From positions 167,195-231,194 of the forward strand of contig CAYMVI010000001.1 in the NCBI GenBank assembly GCA_964394075.1: 64,000 bases of DNA, given 5' to 3'. Both the position numbers and the translations under genes were made by a program. Numbering within the stretch: the first letter of the stretch is position 1; every line of letters begins with the position of its first letter. This stretch comes from an uncultured Eubacteriales bacterium. Lineage in GTDB: Bacteria > Bacillota > Clostridia > TANB77 > UBA1234. Positions 1 through 64,000 of the stretch are shown here, piece by piece. The notes beneath the pieces are model-generated. The model ran no database searches, was not told the origin of the DNA, and saw nothing but the letters and a program-made list of their open reading frames with translations.

Positions 1-48
1 ACATAGTCATTGAAAGACACACAAAAGCGAGCCAAAAAGCTAAAAAAG

Positions 49-77
49 GCCTGTAATCGTAAGATTACGGGCTTTTT
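49..77 (+). terminator. rho-independent terminator for the gene upstream of the window
   Basis: Hairpin GCCTGTAATC-gtaa-GATTACGGGC followed by a T-run. Confidence 0.5.
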
Positions 78-82
78 ATAAT

Positions 83-111
83 TTGAAAAAGTGGACATAA
101 TATGGTATAAT
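83..111 (+). promoter_or_regulatory. sigma-A-type promoter
   Basis: TTGAAA, a 17-bp spacer and an extended -10 TGgTATAAT, about 60 nt upstream of the 173 ORF. Confidence 0.5.
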
Positions 112-172
112 TATAGTGTTCGTGAATAAACCAATAAAATGATACTTTGAAAATGGGAGGTATTACCTAGAT

Positions 173-763
173 ATGAGCAAGAAAAGTAAACGGACAATCA
201 TTATCGCATCCATTCTGCTGGCGATCATCGTAGCATCGTTGATCTTTGGCAGAGAAGCCATCGGCCCGAATACGGAGTACAAGTGTGACGTAAAAAACTT
301 TCGTTTGTCCACTGACATTGTGATCAAAACTGATGGTGAAAAAGTTGGTCAGGTGACCGGCAACATTTTTCGCATTGTGGAAGACCCGCTAACCATGAAA
401 GATTCGGATGGAAACCGACTTTCCTACGCTGGTGACGATTATCATTTAATCGCCCAGGACTCGCATGTGATTATCACCGATGGTGTGGTTACTGCCGAGA
501 TGGTAGGTAAATGGGATCTTTTCGGAGAGACGTACGACATCTATGATTCTGAAGGCGAGAAAATCGCAAGAGCAACTTTCAATTGGACCAATACCTATGG
601 TAAGTTGGAAGATGCAGACGGAAACTTGATTGCGGATTATGAGTCTTTTATTTTGTTCAACGATTTTGACATCAGAATTTCTGACGACTGCCCGTTGGAC
701 GATACGACTGTAATCATGATTTTCTGCTCGTATTACAGCGACCAGAGTTATGATAATTCGTAA
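173..763 (+). CDS. hypothetical membrane-anchored protein
   Basis: ORF with RBS GGGAGG and an N-terminal transmembrane helix. GC is about 47%, against about 30% for the genome. Confidence 0.6.
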   Translation: MSKKSKRTIIIASILLAIIVASLIFGREAIGPNTEYKCDVKNFRLSTDIVIKTDGEKVGQVTGNIFRIVEDPLTMKDSDGNRLSYAGDDYHLIAQDSHVIITDGVVTAEMVGKWDLFGETYDIYDSEGEKIARATFNWTNTYGKLEDADGNLIADYESFILFNDFDIRISDDCPLDDTTVIMIFCSYYSDQSYDNS

Positions 764-821
764 TTCAAATTAGAGTAAACCAAAAACATAAAAAATATTT
801 AACGAAAGAGGTACACAAATC

Positions 822-1466
822 ATGAAGAAAGACATCCTATGTCTAAGCAAGAAGCAGCAAGTTCAAGCAGAAATCGCTCGGATCCACTTTGAGCATCGGT
901 ATGATGCTGGTGCAATGTTTGGTACATTGACCGACTATGAGGCAAAGTACACCTATGAAAAACTGGCGCAGATGATTCCGAAAATTCCCGGTCTCACAGC
1001 TCAGGAAAGAGAGGATCTGTTACAGGAAATCGAGGTTCGAATCAAAAACATTCCTCAGGTGGAAAAGGAAAAGGAAGAAAAGCCTTATGAATATCCCGAC
1101 GAGAGAGAAGACGGAGTATCTAAGGAAACGTTGATGAAACTCAAAGTTGAACAGGTTCGGGACAGAATGGCACTAATTCACCATGAGCACCGTTATGATG
1201 CTGGCGCAATGATGGGCGTCTTGACTGCAAGCGAAGCAGAACGTGCCTACGTTAAGTTGATGGGCCTTTTGTACAGCATCCCTGATATTACTCCGGAAGA
1301 AAGCACTATGCTGGCGGAGGAAATCCAGGCGAAGATTGACAAAATTCCCGAGGTTGAAGCAGAAAAACGCGCTGAGTATGAAGTGGCGGAAGCCAAGCTC
1401 AGAAAAGAGCAAATGGCCAAAGGCAAGCCTAGCTTCTGGGATATCTTCAAGCGTAAAAAGAATTAA
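822..1466 (+). CDS. hypothetical charged protein with two tandem ~70-aa repeats (HxEHRYDAGAMxGxLT...)
   Basis: ORF with RBS AAGAGG. An internal duplication is visible in the translation. GC is elevated. Confidence 0.55.
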   Translation: MKKDILCLSKKQQVQAEIARIHFEHRYDAGAMFGTLTDYEAKYTYEKLAQMIPKIPGLTAQEREDLLQEIEVRIKNIPQVEKEKEEKPYEYPDEREDGVSKETLMKLKVEQVRDRMALIHHEHRYDAGAMMGVLTASEAERAYVKLMGLLYSIPDITPEESTMLAEEIQAKIDKIPEVEAEKRAEYEVAEAKLRKEQMAKGKPSFWDIFKRKKN

Positions 1467-1486
1467 GCTCTAAGGTTATAAAAGGG

Positions 1487-1521
1487 CTGTCACACATAAC
1501 ATGTGTGGCAGTTCTTTTTTT
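1487..1521 (+). terminator. rho-independent terminator
   Basis: Hairpin CTGTCACACAT/ATGTGTGGCAG followed by T7. Confidence 0.6.
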
Positions 1522-1552
1522 GTTACAAATTGTCTAAAAATGTGAAATTGCG

Positions 1553-1581
1553 TTGACTTTTTGAGGGTTTCTATATAAAAT
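1553..1581 (+). promoter_or_regulatory. sigma-A-type promoter
   Basis: TTGACT, a 17-bp spacer and TAAAAT. Confidence 0.45.
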
Positions 1582-1639
1582 TTCGATATAGAAAACATAT
1601 GCGTCAAATGAATCCACCAAATAACAGTTTAGGAGGTAA

Positions 1640-2578
1640 TTGTTTTTGCGAAACATGTTAAGGACACTCGAACGGGCAACGAAAGAAAGTGTCCCTCTGA
1701 CAAGTGATGACTTAGGTATCGAACCCTCAATCTTTATTGAAGTTGCACACAAGTGTGGCTTTGAAACTGAATTTGCACCATACAAGAAGGGGACGAGTGT
1801 GAGACTCAAACGTAGAGCAATCCCTGTGGTTATGCTGTACGATAGCAATGAATCCAAGAGTTTCAATTTCTTAGACCTAAGTGACTTGCATGTGGGACAT
1901 CCGAAGTTCAATGCTAAAGAATTGGAAAAGATTTTATCCAAGTATTACCGTAACGGTAAGCCCCTTGTTGACTATGTTTTTATTGCGGGGGACCTCTTGG
2001 AAGGTATAACAAGCGATTATTACACATATGAGTTGTTGCATTCGGACAAAAAGGAAATGCAAAGGGTTATCAACACCCGAAATGTTCAGGTAAATACGTT
2101 GTTAAATATTCTTACCAAATACGACTTTGACTATCGCGTGATAAACGGTAATCACGACTATATTTATACCGCGATGGGCATGGAATCTGCGCTTAGAATT
2201 CTTGAGCGGAAGATGAGAGATAACGGCAAGCGTTTCACATTCTATGATACGTACGTTGTTGATTTCATCATTGCTGGTGTCTGCAAACGCATGATGCATC
2301 TGGAATCTTTCGATAACAGGCCTGGAGCTGTTCCTTCGTATGATAGGCTTCGTGCTTTCAAACGAAACGGCGGATTATACGTTCGCTACAATGGCAAACG
2401 TTATCCGATTAGATTTTTCCAATGTGGACATCTGCATCAGCGGAAAGAGTTGTACGATGGTAACATGAAGGTATTTATCACGCAACCTGGTTCATTCGTC
2501 AAAAACGAGATGATTTACTCCCCTGGCATTCTGGTTAGAGGACGAGTTCTTGAAAACAAAAACGTCATTCGTGAGTAG
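1640..2578 (+). CDS. calcineurin-like metallophosphoesterase
   Basis: Metallophosphoesterase motifs are present: DLHVGHP, GDLLEG, NGNHDY and CGHLHQ. The likely start is TTG 1646, 9 nt after AGGAGG. GC is elevated. Confidence 0.6.
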   Translation: MFLRNMLRTLERATKESVPLTSDDLGIEPSIFIEVAHKCGFETEFAPYKKGTSVRLKRRAIPVVMLYDSNESKSFNFLDLSDLHVGHPKFNAKELEKILSKYYRNGKPLVDYVFIAGDLLEGITSDYYTYELLHSDKKEMQRVINTRNVQVNTLLNILTKYDFDYRVINGNHDYIYTAMGMESALRILERKMRDNGKRFTFYDTYVVDFIIAGVCKRMMHLESFDNRPGAVPSYDRLRAFKRNGGLYVRYNGKRYPIRFFQCGHLHQRKELYDGNMKVFITQPGSFVKNEMIYSPGILVRGRVLENKNVIRE

Positions 2579-2593
2579 TTACAAATTTGAGCA

Positions 2594-2626
2594 AAAGAGA
2601 TTCAGCAATGAATCTCTTTTTTGTTT
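2594..2626 (+). terminator. rho-independent terminator
   Basis: Hairpin AAGAGATTC/GAATCTCTT followed by a T-run. It marks the end of the high-GC block. Confidence 0.6.
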
Positions 2627-2774
2627 TGCTTAAAATTAGGTTAATTTGTAGAATAAAAAGACTTTCTTTTGGGTTGATGTTAAGGGGTTGTTGTGATAAA
2701 TTTAAGGGGTACAAGATAAGGAGATGAAGCTATGAACACAATTGTTATTTTAATTAGTAAATTATTATATTTGA

Positions 2775-4046
2775 TTGGAAAAATGGTGGGAAAAGGAAGC
2801 AGTCTTCCACGGAAAGATTGCTCTTAAAATAGATAAGAATATTTTAAAGAAAGTTGTATTACCAGATGACATTATTGTTGTTACAGGTAGTAACGGTAAG
2901 ACATCAACAGTTGAAATGATTTGTAACACTTTAGAAGCTAATGGTTATAAAGTTGGCTGTAATAGAGAAGGTTCAAATCAAACTGAAGGTGTTACAACAA
3001 TGATTTTGAACAACTGTAATTTAAAAGGTGAAGTTAAGAAAGATATTTTAGTTATAGAAAGTGACGAAAGATATTTAAGACATACATTAAAACATTTTAG
3101 ACCCAAGTATTTAGTTGTTACAAATTTGTATAGAGATCAAATGACCAGAAATGGTCATTCCGAGTTAATTTATGACATTATTAAAGAAGCAATTACAGAT
3201 GATATTCATTTGATACTAAATGCAGATGATCCTCTTACTTCAATGTATGGTTATAAGAGAGAAAATGTAACTTATTTTGGTATGGATAAAAATAATCTTT
3301 CAGTAATGAAAAATGAAAGCGCATATGATGATGGTGTGTACTGTCCTAATTGTAAAGAACGTTTAGAGTATAGTTATTATCACTACAACCACATTGGTGA
3401 TTTTGAATGTAAAAATTGTGGACACAAGAGAATGAAACCAGAATATGCTGTTACAGATTTAAATTTAAATAACAGCGAAATGGTAATTAATAATAAATAT
3501 AAAATTTCAATGAACTTAAGAAGTGTATATATGGCATACAATATGCTTGCTACATTTGCTGTTACAAGATTAGTTGGATTAAAAGATGACAAGATAGTCG
3601 AATCGTTAAATAATTACATCATGAAAAACGATAGAGTTCAAAAGTTTGAGTTAAATGGAAAGCATGCAATGTTATTAACCTCAAAACATGAAAACTCTAT
3701 TTCATATAATCAATCACTTTTATATATCACTAGAGAAAAAGCACCATGCACTGTTGTTATAATTGTTGATGCTGTTAGTAGAAAATATTTTACAAGTGAA
3801 ACATCTTGGCTTTGGGATATTGATTTTGAATTGTTACAAAATGATTGTGTAAAGAAAGTTATACTTGCCGGAAAGTATGTTCATGATTTAGTTACACGTT
3901 TTGAATATTCGGGAATTGATATGAAAAAAGTTAAAGCTATGGATGATTTAGATGATATGATGGATGAAGTTAAAGAAAATGCAGTTGGACAAATTTATGT
4001 TGTAACTTGTTTTTCAGACAGAATGAAATTCATGAGTAGGAGGTAA
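2775..4046 (+). CDS. murT: lipid II isoglutaminyl synthase subunit MurT (Mur-ligase-like). The 5' end appears frameshifted.
   Basis: It carries the Mur ligase motif VVTGSNGKTST and the MurT zinc-ribbon CPNC...CKNC, and is immediately followed by gatD. A short ORF from ATG 2732 with a good RBS encodes ...MVGKGSSLP and stops at 2825 inside this gene, in the -1 frame. Confidence 0.75.
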   Translation: MEKWWEKEAVFHGKIALKIDKNILKKVVLPDDIIVVTGSNGKTSTVEMICNTLEANGYKVGCNREGSNQTEGVTTMILNNCNLKGEVKKDILVIESDERYLRHTLKHFRPKYLVVTNLYRDQMTRNGHSELIYDIIKEAITDDIHLILNADDPLTSMYGYKRENVTYFGMDKNNLSVMKNESAYDDGVYCPNCKERLEYSYYHYNHIGDFECKNCGHKRMKPEYAVTDLNLNNSEMVINNKYKISMNLRSVYMAYNMLATFAVTRLVGLKDDKIVESLNNYIMKNDRVQKFELNGKHAMLLTSKHENSISYNQSLLYITREKAPCTVVIIVDAVSRKYFTSETSWLWDIDFELLQNDCVKKVILAGKYVHDLVTRFEYSGIDMKKVKAMDDLDDMMDEVKENAVGQIYVVTCFSDRMKFMSRR

Positions 4047-4048
4047 AT

Positions 4049-4765
4049 ATGAATATAAAAATTTTACATCTTTATCACGACATTTTAAATTTATATGGTG
4101 ACTACGGTAATGTTGCTGTTTTGAAAAAACATATTGAAGACCAAGGTAATACAGTTACATTAGATAAAAAAAGTATTGGCGAAGAGTATGATCCTAACAA
4201 TTACAACTTTGTATACATTGGTGCTGGAACTGAAAGAAATTTAGATAGAGTTTTAAAAGATATTAAATTGCATAATGAACAATTTAAAAAATATATTGAT
4301 GACAGAAAATATATTTTAGCTACAGGAAATTCTTTTGAAATGTTTGGAAAGAAAATTGAAGAGGAAGATGGCTTAAATATTTTTGATTACGAAGTACAAA
4401 GAGACAAAGACAGAAAAACATCTGATGTGATTTACTCTAGCGAATACTTGAAAAATAAAGTTGTTGGATTTGTTAATAAAAGTACAAGAGTTTATCACAA
4501 TATGAATCCGTTTTTTAAAGTTGAATTTGGTATTGGTGAGAATGAAAAAAATGATTATGAGGGAGTGAAGTATAAAAACTTCTATGGAACTCATATTTCA
4601 GGTCCAATTCTTGCACGTAATCCAGAACTTTTACAGGCATTAGTTATAGGAATGTGCAAAGATCTTAGCAGGGATTTTAAACCTAAGAAGATTGATTATA
4701 CAAACGAGCAAAAAGGATATGAATTAGTGTTGGAAGAGCTTACCAAAAGAGCGGAAAGCAAGTAA
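4049..4765 (+). CDS. gatD: glutamine amidotransferase GatD (CobB/CobQ-like), partner of MurT
   Basis: 238 aa. Its start is 3 nt after the murT stop, and it has a GATase-like fold. Confidence 0.65.
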   Translation: MNIKILHLYHDILNLYGDYGNVAVLKKHIEDQGNTVTLDKKSIGEEYDPNNYNFVYIGAGTERNLDRVLKDIKLHNEQFKKYIDDRKYILATGNSFEMFGKKIEEEDGLNIFDYEVQRDKDRKTSDVIYSSEYLKNKVVGFVNKSTRVYHNMNPFFKVEFGIGENEKNDYEGVKYKNFYGTHISGPILARNPELLQALVIGMCKDLSRDFKPKKIDYTNEQKGYELVLEELTKRAESK

Positions 4766-4833
4766 AAAATTATTGAAAATTATATAGAATATGTTAAAAT
4801 ATTTTTGAAATCTAATAAGGAGGTTTTTAAATT

Positions 4834-5373
4834 ATGGAATTAAAAGGTTCAAAAACAGAGAAAAATTTAATGGAAGCATTTGCTGGTGAATCACAAGCTA
4901 GAAATAAATATACATATTTTGCAAGCAAAGCTAAAAAAGAAGGATATGAGCAAATCGCTGCTATATTCCAAGAAACAGCTGATAATGAAAAAGAGCACGC
5001 AAAAATGTGGTTTAAATTATTACATGGTGGTGAAGTTCCTACAACAGCTGAAAACTTATTAGCTGCTGCAGAGGGAGAAAACTTCGAATGGACAGACATG
5101 TATGATAGGATGGCTCAAGAAGCTAAAGAAGAAGGATTCGATCATATCGCATTCTTATTCTCAGAAGTTGCTAAAATTGAAAAAGAACATGAAGAAAGAT
5201 ACAGAAAATTATTAGCAAACGTTGAAGGTGGATTAGTATTTAGCAAAGATGGAGATAAAATCTGGAAATGTAGAAATTGCGGACATATCGTTATTGGTAA
5301 AGAAGCTCCAGAAATGTGCCCAGTTTGCACACATCCAAAAGCATACTTTGAAATTAAAGCTGAAAATTATTAA
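4834..5373 (+). CDS. rbr: rubrerythrin
   Basis: Ferritin-like E..H motifs plus a C-terminal rubredoxin-like CRNC...CPVC. Confidence 0.85.
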
Positions 5374-5384
5374 TATAAAAAGAA

Positions 5385-5416
5385 GAAGCGGAAGGAATAA
5401 ATCCTTCCGCTTTTTT
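5385..5416. terminator. bidirectional terminator between the convergent rbr and spoIIID genes
   Basis: Hairpin AGCGGAAGGA/TCCTTCCGCT with A and T runs on both sides. Confidence 0.7.
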
Positions 5417-5424
5417 AATATGTG

Positions 5425-5712
5425 TTACTTGTTTGCCTTTTTAGTTGCGTATTTTTTTCTGGTGGCTTCGCCGCCACGGATATGTCTCTCAGCTTTGTTT
5501 TTATCAAGAATCGTTTTTGCGCGCTTAGCAAGTGCTGCATCAACGGTCCCGAGTCTTTCGGTTATGTCTTTATGTACGGTTGATTTAGAAACGCCAAAAA
5601 CTTTCGCTGCGGAACGCACTGTTGCGTTGTTAGCGACGATGTAATTGGCGATATTTTTTGCACGATCGTATATATAAAGGTCGTTCACGAAAAATACCTC
5701 CTTGAAATACAC
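5425..5712 (-). CDS. spoIIID: sporulation transcriptional regulator SpoIIID
   Basis: 95 aa, containing VSKSTVHKD, ERL and HIRGGEATR, which are SpoIIID hallmarks. Confidence 0.8.
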   Translation of the reverse strand: MYFKEVFFVNDLYIYDRAKNIANYIVANNATVRSAAKVFGVSKSTVHKDITERLGTVDAALAKRAKTILDKNKAERHIRGGEATRKKYATKKANK

Positions 5713-6046
5713 TTTGTAAATTGTATTCTGTTTTGTCGCTAGTTATTACATACGTTTTTGTTCGTGTACATGCGTACAAGTGCTGGAATTAAAGTAGAGT
5801 AGACTTTGACAAACACCCTCTCTTGAAAATTATTTCCACTGTTATGTTTACAAAATATGGTTAAGGGTTAACTAAGATATTTAGTTATCTGCATTCTATC
5901 ATCTTTTATTTTCTCGCGCAACTTAAAAAGCCAACAAAAAGTCGACATGTTTATTAAAATAAGTAGGAAATATTAAGGTTTTATGATAAAATCTCAAAGT
6001 AGGTGAATGCAAGCATTTGCTTATATTATGTAAATTGAGGTAACTT

Positions 6047-6532
6047 ATGTTTGGAATAATATTATTTATAATTTTGTTATTCGGAATGTATTTTTATAAT
6101 GTGTATTTGCGTGAATATTTTGAAGTTATAAGAACATATAAATCGCTTAGAAAATTATTAGAAACAAGAGATTTGATTTTGCTAAAAATTTTATCCGATG
6201 TAAATAACAAAAAGTTAAGTAAAAAAATTTTGAATTTAATAGATCAGAGAAGAAAGAAAGCGAAAATTTCTTTTGACGATGGAATAATTGCAGATGTTGA
6301 ATTGAATTCTGCACTTAAGAAGTTATACGAAGAAATAAATGCGATGAAAAGAAATGAATTACAAGATGAAATGTTTAAACATCTGATTGGATTAGAAAAA
6401 CAATTAAAGAGTGTTCGAAATAGATACTCGGAAGCTGTTACAAAATATAATTATGCATTAGCAACGCATCCCAAAGTATTAATAAAAATGTTACACTTAA
6501 GAACGTTTCAATTATACGGTAATAAAAATTAA
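6047..6532 (+). CDS. hypothetical single-pass membrane protein (weakly LemA-like)
   Basis: N-terminal transmembrane helix followed by a charged coiled region. There is no strong family signal. Confidence 0.4.
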   Translation: MFGIILFIILLFGMYFYNVYLREYFEVIRTYKSLRKLLETRDLILLKILSDVNNKKLSKKILNLIDQRRKKAKISFDDGIIADVELNSALKKLYEEINAMKRNELQDEMFKHLIGLEKQLKSVRNRYSEAVTKYNYALATHPKVLIKMLHLRTFQLYGNKN

Positions 6533-6535
6533 GAG

Positions 6536-7552
6536 GTGAGTAGAATGGGTGGAGATGAAGAGAGAATAATTTGTCCTGGACTTGGAAGTATGGATACAGA
6601 TATAGAAACAAGTCTAAGACCTAAAAATATAACAGACTATGTAGGTCAAGAAAAAGTAAAAGAAAATTTGAAAGTGTTTATCGAAGCTGCAAAGAAAAGA
6701 GAGGAACCTTTGGATCACACATTATTATATGGACCTCCGGGGCTTGGTAAAACAACACTTGCAAATATCATTGCAAATGAAATGAATACGAATATTAGAA
6801 TTACTTCTGGCCCTGCAATTGAGAAGCCTGGTGACTTAGCTGCGTTACTTACAAATCTTTCTCCAAATGATGTTTTGTTTATCGATGAGATTCATAGATT
6901 AAACAAAAGTGTTGAAGAAATTTTATATCCAGCTATGGAAGATTTTGCGCTAGATATAATTATTGGTAAAGGTCCAAGTGCAAGATCGATAAGATTAGAT
7001 TTGCCTAAATTTACTTTAGTTGGTGCTACTACTAAAGCTGGTAATATTGCATCACCACTTCGTGATAGATTTGGAATTATAAATAGATTAGAACTTTATG
7101 ATAATGACCAACTAAAAAGTATTGTAAAACGTTCCGCTGCTATTTTGAAAATAGATATCACAGACAAAGGGGCAGCTGAAGTAGCATCACGTTCAAGAGG
7201 TACTCCAAGAATTGCGAATAGACTTTTAAAAAGAGTTAGAGATTATGCTGAGGTTGTTGCTGATGGAACAATTACAGATGATATAGCTGATAAAGCGTTA
7301 AAGTGTTTAGACATCGATGGATTAGGTTTGGATAATACTGATATAAAAATGCTCGATGCAATTATAAATAAATTTGCGGGAGGACCAGTTGGAGTAGAAA
7401 CATTAGCTGCAACAATTGGAGAAGATGCAACAACTATTGAAGATGTTTACGAACCATATTTAATGCAAATTGGTTTTATAAATAGAACTCCACGTGGAAG
7501 AATAGCGACAAAAGCTGCCTACGATCATTTAGGAATTGAGTTTGAAAATTAG
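6536..7552 (+). CDS. ruvB: Holliday junction DNA helicase RuvB
   Basis: [11 protein letters not shown] Walker A and RuvB-like overall organisation. Confidence 0.9.
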
Positions 7553-7563
7553 GATGTGAAAAA

Positions 7564-8121
7564 ATGAAAGTTTTATTGCATACATGTTGTGCACCGTGTT
7601 CAACATACGTAATTGATAAATTAAGAAAAGATGGATACGAAAATATTACATCATATTGGTACAATATAAATATCCATCCTTTTATGGAATATAAAGCTAG
7701 ATTAGATGCTTTAAAAATTTATACAGAAATGGTCAATGTTCCTCTTGTTATAGAACATGACTATGGAATAAGAGAATTTACTAAAAGTGTAATAAAAGAT
7801 ATTGATGGTCGTTGTAGATTTTGCTATGTATCAAGACTTGCAAAGACTGTAAAGTATGCAAAAGAAAATGGATATGATGCATTTACAACAACACTATTAG
7901 TAAGTCCTTATCAAAATCATGAAATGATAATTGAAATTGCAGAAGAACTTGCTAAACAATATGATATTAAATTTATTTATCAAGATTTTAGAAAAGGTTA
8001 TAGAATAGGACAACAAATGGCACGTGATGCTGGCATATATATGCAAAAATATTGCGGTTGTATTTATTCGGAGGAAGATAGATATAAGAAACAGATAGAA
8101 ATACTTGAAAAACCAAAATAA
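7564..8121 (+). CDS. queH: epoxyqueuosine reductase QueH (DUF208)
   Basis: N-terminal HTCCAPCS cysteine motif in a protein of about 185 aa. Confidence 0.55.
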   Translation: MKVLLHTCCAPCSTYVIDKLRKDGYENITSYWYNINIHPFMEYKARLDALKIYTEMVNVPLVIEHDYGIREFTKSVIKDIDGRCRFCYVSRLAKTVKYAKENGYDAFTTTLLVSPYQNHEMIIEIAEELAKQYDIKFIYQDFRKGYRIGQQMARDAGIYMQKYCGCIYSEEDRYKKQIEILEKPK

Positions 8122-8136
8122 AAAGGGGATTTTTAT

Positions 8137-9246
8137 ATGAAAAGTATATTTTTTGTAGTAGGCATGTATTTTATAATGGCCTTATCTTCTGGTGAAAGAT
8201 GGGCGGTAGTTATAAAAATTAGTTACATGATTTTTTGTGTAATCGTTTTAATGCTAATAAAATTAATTCAATTGATTTCTGCAATCAAAAGAAGAAAAAA
8301 AGAACAAATTCAGTATTATAGAGAAGAATTAGATGAATATTCCCCAATGATTAATGCAAAGCTTATTGGAAAAGATATTTTCGATTCAGATGTTATTACA
8401 GCAATGATACTTTATCTTAAGGATAAGGGTTGGGAAATTGAGAATATGACAACAAAAGAAAATAGCGCATTTATGGAACATGAACATTTTTTTATAAAAT
8501 ATAGTAAACTTCTTTTTTTACGTTTGAAAAATAAAAGAGAAAATATAAATGAGTTTAATCAGCTAAAATATTATATCGAGGATGCTGTAGAAAGAGATAT
8601 GATATATTTAGGATTGCTAAAGGATGAATATATACAAAAAAAGTCAAAGCAGAGATTCGAAGACGTGCTAGTTTCCATCTTGTTAGCTATTAACATGATG
8701 TTTGTGGTTCCAATGTTTAATATAGAAGATCCGCAAGTTATAAAACATGGACAAATATTTCAAATAATTGTTAATATGGTGTGGATGGTAGCTTATTTTA
8801 TTGATGTAAAATTTAGAACATATTTTAAGTTTTATTTAGAAGAAAGCGGAAAAAAATATGCAGAAAAATTAAGAGCTTCAAAAAAATATCTGAAAAACTA
8901 CACTTTAATAAATGATAAAGAAATAAAAAGCAAAGTTATTTATGAATCTTATTTGAGAAATGCGATATTGTTTGACTTGAAAGGTTCATTAGATGAAGAT
9001 GCAAAAAAATATTATAAGGATACTATTTTGAAATATGGGTATTTTGAAAATATAAATCACAATGGTTTTTTACAATTGCTTTTCTATTTTTCAATAACAA
9101 GTATCTGGTATGCAATGTTGTTAATAGGACCTATGCCTCTAAAAATGATGATTAGCTGTTTCTTAATTTATCCGCCGATATTTTCATACTTTGATGAAAT
9201 TATTAATCCAAAAGAACCAAAGATAAAAACAATATTTAAAAGTTAA
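8137..9246 (+). CDS. multi-pass membrane protein, a divergent paralog of the next two genes (DUF2207-like C-terminal region)
   Basis: It shares its organisation and several blocks with the 9411 and 10406 ORFs. Confidence 0.55.
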
Positions 9247-9379
9247 AACGGAAAACGGTCAAACTGCTTGGGTTTGTATGATTTGTGGGTATGTTTATTA
9301 TGGTGATGAAATACCAGATGATTACAAATGTCCGATTTGTAAAGTTGGGAAAGAAATGTTTAAGAAAAAAGAAAATTAA
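9239..9379 (+). pseudogene. decayed mini-rubredoxin-like ORF (..[27 protein letters not shown]) with no usable start codon
   Basis: There is striking similarity to the rubredoxin knuckles CxxCGY and PDDWVCPxCGVGK. The ORF is in the +1 frame abutting the upstream stop. The only ATG, at 9278, lies after the first Cys. Confidence 0.4.
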
Positions 9380-9410
9380 AATATACAAAAGATAAAAAGG
9401 AGAATGAGAG

Positions 9411-10379
9411 ATGAAATATTCTTCATTAATTAAAGGAACTCTTATATTTGGATTTTTAGTGTCAACATTACTTGTTTCTATGATGTATGGCGCGGGATTT
9501 TTTGAAGAAGTTGCAATTGGAATGGATTCAGAATTATTAGCAGCATTAGAATTTTGGATTGGTATAGGAATTGCTATTGCATTAGCAGCAAATCTGTGGT
9601 TTATACCAGTGCATATTAAAAAAGGACTTTCTTTAATAAAAAATAAAGTAAATAAAAAACATATCGAAAGCGACACGTACATTTATACAAGAGATTTGCC
9701 TGATTATAATGCAGCGGTAGCTGGGGCGTTATATGATTTTAAATCTACTTTTGAAGAAGATTATGTGGCAGGAGTTTTAGATCTTATTGCAAAAGGATAT
9801 ATTCTTGAAAGAGGTAATCATTTGGTTGTAGATACCAAGAAAACAAGAGAAGGATTATTAAAAAATGAAATTTATATTTTAGGTTCATGTGAAAAAGCAC
9901 ACCAAAATTTAAAATCTTTAATTAATTTTGAATTTTACAGAGCATTAAAAGATGATATGTATAATTTAGGGTTTTATAAAAAACAAATATGGCTCGATAA
10001 AATAAGAGAAAAGTTCCAATATTGGTGGGCAAAAGATCGTGACAGAACAGTGAAAATAACATACTTTTCATGCATATTCTGCTTCTTTGCTTTTGTGTGG
10101 GGGATAAGCTCAAATGTTACGATGACACTTTTTGTATTGTTATTGTTATATATTGCAGGACTTGTATTTTTGAGAAAAAACAAATTAACTAAATTGGGTG
10201 AAGAAGAAAAAGAAAGTATGACTAAGTTAAAACATTTCTTAGAAAGAGAAACCGATTTTAAAGATAAGGAATTAGCTGAGAAAAAGTTATGGGATAGATA
10301 TCCAGCGTTTGCGGTTGCTCTTGGAGTAAATAAAGAAATGTCTGAAAGGATAGTTGCAAAGTTAAAAAGAAAGAACTAA
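9411..10379 (+). CDS. membrane protein, tandem paralog 2 (DUF2207-like C-terminus ..LWDRYPAFAVALGVN)
   Basis: 322 aa with RBS AAGGAG. It is about 45% identical to the next ORF across its full length. Confidence 0.65.
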   Translation: MKYSSLIKGTLIFGFLVSTLLVSMMYGAGFFEEVAIGMDSELLAALEFWIGIGIAIALAANLWFIPVHIKKGLSLIKNKVNKKHIESDTYIYTRDLPDYNAAVAGALYDFKSTFEEDYVAGVLDLIAKGYILERGNHLVVDTKKTREGLLKNEIYILGSCEKAHQNLKSLINFEFYRALKDDMYNLGFYKKQIWLDKIREKFQYWWAKDRDRTVKITYFSCIFCFFAFVWGISSNVTMTLFVLLLLYIAGLVFLRKNKLTKLGEEEKESMTKLKHFLERETDFKDKELAEKKLWDRYPAFAVALGVNKEMSERIVAKLKRKN

Positions 10380-10405
10380 TAAAGCGAACTTGTGGGGGAG
10401 TTTAA

Positions 10406-11374
10406 ATGAAAGCATCTAAAATATTTAAAGTGGCAACTCTAGTATCTTCTGGATTAATAGGAGTATGCGTGGTTACGGACGTTATGCATTGGATAAAATA
10501 TGGATATCTAATAGCAGACAAAGAATTTACATATTATATTTGGGCTTGGCTTTTTGCGGTTGCTGCTGCTAATGCGTCAATGTTGCCACTGTATCTTATA
10601 AGTTTATTTTCAGGTGCAAATCGTGGAGTTAGCAAAACGTTTAAAGATAGCAAAAAATTTATTTATACCAGAGATTTGCCAATATACAATGCTGCAATTG
10701 CGGGTACTTTGTATGATTTAAAAACTGATTATGAGCAAGAATTTGTTGCATGTATAATGGATCTTATAGTTAGAGGGTATATTACAGAAAAAAGAGATTC
10801 TTTGGAGGTTGATTTTTATAAAGTGAGAGAAGATGTTTTGGAAGGAAAACTTTCAAAGTGCGAAATGTTTTTAATTGAATTGTGTAGGCATAATACTACT
10901 AGAATTAAAAGTGGTGTGTTGATAAATTTTGCTGAAAAAGTTGAAGAAGACTTATTGGATATGGGGCTTTATAGGAAGCAAGGTTGGGTAGATAGAATAA
11001 AAAAAGAATTTGGTGCAGATGCATTTTGTGAAAATCCTAATTATATGAATAATTTGATGGTGATAATATTCATGTCTATGATTGTTATAGTAATGGGGTT
11101 ATATTTTAATTGGAAAGCTACTGTGGGTGTGGCACTTATCTTTGCATTGACTCTAATGATTGCATTAAGAACGACAAGACTTACTAAAGCAGGTGAAGAA
11201 GAAAAAGAAAGTATGACTAAATTAAAGCACTTTCTTGAAAGAGAAACTTCTTTCGAAACTAAAGAATATAAAGAAAGAAAATTGTGGGATAGATATCCGG
11301 CCTTTGCGGTTGCCCTTGGTGTAAACCAAGTAATGTCAAAAGAAATAATGAGAAAATTAAATATAGAAGACTAA
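10406..11374 (+). CDS. membrane protein, tandem paralog 3
   Basis: 322 aa. A block of about 65 nt near 11195 is nearly identical to 10195 (GEEEKESMTKLKHFLERET). Confidence 0.65.
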   Translation: MKASKIFKVATLVSSGLIGVCVVTDVMHWIKYGYLIADKEFTYYIWAWLFAVAAANASMLPLYLISLFSGANRGVSKTFKDSKKFIYTRDLPIYNAAIAGTLYDLKTDYEQEFVACIMDLIVRGYITEKRDSLEVDFYKVREDVLEGKLSKCEMFLIELCRHNTTRIKSGVLINFAEKVEEDLLDMGLYRKQGWVDRIKKEFGADAFCENPNYMNNLMVIIFMSMIVIVMGLYFNWKATVGVALIFALTLMIALRTTRLTKAGEEEKESMTKLKHFLERETSFETKEYKERKLWDRYPAFAVALGVNQVMSKEIMRKLNIED

Positions 11375-11387
11375 GGAAGAGGTTAAT

Positions 11388-11798
11388 ATGAAAATATATA
11401 TTTCAGGTTCAATATATGGTGGTAGAGAAAAATTAGAAACATATAAAAAAATGATTCCTGCATTAGAAGAATATGCAGAAGTGGTTGATAAAAATATTGC
11501 GGATGATGATGTGTTGAAAAAAGAAGAGTTTCAAAAAGACGAAGATGTGTTTCAAGATTTAGAAGAAAAATTAAAATCTGCAGATTTGATATTTGCAGAA
11601 GTTACAATTCCTTCATTAGGAGTTGGATATGAACTTGGTCTTGCGGATGCATTAGGTAAAAGAGTAATTGGAATATATGATACAACTATTACTCCTAAAG
11701 TGAGTACAATGATAAGAGGAAATAAAAGAATAAGGTTGATACCTTATGAAAATATAGATGAAATTTTAAATAATTTAAAAGACATTTTAGAAGTGTAA
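11388..11798 (+). CDS. 2'-deoxynucleoside 5'-phosphate N-hydrolase (DNPH1/Rcl-like)
   Basis: It contains YISGSIYGGRE and AEVTIPSLGVGYELGLA, which closely match the DNPH1 motifs GSIRGGR and AEVTQPSLGVGYELG. Confidence 0.7.
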   Translation: MKIYISGSIYGGREKLETYKKMIPALEEYAEVVDKNIADDDVLKKEEFQKDEDVFQDLEEKLKSADLIFAEVTIPSLGVGYELGLADALGKRVIGIYDTTITPKVSTMIRGNKRIRLIPYENIDEILNNLKDILEV

Positions 11799-11849
11799 TT
11801 TTTAGTAATAAGACTAATGAAATATTAGTTTAGAAGGAATGATAGAAAT

Positions 11850-12893
11850 ATGAGTGGTGACAGGATAACTTTGAAAAGTTTATCTGTTGAAGAAATTGAT
11901 AAATTGAGTGATTTACAAATGTACAACATAATGTTTGGGCCTCTTGTTAATGGGATTCAAGATTTATACGCATTTGGGGAAGAAGAATTAAACAAAACTT
12001 GCGTTGCTGTTTATGGTGCTACATCAAAAAAGATAAAAGATAGAGTTGAAACTGCGGTAAGATTTTCTAGTAAAAGAAAACCAAAGATGATTATATTTAG
12101 TGGTGGTCATAGTTGGGATGGAGTTGGTATTAGAAAAGATGGCAGTCATACAAAATTTTGGAGTAATGGTGTATATGTAAATAGACTCTTTAATAGAAGT
12201 AATGAGTTTTGTGAAGATTTTTCTTTTTTAGAAAATGTAGTTGCTGACAGAATGATTGCTGAGTATGTTAATAGAGTATTAGAAGATATGTATGCTGATG
12301 AAAATTTAAATGTGAATTTAATGGCTGCGTATAATGCGCGTGAAGAAAGTAAAAAAGATTATACATTTGTTAAATGGTTTTCAGAAAGAACTAAAGCAGA
12401 TTGGAAAGCGAAACAAATTCTTAATGAGTATACAATTAATCAATATATAATCAATCATTTTTCAGAAGCAGATATAATGAATTATTTTTGGAAATACCTT
12501 GGTGGTGCTCAATCTGGTATCCATACATGTAAAGAAAATGCATCAAATAATACTTTTGAAAATGCGACATACTGTATGGAGATATTGAGTAAAGATGCTC
12601 CTGAAACAGAGACGATGGCGGTTGTTTCTGAATGGCCATATCTTTTAAGAGCGATTGCTACAACTAAAAAACAAGGAGATATCCATGGAATAAAAGTTCT
12701 TCCGCTTCCAGCAGAAGGTTTTAAATATGATAGAAAGATGTGCATGAAATTATTGAGAGATGAGGCTAAAAAGATAATTCAATATGATGATGCAGAAGAT
12801 ATAGATATAACAGATTATATAAAAATGAAAACTAAAATAAAAAATGGTCCTGATTATGGATTTGATGTTGATGACATCGGTGGAGAAATATAA
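11850..12893 (+). CDS. hypothetical protein, possibly DUF218 (YdcF/ElyC-like)
   Basis: A GG-rich Rossmann-like core (VAVYGATS...MIIFSGGHS) is present. The assignment is weak. Confidence 0.35.
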   Translation: MSGDRITLKSLSVEEIDKLSDLQMYNIMFGPLVNGIQDLYAFGEEELNKTCVAVYGATSKKIKDRVETAVRFSSKRKPKMIIFSGGHSWDGVGIRKDGSHTKFWSNGVYVNRLFNRSNEFCEDFSFLENVVADRMIAEYVNRVLEDMYADENLNVNLMAAYNAREESKKDYTFVKWFSERTKADWKAKQILNEYTINQYIINHFSEADIMNYFWKYLGGAQSGIHTCKENASNNTFENATYCMEILSKDAPETETMAVVSEWPYLLRAIATTKKQGDIHGIKVLPLPAEGFKYDRKMCMKLLRDEAKKIIQYDDAEDIDITDYIKMKTKIKNGPDYGFDVDDIGGEI

Positions 12894-12913
12894 GTTTAGG
12901 ATGGTGTAAAGAT

Positions 12914-15538
12914 TTGAAAAAGTTAGTTGCAATAGATGGTAATAGTATTATGAATAGAGCCTTCTATGGAATAATGAATGCTAAAATGCTTATGACGTCT
13001 GATGGTGTATATACAAATGCGATATATGGATTTTTATCTATATTGATGAAGCTTTTAAATGAAGAAACTCCAGATTATATTTGTGTGGCTTTTGATTTAA
13101 AAGCTCCAACTTTTAGACATAAAAAATACGATGGATATAAAGCTACAAGAAAAGGTATGCCTGACGAGCTTCGTATGCAAATGCCTATTATAAAAGATGT
13201 TTTGAAAGCAATGAATATTTCTGTATTAGAACTTGAAGGTTACGAGGCAGATGACATTTTAGGAACACTTGCTAAATATGGTGAAGATAATGATATCGAA
13301 GTTTTATTATTAACAGGAGATAGAGATGCACTGCAATTAGTATCGCCTAAAGTAACTGTTAGAATCCCAACAACAAGAATGGGTAAAACAGAAAGCACAG
13401 ATTATTCACCAGAAGTAGTAAAAGAAAAGTTTGGAATTAATCCGATTGATTTTATTCAAATAAAAGGCTTGATGGGGGATACTTCAGATAATATTCCTGG
13501 TGTGCCTGGTGTTGGTGAAAAAACAGCATTTTCACTTATTACAAAACATGGCAATATTGATGCTATTTATGAAGCTTTAGATAAAGGTGAAGAAATAGAA
13601 GGCGTTAAAGGTAAGTTGAAAGAAAAACTTATAGAGAATAAAGAATTAGCTTACTTATCTAGAGAGTTAGGAACTATATTTAGAGAAGTTCCTTTAGATT
13701 TTGATAAGTTGGATATTTCTAAAAAAGAGTTTAATAATGATGAATTATATAATTTGTTTTTGAAACTTCAGTTAAAGACGTTCATAGATAAACTAGGTTT
13801 GGTGGCAGGAAGTGATTCTGTAGAAAATCAAATTGAAAATGAAGAGTTAGAAACTTCTGATATTAAAGAATTACGAATGGAAGGTTTAGAAAAGATTTCG
13901 TATTATTGGAATGATAATGAATTTGCTGCATATGATGGCAAGAAAGCATACTATACAGCAAATGTATCAGACGAAACTTTAAAGAATATTTTTGAATTTG
14001 ATACTTTGAAAATTGGATATGATGAGAAAAAAGATTATCTTAGATTGAAACATAAGGATATAAAAGCAAAAAACTTAATGTTTGATTTGACTATTGCTGC
14101 ATATCTTTTGGATCCTTCAAGAAGTGCTTATAAATTAGATGATTTGATTCTTGAAAAGCTAGGAATACTTGTAGAGAAAAAAGAAGAGGCTGCTCAAATT
14201 ACACTATTAGGATTTTGTGATGAGCAAACTCAAGATAATAAGGATACTTATTGTAAGTATGCTAAATATATTTTCTTGTGTAAAGAAAAATTTGAAGGGG
14301 AACTGAAGGAAAAAGAAGAATACAAATTGTTTGTGGATATTGAAATGCCGCTTATGAAAGTACTTGCTGATATGGAGTTTGAAGGTGTGTTAGTAGATAA
14401 AGAAATGCTTTCGGAATATTCTGTATCTTTAACTGGAAAAGTTGAAACGTTAGCAAAAGAAATTTGGGAGTTGGCAGGAACGGAGTTTAATGTTAATTCG
14501 CCAAAACAATTAGGTGAAATTTTATTTGAAAAGTTGAATTTGCCTGTAATAAAGAAAACTAAAAGTGGATATTCAACAGATAGTGATGTGCTAGAAAAAC
14601 TATCTAATGAACATCCAATAGTTGAAAAAGTATTAGAATATAGATTGCTTGCTAAATTAAAGGCGACGTATGTTGATGGTATGTTGGGATTAATAAATCC
14701 TAATACACAAAGAATACATGCTAAATTTAATCAAACGGTAACTGCTACTGGCAGAATAAGTTGCACAGAACCAAATCTTCAAAACATTCCTATAAGAACA
14801 GAACTAGGTAGAGAACTTAGAAAAATATTTGTAGCAAAAGAAGGTTATGTATTTTTAGATGCAGACTATTCACAAGTAGAACTTCGTGTGCTTGCACATA
14901 TGTCTGGTGATGAAAATATGATTCGTGCTTTTACAGATGATATTGATGTTCATACTTTAACAGCTTCTCAAGTTTTTAATACACCGATTGAAGAAGTTAC
15001 AAAACAAATGAGAAGTGAGGCAAAAGCAGTAAACTTTGGAATTGTATATGGAATAAGCGATTTTGGATTAGCAGAGAATATAAAAATTTCTAGAAAGAAA
15101 GCAAAAATGTATATCGAAAAATATTTTGAAACATATCCTAATATAAAAACATATATGGATAACTTAGTTCAAAGTGGAAAAGACAATGGATTTGTTGAAA
15201 CTTTATGGGGAAGAAGAAGATATATTCCTGAATTAAAATCAAATAATTTTAATGTTAGACAATTTGGAGAACGTGTTGCAAAGAATGCACCTATCCAAGG
15301 TACAGCTGCTGACATTATAAAAATAGCGATGATAAATATTCAAAAAGAATTAGAAAAAAAGAATTTAGAATCAAAATTAATATTGCAAGTTCATGACGAA
15401 CTTGTTATTGAAACAAAAGAAAGTGAACTTGAAATGGTTCAAGAAATTTTAGTTAGAAACATGGAAAATGTAATTTCTATGAAGGTACCTTTGAAAGCAG
15501 AGGCAAATTATGGAAAAACATGGTATGATGCACACTAA
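12914..15538 (+). CDS. polA: DNA polymerase I
   Basis: 874 aa with a 5'-3' exonuclease N-terminus, DYSQVELRVLAH and RRRYIPEL motifs. A TTG start is likely. Confidence 0.9.
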   Translation: MKKLVAIDGNSIMNRAFYGIMNAKMLMTSDGVYTNAIYGFLSILMKLLNEETPDYICVAFDLKAPTFRHKKYDGYKATRKGMPDELRMQMPIIKDVLKAMNISVLELEGYEADDILGTLAKYGEDNDIEVLLLTGDRDALQLVSPKVTVRIPTTRMGKTESTDYSPEVVKEKFGINPIDFIQIKGLMGDTSDNIPGVPGVGEKTAFSLITKHGNIDAIYEALDKGEEIEGVKGKLKEKLIENKELAYLSRELGTIFREVPLDFDKLDISKKEFNNDELYNLFLKLQLKTFIDKLGLVAGSDSVENQIENEELETSDIKELRMEGLEKISYYWNDNEFAAYDGKKAYYTANVSDETLKNIFEFDTLKIGYDEKKDYLRLKHKDIKAKNLMFDLTIAAYLLDPSRSAYKLDDLILEKLGILVEKKEEAAQITLLGFCDEQTQDNKDTYCKYAKYIFLCKEKFEGELKEKEEYKLFVDIEMPLMKVLADMEFEGVLVDKEMLSEYSVSLTGKVETLAKEIWELAGTEFNVNSPKQLGEILFEKLNLPVIKKTKSGYSTDSDVLEKLSNEHPIVEKVLEYRLLAKLKATYVDGMLGLINPNTQRIHAKFNQTVTATGRISCTEPNLQNIPIRTELGRELRKIFVAKEGYVFLDADYSQVELRVLAHMSGDENMIRAFTDDIDVHTLTASQVFNTPIEEVTKQMRSEAKAVNFGIVYGISDFGLAENIKISRKKAKMYIEKYFETYPNIKTYMDNLVQSGKDNGFVETLWGRRRYIPELKSNNFNVRQFGERVAKNAPIQGTAADIIKIAMINIQKELEKKNLESKLILQVHDELVIETKESELEMVQEILVRNMENVISMKVPLKAEANYGKTWYDAH

Positions 15539-15617
15539 AAATAAGCAAAAAACACTACCAAAACGGCTATAACTATGATAAAATAGGCGAAGAAATCAAG
15601 GAAAGGGAGGAATTATA

Positions 15618-16349
15618 ATGTCAGGACACAGCAAATGGCATAATATTCAAGCGAAAAAGAGTAAAACAGATGCTCAAAGAGGAAAGATTTTTACAAAATT
15701 AGGAAGAGAAATATTAGTTGCAGTTAAAGAAGGTGGCCCTGATCCTGCATCAAATTCTAAACTTAAGGACGTAATAGCAAAATGTAAGGCAAATAACATG
15801 CCTAACGATAATATAGAAAGAAGTATCAAAAAAGCTGCAGGAGATTCAAGTGCTGCTAACTACGAAGATATCGTATATGAAGGCTATGGACCAAATGGTG
15901 TAGCTGTAATGGTTGAAGCTATGACAGATAACAGAAATAGAACTGCGTCAGATGTAAGACATATGTTTGATAAATTTGGTGGAAACTTAGGTGCTTCAGG
16001 TGCGGTTGCATGGATGTTTGATAAGAAAGGTGTAATTATTATCGAAAAATCTGCAACATCACTTTCAGAAGATGATTTAATGTTAGAAGTTATTGAAGCA
16101 GGTGCTGAAAACTTTGAAGCTGATGAAGAAATATATGAGATTACAACCGCACCAGCAGACTTTACAGCTGTAAGAGAATATCTTGAAGGAAAAGGTATTG
16201 TATACTTAGAAGCGGAATTAAAAATGATTCCACAAAACTATGTTAAATTAGATGCAGAGAGTGCTAGAAAAATGAACTTAATTATAGATAACTTAGAAGA
16301 TTTAGATGATGTTCAAGCAGTATGGCACAACTGGGATGAAGAAGAATAG
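15618..16349 (+). CDS. yebC: YebC/PmpR family DNA-binding transcriptional regulator
   Basis: [12 protein letters not shown]-terminus in a 243-aa protein. Confidence 0.85.
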
Positions 16350-16360
16350 GAGTAAAAAAC

Positions 16361-16669
16361 GTGATAATAGTAGATTATACAAATCCAGTAGTATTAATTT
16401 TTATGTTAGTGTTTTTTATAACAATGGGTGTTTTAAGCTACGTTAAAAAGAATGCGTGGTTTGCAATGACATCCGCAATAGTTGCCTTGACAATGCTTAT
16501 AGTGCATATAGGATTAAAAGACGTGTTGGGCAAAGAGGTATTGAAAATAAATGCTGCAGTAGATTTTATAATGCTAGCTATTAATCTTCCTTTACTTCTA
16601 ATCGTAGATGAAATAGAGACTAGAAGAGGAATAATAAAAAAAGTATTTGAAAATAAATATAAAAAGTAA
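16361..16669 (+). CDS. small hypothetical membrane protein
   Basis: 102 aa with about three transmembrane helices. It has a GTG start after GGAG. Confidence 0.4.
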   Translation: MIIVDYTNPVVLIFMLVFFITMGVLSYVKKNAWFAMTSAIVALTMLIVHIGLKDVLGKEVLKINAAVDFIMLAINLPLLLIVDEIETRRGIIKKVFENKYKK

Positions 16670-16699
16670 AATACTTTTAGATTGAGAAAAGTTTTTAAT

Positions 16700-16738
16700 T
16701 AAGGCACTCAAGAGAATTATTCTTGTGTGCCGATTTTT
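16700..16738 (+). terminator. rho-independent terminator
   Basis: Hairpin GGCACTCAAGAG..CTTGTGTGCC followed by a T-run. Confidence 0.5.
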
Positions 16739-16753
16739 TACATATAAGGAGGA

Positions 16754-17458
16754 ATGACTATGAGCAAAAAACATTTATTTTTCGATTTAGACGATACTCT
16801 TATTAAATGCTCTGGGTATTTTTATGACATCATGGATACAGTTGCATACAAATTTTTAGAGTACGATTTAGATTACTCCTTAAAAGAAATTAAAGAGTTG
16901 TTTGATGAAATACAAATGGAAAATATAGCAGAACATGGATATGGACCAGATAATTTTAAATATTCGCTAATGCAGGCGGGAAGCAGACTTATAGGATATG
17001 ATTTCTTTAAGGATAACTTAGCAGAATTTATAGAGAATGAGACAAAAATTTTATACAATCATCCAATAGAACTTATTGAAGGTGCAGAAGAGACAATTAA
17101 ATATTTATATGATAAAGGTTATAACTTACATATTTTAACGAAGGGCTCACAAACTGTCCAAAAAGATAGAGTTAATAAATTACCTATCAAAAAATATTTT
17201 GATGATTATTATATAGTTAAACACAAAGAAAAATCAGATTACGAAGATATATTGTCTTCTTGTAAATTAAGTTCTAAAGATTGTTTCATGATTGGCAATA
17301 GTCCCAAAGGAGATATCAACGAAGCTAAGCTTGCAGGTTTTAATACAGTATATATTCCAAGTGCAGATACTTGGGCTTTGGAAGATGAAAAGATAGCAAA
17401 TACAAAACCAAAGACATATGAATTAGATAATATTTTAGGATTAAAAAATATCTTTTAA
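16754..17458 (+). CDS. HAD-superfamily hydrolase
   Basis: FFDLDDTL motif I. The likely start is ATG 16760, 8 nt after AAGGAGG. Confidence 0.65.
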   Translation: MTMSKKHLFFDLDDTLIKCSGYFYDIMDTVAYKFLEYDLDYSLKEIKELFDEIQMENIAEHGYGPDNFKYSLMQAGSRLIGYDFFKDNLAEFIENETKILYNHPIELIEGAEETIKYLYDKGYNLHILTKGSQTVQKDRVNKLPIKKYFDDYYIVKHKEKSDYEDILSSCKLSSKDCFMIGNSPKGDINEAKLAGFNTVYIPSADTWALEDEKIANTKPKTYELDNILGLKNIF

Positions 17459-17506
17459 TAGTGTATACTTATTTATGGCAAAAATATTTACGAAGAGGAG
17501 ATAACA

Positions 17507-17962
17507 ATGAAAGCTGTAGTTCAAAGAGTACAAAATTCAAAGTTAGTAATAGATAATAAAGAATATTCTAGTATAGATAAAGGTTTCTTAGTATTACTTG
17601 GTGTAACTCATGAAGATACAAAAAAGGAAGCTGAAGTTCTTGCTGAAAAAATTTCTAAGTTAAGAGTTTTTGAAGATGAAAATGAAAAGATGAATTTATC
17701 TGTTATGGATGTGCACGGTTCATTACATATAGTTTCACAATTTACTTTGTATGCAGATTCACATCATGGTAATAGACCAAGTTTTATAAATGCAGCAAGA
17801 CCTGAACAAGCAAATGAACTTTATGAATATTTTATAGAGTGTTGCAAAAAGACTGGATTACCAGTAGCTACAGGTTCTTTTGGTGCAATGATGGAAATTA
17901 CATTTACTAATATGGGGCCAGTTACAATTATATTAGAATGTGTTGATGGTAAGATATTGTAG
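17507..17962 (+). CDS. dtd: D-aminoacyl-tRNA deacylase
   Basis: MKAVVQRV N-terminus in a 151-aa protein with SQFTL. Confidence 0.85.
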   Translation: MKAVVQRVQNSKLVIDNKEYSSIDKGFLVLLGVTHEDTKKEAEVLAEKISKLRVFEDENEKMNLSVMDVHGSLHIVSQFTLYADSHHGNRPSFINAARPEQANELYEYFIECCKKTGLPVATGSFGAMMEITFTNMGPVTIILECVDGKIL

Positions 17963-18010
17963 AATGATTTAGCAGAAGATAAACAGAAGAATTTTGATAA
18001 GGAGAAAACG

Positions 18011-20155
18011 ATGATTACTATTGAAGAAAGACTAGTAAAAGAATTTAAATTAAAACCATTTCAAGTTGAAAATGCAATTAAATTAATTGATGAAGGAAAC
18101 ACAATTCCTTTCATCGCAAGATATAGAAAAGAAGCAACAGGAGAAATGTCTGACGAACAATTACGTGATTTGTTTGAAAGACTTACTTATTTAAGAAACT
18201 TAGATAAAAGAAAAGAAGAAGTTATTCGTTTAATTGATGAACAAGGAAAATTAGATGAAGAACTTCGAGCTAAAATTATTGCTTCTGAAACAATGACAGA
18301 AGTTGAAGATTTGTATAGACCATACAAACAAAAGAAGAGAACTAGAGCGACTATAGCTAAGGAAAAAGGTTTAGAACCTCTTGCAATTATCTTCTGGGAA
18401 CAAACTGAAAAAGTTGATGTTGAAGAAGAAGCTAGCAAATATATTGATGAAGAAAAAGGTGTTGCTACTGCAGAAGAAGCAATACAAGGTGCTAAAGATA
18501 TAGTTGCTGAAATGATCTCAGATGTTGCAGATTATAGAAAAGAAATTAGAAATATCATTTATAGAAAAGGTATGATTTCGTCTAAAGCTGCAAAGGATGA
18601 AAAATCTGTTTATGAAATGTATTATGATTACAGCGAAGCTGTAAATAAAATTCCTAGTCATAGAATACTAGCTATGAATAGAGGAGAAAAAGAAGAATTC
18701 TTAAAAGTTAAAATTGAAGAAACTGATGATGAGATTTTAGCTTACTTGAATAGTGAAGTAATTATCGAAGATAGTCCATATGTGGAGATTTTAACAGATG
18801 TAATTGCTGATTCTTATAAAAGACTTATTAAGCCATCTGTTGAAAATGAAGTTAGAAATGATTTAACTGGAGTGGCTGAAGAACAAGCTATAAAAGTGTT
18901 TGGACAAAATGCGAAAAAGTTATTATTACAACCACCTCTAAAAGGTTTAACAGTTATGGGGTTTGACCCAGCTTATAGAACTGGTTGTAAAATTGCTGTT
19001 ATTGATGAAACAGGAAAACTTTTAGATACAACAACTGTTTATCCAACAGAGCCACAAAATGATGTTGATGGTGCAAAGAAAAAATTATTAGAATTAATTA
19101 ATAAGTATACTATCAATATGATTGCGATTGGTAATGGAACTGCATCAAGAGAATCTGAAATGTTTGTTTCTGATATGATTAAATTAGTAAAACATGATAT
19201 TTATTACGCAATGGTAAGTGAGGCTGGTGCTTCTGTTTATTCAGCATCAAAACTTGCTACTGAGGAATATCCTGATATTAACGTATCTTTAAGAGGTGCG
19301 ATTTCAATAGCAAGAAGATTACAAGATCCTCTTGCAGAACTTGTTAAAATTGATCCAAAGAGTATTGGTGTTGGTCAATATCAACATGATGTTAACCAAA
19401 CAAGACTTGATGAAAGTTTAACTGGTGTTGTAGAAGATGCAGTTAATAGCATTGGTGTTGATTTAAATACTGCCACGCCATCACTATTAAAATATGTTTC
19501 TGGCATTAACAAAACTTTGGCTAACAATATTGTTAAATATAGAGATGAACATGGAAAGATTAAAGATAGAAAAGAACTTTTAAAGGTTTCTAAGTTAGGA
19601 CCTGTTGCATTTACACAATGTGCTGGTTTCTTGAGAATATTAGATGGAAAGAACCCGTTAGATAACACTTCTGTTCATCCAGAAAGTTATGAAGCTGCAG
19701 AAAAGATTTTAAATATTGCTGGCTATGAAGTAAAAGATATTAAAGAAAAATTAGGCGAAGTTAAAGCAAAACTTGCAACACTAGATGTTGAAAAGATTGC
19801 TAAGGAATTAGAAATTGGTGTACCTACTGTAAAAGATATTATTAAAGAGTTGCAAAAGCCAGGTAGAGATCCAAGAGAAGATATGCCAAAACCAATTTTA
19901 AGAAGCGATGTTTTGAAGATGGAAGATTTACAAGAAGGAATGATATTAACTGGTACAGTTCGTAATGTTATTGATTTTGGTGCGTTTGTAGATATCGGAG
20001 TTAAGAGTGATGGACTTGTTCATATATCTGAACTTAGTGAAAAGTTTGTAAAGAATCCGATGGATGTAGTTGCAGTTGGTGATATTGTAAAAGTTAGAGT
20101 TATAAAGGTTGATTTAGAAAAGAAAAAAGTTTCTTTATCAATGAAAGGTGTTTAG
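18011..20155 (+). CDS. tex: Tex-like transcription accessory protein (YqgF, HhH and S1 domains)
   Basis: 714 aa with a C-terminal S1 domain and HhH region. Confidence 0.85.
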   Translation: MITIEERLVKEFKLKPFQVENAIKLIDEGNTIPFIARYRKEATGEMSDEQLRDLFERLTYLRNLDKRKEEVIRLIDEQGKLDEELRAKIIASETMTEVEDLYRPYKQKKRTRATIAKEKGLEPLAIIFWEQTEKVDVEEEASKYIDEEKGVATAEEAIQGAKDIVAEMISDVADYRKEIRNIIYRKGMISSKAAKDEKSVYEMYYDYSEAVNKIPSHRILAMNRGEKEEFLKVKIEETDDEILAYLNSEVIIEDSPYVEILTDVIADSYKRLIKPSVENEVRNDLTGVAEEQAIKVFGQNAKKLLLQPPLKGLTVMGFDPAYRTGCKIAVIDETGKLLDTTTVYPTEPQNDVDGAKKKLLELINKYTINMIAIGNGTASRESEMFVSDMIKLVKHDIYYAMVSEAGASVYSASKLATEEYPDINVSLRGAISIARRLQDPLAELVKIDPKSIGVGQYQHDVNQTRLDESLTGVVEDAVNSIGVDLNTATPSLLKYVSGINKTLANNIVKYRDEHGKIKDRKELLKVSKLGPVAFTQCAGFLRILDGKNPLDNTSVHPESYEAAEKILNIAGYEVKDIKEKLGEVKAKLATLDVEKIAKELEIGVPTVKDIIKELQKPGRDPREDMPKPILRSDVLKMEDLQEGMILTGTVRNVIDFGAFVDIGVKSDGLVHISELSEKFVKNPMDVVAVGDIVKVRVIKVDLEKKKVSLSMKGV

Positions 20156-20181
20156 TAAAAAATTAAGAAGAGGTGTAAGAA

Positions 20182-20790
20182 ATGTTACAAATAAAAAATC
20201 CAAAGTTTGAAATATCTGTAATGAATAAATCTCAATATCCTAAAAATAGAATGCCACAAATAGTGTTGGCAGGAAAATCAAATGTTGGTAAATCTTCGTT
20301 TGTTAATTGTTTGATTAATAGAAAGTCTTTGGCTAGAACAAGTAGTGAACCTGGAAAAACAAGACAAATAAATTTCTATAACATGGATGATATATTCTAT
20401 TTTGTAGATTTGCCTGGATACGGTTATTCAAAAATGTCTAAAGCGGAGCAACAAAAACTTGGACCTGCGATTGAAACGTTTTTGAAAAATTCAAAAAATA
20501 TAAACTTAATAATTTTATTAGTAGATATCAGACACAAACCTTCTGAAAATGATAAGATGATGATGGAATTTATTAAAAATACGGGTAACAGATATATCGT
20601 AGTTACATCTAAAGCTGATAAGATTGCTAAAACAAAAGTTCAATCTTACGTAGATGATATTGCTAAAGAATTAGATGTTGCGGATGATTTGATATTTGCT
20701 TTCTCTTCTGAAACAAAATTTAATAAGGAACTTATTTCTGATGTAATTGCTGAATCTTTGTTAACAGCAAAGACTTGGGATGAAGAATAG
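20182..20790 (+). CDS. engB: ribosome biogenesis GTPase YsxC/EngB
   Basis: GKSNVGKSS G1 motif in a 202-aa protein. Confidence 0.85.
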   Translation: MLQIKNPKFEISVMNKSQYPKNRMPQIVLAGKSNVGKSSFVNCLINRKSLARTSSEPGKTRQINFYNMDDIFYFVDLPGYGYSKMSKAEQQKLGPAIETFLKNSKNINLIILLVDIRHKPSENDKMMMEFIKNTGNRYIVVTSKADKIAKTKVQSYVDDIAKELDVADDLIFAFSSETKFNKELISDVIAESLLTAKTWDEE

Positions 20791-20888
20791 GTCCAAACGG
20801 GGACGTCCTCAATTGGACACCAAATAATGCTTAAAATTATTTATTACTTTAGGCAAGGTGTCCAATTGAGGACGTCCCCGTTTGGACA
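20790..20888. repeat. perfect 31-bp inverted repeat pair (GGTCCAAACGGGGACGTCCTCAATTGGACACC), a MITE/REP-like element abutting the engB stop
   Basis: The two arms are at 20790-20821 and 20858-20888 with a 36-nt AT-rich loop. The same unit recurs elsewhere in the window. Confidence 0.85.
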
Positions 20889-20890
20889 GT

Positions 20891-20925
20891 AAAACACGGT
20901 ATGCCAAAATGGTATGCCGTGTTTT
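20891..20925. terminator. bidirectional terminator
   Basis: Hairpin AAAACACGG..CCGTGTTTT flanked by A and T runs. Confidence 0.6.
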
Positions 20926-20936
20926 ACTATGTGTGT

Positions 20937-22376
20937 TTACTTCTTATCTTCGGATTCGCTGCCAGGCTTCTTTGCCCAGGGTTCTGCAGCTACGAGGATT
21001 TTTTTGATTTCATCGCCCATGAGGACTTCGTGCTCAAGCAGACCTTCGGCAAGTGCTTCGAGCGCAAGCGAATGTGTCTTGATGATTTCTTTTGTTTCGG
21101 CATAAACTCTCTTAAGATACTCGCGAGCAACAGTTTCAGTTCTCTTGAAAATATCTTCAGAGCAGAAGCCGTAATCATCATCGATGGCAATAGGACCGAT
21201 ATCAGAGTCCATGCCGAAATTCTGGAACATCATCAAAGCCAGAGCGGATGCGGAAGAAAGGTCAGCAGTTACACCAGAAGTGGTTTCGCCATATTTGAGT
21301 TCTTCAGCGGCCATACCACCAAAGGAATAAATAATTTGCTTGCGGCAGTCACTTTCGAACATAGAGAACTTCTCTTCACCAGCTTCTTCTTGGGTGAGAC
21401 CGAGGGATGCTGCACGAGGCGTGATTTCGACTCGACCAAGAATGTAGTCGGGATTAGAGTAGTATGCTGCGATAACATGACCAGCCTCATGATATGCGGT
21501 GGAACGACGTTCCTTTTCATTCATTTGGTTGTAGGTTTGACCTGCTTCCATTGCAAGCATAACGTCGTTGAAATCCTTGGAAGTAACGGCATCATGATGC
21601 TTACGTCTGGAGTAATGGATAGTTTCACGAACAATGAATTCGATGTCCTTGGGATACATACCAAGGGTGCATCTTGCCAGTCTCTCGGAAGAGACATCCG
21701 GCGCCAAATTTGCATCAAACATTTGGAAATACTCTTCGAACAGAGCCTTTCTGGTAGGCAAAGTCGGAGGCATGATTTGGATGACTTTGTTCTGATAGAA
21801 CGCATTGGGAGAGAAGTACGCCTTAGGAAGGGCAATCCTATCCTCGATGGTAGACAGAACGATGACGGTGTTTGTGGATTCTGTGATTTTCTGAGTCAGC
21901 TGGCTATGGAAAAGCATGAGCCGTTCAGCAGGGATTCCCTGCAGTGCGCTGAGATTCTGGATGTGCATTACGCAACCTTTTTTGAAGGAGCTTGCAACGA
22001 AGAAGAGTGCATTAAGCAGTTTCTCCGATTTCTTAAAGTAAGAAACGAAAGAAGTGGAGATGTCCACAGTGATAAGGGGACAATTAGCTTCTTTTGCAAG
22101 GCCTGCAACAAGGACCGTTTTGCCGGAACCAGAAGCACCAGCCATAAGGAAACGGGAATGGGGTGCGTGAACGGGGTCGTGCTGATACTGCTTGAGGTGT
22201 TTCAGGAACTCGAGCGCATCGCTCAATTCCTCTCTTTCGCTTTCCATGCCGATGATTTCAGAAGTTTTTTTGCCGATGTCCTGCGGAAGCGTAATGCGAA
22301 TGTAGTGCTTCTGCAGAAACGCGATTTTGGACTTGAGCTGCGCATCTTTCACAGATTTGACAAGACTTTGTTTCAT
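20937..22376 (-). CDS. soluble FtsH-like protein: degenerate AAA+ domain plus an intact M41 zinc-metalloprotease domain, compositionally foreign
   Basis: It carries a GASGSGKT Walker A. The Walker B position reads VMHIQN and the SRH arginines are lost. HEAGHVIA and the downstream FGGMAAEE are intact. There is no transmembrane segment. GC is about 50%. The RBS is a strong AAGGAGG. Confidence 0.7.
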   Translation of the reverse strand: MKQSLVKSVKDAQLKSKIAFLQKHYIRITLPQDIGKKTSEIIGMESEREELSDALEFLKHLKQYQHDPVHAPHSRFLMAGASGSGKTVLVAGLAKEANCPLITVDISTSFVSYFKKSEKLLNALFFVASSFKKGCVMHIQNLSALQGIPAERLMLFHSQLTQKITESTNTVIVLSTIEDRIALPKAYFSPNAFYQNKVIQIMPPTLPTRKALFEEYFQMFDANLAPDVSSERLARCTLGMYPKDIEFIVRETIHYSRRKHHDAVTSKDFNDVMLAMEAGQTYNQMNEKERRSTAYHEAGHVIAAYYSNPDYILGRVEITPRAASLGLTQEEAGEEKFSMFESDCRKQIIYSFGGMAAEELKYGETTSGVTADLSSASALALMMFQNFGMDSDIGPIAIDDDYGFCSEDIFKRTETVAREYLKRVYAETKEIIKTHSLALEALAEGLLEHEVLMGDEIKKILVAAEPWAKKPGSESEDKK

Positions 22377-22706
22377 AAACGGAATACCTCCTTTATGCTG
22401 GGATAAAATATGCTGCTAAGCGGTTTTTATTATATACAGGTTTGCTTTGAAAAGTCAATGGCAAAAACAGGCAATAAGCTTAGGGAAATAAGAGGTTTAC
22501 GGATTTTAGAAACAAAAACACTTAACATAATATAAAAAAGGGAAGAAAAATTTTCTTTCCTAGGGATATTGCAACCTTCAGGCTTTCTAGGGTTTGGGGG
22601 TTGTTTTTGCTGAAAAAGTAATGGTAAAATTAATATATAACAAGAAATTGTTATTATAATTATGTACACATTGATAAAATTTTTAAAGCAAAAGAGGTGA
22701 TTTTGT

Positions 22707-23996
22707 ATGAGAAAAATAGTTGTTGCTGGAATTATGGTTGTGGCTTTATCTGGATCATGTGTATCTGCTGCTGAACGTGTGAGTTTAGGCTATATTTATA
22801 GCACATCAAAATCTCATACAGAAATAGTTGCAGGTACTCAAGGTGGCGTTAACGTAGTTTCTCCTACATGCTTTGATTTAACAATGAAAGGTCATTTAGA
22901 TGTTAAAGAAATCATGGATGAAGAATTCGTTAGCAATATGCATGCTCAAGGTATTAAAGTAACTCCATTCTTAAGTAATCATTGGGGACAAAAACGTGCT
23001 CAAGCAGCTCTTAAGAATGCCGATGTTTTGATTCCTGAAATTATCGCTGCTATTGAGGAATATGATTTCGATGGTGTTAATGTTGACTTGGAAAATTTAA
23101 AAGCAAGTGACAGAGATAGTTTAACTGAATTTATGAGAAAATTAAGAGAAGCTATGCCAAAAGAAAAAACAGTTTCAATAGCTGTTGCACCTAACCCTGA
23201 AAATACAACTAACACATGGCTTGCAGCATACGATTATGAGAATCTTGCAAAACATGCTGATTATTTAGTTGTTATGGCGTATGATGAACATTGTTATGGT
23301 GGTGCTGAAGGCCCTGTAGCAAGTATCGATTATGTTGAAAAATCTTTAACATCAATCTTAGAAGTTGTTTCAAAAGATAAGATTGTTTTAGGCTTACCAA
23401 TGTATGGTCGTTTCTGGGAAGTAGGAGCGCCAACTGGTGGTGAAGCAATTATCAATGCACAAACACCAAAAATTATCAAACAATTTAAAGTTGTACCTAA
23501 CTATATTGAAAAAGAAGGTACTCCTATGATGCAAGTTAAAGTAAAAGAAGGACAAAAAGGTCCATATGTAAATGGCAGATATTTGGATGCTGGCACATAC
23601 AATATCTGGTACGAAAATGAAAGAAGTATTAAAGAAAAACTTGCACTAATTAATGAGTATGATATTTTAGGTTCTGCTTTATGGGCATTAGATAATGAAG
23701 ACACATCAATGTGGAATTATTACAAGAACTGTTTAAATGAGATTCCTTATGAAAGCGAAGAAGAAATTGAAATTAGACAGAAGATGGAATATGCAATGCA
23801 ATACATTGTGGATGAAGTTATAGAAATTAAATTAGTGTCTGATGAAATTAGAAATTACATCGCATACAGATATAACAATCTTCCTCAAAAAGTACAATCT
23901 TTATCAAAAACGAATATTAACGCATTTGTGAAGTATGCGTTAATACCAAGCAATTCACATCACTATACAAAATTAGTGAAGAAATATGCTTGCTAA
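22707..23996 (+). CDS. secreted glycoside hydrolase family 18 (chitinase / YaaH/YdhD-like)
   Basis: Signal peptide and the catalytic motif DGVNVDLE. Confidence 0.75.
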   Translation: MRKIVVAGIMVVALSGSCVSAAERVSLGYIYSTSKSHTEIVAGTQGGVNVVSPTCFDLTMKGHLDVKEIMDEEFVSNMHAQGIKVTPFLSNHWGQKRAQAALKNADVLIPEIIAAIEEYDFDGVNVDLENLKASDRDSLTEFMRKLREAMPKEKTVSIAVAPNPENTTNTWLAAYDYENLAKHADYLVVMAYDEHCYGGAEGPVASIDYVEKSLTSILEVVSKDKIVLGLPMYGRFWEVGAPTGGEAIINAQTPKIIKQFKVVPNYIEKEGTPMMQVKVKEGQKGPYVNGRYLDAGTYNIWYENERSIKEKLALINEYDILGSALWALDNEDTSMWNYYKNCLNEIPYESEEEIEIRQKMEYAMQYIVDEVIEIKLVSDEIRNYIAYRYNNLPQKVQSLSKTNINAFVKYALIPSNSHHYTKLVKKYAC

Positions 23997-24118
23997 AATA
24001 CTAAATTGCTGGTATCATATTTAGTATATGATAGACTTAAAAAAAACACCCTAAAAGCGGGCGCGATTTTTAAGTCTATTTTTTTGTTTGATTATTTTTT
24101 GTGGGAGGTAAAAGTAAG

Positions 24119-25708
24119 ATGAAATATGTATTTGTAACAGGAGGCGTAGTATCAGGATTAGGCAAAGGAATAACAGCTGCATCACTTGGAAGATTGTTAA
24201 AAAACCGAGGATATAAAGTAGCTATACAAAAGTTTGATCCTTATATAAATGTAGATCCAGGAACAATGAGTCCATTTGAACATGGAGAAGTTTTCGTGAC
24301 AGAAGATGGAGCTGAAACAGATTTAGATTTGGGACATTATGAAAGATTTATTAATGAAAATTTAACAGCTAATTCAAGCATGTCAATGGGACAAGTATAT
24401 AATAATGTAATTGAAAAAGAGAGACGCGGAGACTATCTTGGAAAAACAGTACAAGTAATTCCTCATATAACTAATGAAATAAAAGAAAAAATATATAGCT
24501 TTAAAAACAGAAATATAGATATATTAATAACTGAAATTGGTGGAACTGTTGGAGATATTGAAGGGCTTTCTATTTTAGAAGCAATTAGACAAATTGGGTT
24601 AGAAAATTCAGCTGAAGATGTTATTTATATACATGTTACTTTACTTCCTTACATATATGGTTCTAATGAGGTTAAAACAAAACCTACACAACACTCAGTA
24701 AAAGAGTTACAAAGTTTAGGTATAAAACCAGATATAATCGTGTGTAGAACAGAAACAGAAATTTCTGATGCTATGAAAGATAAACTTGCTATGTTTTGTA
24801 ACGTGAGAAAAACGAGTGTTATTCAAAATATGACAGTTGGTAATTTGTATGAAATACCATTAGCATTAGAAAAAGAAGGCTTGGCTAAAGAAGTGTGCCA
24901 TCATTTAAGACTAGAAAATAAAGAACCTAATAATGAAGCGTGGGAAAGTATGGTTACCAACATTAAGGAACCTAAAGATTCTCAAGTTATAGTTGGTATA
25001 GTTGGTAAGTACATTCAATTAGAAGATTCATACATATCTGTAATAGAAAGTGTAAAGCATGCCGGATATGTAAATGGTGTTGATACAAAAATAAAATTAA
25101 TTGATTCTGAAACTGTAAATGCACAAAATATAAAAGAAGCTCTTGAAGATGTGAACGCATTAATTGTTCCTGGTGGATTTGGCGGAAGAGGGATAGAAGG
25201 TAAAATTGAAGCAATAAGATATGCTAGAGAAAATAATCTTCCGTTTCTAGGTATCTGTTTAGGGATGCAGATGGCTGTTGTAGAATTTGCTAGAAATGTA
25301 TTAAAGTTGGATGGAGCTAATTCAATAGAGTTTAGTGCAGATACACCTCATCCGGTAATTCATATAATGGAAGACCAAAAACATATTTATAAAAAAGGAG
25401 GAACAATGCGCTTGGGTGCGTATGAATGTGTTCTTGGTGACAAGACTCTTGCTGCCAAATTATATGGAAAGAAAAATATTTTTGAAAGACACAGACATAG
25501 ATATGAATATAATAATGAATATAGAGCTAAAATTGAAAGTGCAGGAATGATGTGCAGTGGTACATCTCCAGATGGTTCATTAGTTGAAATTGTAGAACTA
25601 AAAGGACATCCATTTTTTATAGCGTCACAATTTCATCCGGAATTTAAATCAAGACCAGATGAACCAGCACCATTATTTGTTGGATTAATAGCCGCAGCTA
25701 AGAAATAA
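24119..25708 (+). CDS. pyrG: CTP synthase
   Basis: [19 protein letters not shown]-terminus and a C-terminal GATase domain. ATG 24119 follows GGGAGG. Confidence 0.92.
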
Positions 25709-25829
25709 GAATGACCAAACGGGGACGCCCTCAGACCAAACGGGGACGCCCTCATTTGGACATCTTTTGATAAGGTGTCCAAATGAGGGCGTCCCCGTTT
25801 GGTCTGAGGGCGTCCCCGTTTGGTCATTC
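25709..25829. repeat. 121-bp perfect palindrome built from tandem then inverted copies of the GACCAAACGGGGACGCCCTCA unit
   Basis: It contains four unit copies (two direct, two inverted) between the convergent pyrG and rqcH genes. Its right end supplies the last codon and stop of rqcH. Confidence 0.9.
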
Positions 25830-27524
25830 AACTACTATTGTTTTATAATCTGTATACATTACCATTCCTGGTTTTGCTCCAGATTCTTTGTGAACATATT
25901 TTGCTAATGTATAGTCAACTTCAACTTTTGATGAGTCTTTTGCTTTGCTATGTTTCTTTGCAAGTGTTGCTGCATAATAAATTATTTCATCAGTTGGATT
26001 TTCTGATTCTATGATTACATGGCTTCCGTGAATATTTTTTGTATGTAACCAGGTGTAATTTTTTCTAGCTTGTTTTAATGTTAATTTATCATTTTGAATA
26101 TTGTTTCTTCCAACTAAAATTCTAACACCGTTGCACTCATATGCTATTGGTTCAGAAGGTAAATCTTTTTTCTTTCCTTTTTTTGTTTTCTTTTTAACGT
26201 ACCCAAGTGCAGCAAGTTCTTCATGTATTTCGTCTAACTCAAATATTGTTTGAGCATCTTCAATTTCAAACAAAACAGAATTTAAATAATCGACTTCATC
26301 TTCGTAAACTTTTTTATACTCTTTAGAATGTAACAAAGAATTTTTTAATTTGTTATATTTTTTGAAATATAGTGCTGAGTTTCTTGACGGTGTTAAATTT
26401 TTTTGTAATGGAATTTTAACTAACTTGTTATCATCATAAAAATTTTCAACTTCTATACTTTCTAAACCAATTTCCATACGATACATATTGCAATTTATAA
26501 GTTCACCATATTGCTTATATTTTTCTAAGTTTGGTTCTTCTTCTAAAGTTTTTAGAACTACATCTAACTTTTTTGTTGTTTTTGAAATGTGGGAATTGAC
26601 ATCTCTTATAATATTTTGCTTTGCAGATTTTAATAAAGATGCATTTTCTTTTTGCGAATAAAATTCATCTAAAAATATGGAACTGGATTCGTTTGATTTT
26701 TCTAAAGTAGGATAGTAATCTTTTTTGTTTTCATTTAAAGCAAATGAGATACCATCTTGAGTTGATGAATCTAAGATTTCTTTAATTCCATTGTATATCT
26801 TTTCAAACATATCGCTACTTAAATTAGTCTTATTTATATCCGTTGCAATATTTTCTTTAGCGCAAATTGATGCGATGAAGTTTTTGCTTAATCCAATATA
26901 ATTATTTGAAATAAGATTTGCTAAACTAACATCTTCAAATTCAGATTCTTGTGCTGCATTTAATAAAGTATTTTTAAATTCTTCACAGCTTGTTTCTTCG
27001 AAATTGTTTTTGCCAAGTGAAGTTGGAAGCACATATTTTCTTGTTGGTAATACTTCGCGTACAGAACTCATCGTGATATCAACGTGTCTGATTGAATCTA
27101 TTATTTTTTCGTCATCAACTAAAATTATATTACTGTATTTTCCCATAAGTTCTACTATTAAATCTTTAGTTGTTAAATCTCCAAAATCATTTATGTTTTC
27201 GAATGAGAATTTTACAATTCTGTCTAATCCAACTTGAGTAACTTTTGTAAGACGACCACCAGCTAAATATTTTCTAAGTATCATGCAAAATTGTGGTGCT
27301 TGTTCTGGATTGTTTCTAGATTCGTTACTTAAATGAAATCTGCAATTATTTGCATCTACAGATATTAGAAGTTTTACACTTTTTCTATCTGGAGTATGAA
27401 GCAACAGCCACAATTCATTTCTTGATGGTACATATATTTTTTCGACACGACTGCCGACTAATGTTTTATTAAATTCATTTACTAATATTCGGGTGGTAAT
27501 TCCATCGAATGCCATTTGTTTCAC
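25824..27524 (-). CDS. rqcH: ribosome quality-control protein RqcH (FbpA/NFACT family)
   Basis: NFACT-N N-terminus, coiled-coil middle, and C-terminal NFACT-R (TWLHTKNIHGSHVII). Confidence 0.8.
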   Translation of the reverse strand: MKQMAFDGITTRILVNEFNKTLVGSRVEKIYVPSRNELWLLLHTPDRKSVKLLISVDANNCRFHLSNESRNNPEQAPQFCMILRKYLAGGRLTKVTQVGLDRIVKFSFENINDFGDLTTKDLIVELMGKYSNIILVDDEKIIDSIRHVDITMSSVREVLPTRKYVLPTSLGKNNFEETSCEEFKNTLLNAAQESEFEDVSLANLISNNYIGLSKNFIASICAKENIATDINKTNLSSDMFEKIYNGIKEILDSSTQDGISFALNENKKDYYPTLEKSNESSSIFLDEFYSQKENASLLKSAKQNIIRDVNSHISKTTKKLDVVLKTLEEEPNLEKYKQYGELINCNMYRMEIGLESIEVENFYDDNKLVKIPLQKNLTPSRNSALYFKKYNKLKNSLLHSKEYKKVYEDEVDYLNSVLFEIEDAQTIFELDEIHEELAALGYVKKKTKKGKKKDLPSEPIAYECNGVRILVGRNNIQNDKLTLKQARKNYTWLHTKNIHGSHVIIESENPTDEIIYYAATLAKKHSKAKDSSKVEVDYTLAKYVHKESGAKPGMVMYTDYKTIVVE

Positions 27525-27650
27525 GTCCTTTTCTTTATTGGTATGAACAGTGTGATTATAGCATGGATATCCCTAATTTTCAATCGTATACATGCACCTG
27601 ACAGGCAAAACCGGAATATATTTATAGCGTCAAAGAGAGGTGTGAGGGAT

Positions 27651-28343
27651 ATGATGTCATTATTTGCGGTAATAAAGGATTTTTTGTTCTTAGTTGGCTA
27701 TGTCACAAGTTATAACTTGTTTCCTGAAGCTTTAAAGCCAGATGAGGAAGAGTTTTATTTAAAACGTTATCTTGAAGAAAATGATGAGGAAGCAAAAAAG
27801 GTTTTGGTAGAGAGAAATCTGCGTCTGGTGGCTCATATTTCGAAGAAATATACTAGCCCATATGTTGAGCAAGATGATCTTATTTCTATTGGAACTATAG
27901 GTCTTATAAAAGCGATAAATAGTTACAAAGGCGGAAAAGGTGTGAAGCTTGCTACATATGCTGCAAGATGTATTGAAAATGAAATTTTGATGTATCTAAG
28001 AAGCACTAAAAAGATATCTCAAGAAGTGTCTTTAAATGACCCTTTGGGACATGATAAAGAAGGTAATGAGATTACTTTTATTGATGTAATTGAAAGTGAA
28101 ACTATCCCTGTTGAAGATGAGTTAGACTTAAAAATGAAAGTGAAAATGTTATACAAGAAGATAGGAAATGTTTTAAAAGATAGGGAAAAGTTAATAATTG
28201 AATTAAGATTTGGTCTAAATGGCAAAGACGTCAAAACACAAAATGAAATAGCAGAAGAATTGGGGATTTCTCGTTCGTATGTGTCGAGAATAGAAACTAA
28301 AGCTATAAAGAAACTTAACCAGGAATTTAAGGCAGAAGAATAA
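27651..28343 (+). CDS. sigK: RNA polymerase sporulation sigma factor SigK (pro-sigma-K), intact
   Basis: KLATYAARCIENEILMYLR and LGHDKEGNEITFIDV closely match SigK regions 2 and 3, and the pro-sequence is present. ATG 27651 follows GAGGGA. Confidence 0.8.
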   Translation: MMSLFAVIKDFLFLVGYVTSYNLFPEALKPDEEEFYLKRYLEENDEEAKKVLVERNLRLVAHISKKYTSPYVEQDDLISIGTIGLIKAINSYKGGKGVKLATYAARCIENEILMYLRSTKKISQEVSLNDPLGHDKEGNEITFIDVIESETIPVEDELDLKMKVKMLYKKIGNVLKDREKLIIELRFGLNGKDVKTQNEIAEELGISRSYVSRIETKAIKKLNQEFKAEE

Positions 28344-28438
28344 CAAATGGAAATTTTATACAATTGTTGAAAAAATAGTGTATTTTGACGAAATGTATGA
28401 TAAAATATGTAACTGATCTAATCTAGATGGAGGAGAAA

Positions 28439-29158
28439 ATGTTAGAGTTAAAAAATATTAATTTTACTAGAGACAATAAACATATATTAAAAGATATAAA
28501 TTTAATAATTCCTGATGATAAATTTGTAGTAGTAACTGGTCCAAACGGATCAGGTAAATCTACTTTGGCAAAAGTTATCATGGGTATAGAAAATCCTGAT
28601 ACAGGTACTATTTTGCTTGATGGAGAAGACATTACTAAAATGTCTATTGATGAAAGAGCAAGACGTGGAATTGGTTTTGCTTTTCAACAAGTTGTTAAGT
28701 TTAAAGGTTTAACTGTTTATGACTTGATTAGACTTTCTGCAGGTAAAGATGTTAATAAAGCTGAAGCTTGTGAGATTTTATCTGCAGTTGGTTTATGCGC
28801 AAAGGAATATATAGATAGGGAAGTTAATTCATCACTTTCTGGTGGAGAACTTAAGAGAATTGAAATTGCGACTGTTGCTATTAGAGAAAATAAATTGATT
28901 ATTTTCGATGAGCCAGAAGCAGGAATCGATTTGTGGAGTTTCTCAAACTTAATTGATTTATTTAAAGATTTAAGAGAGAAAAATACAAACAGCACAACTC
29001 TTATTATTTCTCATCAAGAAAGAATTATTGATATCGCAGATATGATAGTTCTTCTTAAAGATGGTGAAGTTGCTGAGATTGCGGATAAGAGTGAATTAAA
29101 TACTGTATACGTGGACAAGCAATGCTGCAAATTATCTGGAGGTAAAAAGAATGGCTAA
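28439..29158 (+). CDS. sufC: Fe-S cluster assembly ATPase SufC
   Basis: GPNGSGKSTL motif, LSGGE signature and SufC-like N-terminus. ATG 28439 follows GGAGG. Confidence 0.75.
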   Translation: MLELKNINFTRDNKHILKDINLIIPDDKFVVVTGPNGSGKSTLAKVIMGIENPDTGTILLDGEDITKMSIDERARRGIGFAFQQVVKFKGLTVYDLIRLSAGKDVNKAEACEILSAVGLCAKEYIDREVNSSLSGGELKRIEIATVAIRENKLIIFDEPEAGIDLWSFSNLIDLFKDLREKNTNSTTLIISHQERIIDIADMIVLLKDGEVAEIADKSELNTVYVDKQCCKLSGGKKNG

Positions 29159-30065
29159 TATAGAAAAAGATTTATTAAAACAAATTACCGGCGCAGATAC
29201 TTTTGAAGGTGCATATAATATAAGAAAAGATGGCAAAGGTGTTGAAAGAAAAGTAACAGAGAATGTCAACATCGTTACAAAGGAAGATAAAGCCGGAATT
29301 GATATATTTGTAAAAGAAGATACCAAAAATGAATTTGTACACATTCCAGTTATCATTACGGAAAGCGGACTTAAAGACGTAGTGTACAATGACTTTTATA
29401 TAGGTAAGAATGCAAAAGTATATATAATAGCAGGATGTGGAATTCATAACGATCATCATGAAGATTCGGAACATAATGGTATTCACAGATTTTTCTTAGA
29501 AGAAGGTGCATATGTAAAATATGTAGAGAAACATTATGGCGAAGGTGATGGTGAAGGAAAGCGAATTCTAAATCCAGTAACAGAAGTATACTTGAAAAAC
29601 GGAAGTACTTTAGAAATGGATTCTGTACAAATTAAAGGTGTTGATTCAACAGACAGAATTACAAAAGCGGTGTTAGAAGATAATACAAACCTAGTTATTT
29701 CAGAAAAGATAATGACACACGGAAATCAATTTGCAAAAACATTATTTGATGTAACTTTAAAAGGTGAAAACTCAAGCACACATGTAACATCAAGATCTGT
29801 TGCTACAGAGAATTCAAAACAAGAATTTATATCTAAAGTTCAAGGTGATTCTAAATGTTTTGCGCATGTTGAATGCGATGCAATTATAAAAGACAACGCA
29901 TGTGTAAAATCTACACCAGAAGTAACAGCCAATAATGTAGATGCTAATTTAACTCATGAAGCTGCTATTGGTAAAATTGCTGGTGAACAATTAACAAAAC
30001 TTATGACATTAGGTTTAACAGCTAAAGAAGCTGAAGACGAAATAATAAAAGGATTTTTAAAATAA
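29151..30065 (+). CDS. short SufB/SufD-family Fe-S assembly protein
   Basis: 304 aa, translationally coupled to sufC, with SufBD beta-helix-like repeats. Confidence 0.5.
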   Translation: MANIEKDLLKQITGADTFEGAYNIRKDGKGVERKVTENVNIVTKEDKAGIDIFVKEDTKNEFVHIPVIITESGLKDVVYNDFYIGKNAKVYIIAGCGIHNDHHEDSEHNGIHRFFLEEGAYVKYVEKHYGEGDGEGKRILNPVTEVYLKNGSTLEMDSVQIKGVDSTDRITKAVLEDNTNLVISEKIMTHGNQFAKTLFDVTLKGENSSTHVTSRSVATENSKQEFISKVQGDSKCFAHVECDAIIKDNACVKSTPEVTANNVDANLTHEAAIGKIAGEQLTKLMTLGLTAKEAEDEIIKGFLK

Positions 30066-30085
30066 TTTAAGAAGAGGGTGCTGAT

Positions 30086-30958
30086 TTGACTACTGAAATA
30101 AGTGGACGTAGTAAGCAAACCAAAAAGATTGGTATTGTAGGAATGGTTGGAAATCTATTTTTATTCATCATTAAAATAGTAATTTCTTTCATAACTAAAA
30201 GCCAGTCAATGTTAGCTGATAGTATAAACAGTGCTACTGATATATTATCTTCGCTCATGACTTTTGTTGGAGGAAAGATTTCTGGAAATAGTTCTGATTC
30301 AAGTCATAATTATGGATATGGAAAAGCTGAATATGTTTTTTCATTAATTATTAGTTTGATAATGGGGTACTTGGCAATAAAAATTTCTGTTGATGGAGTT
30401 ACTTCGTTAGTTGATAAAAATGTATTTGAATTTTCATATGGCTTAGTAATAGTTTGCTTAATAACTATTTGTACAAAGTTTTTCTTATATAGGCATACTA
30501 TTAAAATAGGAAAAGAAACAGAAAATATTTTGATATTAGCAAACGCGAGTGATCATAAAAGTGATATGCTTGTGACAACAGCTGTGTTGTTAGGTGTATT
30601 AGCTGCTAAAGTTGGTATATATTGGATAGATGGTGTTGTTGCGTTATGCATAGCTTTAAAGATACTATTTGATGCTACAAGAATTTTTATGGAAAGCTAT
30701 ACAGTGCTTATAGATAAAGCTATGAGTGAAGCTGAAATAGAAAAAATTCATGAAATAATAAAAAGTTTTGAAAACATAGATCATATTGATAAAGTAACAT
30801 CAAAAGCGGCAGGAAAGTCGTTTGTAGTTATTATAAAAGTTTCGGTTGATGGAAACATGACAGTAAACGAAAGCCATGAAATTGCAGGAAAATTAAAAGC
30901 AGAAGTTATGAAATTAAAAGATATATATGATGTAGTTGTTCATATAAATCCAGTTTAA
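30086..30958 (+). CDS. cation diffusion facilitator (CDF) family metal efflux transporter
   Basis: Six transmembrane helices, an S/D/H-rich TM2/TM5 and a cytoplasmic C-terminal domain. Confidence 0.7.
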   Translation: MTTEISGRSKQTKKIGIVGMVGNLFLFIIKIVISFITKSQSMLADSINSATDILSSLMTFVGGKISGNSSDSSHNYGYGKAEYVFSLIISLIMGYLAIKISVDGVTSLVDKNVFEFSYGLVIVCLITICTKFFLYRHTIKIGKETENILILANASDHKSDMLVTTAVLLGVLAAKVGIYWIDGVVALCIALKILFDATRIFMESYTVLIDKAMSEAEIEKIHEIIKSFENIDHIDKVTSKAAGKSFVVIIKVSVDGNMTVNESHEIAGKLKAEVMKLKDIYDVVVHINPV

Positions 30959-30964
30959 GGAGAG

Positions 30965-31711
30965 ATGAAAATGCGTAAAAAGAAAATTGCGTTATTATTT
31001 TGGTTTATAGTTCTTGCAACAGCAATAGGTGTTGGAGCTAAACTATTAGATGGTACAGAAAAGAAAATTTATAGTAGAGCAAAAGTTAATGAATATGGAT
31101 TTTCGATTTCATACCCATTATCTTATGAAACAATAGAGGAAGAAGTAACGACAACTGAGAAAATTTCTCAAACAATTACGTCTTCGTTAACTGAAACTTC
31201 AAAAAATGAAAATTTAGCATTGAAACTTGTTGAGCAAGTTATTCATGCAAAGAGTTCAGATTCAGGATTAACTCTTTTGATAGAAGCTATAAAGAAAGAA
31301 AAAACAACTAAATCATTAGAAGAAATATCTAAAAATTACATAACAATGTTTAGGATTTTTAATGAAAATTTAGAGATTCTTGAATCTAACATTGAAGAGG
31401 TTGAAGTTGGTGGGGTGCCCGCTGCCAAAGTGTACATATATGCTGTGACAACAGATATAACAAAAACAGCTGCAATGACTGCGTTTTTAATTCCTATGGA
31501 TGATAGAGAAATAACAATTGCTTTTTCTGGTACAAAAAATTTAATTGCTAACAGCGAAAAAGAAATTGAGAAAATAATTAAAAGCGTTAAATTTTATGAT
31601 TTACCTTTAGAATCAGAAAATCTATCAGGTGAGGTTTTAGAAGACAAAGTTAATGTAAATGAAATTATCGAAAATATAAATGAGGAAAGTGGAAATGTAA
31701 GTGGAGATTAA
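30965..31711 (+). CDS. hypothetical secreted/lipoprotein-like protein
   Basis: Signal peptide present. No family was recognised. Confidence 0.4.
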   Translation: MKMRKKKIALLFWFIVLATAIGVGAKLLDGTEKKIYSRAKVNEYGFSISYPLSYETIEEEVTTTEKISQTITSSLTETSKNENLALKLVEQVIHAKSSDSGLTLLIEAIKKEKTTKSLEEISKNYITMFRIFNENLEILESNIEEVEVGGVPAAKVYIYAVTTDITKTAAMTAFLIPMDDREITIAFSGTKNLIANSEKEIEKIIKSVKFYDLPLESENLSGEVLEDKVNVNEIIENINEESGNVSGD

Positions 31712-31725
31712 ATCTCCACTTTTTA

Positions 31726-31770
31726 TTTTGCGAAAGTGAACATAATTTTCGAAATGCGTTCTAAGAAAAA
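31726..31770 (+). terminator. rho-independent terminator
   Basis: CGTTCTAA ... TTAGAACG followed by T7. Confidence 0.5.
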
Positions 31771-32158
31771 TTATTTTTAGAACGTATTTTTTTATTCGAA
31801 AATGATTAAGTAAAGTATGATTAACATACAATATTCACATAAGAAAATTATCTGTTAACGGTTTTAAACATAATAACTTACGTGTCTTGCAAATGCTTGA
31901 AAAATACTGAAAGAGAACATAAAACATTACTTTAATTTTATCTAAAAATTTTGCATGTTCTCCTTGCAAAAAAAAATAAGTATGGTTAGAATATAAATTG
32001 AAAGTTTTTGAAGGGCATTTTAAAAATGTCTTTGTAAATTTTAGGTAATATCTTGACATAATGTAGTAAGAATATTATCTCGGAACTCTATACTAATGAA
32101 AAAATTAACGATTACAAAAGATGAACACAGATAGAAGAACGAAGGGGGTAATATAAAA

Positions 32159-34357
32159 ATGAACGTAATAAAATTAAAAAGAGAAAACAACACATTAGAT
32201 ATAGCCCTAATGGTTGAATCAGCAACAAAAACTGAAAGACAAGAGTATGATGAGTCAGCAATAGTTGATTCACTAGTTAAAGAAACAGGTTGTGATAAAG
32301 CTTTAGCTAAAGAAATCGCCGGCATAGTTACAGAAAGATTAATGAAAGCTCAACTTTCAGAAGTTAGTACATCTTTAATTAGATCAATGGTTAATAACGT
32401 TTTATTGGAGAAGGGGTTAAACAAAGAATTGAAAAATAATTCTGAAGCATCAATTCCTTTCTATAATATTACTGAGATTATAACAAATGCTAACAAAGAA
32501 AACGGAAATACAGCTCATAACCCAGAGTCAATTAACTTGACACTTGCTGAAAGAATATTAAAAGAATACGCATTAAAGAATGTATTTGATTCTGATATTT
32601 CTGCAGCACACTTATCTGGTGAGCTTCACATACACGACTTAGGTATGATTGACAGATTTTATTGTTCTGGACACTCTCCTGAGTATGTAAAGAAAAATGG
32701 TATTAGAAATATTCCTACAATACCATCTAACTCAAAACCAGCAAACAGCGCTGCAGTACTTGCAAGACATATTTGTTCTTTCACACAATTCTTGCAAGGA
32801 CAATTTGCAGGTGCTATTGGATGGGAAGCAATCAACATATTTTTTGCTCCATTAATTGCTGGAATGCCTTATAAAGAAATTAAGCAATTAGCTCAAACTT
32901 TAATATTTGACTTATCACAACTTGCAGGCGCAAGAGGTGGACAAGTTGCATTCTCAGACTTTAATGTATACGTTTCAGTACCTCATCACTATCGCGAAGT
33001 ATTCGCAATGGGACCTAGAGGAAAATACATGGTTACTGATGAATTAGACGGAATCAAATATTTTGATACACAAGATGAAGCTAGAGCTTATTCAGAAGAA
33101 ACAGGTTATAGAATTTTAAAATATAAAGATTACGAAAAAGAATCTATGCTATTTGCAAAAGCTCTTCTTGAAGTTGTTGGAGAAGGAGATGCTGATGGAA
33201 TGCCATTTGCTTTCCCTAAGATAAATCTTCACATCAACGAAGAATCTTTCACAGATCCAAAAGCTAGAGCAGTATTAATGGTTGCTTGTGAATCTTCAAG
33301 TAAGAACGGATGTCCATACTTTATATTTGATAGAAATGCATTTTCAGTTTCACAATGCTGCAGATTGAAAATTGATTTCTCAGAAGAAGATAAGAAACTT
33401 ATTGATACACCAGAAGAATTAAGATTCGTTGGTGGACAAAACGTTTCAATTAATATGCCAAACATTCCATTAAAAGTTGGTAAAAACAAAGAAGCTTTTT
33501 ACAAAGAACTTGAACTAAGAATGGAAATGGCTGCAAGAGCAAACTTACAAAGACAAAACTTTGTTTGGAAACTTGCTAGCTTAGAAAATTCTCCAGTAAG
33601 CTTCTATACAAATGGTATGGATGGAAAAGCATACATTAGATTAAAGAACATTTCATATTTAATAGGTATCGTTGGACTTAATGAATGTGTTTACAACTTA
33701 ATCGGCGAACAACTTCATGAATCAGATGAAGCGTTCATGTTGGGATTAGAAATCGTTTCATTTATGTATCAACAAACAAAGACATTATCTAAGAAATATG
33801 GAATTAACCTAAAGTTAGAAGAAACTCCTGCTGAAAGTACAGCTGGTAGATTTGCTAAATTAGATATTAAGAAATATGGTGAAGCTGCATATCACAAAGA
33901 GAATCAATTCGGAGTTTACTATACAAACTCAATTCACTTTGCTGCAGATAGCGATGTTGATTATATAACAAGATTACAAAAACAATCTAAATTCCATACA
34001 TTAGTTGAAGCTGGTAGTATGATTCACATTTGGTCTGGAAACAATGTTCCAAGTCCAAAAGCAATCTACAAACTACTTGAAACAACATGGTACAAAACAA
34101 AATGCGTACAATGGGTATTATCTCCTGAGTATACATTATGCCATGAATGTGGAACAAAAAGTAACGGTTTATTAGAACAATGTCCAAAATGCGGAAGCAT
34201 CGACATTAGAGGCGTTACAAGGATCACAGGTTACTACGTATTTATTGATAAATTCAATAGTGGTAAACGTGCTGAGCTTGCTGATAGATTAAGAGAAAAT
34301 ATTGATAGAGAGCAAGTTATAAAAGCACAAGATGAAATTGAAAAAACAGCTAACTAA
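32159..34357 (+). CDS. nrdD: anaerobic ribonucleoside-triphosphate reductase (class III)
   Basis: 732 aa with a C-terminal CHECG...CPKCG zinc ribbon followed by the glycyl-radical motif RITGYY. Confidence 0.9.
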   Translation: MNVIKLKRENNTLDIALMVESATKTERQEYDESAIVDSLVKETGCDKALAKEIAGIVTERLMKAQLSEVSTSLIRSMVNNVLLEKGLNKELKNNSEASIPFYNITEIITNANKENGNTAHNPESINLTLAERILKEYALKNVFDSDISAAHLSGELHIHDLGMIDRFYCSGHSPEYVKKNGIRNIPTIPSNSKPANSAAVLARHICSFTQFLQGQFAGAIGWEAINIFFAPLIAGMPYKEIKQLAQTLIFDLSQLAGARGGQVAFSDFNVYVSVPHHYREVFAMGPRGKYMVTDELDGIKYFDTQDEARAYSEETGYRILKYKDYEKESMLFAKALLEVVGEGDADGMPFAFPKINLHINEESFTDPKARAVLMVACESSSKNGCPYFIFDRNAFSVSQCCRLKIDFSEEDKKLIDTPEELRFVGGQNVSINMPNIPLKVGKNKEAFYKELELRMEMAARANLQRQNFVWKLASLENSPVSFYTNGMDGKAYIRLKNISYLIGIVGLNECVYNLIGEQLHESDEAFMLGLEIVSFMYQQTKTLSKKYGINLKLEETPAESTAGRFAKLDIKKYGEAAYHKENQFGVYYTNSIHFAADSDVDYITRLQKQSKFHTLVEAGSMIHIWSGNNVPSPKAIYKLLETTWYKTKCVQWVLSPEYTLCHECGTKSNGLLEQCPKCGSIDIRGVTRITGYYVFIDKFNSGKRAELADRLRENIDREQVIKAQDEIEKTAN

Positions 34358-34378
34358 TATTTAAGGGGGATTTTAGAA

Positions 34379-34600
34379 ATGGTAAAAGCATATACAATGA
34401 CAAATTGTCCTATGTGTGAGGAACTAAAAGCTTATATGAAAAACAGTCATATAGCATACGAAGAAGCAAACGTAGATACAGATCCAGGAGCTAGAGCAAA
34501 AATGGTATTTAATGATATTGAACAAATGCCAGCTGTAGAAGTTAATGGAAAACTTTATTCAGGGGATGTAGATGAACTAAAGAATATCGTAATGATGTAA
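34379..34600 (+). CDS. glutaredoxin/NrdH-like small redoxin
   Basis: 73 aa with a CPMC active site. Confidence 0.6.
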   Translation: MVKAYTMTNCPMCEELKAYMKNSHIAYEEANVDTDPGARAKMVFNDIEQMPAVEVNGKLYSGDVDELKNIVMM

Positions 34601-34624
34601 TTAGTTACATTAATAAAAGATGGT

Positions 34625-34660
34625 TAGTTAAAAGCGAGCATCAACTGCTCGCTTTTTTTA
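34625..34660 (+). terminator. rho-independent terminator
   Basis: AAAGCGAGCA..TGCTCGCTTT followed by T7. Confidence 0.6.
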
Positions 34661-34718
34661 ACGAATGAGGAAAAAGCTAAAAAGTATATGTTATATAGAG
34701 CAGAATTAGGAGGAACAA

Positions 34719-35384
34719 ATGATTAAATCTGTAATTTGGTCAAGTATGATAGATTATCCTGATAATGTTTGTACAACATTATTTACTGGAGTTTGCAACT
34801 TTGACTGTGAGTTTTGTTACAACAAGGGTTTGCTAAAAGAAAAAGAATTAAGTTTTGAAGAAGAAATATTACCAAAATTACTAGATAGAAAAGATTTTAT
34901 TGATCACGTTATTATATCTGGGGGGGAATGTACAATTCATCCTGATTTTGAAAGAATAGTAAATGTGTTATATGAAAATGGTTTTAAAATTGGAATTCAT
35001 ACAAATGGATATACTCCAGAAATCTTAGAAAAGATTATTGGTAAAATAGATTATGTAGGAATGGATATAAAAAATGACTTTGATAATTATGATAAAATAA
35101 CAGCAACTAAAGTTGATGTTAATAAAATTAAAAAGTCAGTTGGATTAATTTTAGATAGTGGAATTAACTATGAATTTAGAACTACAGTTTATCCTAAATA
35201 TTTAAACACGGAAAATGTAGTTAATATAGCAAAATATTTAAAAGATGTAGGTTGTAAAAAATTTGTTTTACAAAACTATTTCGATCACAACAAAACTGTG
35301 ATACCATATTCATCAGAGAAGATGAAGGAAATAAAAGCGGAATGCGATGAATATTTACCAACAACTTTAAGAGGTATAATATAA
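34719..35384 (+). CDS. nrdG: anaerobic RNR activating radical-SAM protein
   Basis: CNFDCEFC radical-SAM motif in a protein of about 220 aa. Confidence 0.75.
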   Translation: MIKSVIWSSMIDYPDNVCTTLFTGVCNFDCEFCYNKGLLKEKELSFEEEILPKLLDRKDFIDHVIISGGECTIHPDFERIVNVLYENGFKIGIHTNGYTPEILEKIIGKIDYVGMDIKNDFDNYDKITATKVDVNKIKKSVGLILDSGINYEFRTTVYPKYLNTENVVNIAKYLKDVGCKKFVLQNYFDHNKTVIPYSSEKMKEIKAECDEYLPTTLRGII

Positions 35385-35391
35385 GAGAGGA

Positions 35392-35613
35392 TTGATAAAT
35401 ATGACAAACGAAATTATCGAAAAAGGATTACAAATAAATCCAGCAATGAAACTTAATGAAGATGAAGAACACGTAAAAAGAATTTTAGTTGGAATTGAAA
35501 AAAAAGATGGACATTGCCCTTGCGTAATCACAGTAAATGATGATACAATATGTCCATGCAAGAAAATGAGAGAAGAAAGCAAATGTTGCTGTAAATTGTA
35601 CATAAACAAATAA
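35392..35613 (+). CDS. ferredoxin-thioredoxin reductase catalytic-subunit-like protein (CPC..CPC..CCC)
   Basis: It contains HCPCVITVNDDTICPCKKMREESKCCCKLY, a spacing typical of FTR-B. Confidence 0.45.
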   Translation: MINMTNEIIEKGLQINPAMKLNEDEEHVKRILVGIEKKDGHCPCVITVNDDTICPCKKMREESKCCCKLYINK

Positions 35614-35804
35614 TAAAAAGTGGAATTTGTGGATGTTTTAAACATGGTGTCAAGGCTTGATAAATGGCCTTTTACAAGCCTTGACACCGGTTTTTAAAAG
35701 GCCCCCAAAACGACTTAATCAAGTGAGAAAAATTAATTAAAAAAAGACCATTTTTTTGTTGACAATGAGGTGAAACTCTATTATACTATCATTTGTCAGC
35801 TGAT

Positions 35805-35881
35805 GGATCTTTAGCTCAGTTGGTTAGAGCAACCGGCTCATAACCGGTCGGTCCGGGGTTCGAGTCCCTGAAGATCCACCA
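35805..35881 (+). tRNA. tRNA with anticodon CAU, most likely tRNA-Ile2 (lysidine) rather than Met
   Basis: It forms a cloverleaf with acceptor GGATCTT/AAGATCC, anticodon loop CTCATAA and an encoded CCA. It is near-identical in form to Bacillus tRNA-Ile(LAU). Confidence 0.8.
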
Positions 35882-35901
35882 ATGATTTAATAGATAATAA
35901 T

Positions 35902-35986
35902 GGGTAGATGGCCGAGTGGCTAAAGGCGGCAGACTGTAAATCTGTTCTCATCGAGTACGGTGGTTCGAATCCACCTCTGCCCACCA
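35902..35986 (+). tRNA. tRNA-Tyr (GUA)
   Basis: Anticodon loop CTGTAAA, long variable arm, encoded CCA. Confidence 0.85.
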
Positions 35987-36103
35987 ATGAAAGTGTACTT
36001 ACAATATATTGTTAGTACACTTTTATTTTTTATATATAAAAGCATACGAAGTTTATAATCATTAAATAGCTTTGTTATTTTTATACAGGAAGGTGAATAG
36101 CCA

Positions 36104-36904
36104 TTGAAAAAACTAGATGTTAAAATAATGTTTATTGATATTGATGGAACATTAACTAATAAAGAAAAAGAAATTACAAATTATACCAAAAATGTATTAA
36201 AGAAGGCTACAGATAATGGAATATATGCTATTGTTTGTTCTGGAAGGCCCAATATATACACAGTAGAAAAAAGTCAACTATCTAATTCTAGTAATATTGT
36301 AATTTCGGATAATGGTGCATTAATTTATGATTATATAAATAATAAAAAAATATATGAAAAGCCAATAGGAAAAGAAACGTTAAAAAAAGTTTTTGACTTT
36401 GCCATAGAAAACAATGTAGGTTGTGCATTTAATTCAGTTTCTAAAAGATACAAAACTCAAAATTGTGATAAAAAGGCAATTATAATCAATTCGATTGATG
36501 AAATAGAAGAAAATGTAACACAGATTGTTTTGGATACGAAAGTATATGAACAAATAGATTTTGTAAAAAATTGGATAGAAGAAAGTGGTTTGTTGGAAAT
36601 TTGTAATTGTTCTAGTAGTGTGTTAACAAGAAAACGTGATGCAGATGAATACGAATTCGATGTCACTCTAAAAGGGGTCAATAAAGGAAAAGCTATGCAA
36701 AAAATAATGAATTATTTGAATATTGATAAGAGTAATTCAATTTGTTTCGGTGATCATATTAATGATTATCCGATGTTTGAAGCCGCTAATTATAAGGTAG
36801 CAATGCAAAATGGAATGAAAGAGCTAAAAGAAAGAGCAGACTTTATTGCCTTAAACAATTATGAAGACGGATTAGCAATATTCATTGAAGAGTACATACT
36901 ATAA
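36104..36904 (+). CDS. Cof-type HAD-IIB hydrolase
   Basis: FIDIDGTL motif in a 266-aa protein. Confidence 0.7.
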   Translation: MKKLDVKIMFIDIDGTLTNKEKEITNYTKNVLKKATDNGIYAIVCSGRPNIYTVEKSQLSNSSNIVISDNGALIYDYINNKKIYEKPIGKETLKKVFDFAIENNVGCAFNSVSKRYKTQNCDKKAIIINSIDEIEENVTQIVLDTKVYEQIDFVKNWIEESGLLEICNCSSSVLTRKRDADEYEFDVTLKGVNKGKAMQKIMNYLNIDKSNSICFGDHINDYPMFEAANYKVAMQNGMKELKERADFIALNNYEDGLAIFIEEYIL

Positions 36905-37007
36905 AAGAATTGAGAAAATACTTCTTTTATCAAGTCTTGCTAATTTACATAAAACATGATATTATACTCACGAAAATAAGAAATATTCGATTAGGAGATG
37001 TATTATC

Positions 37008-37829
37008 ATGAAGAACACAATTGCTTCGTTCAGGTTGGTTGTTCGGCCTGATGCAAAGAGTCAACAAATAGCAGACGATATACGCAAATTAAACTCCAAG
37101 ATGTCCAATCCGCTTGTCGAATCTGATGACGGGGATTTGGTCATTGCTATCGGAGGCGACGGCACATTCATTCACGCGGTCACAGATACGGGATTTTCCA
37201 AAGAAAAAGTTTACACCGGAATTCATACCGGCACGTTGGGATTTATGCAGGATTTGTCCGCAAATGACATCTTAACGTTGATCCGGTACATCAAACATGA
37301 GGGCGAGTTGCAGACTCGCAAAGTTTATGTCTCTGACATTAAGATTACACTCAGAGATGGCACAGTCAAGCAGTATTATTCGCTCAATGAGATCCTTGTT
37401 GTAGGACGTAATTATTCCAGAATTTCCTTCAGTGAATATATCAACGGCGACCTGCTCCAGAAGATTTCTGGTAACGGCATAAACATAGCCGGCAGCGCCG
37501 GTGATACCGCATATTCTCTCAACGCAAAAGGTGCCATTGACTTTAGCCGAAACTTTCAGCTGATGTGTACCTTAGAAACGCCGATGATTTATGCAATTCA
37601 CGAGAGGTTTGTGGATAATCCGATTATCTGCTCGCAGATAAAGATTGTTTTGGAACCTTCCGAGAATATCCAAATTATCATCGATGGACGCGAAAAAGAG
37701 ATTGATTCTACGCTGATTGAAAGCGTTGAAGTTTCCATGGTTGATCCTGGCAAGTATATTAACAAATTGGACCTGACTAACTATTCTAAAGTTAGAGTTT
37801 TTCGTAGAAAGATTTTAGGCTACGAATGA
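37008..37829 (+). CDS. nadK: NAD+ kinase
   Basis: GGDGT and GSAGDTAYSLNAKG motifs. GC is about 46%, elevated. Confidence 0.75.
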   Translation: MKNTIASFRLVVRPDAKSQQIADDIRKLNSKMSNPLVESDDGDLVIAIGGDGTFIHAVTDTGFSKEKVYTGIHTGTLGFMQDLSANDILTLIRYIKHEGELQTRKVYVSDIKITLRDGTVKQYYSLNEILVVGRNYSRISFSEYINGDLLQKISGNGINIAGSAGDTAYSLNAKGAIDFSRNFQLMCTLETPMIYAIHERFVDNPIICSQIKIVLEPSENIQIIIDGREKEIDSTLIESVEVSMVDPGKYINKLDLTNYSKVRVFRRKILGYE

Positions 37830-37837
37830 CAAATAAT

Positions 37838-37871
37838 GACAAAAGCGGTGCCGAAAGGTGCCGCTTTTTTA
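37838..37871 (+). terminator. rho-independent terminator
   Basis: AAAGCGGTGCC..GGTGCCGCTTTTTT. Confidence 0.6.
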
Positions 37872-38003
37872 CTTGGAAAGAAATGTAAAGAACATAAAAT
37901 ATATTAAATTTTGAACAAATTTTTGTTGCCGGAATGAAGGTAATTTGGGATAATATATATGTCAAAAAGGAACTTTAAATATGTTCTTAGATGAGGTGAA
38001 TGT

Positions 38004-38573
38004 ATGAATAAAACAAAAAGAAGAATTTTTAATACAGCTATTAAGGTGTTTTCTGAAAAGGGATACGACAATGCGAGTGTTGAAGAAATTACCGCGATAG
38101 CAGGAGTAGCAAAAGGATCTTTATATTATCATTTTTCAAAGAAAGAAGATATATTCGATTTACTTTTAAAAGAAGGGTTTGATTTACTTCAAAATAATAT
38201 AGAAATAAAAACAAAAAATGCGACTACAGCATTAGAAAAAATAAAAGCAGTTATATTAATTCAAATAAAAGTAATTGTAAAATATGAAGATTTAATAAAT
38301 GTAATTTTGTCACAATTTTGGGGTTCTGATTCGCGTAATATGAAATGCCAAAATGCGGTGTTTGAATATATAAAAATGATTGAAGATATCATACAAGAAG
38401 GTGTAGACAACGGCGAATTTTATGATGGTAATGTTGAGGCTATAGCTTCAGGTATTTTTGGAGTAACTTGTTCTAGTTTAATTTATAGATTGAAAAAGAA
38501 CAAAGAAGTTGATGTTCAAAGAGTATATGAAGGGTTTATTGATACAGTAGTGAGAGGACTTATCAAAAAATAG
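38004..38573 (+). CDS. TetR/AcrR family transcriptional regulator
   Basis: N-terminal HTH (EEITAIAGVAKGSLYYHF). Confidence 0.8.
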   Translation: MNKTKRRIFNTAIKVFSEKGYDNASVEEITAIAGVAKGSLYYHFSKKEDIFDLLLKEGFDLLQNNIEIKTKNATTALEKIKAVILIQIKVIVKYEDLINVILSQFWGSDSRNMKCQNAVFEYIKMIEDIIQEGVDNGEFYDGNVEAIASGIFGVTCSSLIYRLKKNKEVDVQRVYEGFIDTVVRGLIKK

Positions 38574-38669
38574 AAATATTTTTGATAAGTTATAAGGTTC
38601 TGATTTTTGAACTGACCTCTCAGTCTAAAGACTTTTTCGAACTTTTATTATATTCTTTAGAAGGAGATT

Positions 38670-40418
38670 TTGATGAGCTTAGATAATTTAACGAGGAGAA
38701 AATTAATGAATATAAAGCAACATGAACGCTTAGAAATAACAAATTTAAAGGATATGTTATTTCAAATAGAAAAAGCGTATGCTCAAAACTTAGCTTATAA
38801 GGTGAAATTAGAAGCTGGAAAATATAAAGAATACACATATACGGAAGTAAAAAACATTGTGGAAGCTTTAGGAACGGCTTTAATTGATTTAGGCCTTAAA
38901 GATAAGAGAATAGGCATAATTGGAGAAAACAGATTCGAATGGGAAATATCGTATTTATCTGTAGTTTGTGGAACAGGACTTGTGGTACCACTAGACAAAT
39001 CTCTTCCAGAAAATGAATTGGCAGATTTGATAGAACGTTCCGAGATAGAAGCAATCATTTGCACAAAGAAACAAGAAGATGCAATTGATAAAATCTATAA
39101 AAATGGAAACACAAAATTAAAATATGTGATTTCTATGGAAAGAACTTCTAACAAAGATGGATTTTTATATTTTGAAGAATTGATAAAAGAAGGTACAACA
39201 CTAGTTGCTAATGGTGATGTTAGATTTAGAGAAGCTGAAGTTGATTCTGAAAAAATGGGAATTATGCTATTCACATCTGGAACCACTTCGCAATCAAAAG
39301 TAGTGAGTTTATCTCACAAAAATATTTGCTCGAATTTAATATCGTTAGGAAAAGCTGTTGACGTAGACTGTGATGATGTGTTTCTTTCAATATTGCCTTT
39401 GCATCATGTGTTTGAGTGTACAGTAGGATTTTTATTCGCTTTGTACTGTGGAGCACAAATTGTTTTTAGTGAAGGAATAAGACATATTCTAGAAAACTTA
39501 CAAGAATATTCGCCATCTGTTATGGCTTGTGTTCCTGGTGTATACGAAAGAATATTTTTAGCATTACACAAAAAATCTGAAAAACTAGGAATGCTAGAAG
39601 AATTTTTAAGAAAAGAAGAATTAGCTGCAAACCTATCTATGCCTGAAAGAAAAGAAATGTTTAAAGAACTTCATGATTTATTTGGTAGCAATATAAAACT
39701 ATTTATAAGCGGCGCTGCTAAATTAGATGTGAAGATTGAAGAAGGTTATAGAGCTTTAGGATTCAACTTAATGCAAGCATATGGTTTAACAGAAACATCA
39801 CCAGTAGTAAGTATTTGTACAAATGAGTTTTACAGAACAGGTTCGGTTGGAAAAGCTGTACCTGATGTTGAAGCTAAAATCGATAATCCAGATGAAAATG
39901 GAATCGGTGAACTTGTTGTAAAAGGTCCTAATATAATGCTTGGCTATTATCAAAATGAAGAAGCAACCAATGAAGTTTTAAAAGATGGTTGGTTCTACAC
40001 GGGTGATTTAGCTAAGATAGATGATGATGGATATATATTTATTGCTGGAAGAAAGAAAAATGTTATCGTGTTAAAAAACGGTAAAAATGTTTTTCCTGAA
40101 GAAGCTGAATGCTTGATTAATAAGATTGAAGGGGTACGTGAATCATTAGTCTTTGGAAGAGAAAAATATTCTGACAAAGAAGAGGTTAAGATTTATGCAT
40201 TAATAGTAGTGGATCCTGCCAAGATGAAAACTTTGCACAATGCTACAACCGTTGAAGAAATGCATGATGTATTATTTGGTAAGATCAAAGAGCTTAACAA
40301 GACGATGCCAGCGTATAAATCAATCAAAGGAATTATCGTTTCAGATAAGGAATTAGTAAAAACAGCAACTAACAAAATAAAAAGGCAAGCTAGTTTAGAT
40401 GCGATTAAAGAATCTTAA
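38670..40418 (+). CDS. fadD: long-chain fatty acid-CoA ligase (AMP-binding)
   Basis: LFTSGTTSQSKVV AMP-binding motif and a GYGLTE-like segment. Confidence 0.75.
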   Translation: MMSLDNLTRRKLMNIKQHERLEITNLKDMLFQIEKAYAQNLAYKVKLEAGKYKEYTYTEVKNIVEALGTALIDLGLKDKRIGIIGENRFEWEISYLSVVCGTGLVVPLDKSLPENELADLIERSEIEAIICTKKQEDAIDKIYKNGNTKLKYVISMERTSNKDGFLYFEELIKEGTTLVANGDVRFREAEVDSEKMGIMLFTSGTTSQSKVVSLSHKNICSNLISLGKAVDVDCDDVFLSILPLHHVFECTVGFLFALYCGAQIVFSEGIRHILENLQEYSPSVMACVPGVYERIFLALHKKSEKLGMLEEFLRKEELAANLSMPERKEMFKELHDLFGSNIKLFISGAAKLDVKIEEGYRALGFNLMQAYGLTETSPVVSICTNEFYRTGSVGKAVPDVEAKIDNPDENGIGELVVKGPNIMLGYYQNEEATNEVLKDGWFYTGDLAKIDDDGYIFIAGRKKNVIVLKNGKNVFPEEAECLINKIEGVRESLVFGREKYSDKEEVKIYALIVVDPAKMKTLHNATTVEEMHDVLFGKIKELNKTMPAYKSIKGIIVSDKELVKTATNKIKRQASLDAIKES

Positions 40419-40977
40419 TACTAGTTTATTAGGTAAAAAAGTTATATTCTTACCTAAAGTTGATTCGACGCAAAATGAAATTTGGAGATTAATAGAGAAA
40501 AACAAGATAGCAAGTGGAACAATTGTGATGGCAGATATTCAAACTGCCGGGAAAGGTACCCACGGAAGGACTTGGTATACGGATGAAAGTGGTAATATTG
40601 CTTTTTCAATGTATATTAAAACCTCCTGTAATGTGGATGCTTTAGCAGGTGTTACACTTGCTATTAGCATGCAAATAATTTCTGTTCTGCAAGAAAAATA
40701 CGGTATACGTTTGGATATTAAAGAACCAAACGACATTATGATTAATAATAAAAAGGTTGGAGGAATCTTAACCGAAATAAAAACAATTGCCGATGAAGTT
40801 AAAGTGTTGGTGATTGGAATTGGAATAAATACTACAAAAATGAATTTTGATGGTGAACTAAAAAATATCGCAACATCAATAAAAAAAGAGTTTGATATTA
40901 CTGTAGCACCAGAAGAATTTATTTGTGAATTTTGTAATAGATTTGAAATTGAAATTAAGAAAAGGAGAATTTTCTAA
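40399..40977 (+). CDS. birA: biotin-[acetyl-CoA-carboxylase] ligase, group I (no DNA-binding domain)
   Basis: QTAGKGTHGRTW motif. It overlaps the fadD end by 20 nt. Confidence 0.75.
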   Translation: MRLKNLNTSLLGKKVIFLPKVDSTQNEIWRLIEKNKIASGTIVMADIQTAGKGTHGRTWYTDESGNIAFSMYIKTSCNVDALAGVTLAISMQIISVLQEKYGIRLDIKEPNDIMINNKKVGGILTEIKTIADEVKVLVIGIGINTTKMNFDGELKNIATSIKKEFDITVAPEEFICEFCNRFEIEIKKRRIF

Positions 40978-41919
40978 ATGAAGATAGGCTTTTTATTTCC
41001 TGGGCAAGGAGCACAAAGTGTTGGCATGGGAAAAGAGTTGTATGAAAAATATGATTCGGTAAAAAAGATATACGATGAAGTGCATAGAATAACAGGAATA
41101 GATATTGCAAAGATTTCTTTTGAGGGACCTGAAGAGTTATTAAATAAAACTCAACATACTCAACTTGCAGTACTTACTAATTCGTTAGCAATACTTGAAG
41201 TGTTAAAAGAAAACAATGTAATTGCAGAATTATCTGCTGGTCTAAGTTTGGGAGAATACACTGCATTAATAAGCGAAGGAATTATCTCTTTTGAAGAAGG
41301 TGTAAAACTTGTTTCTGAAAGAGGCAAATGTATGGAAAATTATTTGCCTGCTGGTGAATGGCAAATGGCTGCAATAATAGGGATGACAGATGAACAAGTT
41401 GAAGAAGTTTGCTCAAAAGTTACAAAAGGTTTTGCTGTTCCTGCAAATTATAACTGTGCAGGGCAAGTTGTAGTATCTGGTGAGAAAGAAGCTGTATTGG
41501 AGGTAAAAGAGCTTGCAGAAAATGCTGGAGCAAGAAAAGTAAGTATCCTAAATACTGCAGGACCTTTTCATACTGTAAAACTGAATGAGTGTGCAAATAA
41601 GTTTAAGAGTGCACTAGATGAAATATCTATAAATGAAGTAAATGAAAAAGTTTTGAAAAACATAGACGGAAGTGTGTATTCCTCAAATGATGATATAAAA
41701 GCTATTTTAGCAAAGCACATGGTAAGTCCAGTTAAGTTTTCGAAGATATTAGAAAATATGATTGATAAAGGTATAGATACTTTTGTTGAAATCGGGCCTG
41801 GCAAAACATTATCTGGTTTTGTAAAAAGAACACCAACAGAAAAGAGTATCAAGATTTTAAATATAAACAATGTTTCTACTTTAGAGGAAACTTTGAAAGT
41901 TATTAAGGAGGAAATATAA
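40978..41919 (+). CDS. fabD: malonyl-CoA:ACP transacylase
   Basis: GQGAQ and GLSLGEY motifs. Confidence 0.9.
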   Translation: MKIGFLFPGQGAQSVGMGKELYEKYDSVKKIYDEVHRITGIDIAKISFEGPEELLNKTQHTQLAVLTNSLAILEVLKENNVIAELSAGLSLGEYTALISEGIISFEEGVKLVSERGKCMENYLPAGEWQMAAIIGMTDEQVEEVCSKVTKGFAVPANYNCAGQVVVSGEKEAVLEVKELAENAGARKVSILNTAGPFHTVKLNECANKFKSALDEISINEVNEKVLKNIDGSVYSSNDDIKAILAKHMVSPVKFSKILENMIDKGIDTFVEIGPGKTLSGFVKRTPTEKSIKILNINNVSTLEETLKVIKEEI

Positions 41920-42654
41920 ATGAATAAAGTTGCATTAGTTACAGGTGCTACAAGAGGTATTGGAAAAGAAATTGCAAAGACATTCGCAAAAGCTGGATAT
42001 GACATTGCAATTAATTATAGAAAAGCAAATGAAGATTTAGAAAATGTAAAAGATGAAATCGAAGCTACTGGAGTTAAATGTCTTACAGTACAAGGCGATG
42101 TTTCTAATTTTGAAGACTCAGAAAGATTTGTAAAAGAAATAATTGATGAATATGGAAAAATTGATGTGCTAGTAAATAATGCTGGAATAACAAAAGACAC
42201 ATTACTTATGAGAATGCAAAAAGAAGATTTTGAACAAGTAATAGATGTTAATTTAATTGGTACATTTAATGTAACTAAAAATGTAATTAATTATATGCTG
42301 AAAGCAAAAACAGGAAGAATAATAAATATTTCATCTGTTGTTGGTGTATCTGGTAATGCTGGACAAACAAATTATGCGGCTTCAAAAGCTGGAATAATAG
42401 GTTTTACAAAGAGTTTAGCAAAGGAAGTTGCTTCAAGAAATATATTAGTAAATGCGGTTGCGCCAGGTTTTATTGAAACAGATATGACAAATGTTTTGAA
42501 GGATGAAGTGAAGGAAAATATTGCAAAACAAATACCACTTAAGAGAATGGGTAATGTTAATGACGTTGCAAATGTTGTTAAGTTTTTAGCTTCAGATGAA
42601 AGTGCATATATCACAGGTCAAGTTATAAATGTTGATGGCGGAATGTTGATGTAA
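41920..42654 (+). CDS. fabG: 3-oxoacyl-ACP reductase
   Basis: SDR with TGATRGIG and YAASKAG. Confidence 0.9.
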   Translation: MNKVALVTGATRGIGKEIAKTFAKAGYDIAINYRKANEDLENVKDEIEATGVKCLTVQGDVSNFEDSERFVKEIIDEYGKIDVLVNNAGITKDTLLMRMQKEDFEQVIDVNLIGTFNVTKNVINYMLKAKTGRIINISSVVGVSGNAGQTNYAASKAGIIGFTKSLAKEVASRNILVNAVAPGFIETDMTNVLKDEVKENIAKQIPLKRMGNVNDVANVVKFLASDESAYITGQVINVDGGMLM

Positions 42655-42682
42655 TTTATTATATGAGAGAGGATATTAAGTT

Positions 42683-43924
42683 ATGGAAAGAAGAGTTGTT
42701 ATTACAGGATTAGGTGCAATAACTCCTATTGGAAAAAATATAGAAGAATCTTGGAACGGAATCGAAAATAAAGTTTGTGGAATAGATAAAATTTCTTTGT
42801 TTGATGCTGCAAATTTTAAAACAAGTTTAGCAGCAGAAGTAAAAGATTATAATCCACTAGATTATTTTGATGGAAAGCAAGCAAAGAGATTAGATAGATC
42901 TTCTCAATTTGCTTTAATTGCAGCAAGAGAAGCCGTAAAAGATAGTGGAATAACTAAAGAAAATACTGATTTTGAAAATGTTGGTATGTTTATAGGTACT
43001 GGTATTGGTGGTATTCATACTACTCAAGAACAATGTGAAAATAATTGTATGAAAGGTAATAGTAGAGTTTCACCTATGTTTATACCTATGGCGATTGTTA
43101 ATATGCCAGCAGGTAATATATCTATAGAATTTGGATTTAAGGGTGAGTCTGTTGCTTTAGTTACTGCTTGTGCTTCTGCAACTCACGCAATTGGTGAAGC
43201 ATATAAAAATATAAAACATGGATATTCAGATGTAATTATAACTGGTGGTACAGAGGCTTCTGTTTGTGAAATTGGCGTTGCTGGATTTGAAAATATGAAA
43301 GCGTTATCAACAACTGAAGATAAGGATAGAGCTAGCATTCCTTTTGACAAAGAAAGAAGCGGTTTCGTAATGGGAGAAGGTTCAGGAATGTTAATCCTTG
43401 AAGAATTAGAACATGCTAAAAAAAGAGGAGCGAAAATATATGCTGAGTTAATCGGTTTTGGTACATCAACAGATGCATACCACATAACATCACCTTGTCC
43501 TGATGGCGAAGGCGGAGCCAAAGCGCTTGCAAGAGCTATAGAAGATTCCAAAATAAAACCGGAGGATGTTGATTATATAAATGCACATGGAACATCTACA
43601 CATCTAAATGATTTGACAGAAACTGTGGCAATAAAAACAGTTTTAGGAGAAGCAAGTAAGAAAGTAATGGTAAGTTCTACAAAAGGAAACGTTGGACATT
43701 TACTTGGTGCTGCTGGTGCTGTTGAGGCAATCTTTTGTGTAAAAGCTTTGGAAAAGCAACTTGTTCCACCAACAATAAATTATAAAGAAAAAGATGAAGA
43801 ATGTGATTTAGATATAGTTCCAAACGAACCAAGAAAATGTGATTTGAATGTAGTGATGTCAAACTCTTTAGGTTTCGGCGGACATAATGCTTGTATTGTA
43901 TTAAAGAAATACAAGGAGGATTAA
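42683..43924 (+). CDS. fabF: 3-oxoacyl-ACP synthase II
   Basis: Cys-His-His triad context ([24 protein letters not shown]). Confidence 0.9.
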
Positions 43925-43928
43925 TTAT

Positions 43929-44360
43929 ATGGAATATGAAAAAATTAAACAATTAATTGAAGATGTAGGAAATTCAAAATTAACAACAGTAGATATTGAA
44001 TTCTCAGATGGTACAAAGATTAGTATGAAAAAAGAAACTGAAGTTGAAACTGTAAAAGTTGTAGAGAAAATTTCAGAAACTGCAACTACAGAAGTTGTTG
44101 CTTCAAACGAAGAAAAAGAACCAACTGGTAATATTGTAAAATCTCCAATGGTTGGTACTTTCTATATGAAGCCATCGCCAACATCAGATCCATTTGTGCA
44201 AAAAGGAAATGATATAAAAGTTGGAGATACTTTATGCATAATTGAAGCAATGAAATTAATGAACGAAATTGAATCTGAATTTTCAGGAAAGGTAGTTGAA
44301 ATCTTTGTTGAAGATGGTAAGCCTGTTGAATATGGCACACCGCTATTTAGAATAGAATAG
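43929..44360 (+). CDS. accB: biotin carboxyl carrier protein
   Basis: [10 protein letters not shown] biotinyl-lysine motif. Confidence 0.85.
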
Positions 44361-44371
44361 GAGAAAAGAGA

Positions 44372-44794
44372 ATGTTAAATAAAGAAGAAATAAAAAATAT
44401 TATCCCTCAACGTGAACCATTTTTGATGATAGATGAAGTTGAAACTTATGTTGCTGGCGAAAGTGCAACTGCATATAAATTCGTTGATGAAAAAGAATGG
44501 TACTTTCAAGGACATTTTCCTGGTAATCCAATAATGCCAGGAGTTTTAATTGTAGAAAGTTTGGCACAAACGGGTGCAATTGCAATTTTAAGCTTAGAAG
44601 AGAATAAAGGTAAGAACGCCTTGTTTGCAGGAATAGATAAAGTTAAGTTTAAACAAAAAGTTATTCCTGGAGATAAATTAAAACTAGAAGTTAAAATTAT
44701 TAAACAAAAAGGTCCTGTTGGTGTTGGTGAAGGAATAGCAAGTGTAGATGGGAAGTTAGTTGCAAAAGGAGAATTCACATTTGCGTTAGTATAA
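44372..44794 (+). CDS. fabZ: 3-hydroxyacyl-ACP dehydratase
   Basis: GHFPGNPIMPGVL motif. Confidence 0.9.
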   Translation: MLNKEEIKNIIPQREPFLMIDEVETYVAGESATAYKFVDEKEWYFQGHFPGNPIMPGVLIVESLAQTGAIAILSLEENKGKNALFAGIDKVKFKQKVIPGDKLKLEVKIIKQKGPVGVGEGIASVDGKLVAKGEFTFALV

Positions 44795-44820
44795 CTTTAG
44801 AAAGGAGATAATGCACAACG

Positions 44821-46161
44821 ATGAATAAAATATTGATAGCGAATCGTGGAGAAATTGCTGTTAGAATTATCAGAGCATGTAAAGAGATGAATATAAAAAC
44901 AGTTGCGATATATTCGGAAGCAGATAAAGATGCATTGCACACGCGTTTAGCTGATGAAGCTATATGTATTGGCCCGGCTGCTGCAACGAAAAGTTATTTA
45001 AATATTAAAAATATTATTGAAGCTGCATATATAAGTGGTAGTGACAGTATTCATCCTGGGTTTGGTTTTTTATCTGAAAATTCTCAGTTTGCAAAAATTT
45101 GTGAAGAGACAAAGATAAAGTTTATAGGTCCAACTTCTGAAGTTATAGATTTATTAGGTAATAAATCTAATGCAAAAGAATTAATGAAAAATGCAGGTGT
45201 GCCTGTTATTCCTGGTTCTGAAGGAAGTTTAAATTCTTTAAAAGATGCTAAAGTTATTGCAAATGAAATTGGTTATCCTGTTATATTAAAAGCTGCTGCT
45301 GGCGGTGGGGGAAAAGGAATAAGAATTGCTAACAATGAAGATGAACTTACAAAGAATTATGAGATAGTGAAGCAAGAAGCAAAAGTTTCTTTTAATGATG
45401 ACAGTATTTATATTGAAAAGTATATAAAAAATCCAAGACATATTGAGATACAAATTTTAGCTGATGAACACGGAAATGTTATTCATCTTGGTGAAAGAGA
45501 TTGTTCAATTCAAAGAAAACACCAAAAGGTTGTTGAAGAAACACCTTCAACAGTTGTTAATGATGAATTAAGAAATAGAATGGGAGAAGCTGCGGTGAAG
45601 GCTGCAAGAGCAGCGGGATATACGAGTTGTGGTACTATAGAATTTTTGGTTGACGATGAGAGAAACTTTTATTTCATGGAAATGAATACAAGAATTCAAG
45701 TAGAACATCCAATTACTGAAATGAGAACTGGTGTAGATATTGTTAAAGAGCAAATCAAAATTGCTGCGGGTGAAAAATTAAAATTTAAACAAGAAGACAT
45801 TGAATTCAAAGGACATTCTATTGAATGCAGAATAAATGCAGAAAATCCATACAAAAACTTTATGCCGTGTCCTGGTAAGATTGAAGGTTTAAACCTACCT
45901 GGTGGAAATGGAATAAGAGTGGATACTGCAATTTATAGTGGTTATACAATACCTTCTAATTATGATTCGATGATTGCAAAGATTATTTGTATTGGTGCTA
46001 ATAGAAATGAAGCTATAAGTAAGATGAAGAGAGCATTAGAAGAATTGGTGATTGATGGTGTTGATACCAATAGAGATTTTCTTTTTGAGATAATTAAAAA
46101 TCCTAATTTTATTAGAGGAAATTTTGATACATCGTTTATTGAAAAAGAGTTTAATCTGTAG
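44821..46161 (+). CDS. accC: biotin carboxylase
   Basis: ATP-grasp fold with GGGGKG. Confidence 0.9.
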   Translation: MNKILIANRGEIAVRIIRACKEMNIKTVAIYSEADKDALHTRLADEAICIGPAAATKSYLNIKNIIEAAYISGSDSIHPGFGFLSENSQFAKICEETKIKFIGPTSEVIDLLGNKSNAKELMKNAGVPVIPGSEGSLNSLKDAKVIANEIGYPVILKAAAGGGGKGIRIANNEDELTKNYEIVKQEAKVSFNDDSIYIEKYIKNPRHIEIQILADEHGNVIHLGERDCSIQRKHQKVVEETPSTVVNDELRNRMGEAAVKAARAAGYTSCGTIEFLVDDERNFYFMEMNTRIQVEHPITEMRTGVDIVKEQIKIAAGEKLKFKQEDIEFKGHSIECRINAENPYKNFMPCPGKIEGLNLPGGNGIRVDTAIYSGYTIPSNYDSMIAKIICIGANRNEAISKMKRALEELVIDGVDTNRDFLFEIIKNPNFIRGNFDTSFIEKEFNL

Positions 46162-46175
46162 AGGAGAAACGTTAA

Positions 46176-47036
46176 ATGATTGTTGATAAGATTAAAAAAA
46201 GAGAACCGAATAATATTAAAAATAAAAAGTCTAACGTAGATATACCGGTAGGTAAATGGGTTAGATGTGAAGAGTGTAAAGAAATTATATATAAAGAAAC
46301 TATGCAAGCAAATTTAAATATTTGCCCTAACTGTGGTCATTATTTCAGAATGCATACAAGACGTAGATTAGATTTGATAATTGATAAGGATACTTACAAA
46401 AGATTTGATTTGGATATTGAAACAACTAATCCATTAGGACTTGAAGATTATCCTAAAAAATTAAAAAGTCTACGCGAAAAAACAGAATTGCAAGAAGCTG
46501 TTGCTTGTGGAGTTGGTGAAGTGCATGGCGAAAAAGTTGTAATATGTGTTATGGACAGTGGTTTCCTAATGGGAAGCATGGGAGTAGTTGTTGGAGAAAA
46601 AATTTCTTACGCAATTGAGCAAGCGATTGCACAAAGATTACCACTTATAATTTTTTCTGTATCAGGTGGAGCTAGAATGCAAGAAGGAATTATTTCGCTT
46701 ATGCAAATGGCTAAAACAACAGCAGCATTAACCAAACTTAATGAAGCTGGACTTTTATATATTTCAGTTTTAACAGATCCAACATATGGTGGTGTTACAG
46801 CATCATTTGCAAGTTTAGGAGATATAATTCTTGCAGAGCCCAAAGCGATGATAGGTTTTGCGGGTCCTAGAGTTATTGAACAAACTATAGGTGAATCATT
46901 ACCAGAAGGATTTCAAACAGCTGAGTTTTTATTAGAACATGGATTTATAGATAAGATAGTTGAAAGAAAAGATTTAAAAGAAACAATCTATAAATTAGTT
47001 AGACTTCATAAAGGAGGTCGTGAAGATGTCAGATAA
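46176..47036 (+). CDS. accD: acetyl-CoA carboxylase carboxyltransferase beta
   Basis: N-terminal zinc ribbon CEEC..CPNC. Confidence 0.9.
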
Positions 47037-47832
47037 AAAATTAACGGCTTGGGAGAAAGTAGAGATTGCTAGAAATCCAAAAAGAAAAACAGCTTTAGAT
47101 TATATAGAAAATATTTTTGATGAGTTTATTGAATTACATGGAGATAGACAATTTAAAGATGATAAAGCAATTGTTTGTGGCATAGCGCGAATTGGAGATA
47201 AAGCATATACAGTAATCGCACAACAAAAAGGAAGAACAACAAAAGAAAACATTGAAAGAAATTTCGGCATGCCAAATCCAGAAAGCTATAGAAAAGCAAT
47301 TAGATTTATGAAACAAGCAGAAAAGTTTAATAGACCTGTAATTACTTTTATAGATACTAAAGGTGCATATCCAGGATTAGGTGCTGAAGAACGTGGTCAA
47401 GGTGAAGCTATTGCAAAATCAATGTTTGAAATGGCGAGATTAAAAGTACCGACAATTGCAATCGTAATAGGTGAAGGATCTAGTGGTGGAGCATTAGCGT
47501 TAGGAGTTGCGAATAAAGTTCTAATGTTAGAAAATGCAGTTTATTCAATTCTTTCACCAGAAGGCTATAGCAGTATCTTGTGGAAAGATTCAAGTCGCTT
47601 TAAAGAAGCTGCTGAAAAAATGAAATTAACAGCAGAAGATTTATACGAATTGAAAATCATTGATAAAATTATTGAGGAGCCTGAAACAGATGGTTCATTT
47701 AATAGAATAAGTGAGAATCTAAAAGAAGAGATAAAAAGAGAAACAAAAGAATTAGGCGAATTGAATCTAGAAGAACTTGTAGAAACTAGATATCAAAAAT
47801 ATCGCAATATGGGTGAATATATTCAAATATAA
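47020..47832 (+). CDS. accA: acetyl-CoA carboxylase carboxyltransferase alpha
   Basis: 270 aa. It overlaps the accD end. Confidence 0.85.
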
Positions 47833-47843
47833 GGAGGATATAA

Positions 47844-48614
47844 ATGTTATTAAAAGATAAGAAAATTTTAATAATGGGTATAAGAAACAAATGGAGCATT
47901 GCTTATGGAATTGCTGAATCAGCATATAGAAATGGTGCAAAGTTAATCTTTACTTTTGTTGGAGAAGAAAATAGAGATAAAATAGAAAACTTGATTTCAG
48001 AATTTGAAGGCAGCAAAGCATATGTACTAGATGAAGCTTCACAAGATGATTTAGTTCAAGACGTTTTTGAAAAAATTAAATCTGAAAATGGCAAAATTGA
48101 TGGAATCGTACATAGTATTGCGCATGCTTACACAGAGGATTTACACAATGATTTTATAGAAACTAGTAAAGACGGTTACTCTCATGCTGTAGATGTAAGT
48201 TCATATTCTTTTGTTTTAGCGGCAAGAAAAGCAAAAGAGTTAGATATGTTAAATGAAAATGCGAGTTTAGTAACATTAACATATCATGGTTCTACCAAAG
48301 TACTAGAGGGATATAATGTAATGGGTGTTGCAAAAGCGGCTTTAGAAGCAAGTGTTAGATATTTAGCAACAAACTTGGGAAAAGAAAATATAAAGGTTAA
48401 TGCTATTTCAGCAGGACCAATCAAAACTTTGTCAGCTAAGGGTATAAAAGATTTTTCTACTATAATGACTATAGTTGAAGAAAAAGCACCTTTGCATAGA
48501 AATGTAACTATAACAGAAGTAGGAAATGTAGCAACATTTTTATTAAGCAGTATGTCTGATTGTATAACAGGGCAGGTAATATATGCAGACAATGGTTATA
48601 ATATAATGGGATAA
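47844..48614 (+). CDS. fabI: enoyl-ACP reductase (NADH)
   Basis: [14 protein letters not shown]-x6-K motif. Confidence 0.8.
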
Positions 48615-48634
48615 AATTAAGGAGGAATATAAAA

Positions 48635-48874
48635 ATGAAAAGAGAAGAAGTTTTTGAAAAAGTAAGAGGAGTTATAGTAGAACAATTGGGAATAAGTACA
48701 GAAGATGTTAAAGAAACAGCTACATTTGTAGAAGATTTAGCTGCTGATTCTTTAGATATCGTTGAATTAGTAATGCAAATTGAAGAAGAATTTGAAATGC
48801 AAATTCCGGATTCAGACGCTGAAAAAATTGTTACAGTTGGCGATGTAGTAGATTACATTCTTGCAAATAAATAA
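48635..48874 (+). CDS. acpP: acyl carrier protein
   Basis: LAADSLD phosphopantetheine site. Confidence 0.9.
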
Positions 48875-48889
48875 TAGTATAATTACTGC

Positions 48890-48928
48890 CCAATTAACAA
48901 ACACCATCTGGTGTTTGTTTTTTTATTG
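48890..48928 (+). terminator. rho-independent terminator
   Basis: AACAAACACCA..TGGTGTTTGTT followed by T7. Confidence 0.7.
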
Positions 48929-49001
48929 TGAAAATATTTAAATTAAAATTAAATTGTGATATGCTTATAAAAACATTATAGTAGAAACTAAGGAGGAAAA
49001 T

Positions 49002-49673
49002 ATGAATAAAAAACCTTTAATAATAGTATTAGTAATAATTATTTTCGCTATGGGTTTTTTAATTTGGTTTAAAAACAGTGAAGATATAAATAATAATTCA
49101 AATTCTAATATATCTTTTGAGCAAGAAAGTGGAGAAACGACACCGCCTGAATCTACGGGTGGTATAGATATAAATTTATCTGGTGATGATTCAATCTCAT
49201 CAGATAAAGGAAATTCAGGAGAGGCTATATTATCAGGTGAAAATACTACAGAAAAAGATCCAGTTGTTGTTCCTGAACCACAACCAGAGCCAGAACCTGA
49301 AAAAGAAAATACCATTGTTAGTGGTGATGTAGAATCCGGAGAAGTTGTAGTAGAAACTGTTAATCCAGTGTTAGTATCGGATGATACAAAGCTTGTTTTT
49401 AAAATGGGAGCAACACAAATAATTGTGTATTATTATGAAGGAGAAACAATAACAAAGAAAGAGGCTTATATTGATTATAAAACAGAGGCAAGTGCTAAAA
49501 CTGCAGCTGCTCAATATAACGATGGCACTAAAAAACTTAGTGATATAGGCAATATAAAATCTGCTTCTTCAGAAGGAAAATATGTTGTAATGACATACAA
49601 CGAGGATGAGTATGCGCACTTAACATATACTAAAGTAAAAAATATATATGGTATGTATGAAATAACAAAATAA
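49002..49673 (+). CDS. hypothetical membrane-anchored protein with a low-complexity (PEPQPEPEPE) linker
   Basis: N-terminal transmembrane helix and a secreted-type composition. Confidence 0.45.
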   Translation: MNKKPLIIVLVIIIFAMGFLIWFKNSEDINNNSNSNISFEQESGETTPPESTGGIDINLSGDDSISSDKGNSGEAILSGENTTEKDPVVVPEPQPEPEPEKENTIVSGDVESGEVVVETVNPVLVSDDTKLVFKMGATQIIVYYYEGETITKKEAYIDYKTEASAKTAAAQYNDGTKKLSDIGNIKSASSEGKYVVMTYNEDEYAHLTYTKVKNIYGMYEITK

Positions 49674-49677
49674 GAAA

Positions 49678-49706
49678 AAAGCGTTCGGTTTCGAACGCTT
49701 TTTCAT
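49678..49706 (+). terminator. rho-independent terminator
   Basis: AAAAAGCGTTCG gttt CGAACGCTTTTT. Confidence 0.7.
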
Positions 49707-49905
49707 ATGAGAATATATTAAAATTTTATGTTATTTTATCCATTATATCACATTAAAAAGAGAAAATGTGAAAATTTGAAATTAAAGTAACTAAAGTTTC
49801 TAAAGTGTTGATTTCTTCAAAAACAAGGTGTTAATATATATCTTGTGTTTGGTTGCCGGAGTTTTGGGCAGACTGAATAAAATAAGGATATTTTGAGTCA
49901 AACGT

Positions 49906-49934
49906 TTGACAATACAGGCTTTGCAGTGTAAAAT
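49906..49934 (+). promoter_or_regulatory. sigma-A-type promoter for the CofE-like gene
   Basis: TTGACA, a 17-bp spacer and TAAAAT. Confidence 0.5.
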
Positions 49935-49997
49935 GTGCACGGGCAAAAATGTATACAAATATGGACTCGAAATCAAATTTGGTAAGGAGGAATTCAC

Positions 49998-51185
49998 ATG
50001 AAGGATCTACTAGGCACAATCTCAATGGGCGTAAGGGCGCCAATTTTTCGCGAGGGAGATGACATCGCGGAAATTACAGCAAACTGTATTTTAGAAGCAA
50101 GTAAGGCACATTCTATTCCAATAGATGACAAAGACGTTGTTGCTGTCACAGAATCTGTTGTTGCTAGATGTGAAGGTAACTATGTAACTGTTGATGAAGT
50201 TGCAGCGGATGTAGCATCTAAATTTGGAACTGACAAAATCGGAGTTATTTTCCCAATTTTAAGCAGAAACCGTTTTGCAATGTGTTTCAAAGGTATCTGC
50301 AGAGGAGCAAAAGGAGGAGTTGTACTGATGCTTTCTTTACCTTCTGATGAGGTGGGAAATCATTTGGTAGACGATGCTGATTATTTCAATGCAAATTTGG
50401 GTAATAAAGTTATCGAAGAGGAAGAATACAGACAAATTTTTGGATACAAAAAACACGAATTTACTGGTGTTGATTATGTGGAATATTACAAAGAATTAGC
50501 AGCTGCAGAAGGCTGTGAAATCAAAGTAGTGTTCAACAACAATCCGTCAGCAATTCTTGATTATACAAATTCGGTCCTTTATTGTGATATACATACAAGA
50601 GAAAGGACAAAGCAAATTCTTTTAAGCAAAGGCGCAAAGGTATATGGCCTTGATTCAATTTGCGCAGCACCTTCTGCAGAAGGTAAAGGATGCAACTCTC
50701 AATATGGACTTCTTGGAAGCAATAAAGCTGACGAAGAGAGATTAAAACTATTCCCTAAGTCAGGCGAATCTGTTGTGAAAAAAGTTCAAGAAATCATTTA
50801 CAATGCAACAGGAAAAACAGTGGAGGTGCTTGTATATGGTGATGGCGCGTTTAAAGATCCTGTAGGTAAGATATGGGAGCTTGCTGATCCAGTTGTTTCA
50901 CCAGCTTATACACCTGGTTTGGCTGGAAGACCTAACGAATTGAAGCTTAAAGCTCTTGCAGATGGAAAGTTTGCAGATCTTAGTGGTGAAGAGTTGAAAA
51001 AAGCTATTACAGACTCTATCAAAGAAAAGGGCGACAATCTTGTTGGAAGTATGGCTTCGCAAGGAACAACACCTCGTCAAATTACAGATCTTCTTGGATC
51101 ACTTAGTGATTTGACATCTGGAAGCGGTGACAAAGGAACTCCTATCGTATGGATAAAAGGTTATTTTAAAACATATGCGGATTAA
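49998..51185 (+). CDS. CofE-like gamma-glutamyl ligase family protein (tentative)
   Basis: VVAVTESVVARCEG resembles the CofE core. 395 aa. GC is about 43%, elevated. Confidence 0.35.
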   Translation: MKDLLGTISMGVRAPIFREGDDIAEITANCILEASKAHSIPIDDKDVVAVTESVVARCEGNYVTVDEVAADVASKFGTDKIGVIFPILSRNRFAMCFKGICRGAKGGVVLMLSLPSDEVGNHLVDDADYFNANLGNKVIEEEEYRQIFGYKKHEFTGVDYVEYYKELAAAEGCEIKVVFNNNPSAILDYTNSVLYCDIHTRERTKQILLSKGAKVYGLDSICAAPSAEGKGCNSQYGLLGSNKADEERLKLFPKSGESVVKKVQEIIYNATGKTVEVLVYGDGAFKDPVGKIWELADPVVSPAYTPGLAGRPNELKLKALADGKFADLSGEELKKAITDSIKEKGDNLVGSMASQGTTPRQITDLLGSLSDLTSGSGDKGTPIVWIKGYFKTYAD

Positions 51186-51191
51186 TAAAAA

Positions 51192-51232
51192 GCGGGACAA
51201 CAAAATGAAAAAGTTGTCCCGTTTTTTTGTGT
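51192..51232 (+). terminator. rho-independent terminator
   Basis: AAAGCGGGACAAC..GTTGTCCCGTTTTTTT. Confidence 0.7.
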
Positions 51233-51354
51233 TATAAAAGGTTGTAAAATGAAGTAAAAAAGAGTATAAGAAAGTTCAAAAAAATCACTTTAAACGTCAT
51301 AAATTTGTCAATAGTTTTTTGTAAAAAATAGTAAATTTTTATAGTGCAAAATTG

Positions 51355-51382
51355 TTGATTTATATGCTTATTATGGTATAAT
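51355..51382 (+). promoter_or_regulatory. strong sigma-A promoter for the candidate sRNA
   Basis: TTGATT, a 16-bp spacer and an extended -10 TGgTATAAT. Confidence 0.5.
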
Positions 51383-51388
51383 AAAAAT

Positions 51389-51637
51389 AACCCTACGAGG
51401 TACGACACTATGAGTTTTATTTAGAACCAACACTAAATATTAGGGAGTTAGGTATCAAGGTATTGTGTGCATGCTCGACCGCGAGAAATCGCCGCTTGAG
51501 AAGCCCGTGTGATATCCTTGGAAGACACCCACCTGTCGGAGACAGGGCTCTTAAATGCGCTCATCATGACGGCTTATGTGGGGGCCAATTTTGAAATAAA
51601 AAAGAGTTTAGTTTTAACGAACTAAACTCTTTTTTTG
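51389..51637 (+). ncRNA. candidate stand-alone structured RNA (about 250 nt) of unassigned class
   Basis: The promoter-to-terminator interval has no ORF longer than 13 aa and a locally GC-rich core, and ends in a bidirectional terminator (AGAGTTTAGTT..AACTAAACTCT followed by T7). No same-strand gene lies downstream. Confidence 0.4.
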
Positions 51638-51642
51638 ATGTT

Positions 51643-52290
51643 TTATTTTAATAAATTTGCGACCATTTTTATAACTTCTTTTTCCATGATTTCATAGTCA
51701 ATTTTATGATGTTTGTGATATACAACTTCGTGACAGAAGTTTTCAATAATTCCTACTGCAATATGGATCTTTTCAGTTGCATTTTTCATCACTATGTTAT
51801 TACTTTCTAAAACTTTTACAATCTTGTCGGTTAATTCAAATTCCATTTCTTTAAATATAGCAGCCACTTCGCTGTCTAGGTGAGACATGGCCATTAATTC
51901 TTCGTGAGCTTTTTTAGAAATGGTATGCTTTTTTACAAATGAATTAATCATTTTTTTCAAAACTTTATCTAGGTTATCAATTTTGAAATTTTCTTCATCT
52001 AGAATACTCATCATAGGAAACATTATTTTGTTTGAATAATTTCTAACACCTTCTAAAAAGATTTCTTTTTTATCTGTAAAGTATTGATAAATAATTCCTG
52101 TAGATACTCCAGATGCTTCTGCAATATCTGGAGTAGAGATATTGTGATAACCTTTTTCACAAATTAATTCAAAACCCTTTTCTATTATTTTATTTCTTTT
52201 TTCGATTGATCTTTTTTGTGTTGGGATTCTTGTAGCAGACATTAATATCACCTCTGTGAATATTATATATGCAAGCAGAAGAAAAGACAA
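51643..52290 (-). CDS. TetR/AcrR family transcriptional regulator
   Basis: N-terminal HTH ISTPDIAEASGVSTGIIYQYF. Confidence 0.8.
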   Translation of the reverse strand: MSFLLLAYIIFTEVILMSATRIPTQKRSIEKRNKIIEKGFELICEKGYHNISTPDIAEASGVSTGIIYQYFTDKKEIFLEGVRNYSNKIMFPMMSILDEENFKIDNLDKVLKKMINSFVKKHTISKKAHEELMAMSHLDSEVAAIFKEMEFELTDKIVKVLESNNIVMKNATEKIHIAVGIIENFCHEVVYHKHHKIDYEIMEKEVIKMVANLLK

Positions 52291-52322
52291 GGATGAAATG
52301 TGAAAAAAGATTCATATTTTTG

Positions 52323-52351
52323 TTGACGACGTTTTTTAGAAAGAATATAAT
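52323..52351 (+). promoter_or_regulatory. feoAB promoter
   Basis: TTGACG, a 17-bp spacer and TATAAT. Confidence 0.5.
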
Positions 52352-52363
52352 TAGGTTGAAAAT

Positions 52364-52379
52364 ATGAAATAAATTTCAT
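52364..52379. promoter_or_regulatory. palindromic operator candidate (ATGAAAT-AA-ATTTCAT), Fur-family-like, over the feoA TSS/leader
   Basis: A perfect 7-2-7 inverted repeat lies between the -10 and the RBS of feoA. Confidence 0.4.
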
Positions 52380-52392
52380 AAAGGAGGTTGCT

Positions 52393-52644
52393 ATGAAAAA
52401 GATAGGAGATAAGTGCGTATTGTCTGATTTAAAAGTTGGACAGAAAGCAAAAGTTTTAAAATTAAATGAAACGAACAAAGCAATCAGAAGACATTTGCTT
52501 GATATGGGAATCACAAGAGGCACCGTGGTGTCAGTAAAAAAAGTTGCTCCAATGGGAGATCCAATAGACATTGAGTTAAGAGATTATGAACTTTGTGTTT
52601 GTAAAGCAGATCTTGACAAGATAGAAGTGGAGGTAGTGGGATGA
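52393..52644 (+). CDS. feoA: ferrous iron transport protein A
   Basis: 83-aa SH3-like FeoA. Its stop overlaps the feoB start. Confidence 0.85.
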   Translation: MKKIGDKCVLSDLKVGQKAKVLKLNETNKAIRRHLLDMGITRGTVVSVKKVAPMGDPIDIELRDYELCVCKADLDKIEVEVVG

Positions 52645-54749
52645 AAATAGGATTAGTTGGTAATCAAAATAGTGGAAAAACCACGTTATTTAATCTTCTA
52701 ACTGGAATGAATGCAAAGATTGGAAATTGGCCTGGTGTTACTATTGAAAAGAAAGTTGGAAATCTAAAAAATACAAATATTGAAATAACAGATTTACCAG
52801 GTATTTATTCATTAAGTCCATATAGTATGGAAGAAGAAATCTCTAGAAAATTTATTTTTGAAGAAAAACCAGATGTGATAATAAATATAGTTGATAGTAC
52901 AGCTTTAGAAAGAAGCTTGTATTTAACAACTCAACTTTTAGAACTCGATACTAAAGTTATTGTTGCACTTAACATGGCGGATGAATTAGAAAAGAAAGGC
53001 ATAAAGATAGATGAAGCTAAATTAGAAAAAGAACTTGGTGCAAAGGTTTTGAAAATTTCTGCATTAAAAGCAACTGGAATAGATGAATTAGTAGCTGAAA
53101 TTAAAAATGCTAAAACATTTGCTGAAACAAAAATTTATGATGCTAAATTAGAAAAAGCGATAGAAGATATTAAAAATAAACTTCATTCAAATGTAGATCA
53201 TAGAAGATTCGTTGCTGTAAAATTATTAGAAAATGATGAACGATTTAAAGAATTAAACACAATTGATATAAAAACAATTACTAAAAATTTATCTCAAAAT
53301 TATGAAACAGATTTGGAAGAAACAATAGCAACTGAAAGATATCTTTTTATTGAAAGTGCAAAGAAGAGTTCGTTCAAACAAAGTATAAAAAGAGAATCTC
53401 TTTCAGATAAATTAGATAAAGTATTCTTAAACAAATGGTTAGCGTTTCCTATATTTGTAGTAATCATGTTTTTAGTATACTATTTATCGGTTGGCGTAGT
53501 AGGCAGCTTTACTGTTGATTGGGTTGCAGGAATGATGGATTCGTTTGGTGAAAAAGTTGGTAATTTTCTATCAAACGCAGGCACCTCTGAGATGATAAAT
53601 AGCTTAGTTGTACAAGGTGTTATAGCAGGTGTAGGAGCAGTGCTTGGATTTGTTCCTCAATTAATAATTTTATTTATTTGTATTTCGGTTTTAGAAACAA
53701 CAGGATATATGTCTAGAATTGCATTATTGTTAGACAAGTTGTTTAGAAAAATCGGATTAAGTGGAAAAAGTTTAATACCATTTATAGTTGGTTCTGGTTG
53801 TAGTGTACCAGGAATAATGGGAACAAGAATAATTGAAAATCAAGATGAGCGTGTAATGACAACTATACTTACACCATTTATTCCGTGTAGTGCTAAACTT
53901 CCGATTATATCGTTGTTTGCAGGATATTTCTTTCCAGAAAATTCAGGGTTAATATCTGCATCGCTATACTTTTTTGCAATCATTGTAATAATAGTTAGTG
54001 CCCTTATAATGAAGAAATTTATTTATAAAAACACAAGTAGCACATACATTGCAGAATTACCAGAATATAAATTGCCAAGCATCAAGTATGTAAGTAAAGA
54101 TGTGTTTGACAAAGTAATAGCATTTATTAAGAGAGCGGGAAGCGTAATTCTAATTTGTTCAATATTAATATGGTTCTTGGTATCATTCTCGTTTAGTATG
54201 GAATATGATGTGAACATTGAAGATAGCATGCTTGCATCAATAGGAAATAAAATCTCTTGGATATTTGAACCAATGCTAGGAACAAAAAGTTGGGGAGCAA
54301 CAGTTTCTGCAATTCAAGGTTTAGTTGCAAAAGAACAAGTTGTTTCATCAATGGCAGTTATCAACGGCTTGGCAGATGATGTTGAAGCGGGTGAGGAAAT
54401 ATTTTCTGGTAACGGTGTGTTCGGATTCTTTACTGCGGCATCAGCATATGCTTTTATGGTATTTAATCTTTTCTCAGCACCATGCTTTGGAGCAATCGGA
54501 GCAATGAAAAGAGAATTAGGTGGAACAAAGAAAATGTTAAAAGCGGTTGCTTTCCAAACAATATTTGCATGGTTACTTGCAACACTTGTTTATCAAATAG
54601 GAAGCAGAATAGAACAAGGAATATTCAGCACAGCTGACTTAATAGTAATAGGTGTTATCTTATTAGTCGTGATAGCAATATTAGTAAAAAAAGATAAAAA
54701 CAAAGAATGTGCGGGATGTCCTTACAATGCAGATTGTAACAAGAAATAA
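52641..54749 (+). CDS. feoB: ferrous iron transporter B
   Basis: G-domain GNQNSGKTTLFN plus a polytopic membrane domain. Confidence 0.9.
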   Translation: MKIGLVGNQNSGKTTLFNLLTGMNAKIGNWPGVTIEKKVGNLKNTNIEITDLPGIYSLSPYSMEEEISRKFIFEEKPDVIINIVDSTALERSLYLTTQLLELDTKVIVALNMADELEKKGIKIDEAKLEKELGAKVLKISALKATGIDELVAEIKNAKTFAETKIYDAKLEKAIEDIKNKLHSNVDHRRFVAVKLLENDERFKELNTIDIKTITKNLSQNYETDLEETIATERYLFIESAKKSSFKQSIKRESLSDKLDKVFLNKWLAFPIFVVIMFLVYYLSVGVVGSFTVDWVAGMMDSFGEKVGNFLSNAGTSEMINSLVVQGVIAGVGAVLGFVPQLIILFICISVLETTGYMSRIALLLDKLFRKIGLSGKSLIPFIVGSGCSVPGIMGTRIIENQDERVMTTILTPFIPCSAKLPIISLFAGYFFPENSGLISASLYFFAIIVIIVSALIMKKFIYKNTSSTYIAELPEYKLPSIKYVSKDVFDKVIAFIKRAGSVILICSILIWFLVSFSFSMEYDVNIEDSMLASIGNKISWIFEPMLGTKSWGATVSAIQGLVAKEQVVSSMAVINGLADDVEAGEEIFSGNGVFGFFTAASAYAFMVFNLFSAPCFGAIGAMKRELGGTKKMLKAVAFQTIFAWLLATLVYQIGSRIEQGIFSTADLIVIGVILLVVIAILVKKDKNKECAGCPYNADCNKK

Positions 54750-54755
54750 AAGGAA

Positions 54756-54779
54756 AAGCCGTAGTAAAAACTACGGCTT
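54756..54779. terminator. bidirectional terminator
   Basis: AAGCCGTAG taaaaa CTACGGCTT flanked by A and T runs. Confidence 0.7.
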
Positions 54780-54790
54780 TAAAAATTTAA

Positions 54791-55588
54791 TTAATTTTGA
54801 GAAGCTAATTCATATAAGACGAAATATTCCCAACCACGAGGTGAGCCGGTAACAGGATAACTAAAATCGTTGAGTTTATCTTGATAATCATCTCCAAAAT
54901 CTATGTGGTGTTGAATAGGTCTAACTCCGCTAAAACGATCATTTAACCAACTGTTTCTGGCAGCTACTGAAAGGGCACCTACTAAAATCTCTACACCATC
55001 AACGTCGAACCTAAAGGTTGCCGATGGCTTAGAATATGTTGTATAAACTTCACCTGATTCTGGTGTATACGCATTACCATTTTCATCGACCAATTTTGTG
55101 TCTCCATTTACATATAGTTCATTATTATAAATATATGGTGGCCAAATAAACACAGTTCCTGTTTTTGTAACAAAATATGAGCATTCAACACTATTTAATT
55201 TTTGAGTTGAAGTTTTTATTTTTGGCAATTCATAATCTATAACTTTAGGCATTGCGTCGCCGGACAACTGTGTGCAATGCATTTTTTCGGCGTATGCTCT
55301 TGTAAGCCAATTCTTCCCATCTTTGTCTACTAAAGTAGCACCCTTAGCAATGTAGTTATATACTTGAGCATCTGTTCTTTGAACTCCGTTTTTTCCTTCT
55401 ATACCTTTTAAAGTAACTGCTTGTTGGTCTAATAAATTTTGTACTTCGGCAATGTTGTTAGTAAAGTTTGAAAAGTTTGCATTCTCAATTGTGTCCGTAG
55501 AAGAACCAAAAGCGACAGCTGCTAAAATAATAATTACAATAATTGTGATGACTAAAGAAATCATCGAAACACCTAAATTTTTCTTCAT
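54791..55588 (-). CDS. type-IV-pilin-like N-terminus surface protein (paralog A)
   Basis: The N-terminus MKKNLG|VSMISLVITIIVIIILAAVAF aligns position-for-position with the pilin alpha-helix ..IIGILAAIA, but has Ser instead of Glu at +5. It is homologous to the 63055 ORF, sharing ANFSN.TN and IWPPY. Confidence 0.55.
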   Translation of the reverse strand: MKKNLGVSMISLVITIIVIIILAAVAFGSSTDTIENANFSNFTNNIAEVQNLLDQQAVTLKGIEGKNGVQRTDAQVYNYIAKGATLVDKDGKNWLTRAYAEKMHCTQLSGDAMPKVIDYELPKIKTSTQKLNSVECSYFVTKTGTVFIWPPYIYNNELYVNGDTKLVDENGNAYTPESGEVYTTYSKPSATFRFDVDGVEILVGALSVAARNSWLNDRFSGVRPIQHHIDFGDDYQDKLNDFSYPVTGSPRGWEYFVLYELASQN

Positions 55589-55633
55589 AAAAATCGCTCC
55601 TAACTAATAAAAGTAATTTTAGTCAAAAACCAT

Positions 55634-55654
55634 TATATATATATATATATATAT
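55634..55654. repeat. (TA)10 dinucleotide microsatellite forming the spacer of the paralog-A promoter
   Basis: On the minus strand it reads ccTTGAAT(AT)n..TATAATgg. The -35 and -10 hexamers overlap the tract ends, giving a 15-bp spacer, which would be 17 bp with one extra unit. Confidence 0.6.
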
Positions 55655-55734
55655 TCAAGGGATTTTCGATAAATTAAATATTACATTTTTGTAACAAAAA
55701 AGACGAAGATCACATTTCTTCGTCTTTTGAAATT

Positions 55735-57120
55735 TTATTTTCCTTCTACATTTTTCAATGCACTATAACAATAATTATTACTTGGATCCCACAATGTAAA
55801 ATCGTTTATGCCTAAATCATATTGTGCTTGTATTTGTGCTTGTACTTCGGTAGTACCATATGATAAATAATTACCTTTACCAAGCCAGCTTGCTGTGAAG
55901 TCTTGTAGGTAAGGTCTGATTTTTGCTAGATGATAATCTGAATAATTAAGTTCTGATTTTTCTATTACAGTATCACCACTAAAATTATCGCCGCTAATTG
56001 AAACGTTATATGTTTTATTTATGTATTCGTTATAACGTTTTAATGCGTCATTTATAGAATGATAGATTAAACTATATGGAGCAGTGTCAGGTTTTGCTAA
56101 ACCATATTCATTGAAATTATAATGAGATGGATAAACCATTGGACAAATTACATCAACTATACTTGCAATTCTTGAAAAGTCTTGGCCGATATTTTCAAAG
56201 TCACCATTTCGTTTTGTAATTATTCCAAATACATCTGCAGATATTTGTACATCATAAGGTTCTAATTCAACCATAACTTTTTCTAAAAATTCAGCAATTA
56301 TATCTGATTTAGTTTTTGTTCCAAATTCAAATCCATATGCTATTTGACTAACACGTCCTTCAGAAGAAGGGAATCTAATGTAATCAAATTGTATTTCATC
56401 AAATCCTAATTCGGCAGCTTCTTTTGCAAGTGCTATTGGGTAATCCCAAGAAGCTTTATTATATGGGTTCGGCCATTTGTTTCCTGCTGAATCTTGCCAC
56501 ACAGTACCATCAGCTTTTTTGTATGCTATGTCTGAAACTTTTCCGGCATAAGTAGGATCTTTAAAAGTTACGATTCTACCAATTACATATAAATCATTTT
56601 CGTGCAATTCATTTAGAATTGCAGAAATATCGGAAACCATTTTTTGCGATGCTTTTATATCGATTGCGGTTTGGACAGAGGAGTTATATGTTAGATGGCC
56701 AGCTTCATCTTTTATATCTATTACTATTGAATTGTATCCATATTCTTTTAATGAAGAAATCATTTTGCTTCTAAGTCCTGGTGTGCCCATTACCCAACCA
56801 GTTGCATATACAGCTTGTACATTTTCTGGTACAGGCATTTTCTTTTTTATAATTTCAAGTTCTGTATTTTCACCAGAAACATTTTGTTCAGGTTCGATAG
56901 ACGGCGATGAAACAATTGGTTCGATATTTCCGGATTCAATTATGAAATCACCTGAAGTTTTTTCGCCAGAATCAGAAATAATATTTTCAATATTTCCACT
57001 ATTTTGAGTTGTGATATTAGGAGAGGAAACATCGATAGTTTTTAGACTAAACATTCCTACGATTAAACCTATAAAAATAGAGCAGACAATTACCACACTA
57101 AGAAGTGTTTTTGAATTCAT
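55735..57120 (-). CDS. membrane-anchored putative glycoside-hydrolase-like TIM-barrel protein (DUF4015/GHL15-like)
   Basis: VQAVYATGW...IVIDIKDEAGHLTY matches the DUF4015 core. N-terminal transmembrane helix. Confidence 0.45.
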   Translation of the reverse strand: MNSKTLLSVVIVCSIFIGLIVGMFSLKTIDVSSPNITTQNSGNIENIISDSGEKTSGDFIIESGNIEPIVSSPSIEPEQNVSGENTELEIIKKKMPVPENVQAVYATGWVMGTPGLRSKMISSLKEYGYNSIVIDIKDEAGHLTYNSSVQTAIDIKASQKMVSDISAILNELHENDLYVIGRIVTFKDPTYAGKVSDIAYKKADGTVWQDSAGNKWPNPYNKASWDYPIALAKEAAELGFDEIQFDYIRFPSSEGRVSQIAYGFEFGTKTKSDIIAEFLEKVMVELEPYDVQISADVFGIITKRNGDFENIGQDFSRIASIVDVICPMVYPSHYNFNEYGLAKPDTAPYSLIYHSINDALKRYNEYINKTYNVSISGDNFSGDTVIEKSELNYSDYHLAKIRPYLQDFTASWLGKGNYLSYGTTEVQAQIQAQYDLGINDFTLWDPSNNYCYSALKNVEGK

Positions 57121-57756
57121 ATATCCACCTCCAATATAATTAAATTATATAAAGAGAGTAGTATAAAAACAAGGAAAAAAACTTTGTTAATATTATTGCA
57201 ATTAAAATATCGAAATGCTAAAATTATTTATGGAATGGAGATGAATAATCTCTGTACCAGAATGCGAAAACGAATTTTACAATATAAATTCGGAAAGCGT
57301 AAAATAACACATATTTTGCGAGTAAAAGTATATATGTGAAAAGTGACGAGTTGAAAATTTGAGATTGAATATCTTAAAAAACAAGTTGCTAGGATCTACT
57401 GGATGTAGCTACAGGAATTGTAGATATGTTCACTGATCGCTACGAGCGTGTAAATTTATTAAAGCCCCAAACCGAGATAATTTGTGCGACTGGGTAGCGA
57501 CACTGGTTTTTAAAGGAACTAGAATTATAGCTATTAAGGATAGTAGTTTACAGACAAAGACCGCGTATAGCAATATACCAGTTAGTAGATTTTAAAATAA
57601 ACATATATTGCGATGAGGAATCTTGGTATAAAAAGCCTCATTGAGATTAGCCAATAAATAAGGTCCAGTAGATTTGCTACTGGATTTTGTTTTTGCTAAA
57701 AATCCAAAAAATGCCTATAAAATAGCAATTTGAAGCAAAATTATTATATAAATTTA

Positions 57757-57786
57757 TTGACTTAGCCTTAATCCCAAAGGTATAAT
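57757..57786 (+). promoter_or_regulatory. sigH promoter
   Basis: TTGACT, an 18-bp spacer and TATAAT. Confidence 0.45.
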
Positions 57787-57818
57787 ACAACGTGTAAAGC
57801 TTGTAGGAGGTTTAAGAC

Positions 57819-58469
57819 GTGAAAGAGAAAGTTCTTGGCAGTGTAGTCTCTGATGCGGCAGAACAAGACAAAATCGACAGAGAATGCATAAGCAAAATTA
57901 AAGCTGGTGACAAGGCAGCACTTAATTTCATAATGGAAAAATACAGGAATTTTGTTTACATTAAAGCAAAACCATTCTTTATGGTTGGTGCTGAAAAAGA
58001 TGACATAATTCAAGAAGGCATGATTGGTCTTTTTAAAGCGATTAAAGGTTTTGATGAAGACAAAGAAGTAACGTTCAAAGTTTTTGCAGATTTATGTATA
58101 AGAAGACAAATAATGACTGCTGTAAAAGCTTCTACAAGACAAAAGCATATGCCGCTTAATTCATACTTATCATTAAATAAAACTGTGTTTGATGATGAAA
58201 GCGACAGAGAAGTAATAGAAATGTTGGATGTGGAAACAGTTCCGGATCCTTTGGATACAATTACAACACATGAAACTTATCAAAAAGTTGAAGAAACAAT
58301 GAATAAAGTTTTGAGCGATTTTGAATTGAAAGTTCTTAATGAGTATGTAAATGGCGCATCATATGTAGAAATTGCAAATAAATTAGATTCACATGTGAAA
58401 GCTGTGGATAACGCAGTACAAAGAATAAAGAAAAAAGTTGATAAACATCTTGCAGATGAAAAATTTTAA
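57819..58469 (+). CDS. sigH: RNA polymerase sigma-H (Spo0H)
   Basis: DIIQEGMIGLFKAIKGFDEDK and TRQKHMPLNSY match SigH. Confidence 0.8.
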   Translation: MKEKVLGSVVSDAAEQDKIDRECISKIKAGDKAALNFIMEKYRNFVYIKAKPFFMVGAEKDDIIQEGMIGLFKAIKGFDEDKEVTFKVFADLCIRRQIMTAVKASTRQKHMPLNSYLSLNKTVFDDESDREVIEMLDVETVPDPLDTITTHETYQKVEETMNKVLSDFELKVLNEYVNGASYVEIANKLDSHVKAVDNAVQRIKKKVDKHLADEKF

Positions 58470-58499
58470 AAAAGCGAGGTTATGCCTCGCTTAATATTT

Positions 58500-58575
58500 G
58501 CTTCTATAGCTCAGTTGGCAGAGTGCGTCCTTGGTAAGGACGAGGTCACGGGTTCGATTCCCGTTAGAAGCTCCA
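58500..58575 (+). tRNA. tRNA-Thr (GGU)
   Basis: It forms a cloverleaf with acceptor GCTTCTA/TAGAAGC, anticodon loop TTGGTAA and an encoded CCA, followed by a terminator. Confidence 0.85.
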
Positions 58576-58577
58576 AA

Positions 58578-58612
58578 AAAGCAACCAATTTATAATTGGT
58601 TGCTTTTTTTGC
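58578..58612. terminator. bidirectional terminator
   Basis: AAAAAAGCAACCAATT tata AATTGGTTGCTTTTTTT. Confidence 0.75.
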
Positions 58613-58616
58613 AAAA

Positions 58617-59081
58617 TTATCTTAATTCCATTACATAATCTTTTGTAATTACAGTGTTTAAATCTACTTTGTGCATTGTTAACATATCGACTGAGGTTTT
58701 GTTGAACATTGCTTCGTTAAAATTGTTACCTAAAAGAATTAAATTTCCGCTTTGAACGGCTAAATAATATACTTTTTGAGGACGAAATAATTTTTTTTGT
58801 GTACTAACTTTTAACAAGCTCGATATCTGATTTGTTTCTTCAGACAATAGTAAATAACCAAACATAACCGTTAAATTCTTGAAATCTTTATCTGGCGAAA
58901 GAAGATTCTTGTTTACAAGCATAGCGAGCGCTGAATCAGCAATATTTTCTTTAATAGTTTTGTCAGTAATAACATTTTTGAATGGTTTTGTAATATCCAT
59001 ATTATATCCGCATTTAGGACATTGATTTCCCGAAAATTCATTACCACAATTATTACATATTTTATTTTCCACACTAATCAC
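58617..59081 (-). CDS. hypothetical protein with an N-terminal zinc ribbon (CNNCG..CPKCG)
   Basis: 154 aa with RBS GAGGTG. Confidence 0.45.
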   Translation of the reverse strand: MISVENKICNNCGNEFSGNQCPKCGYNMDITKPFKNVITDKTIKENIADSALAMLVNKNLLSPDKDFKNLTVMFGYLLLSEETNQISSLLKVSTQKKLFRPQKVYYLAVQSGNLILLGNNFNEAMFNKTSVDMLTMHKVDLNTVITKDYVMELR

Positions 59082-59176
59082 CTCGAGTTCATTATAGCAT
59101 TATTTTTTTGTTTTTCAATATTGTAAAATACGACTTGAAATAATAGAATATAAGTCAAAGGAGGAGATTATTTATA

Positions 59177-59782
59177 ATGGAACAAATTATTAACAGAAAA
59201 GTTTGGGAGTATTCAAAAGTAGGAGAAGTAATTCAAACAGTGTTAATTGTTATAGGAGCATTATTAGTTCCTGCAGTTGTACCACAATTATTAAAACTTA
59301 TATTTGGAGCAGAAAGTGCGATAGCAAGTAATTCACAAGTAATTGTTGGAACAATAGTAAACACAGCATTAATTATAGCAGGACTTAATTTAAAAGGTTG
59401 GGGAAGATTATTAGCAATAGCTACATTACCAAGTATCTCAGCAGTAAGTAGCGGTTATATATTTGGAAGCTTAACAAAAGTTACAGTATTTATGATACCA
59501 GGAATTTGGCTTGGAAACTTAGCAATAATGTTAGTTATGAAAGCACTATATGCAAACGAAAAAGCAAATTATTTTGTGAGTGCATTTTTAGCAATTGTAA
59601 TTAAGGTAGCATTTATTTTTGGAATGTTAAGTATGTGGATGTCACTTTCAGTTTTGCCTGCAACAGGTAAAGTGGCTGAAACATTAAAGGCAACAATGGG
59701 AACAACACAATTAATAACAGCTACAATGGGATCAATAATTTCTTACTTTATAATGAAGTTATCTACAAACAAAGCTAAATAA
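59177..59782 (+). CDS. hypothetical polytopic membrane protein
   Basis: 201 aa with five or six hydrophobic segments and RBS AAGGAGG. Confidence 0.45.
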   Translation: MEQIINRKVWEYSKVGEVIQTVLIVIGALLVPAVVPQLLKLIFGAESAIASNSQVIVGTIVNTALIIAGLNLKGWGRLLAIATLPSISAVSSGYIFGSLTKVTVFMIPGIWLGNLAIMLVMKALYANEKANYFVSAFLAIVIKVAFIFGMLSMWMSLSVLPATGKVAETLKATMGTTQLITATMGSIISYFIMKLSTNKAK

Positions 59783-59793
59783 ATTAAAGATTT

Positions 59794-59823
59794 AAAGCAG
59801 CTCGAAAGGGCTGCTTTTTTTGC
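59794..59823 (+). terminator. rho-independent terminator
   Basis: AAAGCAGCtcgaaaggGCTGCTTTTTTT. Confidence 0.7.
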
Positions 59824-59830
59824 GATTTTT

Positions 59831-59865
59831 TTGTCCCACGATGAGTCCGTCCCCAAGTGGGACAA
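59831..59865. repeat. variant copy of the palindromic repeat family (TTGTCCCAC...GTCCGTCCCC...GTGGGACAA)
   Basis: GC-rich palindrome of the same architecture as the GTCCAA..GGACGTCC..TTGGAC unit. Confidence 0.5.
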
Positions 59866-59959
59866 GAGGTAGAGTTATTATGTAAGCTTGATTAGATTTT
59901 CAAATAAGGTATAATATAGGTGGCTGACCAATAATATTTATAGGAGGGTAGAATTTACT

Positions 59960-60125
59960 TTTAGCGCATGGGCAAAGCTATTAAAAGGCTTTGTTGACGA
60001 GGTTGGAGTCTGTCGGAATAATCAGCGGATGGCTTCACGGCCTTGCTACGGTCGTTAAATACTGGTAAAAGCGTGTGGTGACATGCGTGTACAGATTCAG
60101 TAGAAGTAGATGTTAGCCTAATTAA
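59960..60125 (+). ncRNA. glmS ribozyme (GlcN6P-responsive self-cleaving riboswitch)
   Basis: The 5' AGCGC cleavage-site context and the core GCTTTGTTGACGAGGTTGGAG..TCGGAATAATCAGCGGATGG match the glmS consensus. It lies directly upstream of glmS. Confidence 0.8.
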
Positions 60126-60148
60126 ATAGAGAGGAGAACACTAAAGAA

Positions 60149-64000: not shown

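Follow-up and report, generated by a model that had tools for sequence, protein, structure and literature searches.

Within the window, the whole 64-kb stretch of DNA analysed here, we find a gene whose 479-aa product reads as a cytosolic FtsH-like protein, in which what appears to be a fully intact M41 zinc-protease centre is joined to an AAA module that seems to have kept its fold but lost the elements for ATP hydrolysis and substrate pulling. Judged from synteny and from congruence with its neighbours, the gene was inherited vertically beside engB, without recent import, and the GC-rich codon usage that sets it apart from host genes would be a selectively maintained property of the open reading frame (ORF) rather than the trace of a recent transfer. 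In what follows, W is the window gene, L-numbers are related loci or lineages and P-numbers are proteins of the family.

Protein architecture and the two catalytic modules

The features of the gene and its protein product are these (window coordinates):

20937..22376, minus strand: coding sequence of the FtsH-like protein, 479 aa, pseudo-AAA plus M41 (ORF list, Pfam, AF2, Foldseek)
21537..22256, minus strand: AAA-like domain with lid, ~aa 41-280 (alignment to solved FtsH and to the family)
22116..22139, minus strand: Walker A P-loop GASGSGKT, aa 80-87 (sequence; matches GxxGxGK[ST])
21954..21959, minus strand: Walker B position, DE replaced by Q140-N141 (alignments)
21780..21854, minus strand: equivalent of sensor-1 and SRH (…STIEDRIALPKAYFSPNAFYQNK…), Asn and both Arg missing
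20997..21524, minus strand: Peptidase M41 domain, aa 285-460 (Pfam, profile positions 3-191 of 191)
21477..21491, minus strand: zinc catalytic motif HEAGH, aa 296-300 (sequence; H296, E297 and H300 invariant in the family)
21261..21305, minus strand: Glu358 (GGMAAE) to Asp372, both invariant (alignment to T. maritima FtsH, 2ce7)

The 479-aa ORF that a preliminary description had placed here is present in the ORF list, and Pfam assigns its product to Peptidase_M41 (1.3e-37) and, weakly, to AAA (4.6e-9). The AF2 model of the protein (pLDDT 83) superposes as a monomer on FtsH protomers in Foldseek, where this predicted model matched the FtsH cytosolic region 3kds (TMq 0.71 / TMt 0.79) and an E. 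coli FtsH model (TMq 0.83); the nearest solved relatives are FtsH and YME1 at ~26-28% identity. The protein is thus predicted to fold like the cytosolic region of FtsH, and to do so without a membrane anchor. When a transmembrane (TM) segment was sought by Kyte-Doolittle hydropathy over 19 residues, the maximum score was 1.26, with its peak at the P-loop strand, so that none was assigned. Pfam gave no match to the FtsH_ext domain, the AAA domain starts ~40 residues after the N-terminus, and in the alignment no family member has the TM and periplasmic part with which true FtsH begins. The lack of an anchor, which had been proposed before, is therefore borne out by hydropathy and holds family-wide.

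Pfam PF01434 matches the M41 domain with 129.9 bits (cutoff 29.9), and no other part of the proteins is as well conserved in the family. Both HEAGH and the downstream glutamate (Glu358), described earlier as intact, are invariant across the family, as is Asp372, which aligns with the Asp that provides the third zinc ligand in solved FtsH. As far as the residues tell, the zinc-protease centre is fully intact.

As for the AAA-like module, the Walker A motif GASGSGKT can be read directly in the sequence, as the preliminary description had it, and alignment to FtsH upholds two more of its claims, namely that the Walker B pair DE has become QN (VMHIQN, with Q140-N141, aligns with I(V/I)FIDE of FtsH) and that the SRH arginines are missing (SPNAFYQN where FtsH has RPGRFD). 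Elsewhere in the family the Walker B pair reads ND, NS, QE, EE, DE, DD, KD, RN or KN, and the sensor-1 Asn and both SRH arginines, which true FtsH carries in ATNRPDxLDxALLRPGRFD, are missing in all members.

Two losses go beyond those listed before. The pore-1 loop (F/I-V-G) is gone, with VSYFKKS opposite VEMFVGVG of FtsH and the motif present in no family member, and the inter-subunit DGF motif is, by alignment, gone from the window protein.

With Walker B, sensor-1, SRH arginines, pore-1 and DGF all missing, the module deserves the earlier label of inactivated-looking. On model and alignments it has kept the fold and, in the family, usually the P-loop, and lost the elements for ATP hydrolysis and substrate pulling. 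At least 90% of the proteins in the family alignment (A1) share Lys86 of the P-loop; nucleotide binding would not, however, be universal in the family, because a few members (P0027/28/34/121) have lost the P-loop. A few members, too, have kept DE or EE at Walker B (P0021, P0023-25, P0027-29), and residual ATPase activity may exist in part of the family.

Together with other soluble proteins of ~450-500 aa, the FtsH-like protein forms a discrete family that carries no annotation, with a score gap between ~35 family clusters (E <= 1e-76) and canonical FtsH (E ~1e-41); an exhaustive profile search brought in further soluble members of 450-490 aa. We regard the family as cytosolic FtsH paralogues carried by a clade of spore-forming Clostridia of low GC that live in gut and rumen. 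A scan of a genome collection with the single protein as query returned one same-species MAG (Clostridia bacterium RGIG6180, from sheep rectum), and the matches of a metagenome scan were mostly canonical FtsH. Purifying selection acts on both domains. Over the whole gene, dN/dS ranges from 0.035 (against L013) to 0.16 (against L007) and, with each domain taken separately, from 0.03 to 0.13; the AAA-like domain, at 0.03-0.11, therefore remains under selection. In the literature we found no account of a soluble, ATPase-dead and protease-live FtsH family.

Gene context, inheritance and codon usage

Around the gene, and opposite to it, the following features are found:

22429..22458, minus strand: near-consensus sigma-A promoter TTGACT-18-TATAAT (11/12 matches)
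22385..22393, minus strand: Shine-Dalgarno sequence AAAGGAGGT, 8 nt before the ATG (sequence)
20888..20928, no strand: hairpin terminator common to the convergent engB and FtsH-like genes (19-bp stem)
20791..20887, no strand: REP-like GC-rich inverted repeat, 31-nt arms, 100% complementary (dispersed family)
20901..22406, plus strand: 501-codon antisense ORF in exact codon register (a by-product, not a gene)

The FtsH-like gene appears to be monocistronic and driven by a conserved consensus sigma-A promoter together with a perfect ribosome-binding site. In all orthologues a TTGACA/T-17/18-TATAAT promoter lies at the same place (L006 has TAATAAT), the element CATAAAGGAGGTATTCCnTTTATG is nearly unchanged across the 12 orthologous upstream regions compared, and the strong host-type ribosome-binding site already described could be located as AAAGGAGGT, 8 nt from the ATG. 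The repeat and terminator that were said to flank the gene are real, but not as a gene-specific pair, since copies of the repeat are dispersed: more are found at 25709-25829 and 62628-63034, and one in L007 too. The inverted repeat is REP-like and dispersed, neither an insertion scar nor specific to this gene. Rfam gave no match in the region.

In related low-GC genomes the gene adjoins engB for orthologues down to 36-38% identity, and Tex, dtd and a HAD gene then follow where orthologue identity is 43-55%. This engB neighbourhood is conserved in L003, L006, L007, L011, L015, L009 and L022, with tex and dtd next in line in L006, L007, L011 and L015, the contigs being long enough there. Congruence between gene and neighbours was judged from pairwise-identity matrices, and those of the FtsH-like protein, EngB, Tex, Dtd and YebC agree on the grouping ((W,L003),L015),(L006,L007),L011,L009. 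As to mobility genes, no integrase or transposase lies nearby in the window or in the compared contexts. All this points to vertical inheritance beside engB.

The ORF has a GC content of 46.5% and a GC3 of 49.6%, and its GC is the highest of any 1440-nt window in the 64 kb (mean of the others 31.6%, sd 2.5, z = 5.9). That the gene deviates in composition was hence rightly seen before, although the figures given (~50% in a 30% genome) were not those found. GC3 is 0.50 in the ORF against 0.13-0.28; the GC island is limited to the ORF in seven loci, and five lineages show GC3 of 0.41-0.52 where their neighbours have 0.14-0.26. Synonymous divergence among orthologues is large, with dS of 0.55-1.0 between W, L013 and L018 (GC3 0.50, 0.48 and 0.48) and a codon identity at conserved residues that, for W against L007 or L009, is no better than chance. 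Despite such randomised synonymous positions, the same idiosyncratic codon profile recurs in orthologues, and because they share it at sites saturated relative to W, the composition cannot be taken as the mark of a donor. When synonymous changes were polarised by parsimony with a distant outgroup, 31 AT>GC stood against 43 GC>AT, close to parity; this moderately strong test is supportive only, its host-gene control being biased by parsimony with a saturated outgroup. Taken together, we see in the codon usage a property of the ORF that selection seems to maintain. It is not indispensable, since three lineages (L011, L015, L017) have largely lost it, and it recurs in four other genes of the window, including that for NAD kinase, which have the same GC-rich pattern.

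Other sources of the bias were considered and set aside. Translational optimisation of a highly expressed gene does not fit, as AT-rich codons prevail in the clade's groEL, rpoB/C and efp (GC3 0.14-0.19), which prefer TTA, AGA and CAA; the FtsH-like gene therefore uses non-preferred codons, and these are almost missing from host genes, highly expressed ones too. Uniform GC pressure, biased gene conversion or the transfer of an island are unlikely, for the rise in GC ends at the ORF ends and is codon-specific, GCA and GAA being kept and CCA, TCA, GGA, ATA and TTA nearly eliminated. Unfinished amelioration is at odds with a codon identity between deep lineages that equals random expectation and with close relatives that hold the same GC3. 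Nor can an overlapping antisense gene be the cause of the composition, its frame being broken in relatives and dS not lowered. Literature searches turned up no work on GC-rich genes being maintained in AT-rich Firmicutes. To our minds, the most likely idea is that the codon usage may uncouple translation of the gene from that of the bulk of AT-codon genes. One could go further and see the FtsH-like gene, NAD kinase and a few other vertically inherited genes as a regulon defined by codon usage, with an ATP-independent protease suited to energy- or nutrient-poor conditions. If this rather improbable extension were true, translation of the GC-rich genes would draw on tRNA isoacceptors in low demand and would be uncoupled from the bulk, for instance robust to amino-acid starvation or tRNA-targeting stress, or deliberately throttled.

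Two accounts would take the composition elsewhere. One, which the preliminary description favoured in calling the gene horizontally acquired and in proposing a toxin or anti-phage effector, sees recent foreign cargo whose GC is that of the donor genome. The compositional gap (46.5% vs 31.6%, z = 5.9) and a codon usage almost disjoint from host genes speak for it, as would the codon profile itself (GCA, CAG, ATC, CTC/CTG, CGT/AGA), which we take to resemble that of mid-GC Clostridia; yet the bias persists although synonymous sites are saturated between lineages, and the GC island ends at the ORF ends, outside of which promoter and UTR are host-like and conserved. Weak PADLOC matches to IetA (39.7 bits) also seem to favour an effector, but they are limited to the P-loop region, and no integrase, transposase or partner defence gene lies nearby. 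Add to this that synteny is kept and the tree congruent in seven lineages, and that the repeat at its flank belongs to a dispersed REP-like family, and the foreign origin becomes, in our view, very improbable and largely refuted already. As a recent event the acquisition is unsupported in the face of synteny, congruent identity grouping, purifying selection and the conserved promoter, and the effector role finds no defence context, the matches in defence libraries amounting to generic P-loop similarity. The other account turns to the plus strand, where the 501-codon ORF would be a real gene, or half of a sense-antisense pair that constrains the composition. Its frame is open from end to end, lies in exact codon register and runs in the direction of all neighbours; it is open, however, because TTA, CTA and TCA codons are wholly missing in the sense gene, and it is interrupted by two stops in L013 (96% identity), 12 in L018 (85%), four in L003 and four to 19 further out, L006 and L007 also being broken. 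Nor is the sense gene less diverged at synonymous sites (dS 0.55 vs 0.35-1.1 for neighbours), and homology and fold of the sense protein are unambiguous. We give an antisense gene practically no credence.

Proposed role of a motor-dead FtsH relative

With moderate confidence we favour a role as a zinc protease of the cytosol that works independently of ATP hydrolysis and uses its pseudo-AAA module as a scaffold, the protein belonging to a clade family with maintained codon usage. Going by FtsH structures and the motif pattern, it may assemble, FtsH-like, into rings through its protease domains and would act in the cytosol as a zinc endopeptidase on peptides and on unstructured or pre-unfolded polypeptides, with no need for ATP hydrolysis. 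The pseudo-AAA tier could be a cap without motor function that helps in gating, in the docking of substrate or in oligomerisation; most members may still bind nucleotide with it, as a structural or allosteric ligand.

Against this scaffold reading, one may object that a motor is supplied from outside, the protein co-assembling with or docking on canonical membrane FtsH or a different AAA+ unfoldase, to act as a further protease subunit, an adaptor or a regulator. FtsH-type rings that combine active with inactive subunits have precedents, such as the chloroplast FtsH/FtsHi-Ycf2 complexes, which are found among our structural matches; a dead AAA-like tier that purifying selection keeps would also fit an interaction surface. 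The protein has, however, no TM segments like those that hold FtsH rings at the membrane and no arginine fingers with which to stimulate an active neighbouring subunit, and ~15 contexts show no linked gene for an AAA+ partner. Such a partnership therefore seems rather unlikely to us. A step less probable still is that the module works as a non-canonical ATPase and the protein as a true ATP-dependent soluble protease: the P-loop Lys is present in at least 90% of the family and some members have DE or EE at Walker B, but Walker B acids, sensor-1, SRH Arg, pore-1 and DGF are jointly missing in the window protein and in most members, and several members have lost the P-loop as well.

FtsH-type machines are textbook examples of proteolysis coupled to an ATP-driven unfoldase. 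Should the scaffold reading be right, the family would raise the question of what an AAA fold is for without ATP hydrolysis or substrate translocation, and it would offer a natural system in which to study FtsH proteolysis apart from unfolding. The gene further suggests that a low-GC genome can inherit a sharp GC and codon-usage island vertically and maintain it and, therefore, that horizontal-transfer calls based on composition can be wrong. The pattern also hints at a selection on codon choice opposed to the usage of highly expressed genes.

Comparison with known systems

With FtsH (MEROPS M41; 2ce7/3kds; TIGR01241) the window protein shares, at 26-30% identity, the two-domain cytosolic architecture, the HEXXH plus Asp zinc site and the AAA lid. 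FtsH, in contrast, has N-terminal TM helices and a periplasmic domain, both missing here, as are its Walker B, sensor-1, arginine fingers, pore-1 and DGF motifs. The family forms a sequence cluster of its own, and the window protein reaches only 177.8 bits against the TIGR01241 cutoff of 600, in agreement with the earlier view that it is not housekeeping FtsH; with NF008004 it scores 100.3 bits against 1008. No canonical FtsH is encoded within the 64-kb window.

Likeness to the defence protein IetA/IteA (PADLOC IetA; NF042959) is weak and runs over the P-loop half of the AAA domain: the PADLOC IetA match (39.7 bits) covers residues 37-143 only, NCBIfam NF042959 gives 32.6 bits against a cutoff of 510, and within PADLOC the window protein matches only by generic AAA/P-loop similarity. 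Unlike that system it has an M41 domain of its own, and it comes without a defence island and without an IetS-type partner protease, for which no gene was found in the 64-kb window. Among PHROGs the only strong match is phrog_30773 (134.6 bits), an FtsH-length family of unknown function.

The known degenerate relatives of FtsH are the chloroplast FtsHi proteins of the Ycf2-FtsHi motor (8xku, 8xqw), entries for which are among both the sequence and the structure matches of the window protein. They, too, are FtsH paralogues that have lost one activity and kept the fold, but they are membrane-bound and eukaryotic or plastid, whereas the window protein is bacterial and, by prediction, soluble. FtsHi proteins have kept the ATPase and lost the HEXXH zinc site (PMC4070914, PMC6460958). 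The window protein would be their mirror image, protease kept and ATPase lost, and its bacterial family the opposite of plastid FtsHi: a selected, motor-dead AAA tier that sits atop a live M41 domain in the cytosol.

An FtsH fold with a conserved protease centre

The gene under study reads as follows:

20937-22376, minus strand: FtsH-like ORF, 479 aa

Pfam gives its product a full-length match to Peptidase_M41 (1.3e-37) next to a weak AAA match (4.6e-9), while its score with the NCBIfam FtsH equivalog is 177.8 bits, short of the cutoff of 600. Closest among solved structures are cytosolic FtsH of T. maritima, T. thermophilus and A. aeolicus together with YME1/AFG3L2 (E ~1e-40 to 1e-33), and an AlphaFold2 model built from the family alignment (pLDDT 83) superposes on FtsH protomers (TMq/TMt 0.71/0.79 for 3kds; TMq 0.83 for an E. 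coli FtsH model). Structure prediction and profile HMMs, both proposed as checks in the preliminary description, show an FtsH fold and an M41 domain, with an FtsH score below the equivalog cutoff.

Motifs were compared across the protein, 35 family members and 10 canonical FtsH, with residue-level alignment to 2ce7. Walker A (GASGSGKT) is intact, QN occupies the Walker B DE position, and STIEDR…SPNAFYQN stands where FtsH has ATNRPD…RPGRFD, so that the sensor-1 Asn and both SRH arginines are lost. This alignment confirms what had been read off the sequence for Walker A, Walker B and the SRH, and adds two losses: YFKKS replaces the pore-1 loop (M/I-F/I-V-G) and the inter-subunit ‘MDGF’ motif is missing. 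HEAGH, the Glu of GGMAAE and an Asp aligned to the third zinc ligand are invariant family-wide, as expected from the earlier claim of an intact zinc site with its downstream glutamate, and STAYHEAGHVIAAYYSNPDYILGRVEITPRAxSLGLTQEE forms a near-invariant M41 segment. Judged by these motifs, the M41 catalytic centre is intact and strongly conserved. The AAA-like tier is shown to keep its fold and to be under selection without any residue class for ATP hydrolysis, inter-subunit activation or substrate threading. This motif pattern supports the proposed reading as a putative pseudo-ATPase with a live protease. The absence of a membrane anchor also holds, since no hydrophobic segment was found in the protein and the FtsH N-terminal TM and periplasmic region is absent from the alignment.

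A word-indexed search retrieved ~35 clusters of such proteins (450-497 aa, one 353-aa fragment; E <= 1e-76), canonical FtsH following only after a clear score gap (E ~1e-41, 28-30% identity), and ~12 more divergent soluble members (448-487 aa) came from searching 1.84 billion representatives exhaustively with a profile. All family members lack a membrane anchor and keep HE[AISV]GH; neither the pore loop nor arginine fingers occur in any of them. At Walker B they read QN, ND, NS, QE, EE, DE, DD, KD, RN or KN, and at least 90% of core members retain the P-loop Lys, the P-loop being destroyed in a few (P0027/28/34/121). The only name these proteins carry at source is ‘AAA family ATPase [Clostridia bacterium]’; none of the NCBIfam, PADLOC or functionally annotated PHROG families covers the group, and literature searches returned nothing comparable. 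The representative search also brought up four large relatives with unusual architectures (P0124, P0129, P0126, P0128): in some, a single M41 domain comes after three or four AAA modules in tandem; others repeat the AAA-M41 unit as a fusion with two M41 stretches, and one of these fusions, P0126, has an FtsH_ext domain as well.

Composition and inheritance of the locus

GC content of the ORF is 46.5% (GC1 53%, GC2 37%, GC3 50%) against a mean of 31.6% (sd 2.5) for all other 1440-nt windows of the 64 kb, which makes it the most GC-rich stretch (z = 5.9); the anomaly noticed earlier is real, albeit the figure of about 50% was slightly high. In seven loci, the rise is restricted to the ORF (25-41% in the 150 nt upstream, 38-54% in its first 300 nt). 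Among related loci, orthologues reach 42-47% (GC3 0.41-0.52) versus flanks of 30-32% in L003, L006, L007 and L009; L016, L022 and L023 show the anomaly to an intermediate degree, and it is weak or absent in L015, L017, L019, L020 and L011.

The closest genome match (96% identity) is Clostridia bacterium RGIG6180, a MAG from sheep rectum. engB adjoins the gene in contigs whose orthologues are 70%, 52%, 50-51%, 43% and 36-38% identical, and the four long contigs L006, L007, L011 and L015, whose orthologues are 43-52% identical, continue from engB into tex and dtd; rqcH is found close by in L006 and L015, GH18 in these two as well as in L003 and L011. Pairwise identity matrices yield one grouping for the FtsH-like protein, EngB, Tex, Dtd and YebC, namely ((W,L003),L015),(L006,L007),L011,L009, with W the window lineage. 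dN/dS of 0.035 (vs L013), 0.096 (vs L003) and 0.16 (vs L007) indicates purifying selection, which extends over both halves of the gene (AAA-like 0.03-0.11, protease 0.04-0.13).

In all 12 orthologous upstream regions there is a near-consensus sigma-A promoter (TTGACA/T, 17-18 nt, TATAAT; TAATAAT in L006) together with a near-invariant element, CATAAAGGAGGTATTCCnTTTATG. Such a match to the consensus points to vegetative, probably constitutive transcription. The RBS (AAAGGAGGT) is present, as are the hairpin terminator and an inverted repeat on the flank. The ‘repeat pair’, however, is one member of a GC-rich palindromic family of REP-like elements dispersed across the clade (core GTCCAAAyGGGGACGTCCyCAnTTGGACA) that forms long hairpins at gene 3' ends, with another copy about 120 nt upstream of the L007 orthologue. 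Copies in the window are listed with two ordinary RNA elements:

20791-20887: palindromic repeat copy, 3' end of engB
25709-25829: palindromic repeat copy, 3' end of pyrG
62628-63034: palindromic repeat copy, 3' end of the gene ending at 62672
51387-51588: 6S RNA gene
59952-60113: glmS ribozyme, upstream of glmS

Gene order differs in L009 (8001-10110) and L022 (6001-8120), the most divergent lineage, where the gene directly precedes a co-directional engB (gap ~100-230 nt); in all others the two are convergent. This order recalls the lon-engB arrangement of Bacillus, and is a lead only. A divergent conserved cluster lies upstream of the gene in L006, L007, L011, L017 and L020. It comprises an ABC ATPase, a ~660-680-aa protein without Pfam match and a GntR regulator in L006, L007 and L017, and has a second ABC ATPase, CARDB-like and FtsX/MacB genes in L007, L011 and L017. 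The cluster is missing from the window lineage, in which GH18 is the divergent neighbour.

Codon usage and the antisense frame

Codon usage of the FtsH-like gene is nearly disjoint from that of host genes, as the proposed codon check bore out. CTC and CTG make up 51% of its Leu codons (~1% in host genes), CAG 61% of Gln codons (4%), CCC 41% (1%) and TCC 38% (2%), and TTA, ATA, CCA, TCA and CTA do not occur at all, whereas TTA supplies 56% of Leu, CCA 50% of Pro and ATA 38% of Ile codons in the host. Ordinary translational optimisation does not account for this bias, since the clade's highly expressed genes (groEL, rpoB/C, efp) draw on AT-rich codons (GC3 0.14-0.19). Nor does unfinished amelioration. 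Codon identity at conserved residues is at chance between W and L007 (0.466 vs a permutation expectation of 0.438, p = 0.17) or L009 (0.384 vs 0.395, p = 0.68), and the position-specific ancestral codon signal is gone; the idiosyncratic profile is nonetheless common to W and L006/L007 (GCA and GAA retained; GGA, CCA, TCA, ATA and TTA nearly eliminated), and GC3 stays at 0.48-0.50 among close relatives at dS 0.55-1.0. Synonymous changes, once polarised, come close to balancing (31 AT>GC vs 43 GC>AT), a count that is supportive only as parsimony distorts the host-gene control. Since the bias has decayed in L011, L015 and L017, AT-biased mutation does act on the locus. We infer a gene-specific force that maintains the bias, with selection on codon choice as the likeliest candidate.

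Four more genes in the window have GC-rich codon usage that stops at the ORF, so such usage is not confined to the FtsH-like gene: GC3 is 0.46-0.52 in 5 out of 49 ORFs of at least 180 aa (all others <=0.28), the FtsH-like ORF being joined by

173-763, 822-1466 and 1640-2578: three adjacent GC-rich ORFs, two without Pfam match, one metallophosphoesterase-like
37008-37829: NAD kinase gene, GC-rich

The NAD kinase gene has a syntenic orthologue in the related genome L099 (NrdD 91%, FeoB 85% identical), and its GC3 falls from 0.49 in the window to 0.29 there, most L099 neighbours being at 0.14-0.21. What we had not expected is that the use of rare, GC-rich codons is a maintained trait, inherited vertically and common to the FtsH-like gene and a few others in the window.

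Two alternatives at gene level can be weighed here. That the FtsH-like gene is recent foreign cargo, in line with the horizontal acquisition first suggested, is not supported and seems very improbable given engB synteny, congruent groupings, purifying selection, the conserved promoter, a flanking repeat that is dispersed clade-wide and no mobility genes or defence neighbourhood at the locus; the suggested toxin or anti-phage roles are not supported either. The other concerns the opposite strand:

20901-22406, plus strand: antisense ORF, 501 codons, in exact codon register with the sense gene

Nothing but the lack of TTA, CTA and TCA codons in the sense gene keeps this frame open. Every orthologue interrupts it (2 stops at 96% identity, 12 at 85%, 4-19 further out) and the sense gene shows no drop in synonymous divergence, so there is virtually no chance that the frame is a real gene; it is an artefact, one liable to be mis-annotated by a gene caller.

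A candidate mechanism and the FtsH relatives

In FtsH structures, a stable six-fold ring is built by the protease domains, unfolding being the task of the AAA ring. By analogy, we slightly favour a reading in which the protein would assemble as a soluble FtsH-like ring and cleave peptides or unstructured polypeptides without ATP hydrolysis, its pseudo-AAA tier serving as cap, docking surface or nucleotide-sensing element. Rather than working by itself, the protein might be a subunit or adaptor partnering a real unfoldase, which we regard as unlikely; an AAA module that is active though non-canonical appears somewhat less likely still.

Whichever applies, the FtsH-like protein belongs to the FtsH/M41 family and is the mirror image of the known degenerate FtsH relatives. 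Plastid FtsHi keep the ATPase and have lost the HEXXH zinc site (PMC4070914, PMC6460958), a loss pattern opposite to that of the family described here.

Follow-up and report, generated by a model that had tools for sequence, protein, structure and literature searches.

Repeat-driven phase variation has been documented mainly in small-genome Gram-negative pathogens and in mycoplasmas, while the switches known from Clostridia and the gut microbiome are mostly invertible promoters. In promoters of the sigma-70/sigma-A type, a distance of 17 ± 1 bp between the -35 and -10 hexamers is optimal, and one of 15 bp is strongly impaired. A homopolymer within the promoter spacer switches the opc gene of Neisseria meningitidis, and at the hif promoter of Haemophilus influenzae a 16-bp spacer gives high expression and one of 18 bp gives lower expression. 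The hifA/hifB fimbrial promoter, with its (TA)n repeat in the -35/-10 spacer, was reportedly described by van Ham and colleagues in 1993. The placement of this (TA)n between -35 and -10 is on record, as are homopolymeric promoter-spacer repeats in N. meningitidis porA (poly-G), in Bordetella pertussis and for the outer-surface proteins of Mycoplasma hyorhinis (PMC3899988). Further simple sequence repeats in promoters, similar to the hif spacer, are also known (PMC11475388). In Clostridioides difficile, phase variation operates through invertible DNA switches, namely the flagellar, cwpV and cmrRST switches (for example bioRxiv 10.1101/690230; PMC3080850).

Here, we report a TA repeat that lies between the promoter hexamers of a gene for a type-IV-pilin-like protein, which we call paralog A. 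The repeat was found in the window, by which we mean the entire 64-kb stretch of DNA that was analysed; its GC content is 32%, and the organism is known from metagenomes alone. Comparison with related loci makes it likely, in our view, that the tract acts as a slippage-driven on/off switch of the pilin-like gene by setting the distance between -35 and -10. The locus comprises the following features:

55735..57120, minus strand: upstream DUF4015 gene, co-directional with paralog A
55698..55728, minus strand: intrinsic terminator of the DUF4015 gene (12-bp stem, -14 kcal/mol, z = -4.1, followed by UUUUUU)
55680..55695, minus strand: imperfect, operator-like palindrome GTTACAAAAATGTAAT, marking the upstream boundary of the conserved promoter block
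55669..55677, minus strand: conserved A/T box TTAATTTAT, 10 nt upstream of the -35
55653..55658, minus strand: -35 hexamer TTGAAT, ending in the AT with which the tract begins
55638..55652, minus strand: spacer consisting of TA only, 15 bp as counted in the sequence
55634..55654, no strand: (TA)10.5 microsatellite, the variable element (Tandem Repeats Finder)
55632..55637, minus strand: -10 hexamer TATAAT, whose first four bases lie inside the tract
55589..55625, minus strand: predicted short 5′ UTR, with the transcription start site (TSS) placed at ~55625 from the position of the -10
55601..55597, minus strand: Shine-Dalgarno sequence AGGAG, inside the predicted 5′ UTR of paralog A
54791..55588, minus strand: paralog A, encoding the 265-aa type-IV-pilin-like protein, under the TA promoter
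54755..54780, minus strand: terminator of paralog A (11-bp stem, T-rich tail)

An earlier interpretation made from the letters of this stretch (the sequence-only reading) had placed a minus-strand promoter, TTGAAT-(AT)n-TATAAT, in the interval 55589-55735, which corresponds to the intergenic region from the start of paralog A to the stop codon of the DUF4015 gene. It had both hexamers overlapping the ends of the tract, and a present spacer of 15 bp that one added TA unit would extend to 17 bp. This anatomy was confirmed by the sequence, which reads ccTTGAAT(AT)nATAATgg on the minus strand, and by Tandem Repeats Finder, which returned a perfect (TA)10.5 array of period 2 with 100% matches; counting gave the same two spacer lengths. 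Between the -10 and the ATG of paralog A lie 43 nt, and the 5′ UTR can form a hairpin that contains the Shine-Dalgarno sequence (-9.7 kcal/mol, z = -3.7).

The tract is not a chance feature, since its 21-nt TA run exceeds the longest run in all of 200 dinucleotide-preserving shuffles (mean 9.4 nt, maximum 14 nt) and since only two dinucleotide repeats in the window reach 5 units. These are the TA tract itself and an (AC)11 at 62897, with one repeat upstream of each of the two paralogs. Across 378 kb, comprising the window and related loci, dinucleotide repeats of at least 6 units were restricted to the TA promoter, to an (AC)n module of the pilin superfamily and to one (TA)6, the latter occupying a terminator loop.

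The TA promoter is unidirectional. The upstream gene is co-directional, and its terminator is predicted to shield the promoter from read-through; in L043, a related contig described below, the upstream gene is divergent and begins more than 130 nt away from the tract. A bidirectional promoter for two divergent operons, as at the hif locus, is thus not what we find here. A consensus scan of the minus strand of the intergenic region yielded no sigma-70-like promoter with 16-18-bp spacing, and no inverted repeats flank the TA promoter. GC-rich palindromes occur at seven sites in the window, either between genes or at gene ends, none of them flanking the TA promoter. Those near paralog B and at 25.7 kb had been considered as inversion sites and were rejected as REP-like.

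That the hexamers belong to a promoter was at first a guess from their sequence; it has been upheld by homology to the promoters of 15 orthologous pilin loci (L001-L006, L008, L010, L018, L026, L028, L045-L048). In these loci the elements follow one order: one or two GTTACA-N4-TGTAAY palindromes, which are present upstream of all canonical ortholog promoters, then a AATTTAAT box, 10-11 nt and the -35. The latter reads TTGAAA, TTGCAT or TTGCAA, and the -10 reads TATACT, TATAAT or TACACT. Their spacer measures exactly 17 bp in 15/15 promoters, with no conservation of its sequence. Such a combination, in which the hexamers are conserved and the spacer varies in sequence but not in length, is the hallmark of a functional sigma-A-type promoter.

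The window shows the same arrangement. Its A/T box matches the AATTTAAT box that precedes the -35 by 10-11 nt in the 15 orthologs, and its palindrome is the sole match to GTTACA-N4-TGTAAY in 64 kb. Compared with the promoter block of L008, the string GTTACAAAAATGTAAT-ATTTAATTTAT-N10-TTGAAT is identical at 30/34 positions, and it fits the leader far more poorly. Given this match and the shared order of elements, we consider the -35 and -10 of the window homologous to those of the conserved ortholog promoter. Note that a MAFFT alignment had placed the window promoter on the leader of the orthologs; this placement was rejected on local scores of 16-25 for the promoter versus 8-12 for the leader. 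Homology between the window and L043 likewise starts at the palindrome. In the window promoter, the (TA)n repeat has thus taken the place of the ordinary 17-bp spacer.

Downstream of the -10, the orthologs continue with a conserved leader, AAGGAGG and the ATG. The leader, about 170 nt in length, has covarying hairpins and is matched by no Rfam family. None of its motifs occurs in the window, where the -10 lies 43 nt from the ATG, as opposed to ~170 nt in the canonical orthologs.

Three alleles of the tract were found in all, one of them at the permissive 17 bp. Besides the window allele (10 AT units, 15-bp spacer), these come from two Logan contigs, L043 and L044, which derive from different samples of one project and encode the identical protein P0002, with 74% amino acid identity to paralog A, behind the same TA promoter block. 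The spacer measures 17 bp in L043, with 11 AT units, and 11 bp in L044, with 8. The 17-bp allele with one additional unit, which the sequence-only reading had predicted, therefore exists naturally, albeit at a sister locus. Permissive (17 bp in L043) and non-permissive spacings (15 bp in the window, 11 bp in L044) both occur in nature. Over 1407 nt, L043 and L044 differ by a 6-bp TA indel and one SNP and by nothing else, from which we conclude that the tract mutates far faster than its surroundings; this whole-unit length difference belongs to the sister locus, whose genomic context is other than that of the window locus. All three alleles were read from short-read metagenome assemblies, so that each length represents a consensus path in which stutter is possible.

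Additional alleles were sought by several routes. Exact-protein look-ups with paralog A, P0001, P0003, P0005 and the DUF4015 neighbor returned no record, nor did pattern scans of JGI metagenomes and IMG/VR for the tract flanks produce a match. Look-ups with FeoA and SigH recovered the same species at 99.4-100% identity on ten contigs from eight samples, none of which reaches the tract. Own-species contigs (99.5-99.7% identical) end in a REP-like element just beyond the DUF4015 stop codon. In L053 and L055, a tandem REP-like element follows this stop codon, and the window has none at that position, indicating that the junction is strain-variable.

In the mechanism that we propose, the (TA)n tract would form the spacer of a sigma-A-type promoter in front of a stand-alone type-IV-pilin-like gene. 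Slipped-strand mispairing at replication would add or remove TA units and thereby change the -35/-10 distance in steps of 2 bp. Only 11 AT units would give the 17-bp spacing that is invariant in the family, and hence the ON state; with 10 units (15 bp, as in the window) or 8 units (11 bp, as in L044), the hexamers would be misaligned, resulting in little or no transcription. The population would then be a mixture of pilin-expressing and non-expressing cells. Because its spacer measures 15 bp against an invariant 17 bp in the promoter family, the window allele is probably in an OFF or low state, which the gain of a single repeat unit would probably turn into ON. We infer the TSS, the length dependence of expression, and the reversibility and rate of switching, and we predict activity from the 11-unit allele only. 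The TA lineage has lost the structured leader of ~125 nt, and stochastic control may have taken over from any control exerted by the leader.

Could the tract instead be a hypermutable microsatellite that evolves neutrally while the promoter decays, the deletion of the leader having damaged that promoter and left the gene silent or dispensable? Non-functional spacings are indeed found in two alleles out of three (15 and 11 bp), the window gene stands alone, away from pilus assembly genes, and the leader that is conserved in 15 orthologs is missing. Yet we regard this scenario as quite improbable. The ORF is intact and, compared with the L043 gene over codons 1-191, displays a dN/dS of 0.12 at a dS of 0.76, by which a pseudogene or silent copy was ruled out; the C-terminal ~60 codons of the two genes are highly divergent. 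From GTTACA to the ATG and with the tract excluded, the promoter block has 4/89 mismatches to L043, that is, it is ~10 times less diverged than the synonymous sites of the adjacent coding sequence (pS 0.48). Both the gene and the promoter block are thus under purifying selection. In addition, no interruption has entered the tract in any of the three alleles despite this divergence, and one allele measures exactly 17 bp. The purity of the tract, combined with the low divergence of promoter and gene, speaks against pseudogene decay as well as against a neutral microsatellite.

A functional gene might also be transcribed from another promoter, be it through a different sigma factor or through an activator bound at GTTACA-N4-TGTAAT, in which case the effect of the tract would be graded or nil and would just consist in modulating DNA flexibility, melting or regulator geometry. 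We consider this unlikely. The 43 nt between -10 and ATG offer no acceptable hexamer pair (the one candidate, TTGACT-N11-TATTAG, was ruled out by its 11-nt spacing), and the hexamers that flank the tract have conserved homologs in the 15 orthologs. A regulator probably does act at the conserved operator-like palindrome upstream, AT-rich spacers do influence promoter strength, and the gene of an alternative sigma factor, sigH, is located ~2.2 kb off; still, any change in the -35/-10 distance would shift the distance from operator to -10 as well. As for the possibility that the true tract is fixed and its length differences stem from assembly or sequencing, through polymerase stutter or mis-assembly, this seems very remote to us. 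Short-read metagenome assemblies were used throughout, stutter and low coverage are common at TA repeats, and several contigs of the window species break near the region. However, three independent assemblies hold the tract with clean, unique flanks, and the gap between L043 and L044 amounts to three whole units (6 bp), more than typical stutter, with 1 other difference in 1407 nt. Moreover, tracts of 17-23 nt are, by our own estimate, shorter than the usual assembly k-mers. A slippage-driven switch thus remains the reading that we prefer.

The product of the gene under this putative switch was described by the sequence-only reading as pilin-like, which stands in part. Its N-terminus, MKKNLG/VSMISLVITIIVIIILAAVAF, combines a short basic leader, whose last residue is Gly, with a long hydrophobic stretch behind it, in agreement with the leader of type IV pilins and class III signal peptides (basic, Gly at the end, ~20 hydrophobic residues). 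G6 and most of residues 7-27 are invariant across 51 homologs, and the N-terminus is nearly invariant in 83 homologs, all of which stem from metagenomes of uncultured gut or rumen Clostridia. At mature position +5, we find Ser (Ala in some homologs) in place of the Glu of pilins. Paralog A has no match in Pfam or NCBIfam, including the Pfam N_methyl family (PF07963), against which paralog B and homologs score 11.6-14.7 bits at a cut-off of 21.2. An AlphaFold model (pLDDT 83) predicts a helix over residues 9-66, followed by a beta-strand domain; a Foldseek search of the PDB gave no match.

Genomic context adds to this picture. Relatives show a linkage to pilus assembly genes (PilB/T2SSE, PilC/T2SSF), and in L046 the ortholog directly follows the T2SSE (PilB-like) and T2SSF (PilC-like) genes. 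Judged by eye, the C-terminal coding sequence of T2SSF also appears to lie upstream at several other loci. No pilus machinery was found in the scanned parts of the window, whose genes are housekeeping genes (nrdD, fab genes, sigH); feoAB and glmS in the window were named from their own sequences and Pfam families. Taken together, the N-terminal signal, the gene context in relatives and weak fold matches support the term pilin-like, against which stand the sub-threshold N_methyl score and the absence of Glu+5. Accordingly, we call paralog A type-IV-pilin-like, with its family membership partly demonstrated. The proposed pairing of paralogs A and B was borne out by 44% identity over 170 aa (E = 1e-25).

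Paralog B is associated with the other dinucleotide repeat of the window, the (AC)n tract, and with the following features:

62802-62830: promoter TTGCAA-17-TAAAAT, upstream of the (AC)n leader ORF
62959-62991: terminator hairpin, downstream of the (AC)n leader ORF
63055 to window end: paralog B

This tract had been thought to make paralog B phase-variable. It is indeed hypervariable across relatives, occurring with conserved flanks and 7-17 units at at least 13 related loci, but in the window it resides neither in a promoter nor in the pilin ORF. Instead, the (AC)n of the window falls within a 21-codon upstream ORF ahead of the terminator hairpin, and a short leader ORF likewise contains it in L014 and L034. 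At L037 and L040, the repeat sits at the beginning of a long pilin-like ORF whose frame depends on it; in their present state, both loci are out of frame. Depending on the frame, the leader ORF stops 3 nt before the hairpin (L014, L034) or at 26 or 34 nt, the window being in the 34-nt state. Such an arrangement suggests attenuation of paralog B by a leader peptide whose frame is set by the repeat. Read-through would then be expected solely in the frame with the 3-nt stop, which corresponds to 9 units in L014 and L034 and to 10 or 13 units in the sequence context of the window. To our knowledge, repeat-controlled transcription attenuation has not been described.

More tentatively, one may ask whether the lineage runs a multi-gene pilin "phasome" from two repeat modules, the (TA)n promoter spacer and the widespread (AC)n, an idea that we find possible but doubtful. 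The (TA)n switch would then have arisen by replacement of the spacer and deletion of the 5′ leader, a conserved, structured and as yet undescribed RNA. In some paralogs, the (AC)n module, which encodes M..(L/R)(E/V)TVGA(V/L)(HT)n, would gate pilin translation, and for paralog B the repeat would set the frame of the leader peptide, with a stop 3 nt or 26-34 nt before the terminator hairpin. The placement of (AC)n in a leader ORF before a terminator may be more novel than the TA switch itself.

For the latter, the mechanism is already known, being of the hif type, and what is new is the host and the gene family; a literature search turned up no Clostridial pilin described as carrying a repeat-spacer switch. 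A TA-spacer switch on the type-IV-pilin-like gene, for which the natural 17-, 15- and 11-bp alleles speak, suggests that uncultured gut commensals, too, use contingency loci to vary surface filaments. Phage, host immunity or adhesion trade-offs are likely to act on such filaments. There are also implications for genome reconstruction, as the consensus of a metagenome-assembled genome (MAG) can mask ON/OFF heterogeneity at such loci, and repeat tracts of this kind may add to assembly breaks.

Among known systems, stochastic on/off control of surface structures within the class Clostridia is shared with C. difficile. There, however, it operates by recombinase-mediated, site-specific inversion, whereas the window promoter would rely on repeat slippage and has no flanking inverted repeats. 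The homopolymer switches resemble our locus in that a simple repeat in or beside the -35/-10 spacer tunes or switches the transcription of a surface protein. They differ in step size: homopolymer tracts change by 1 bp and give graded expression, while a dinucleotide changes by 2 bp, with one near-optimal length and a sharper switch. The canonical ortholog promoters (L001-L010, L018, L026, L028, L045-L048) have the palindrome, A/T box and hexamers in common with the window, and their genes share the Shine-Dalgarno region and N-terminal coding sequence with the window gene. In contrast to the fixed 17-bp ordinary spacer, the long leader and the site just downstream of the pilus ATPase/platform genes in these orthologs, the window gene has a TA-repeat spacer, 43 nt from -10 to ATG and a different neighborhood.

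The closest likeness is to hif, the phase-variation architecture to which the sequence-only reading had assigned the locus. On the side of mechanism, this assignment holds, with the same TA unit, a spacer position overlapping the hexamers, 2-bp steps, natural alleles that differ by whole units, and the gene of a surface-filament subunit as the target. In its layout, the locus departs from hif, which is a bidirectional, overlapping promoter for two divergent units encoding a chaperone-usher fimbria in a Gram-negative pathogen. The window promoter is unidirectional and terminator-shielded, and serves one type-IV-pilin-like gene, not a chaperone-usher subunit, in an uncultured Gram-positive gut anaerobe of the Clostridia. 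The two promoters have no sequence homology, the permissive length that we propose for the window is 17 bp, and, unlike hif, the window switch would be derived from a regulated ancestor that combined a promoter with a leader.

Ahead of paralog B, the second pilin-like gene of the window, we find an (AC)n tract that lies outside both the promoter and the pilin ORF, being contained instead in a short leader ORF that is followed by a terminator-like hairpin. The parts of this region, and its counterparts in two related loci, are as follows.

Paralog B leader region and corresponding regions in relatives
Window 62802-63057: whole paralog B leader region
Window 62802-62830: paralog B promoter, TTGCAA-17-TAAAAT
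Window 62859: start ATG of the leader ORF (uORF)
Window 62897-62918: (AC)11 tract
Window 62959-62991: terminator-like hairpin
Window 63055: start ATG of paralog B
L014 3802-3930 and L034 3782-3910: corresponding (AC)n leader regions

Where the leader ORF ends depends on its reading frame. One frame in three, the state of L014 and L034 with their 9 units, takes it to 3 nt ahead of the hairpin, whereas the other two end it 26 or 34 nt ahead, the 11 units of the window giving 34 nt. Judged from these sequences, the difference in distance suggests that paralog B could be subject to attenuation controlled by the length of a leader peptide, which would itself be set by the repeat.

The (AC)n module recurs beside many pilin-family paralogs in several MAGs, with 7-17 units, and at least seven copies occur in one Hadza gut MAG. 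Its flanks read CTTGAAACCGTTGrGGCTGT..., and the encoded peptide is M..LETVGAVHTHT... In two of the loci below, L037 and L040, a long pilin-like ORF would open on a one-unit change. Across 378 kb scanned, dinucleotide repeats of at least 6 units were essentially confined to this module and the TA promoter.

(AC)n module positions in related loci
L011 3258; L013 3223; L015 3262; L019 1497; L021 3559; L023 3073
L027 3208; L033 3372; L037 3965; L039 3671; L040 3977

A different leader, about 170 nt long, separates the canonical pilin promoter from the start codon; it is conserved in 15 loci (alignment A3) and is absent from the window.

Conserved 5′ leader
L008, about 3830-4000
L046, about 1830-2000
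13 other loci in alignment A3

Its hairpin carries an invariant loop (..GATATAGTGCGAGTATC..) and shows compensatory changes at 7 of 11 pairs, and a long-range helix is formed by GTCTAGAG and CTCTAGAC. No match was found in Rfam. The leader is possibly a cis-regulatory RNA, as yet undescribed, that acts on the canonical pilin genes. The predicted 5′ UTR of paralog A is short (window 55589-55631, minus strand) and folds in silico into a hairpin (-9.7 kcal/mol, z = -3.7) pairing the transcript 5′ end with the Shine-Dalgarno region. The sole substitution here in L043, the sister TA-promoter locus, is a U to C that would strengthen one pair.

The pilin-like family is hypervariable in its C-terminal third. 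Some members add C-terminal modules to the pilin-like N-terminal domain: a pretoxin-HINT domain in P0061 and P0063, both homologs of paralog A, and a Listeria-Bacteroides repeat (Flg_new) in paralog B at residues 238-307 (window about 63766-63975).

Comparison of window 55700-55736 with L053 and L055, from strains 99.5-99.7% identical to the window, placed tandem REP-like units (AAATGAAGGCGTCCCCGTTTGGTC; L053 1-26, L055 1-53) directly past the stop codon of the neighboring DUF4015 gene, which is TGA in these strains versus TAA in the window. Both contigs terminate within these units. By this sequence comparison, strains thus differ at the junction on the paralog A side of the DUF4015 gene.

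Within the window, a GC-rich palindrome of ∼24 bp, (G)TCCAAnnGrGGACGyCCyCnnTTGGA(C), sits at gene ends, singly, in tandem or as inverted pairs, with 16 pattern matches against 0.03 expected.

GC-rich palindrome copies
Window 20793-20816; 20862-20885; 25715-25759; 25779-25823
Window 62630-62653; 62766-62789; 63008-63031

The hexapeptide-transferase ORF (61977..62672) has one copy as its 3′ end. By its appearance, the element is a REP-like family.
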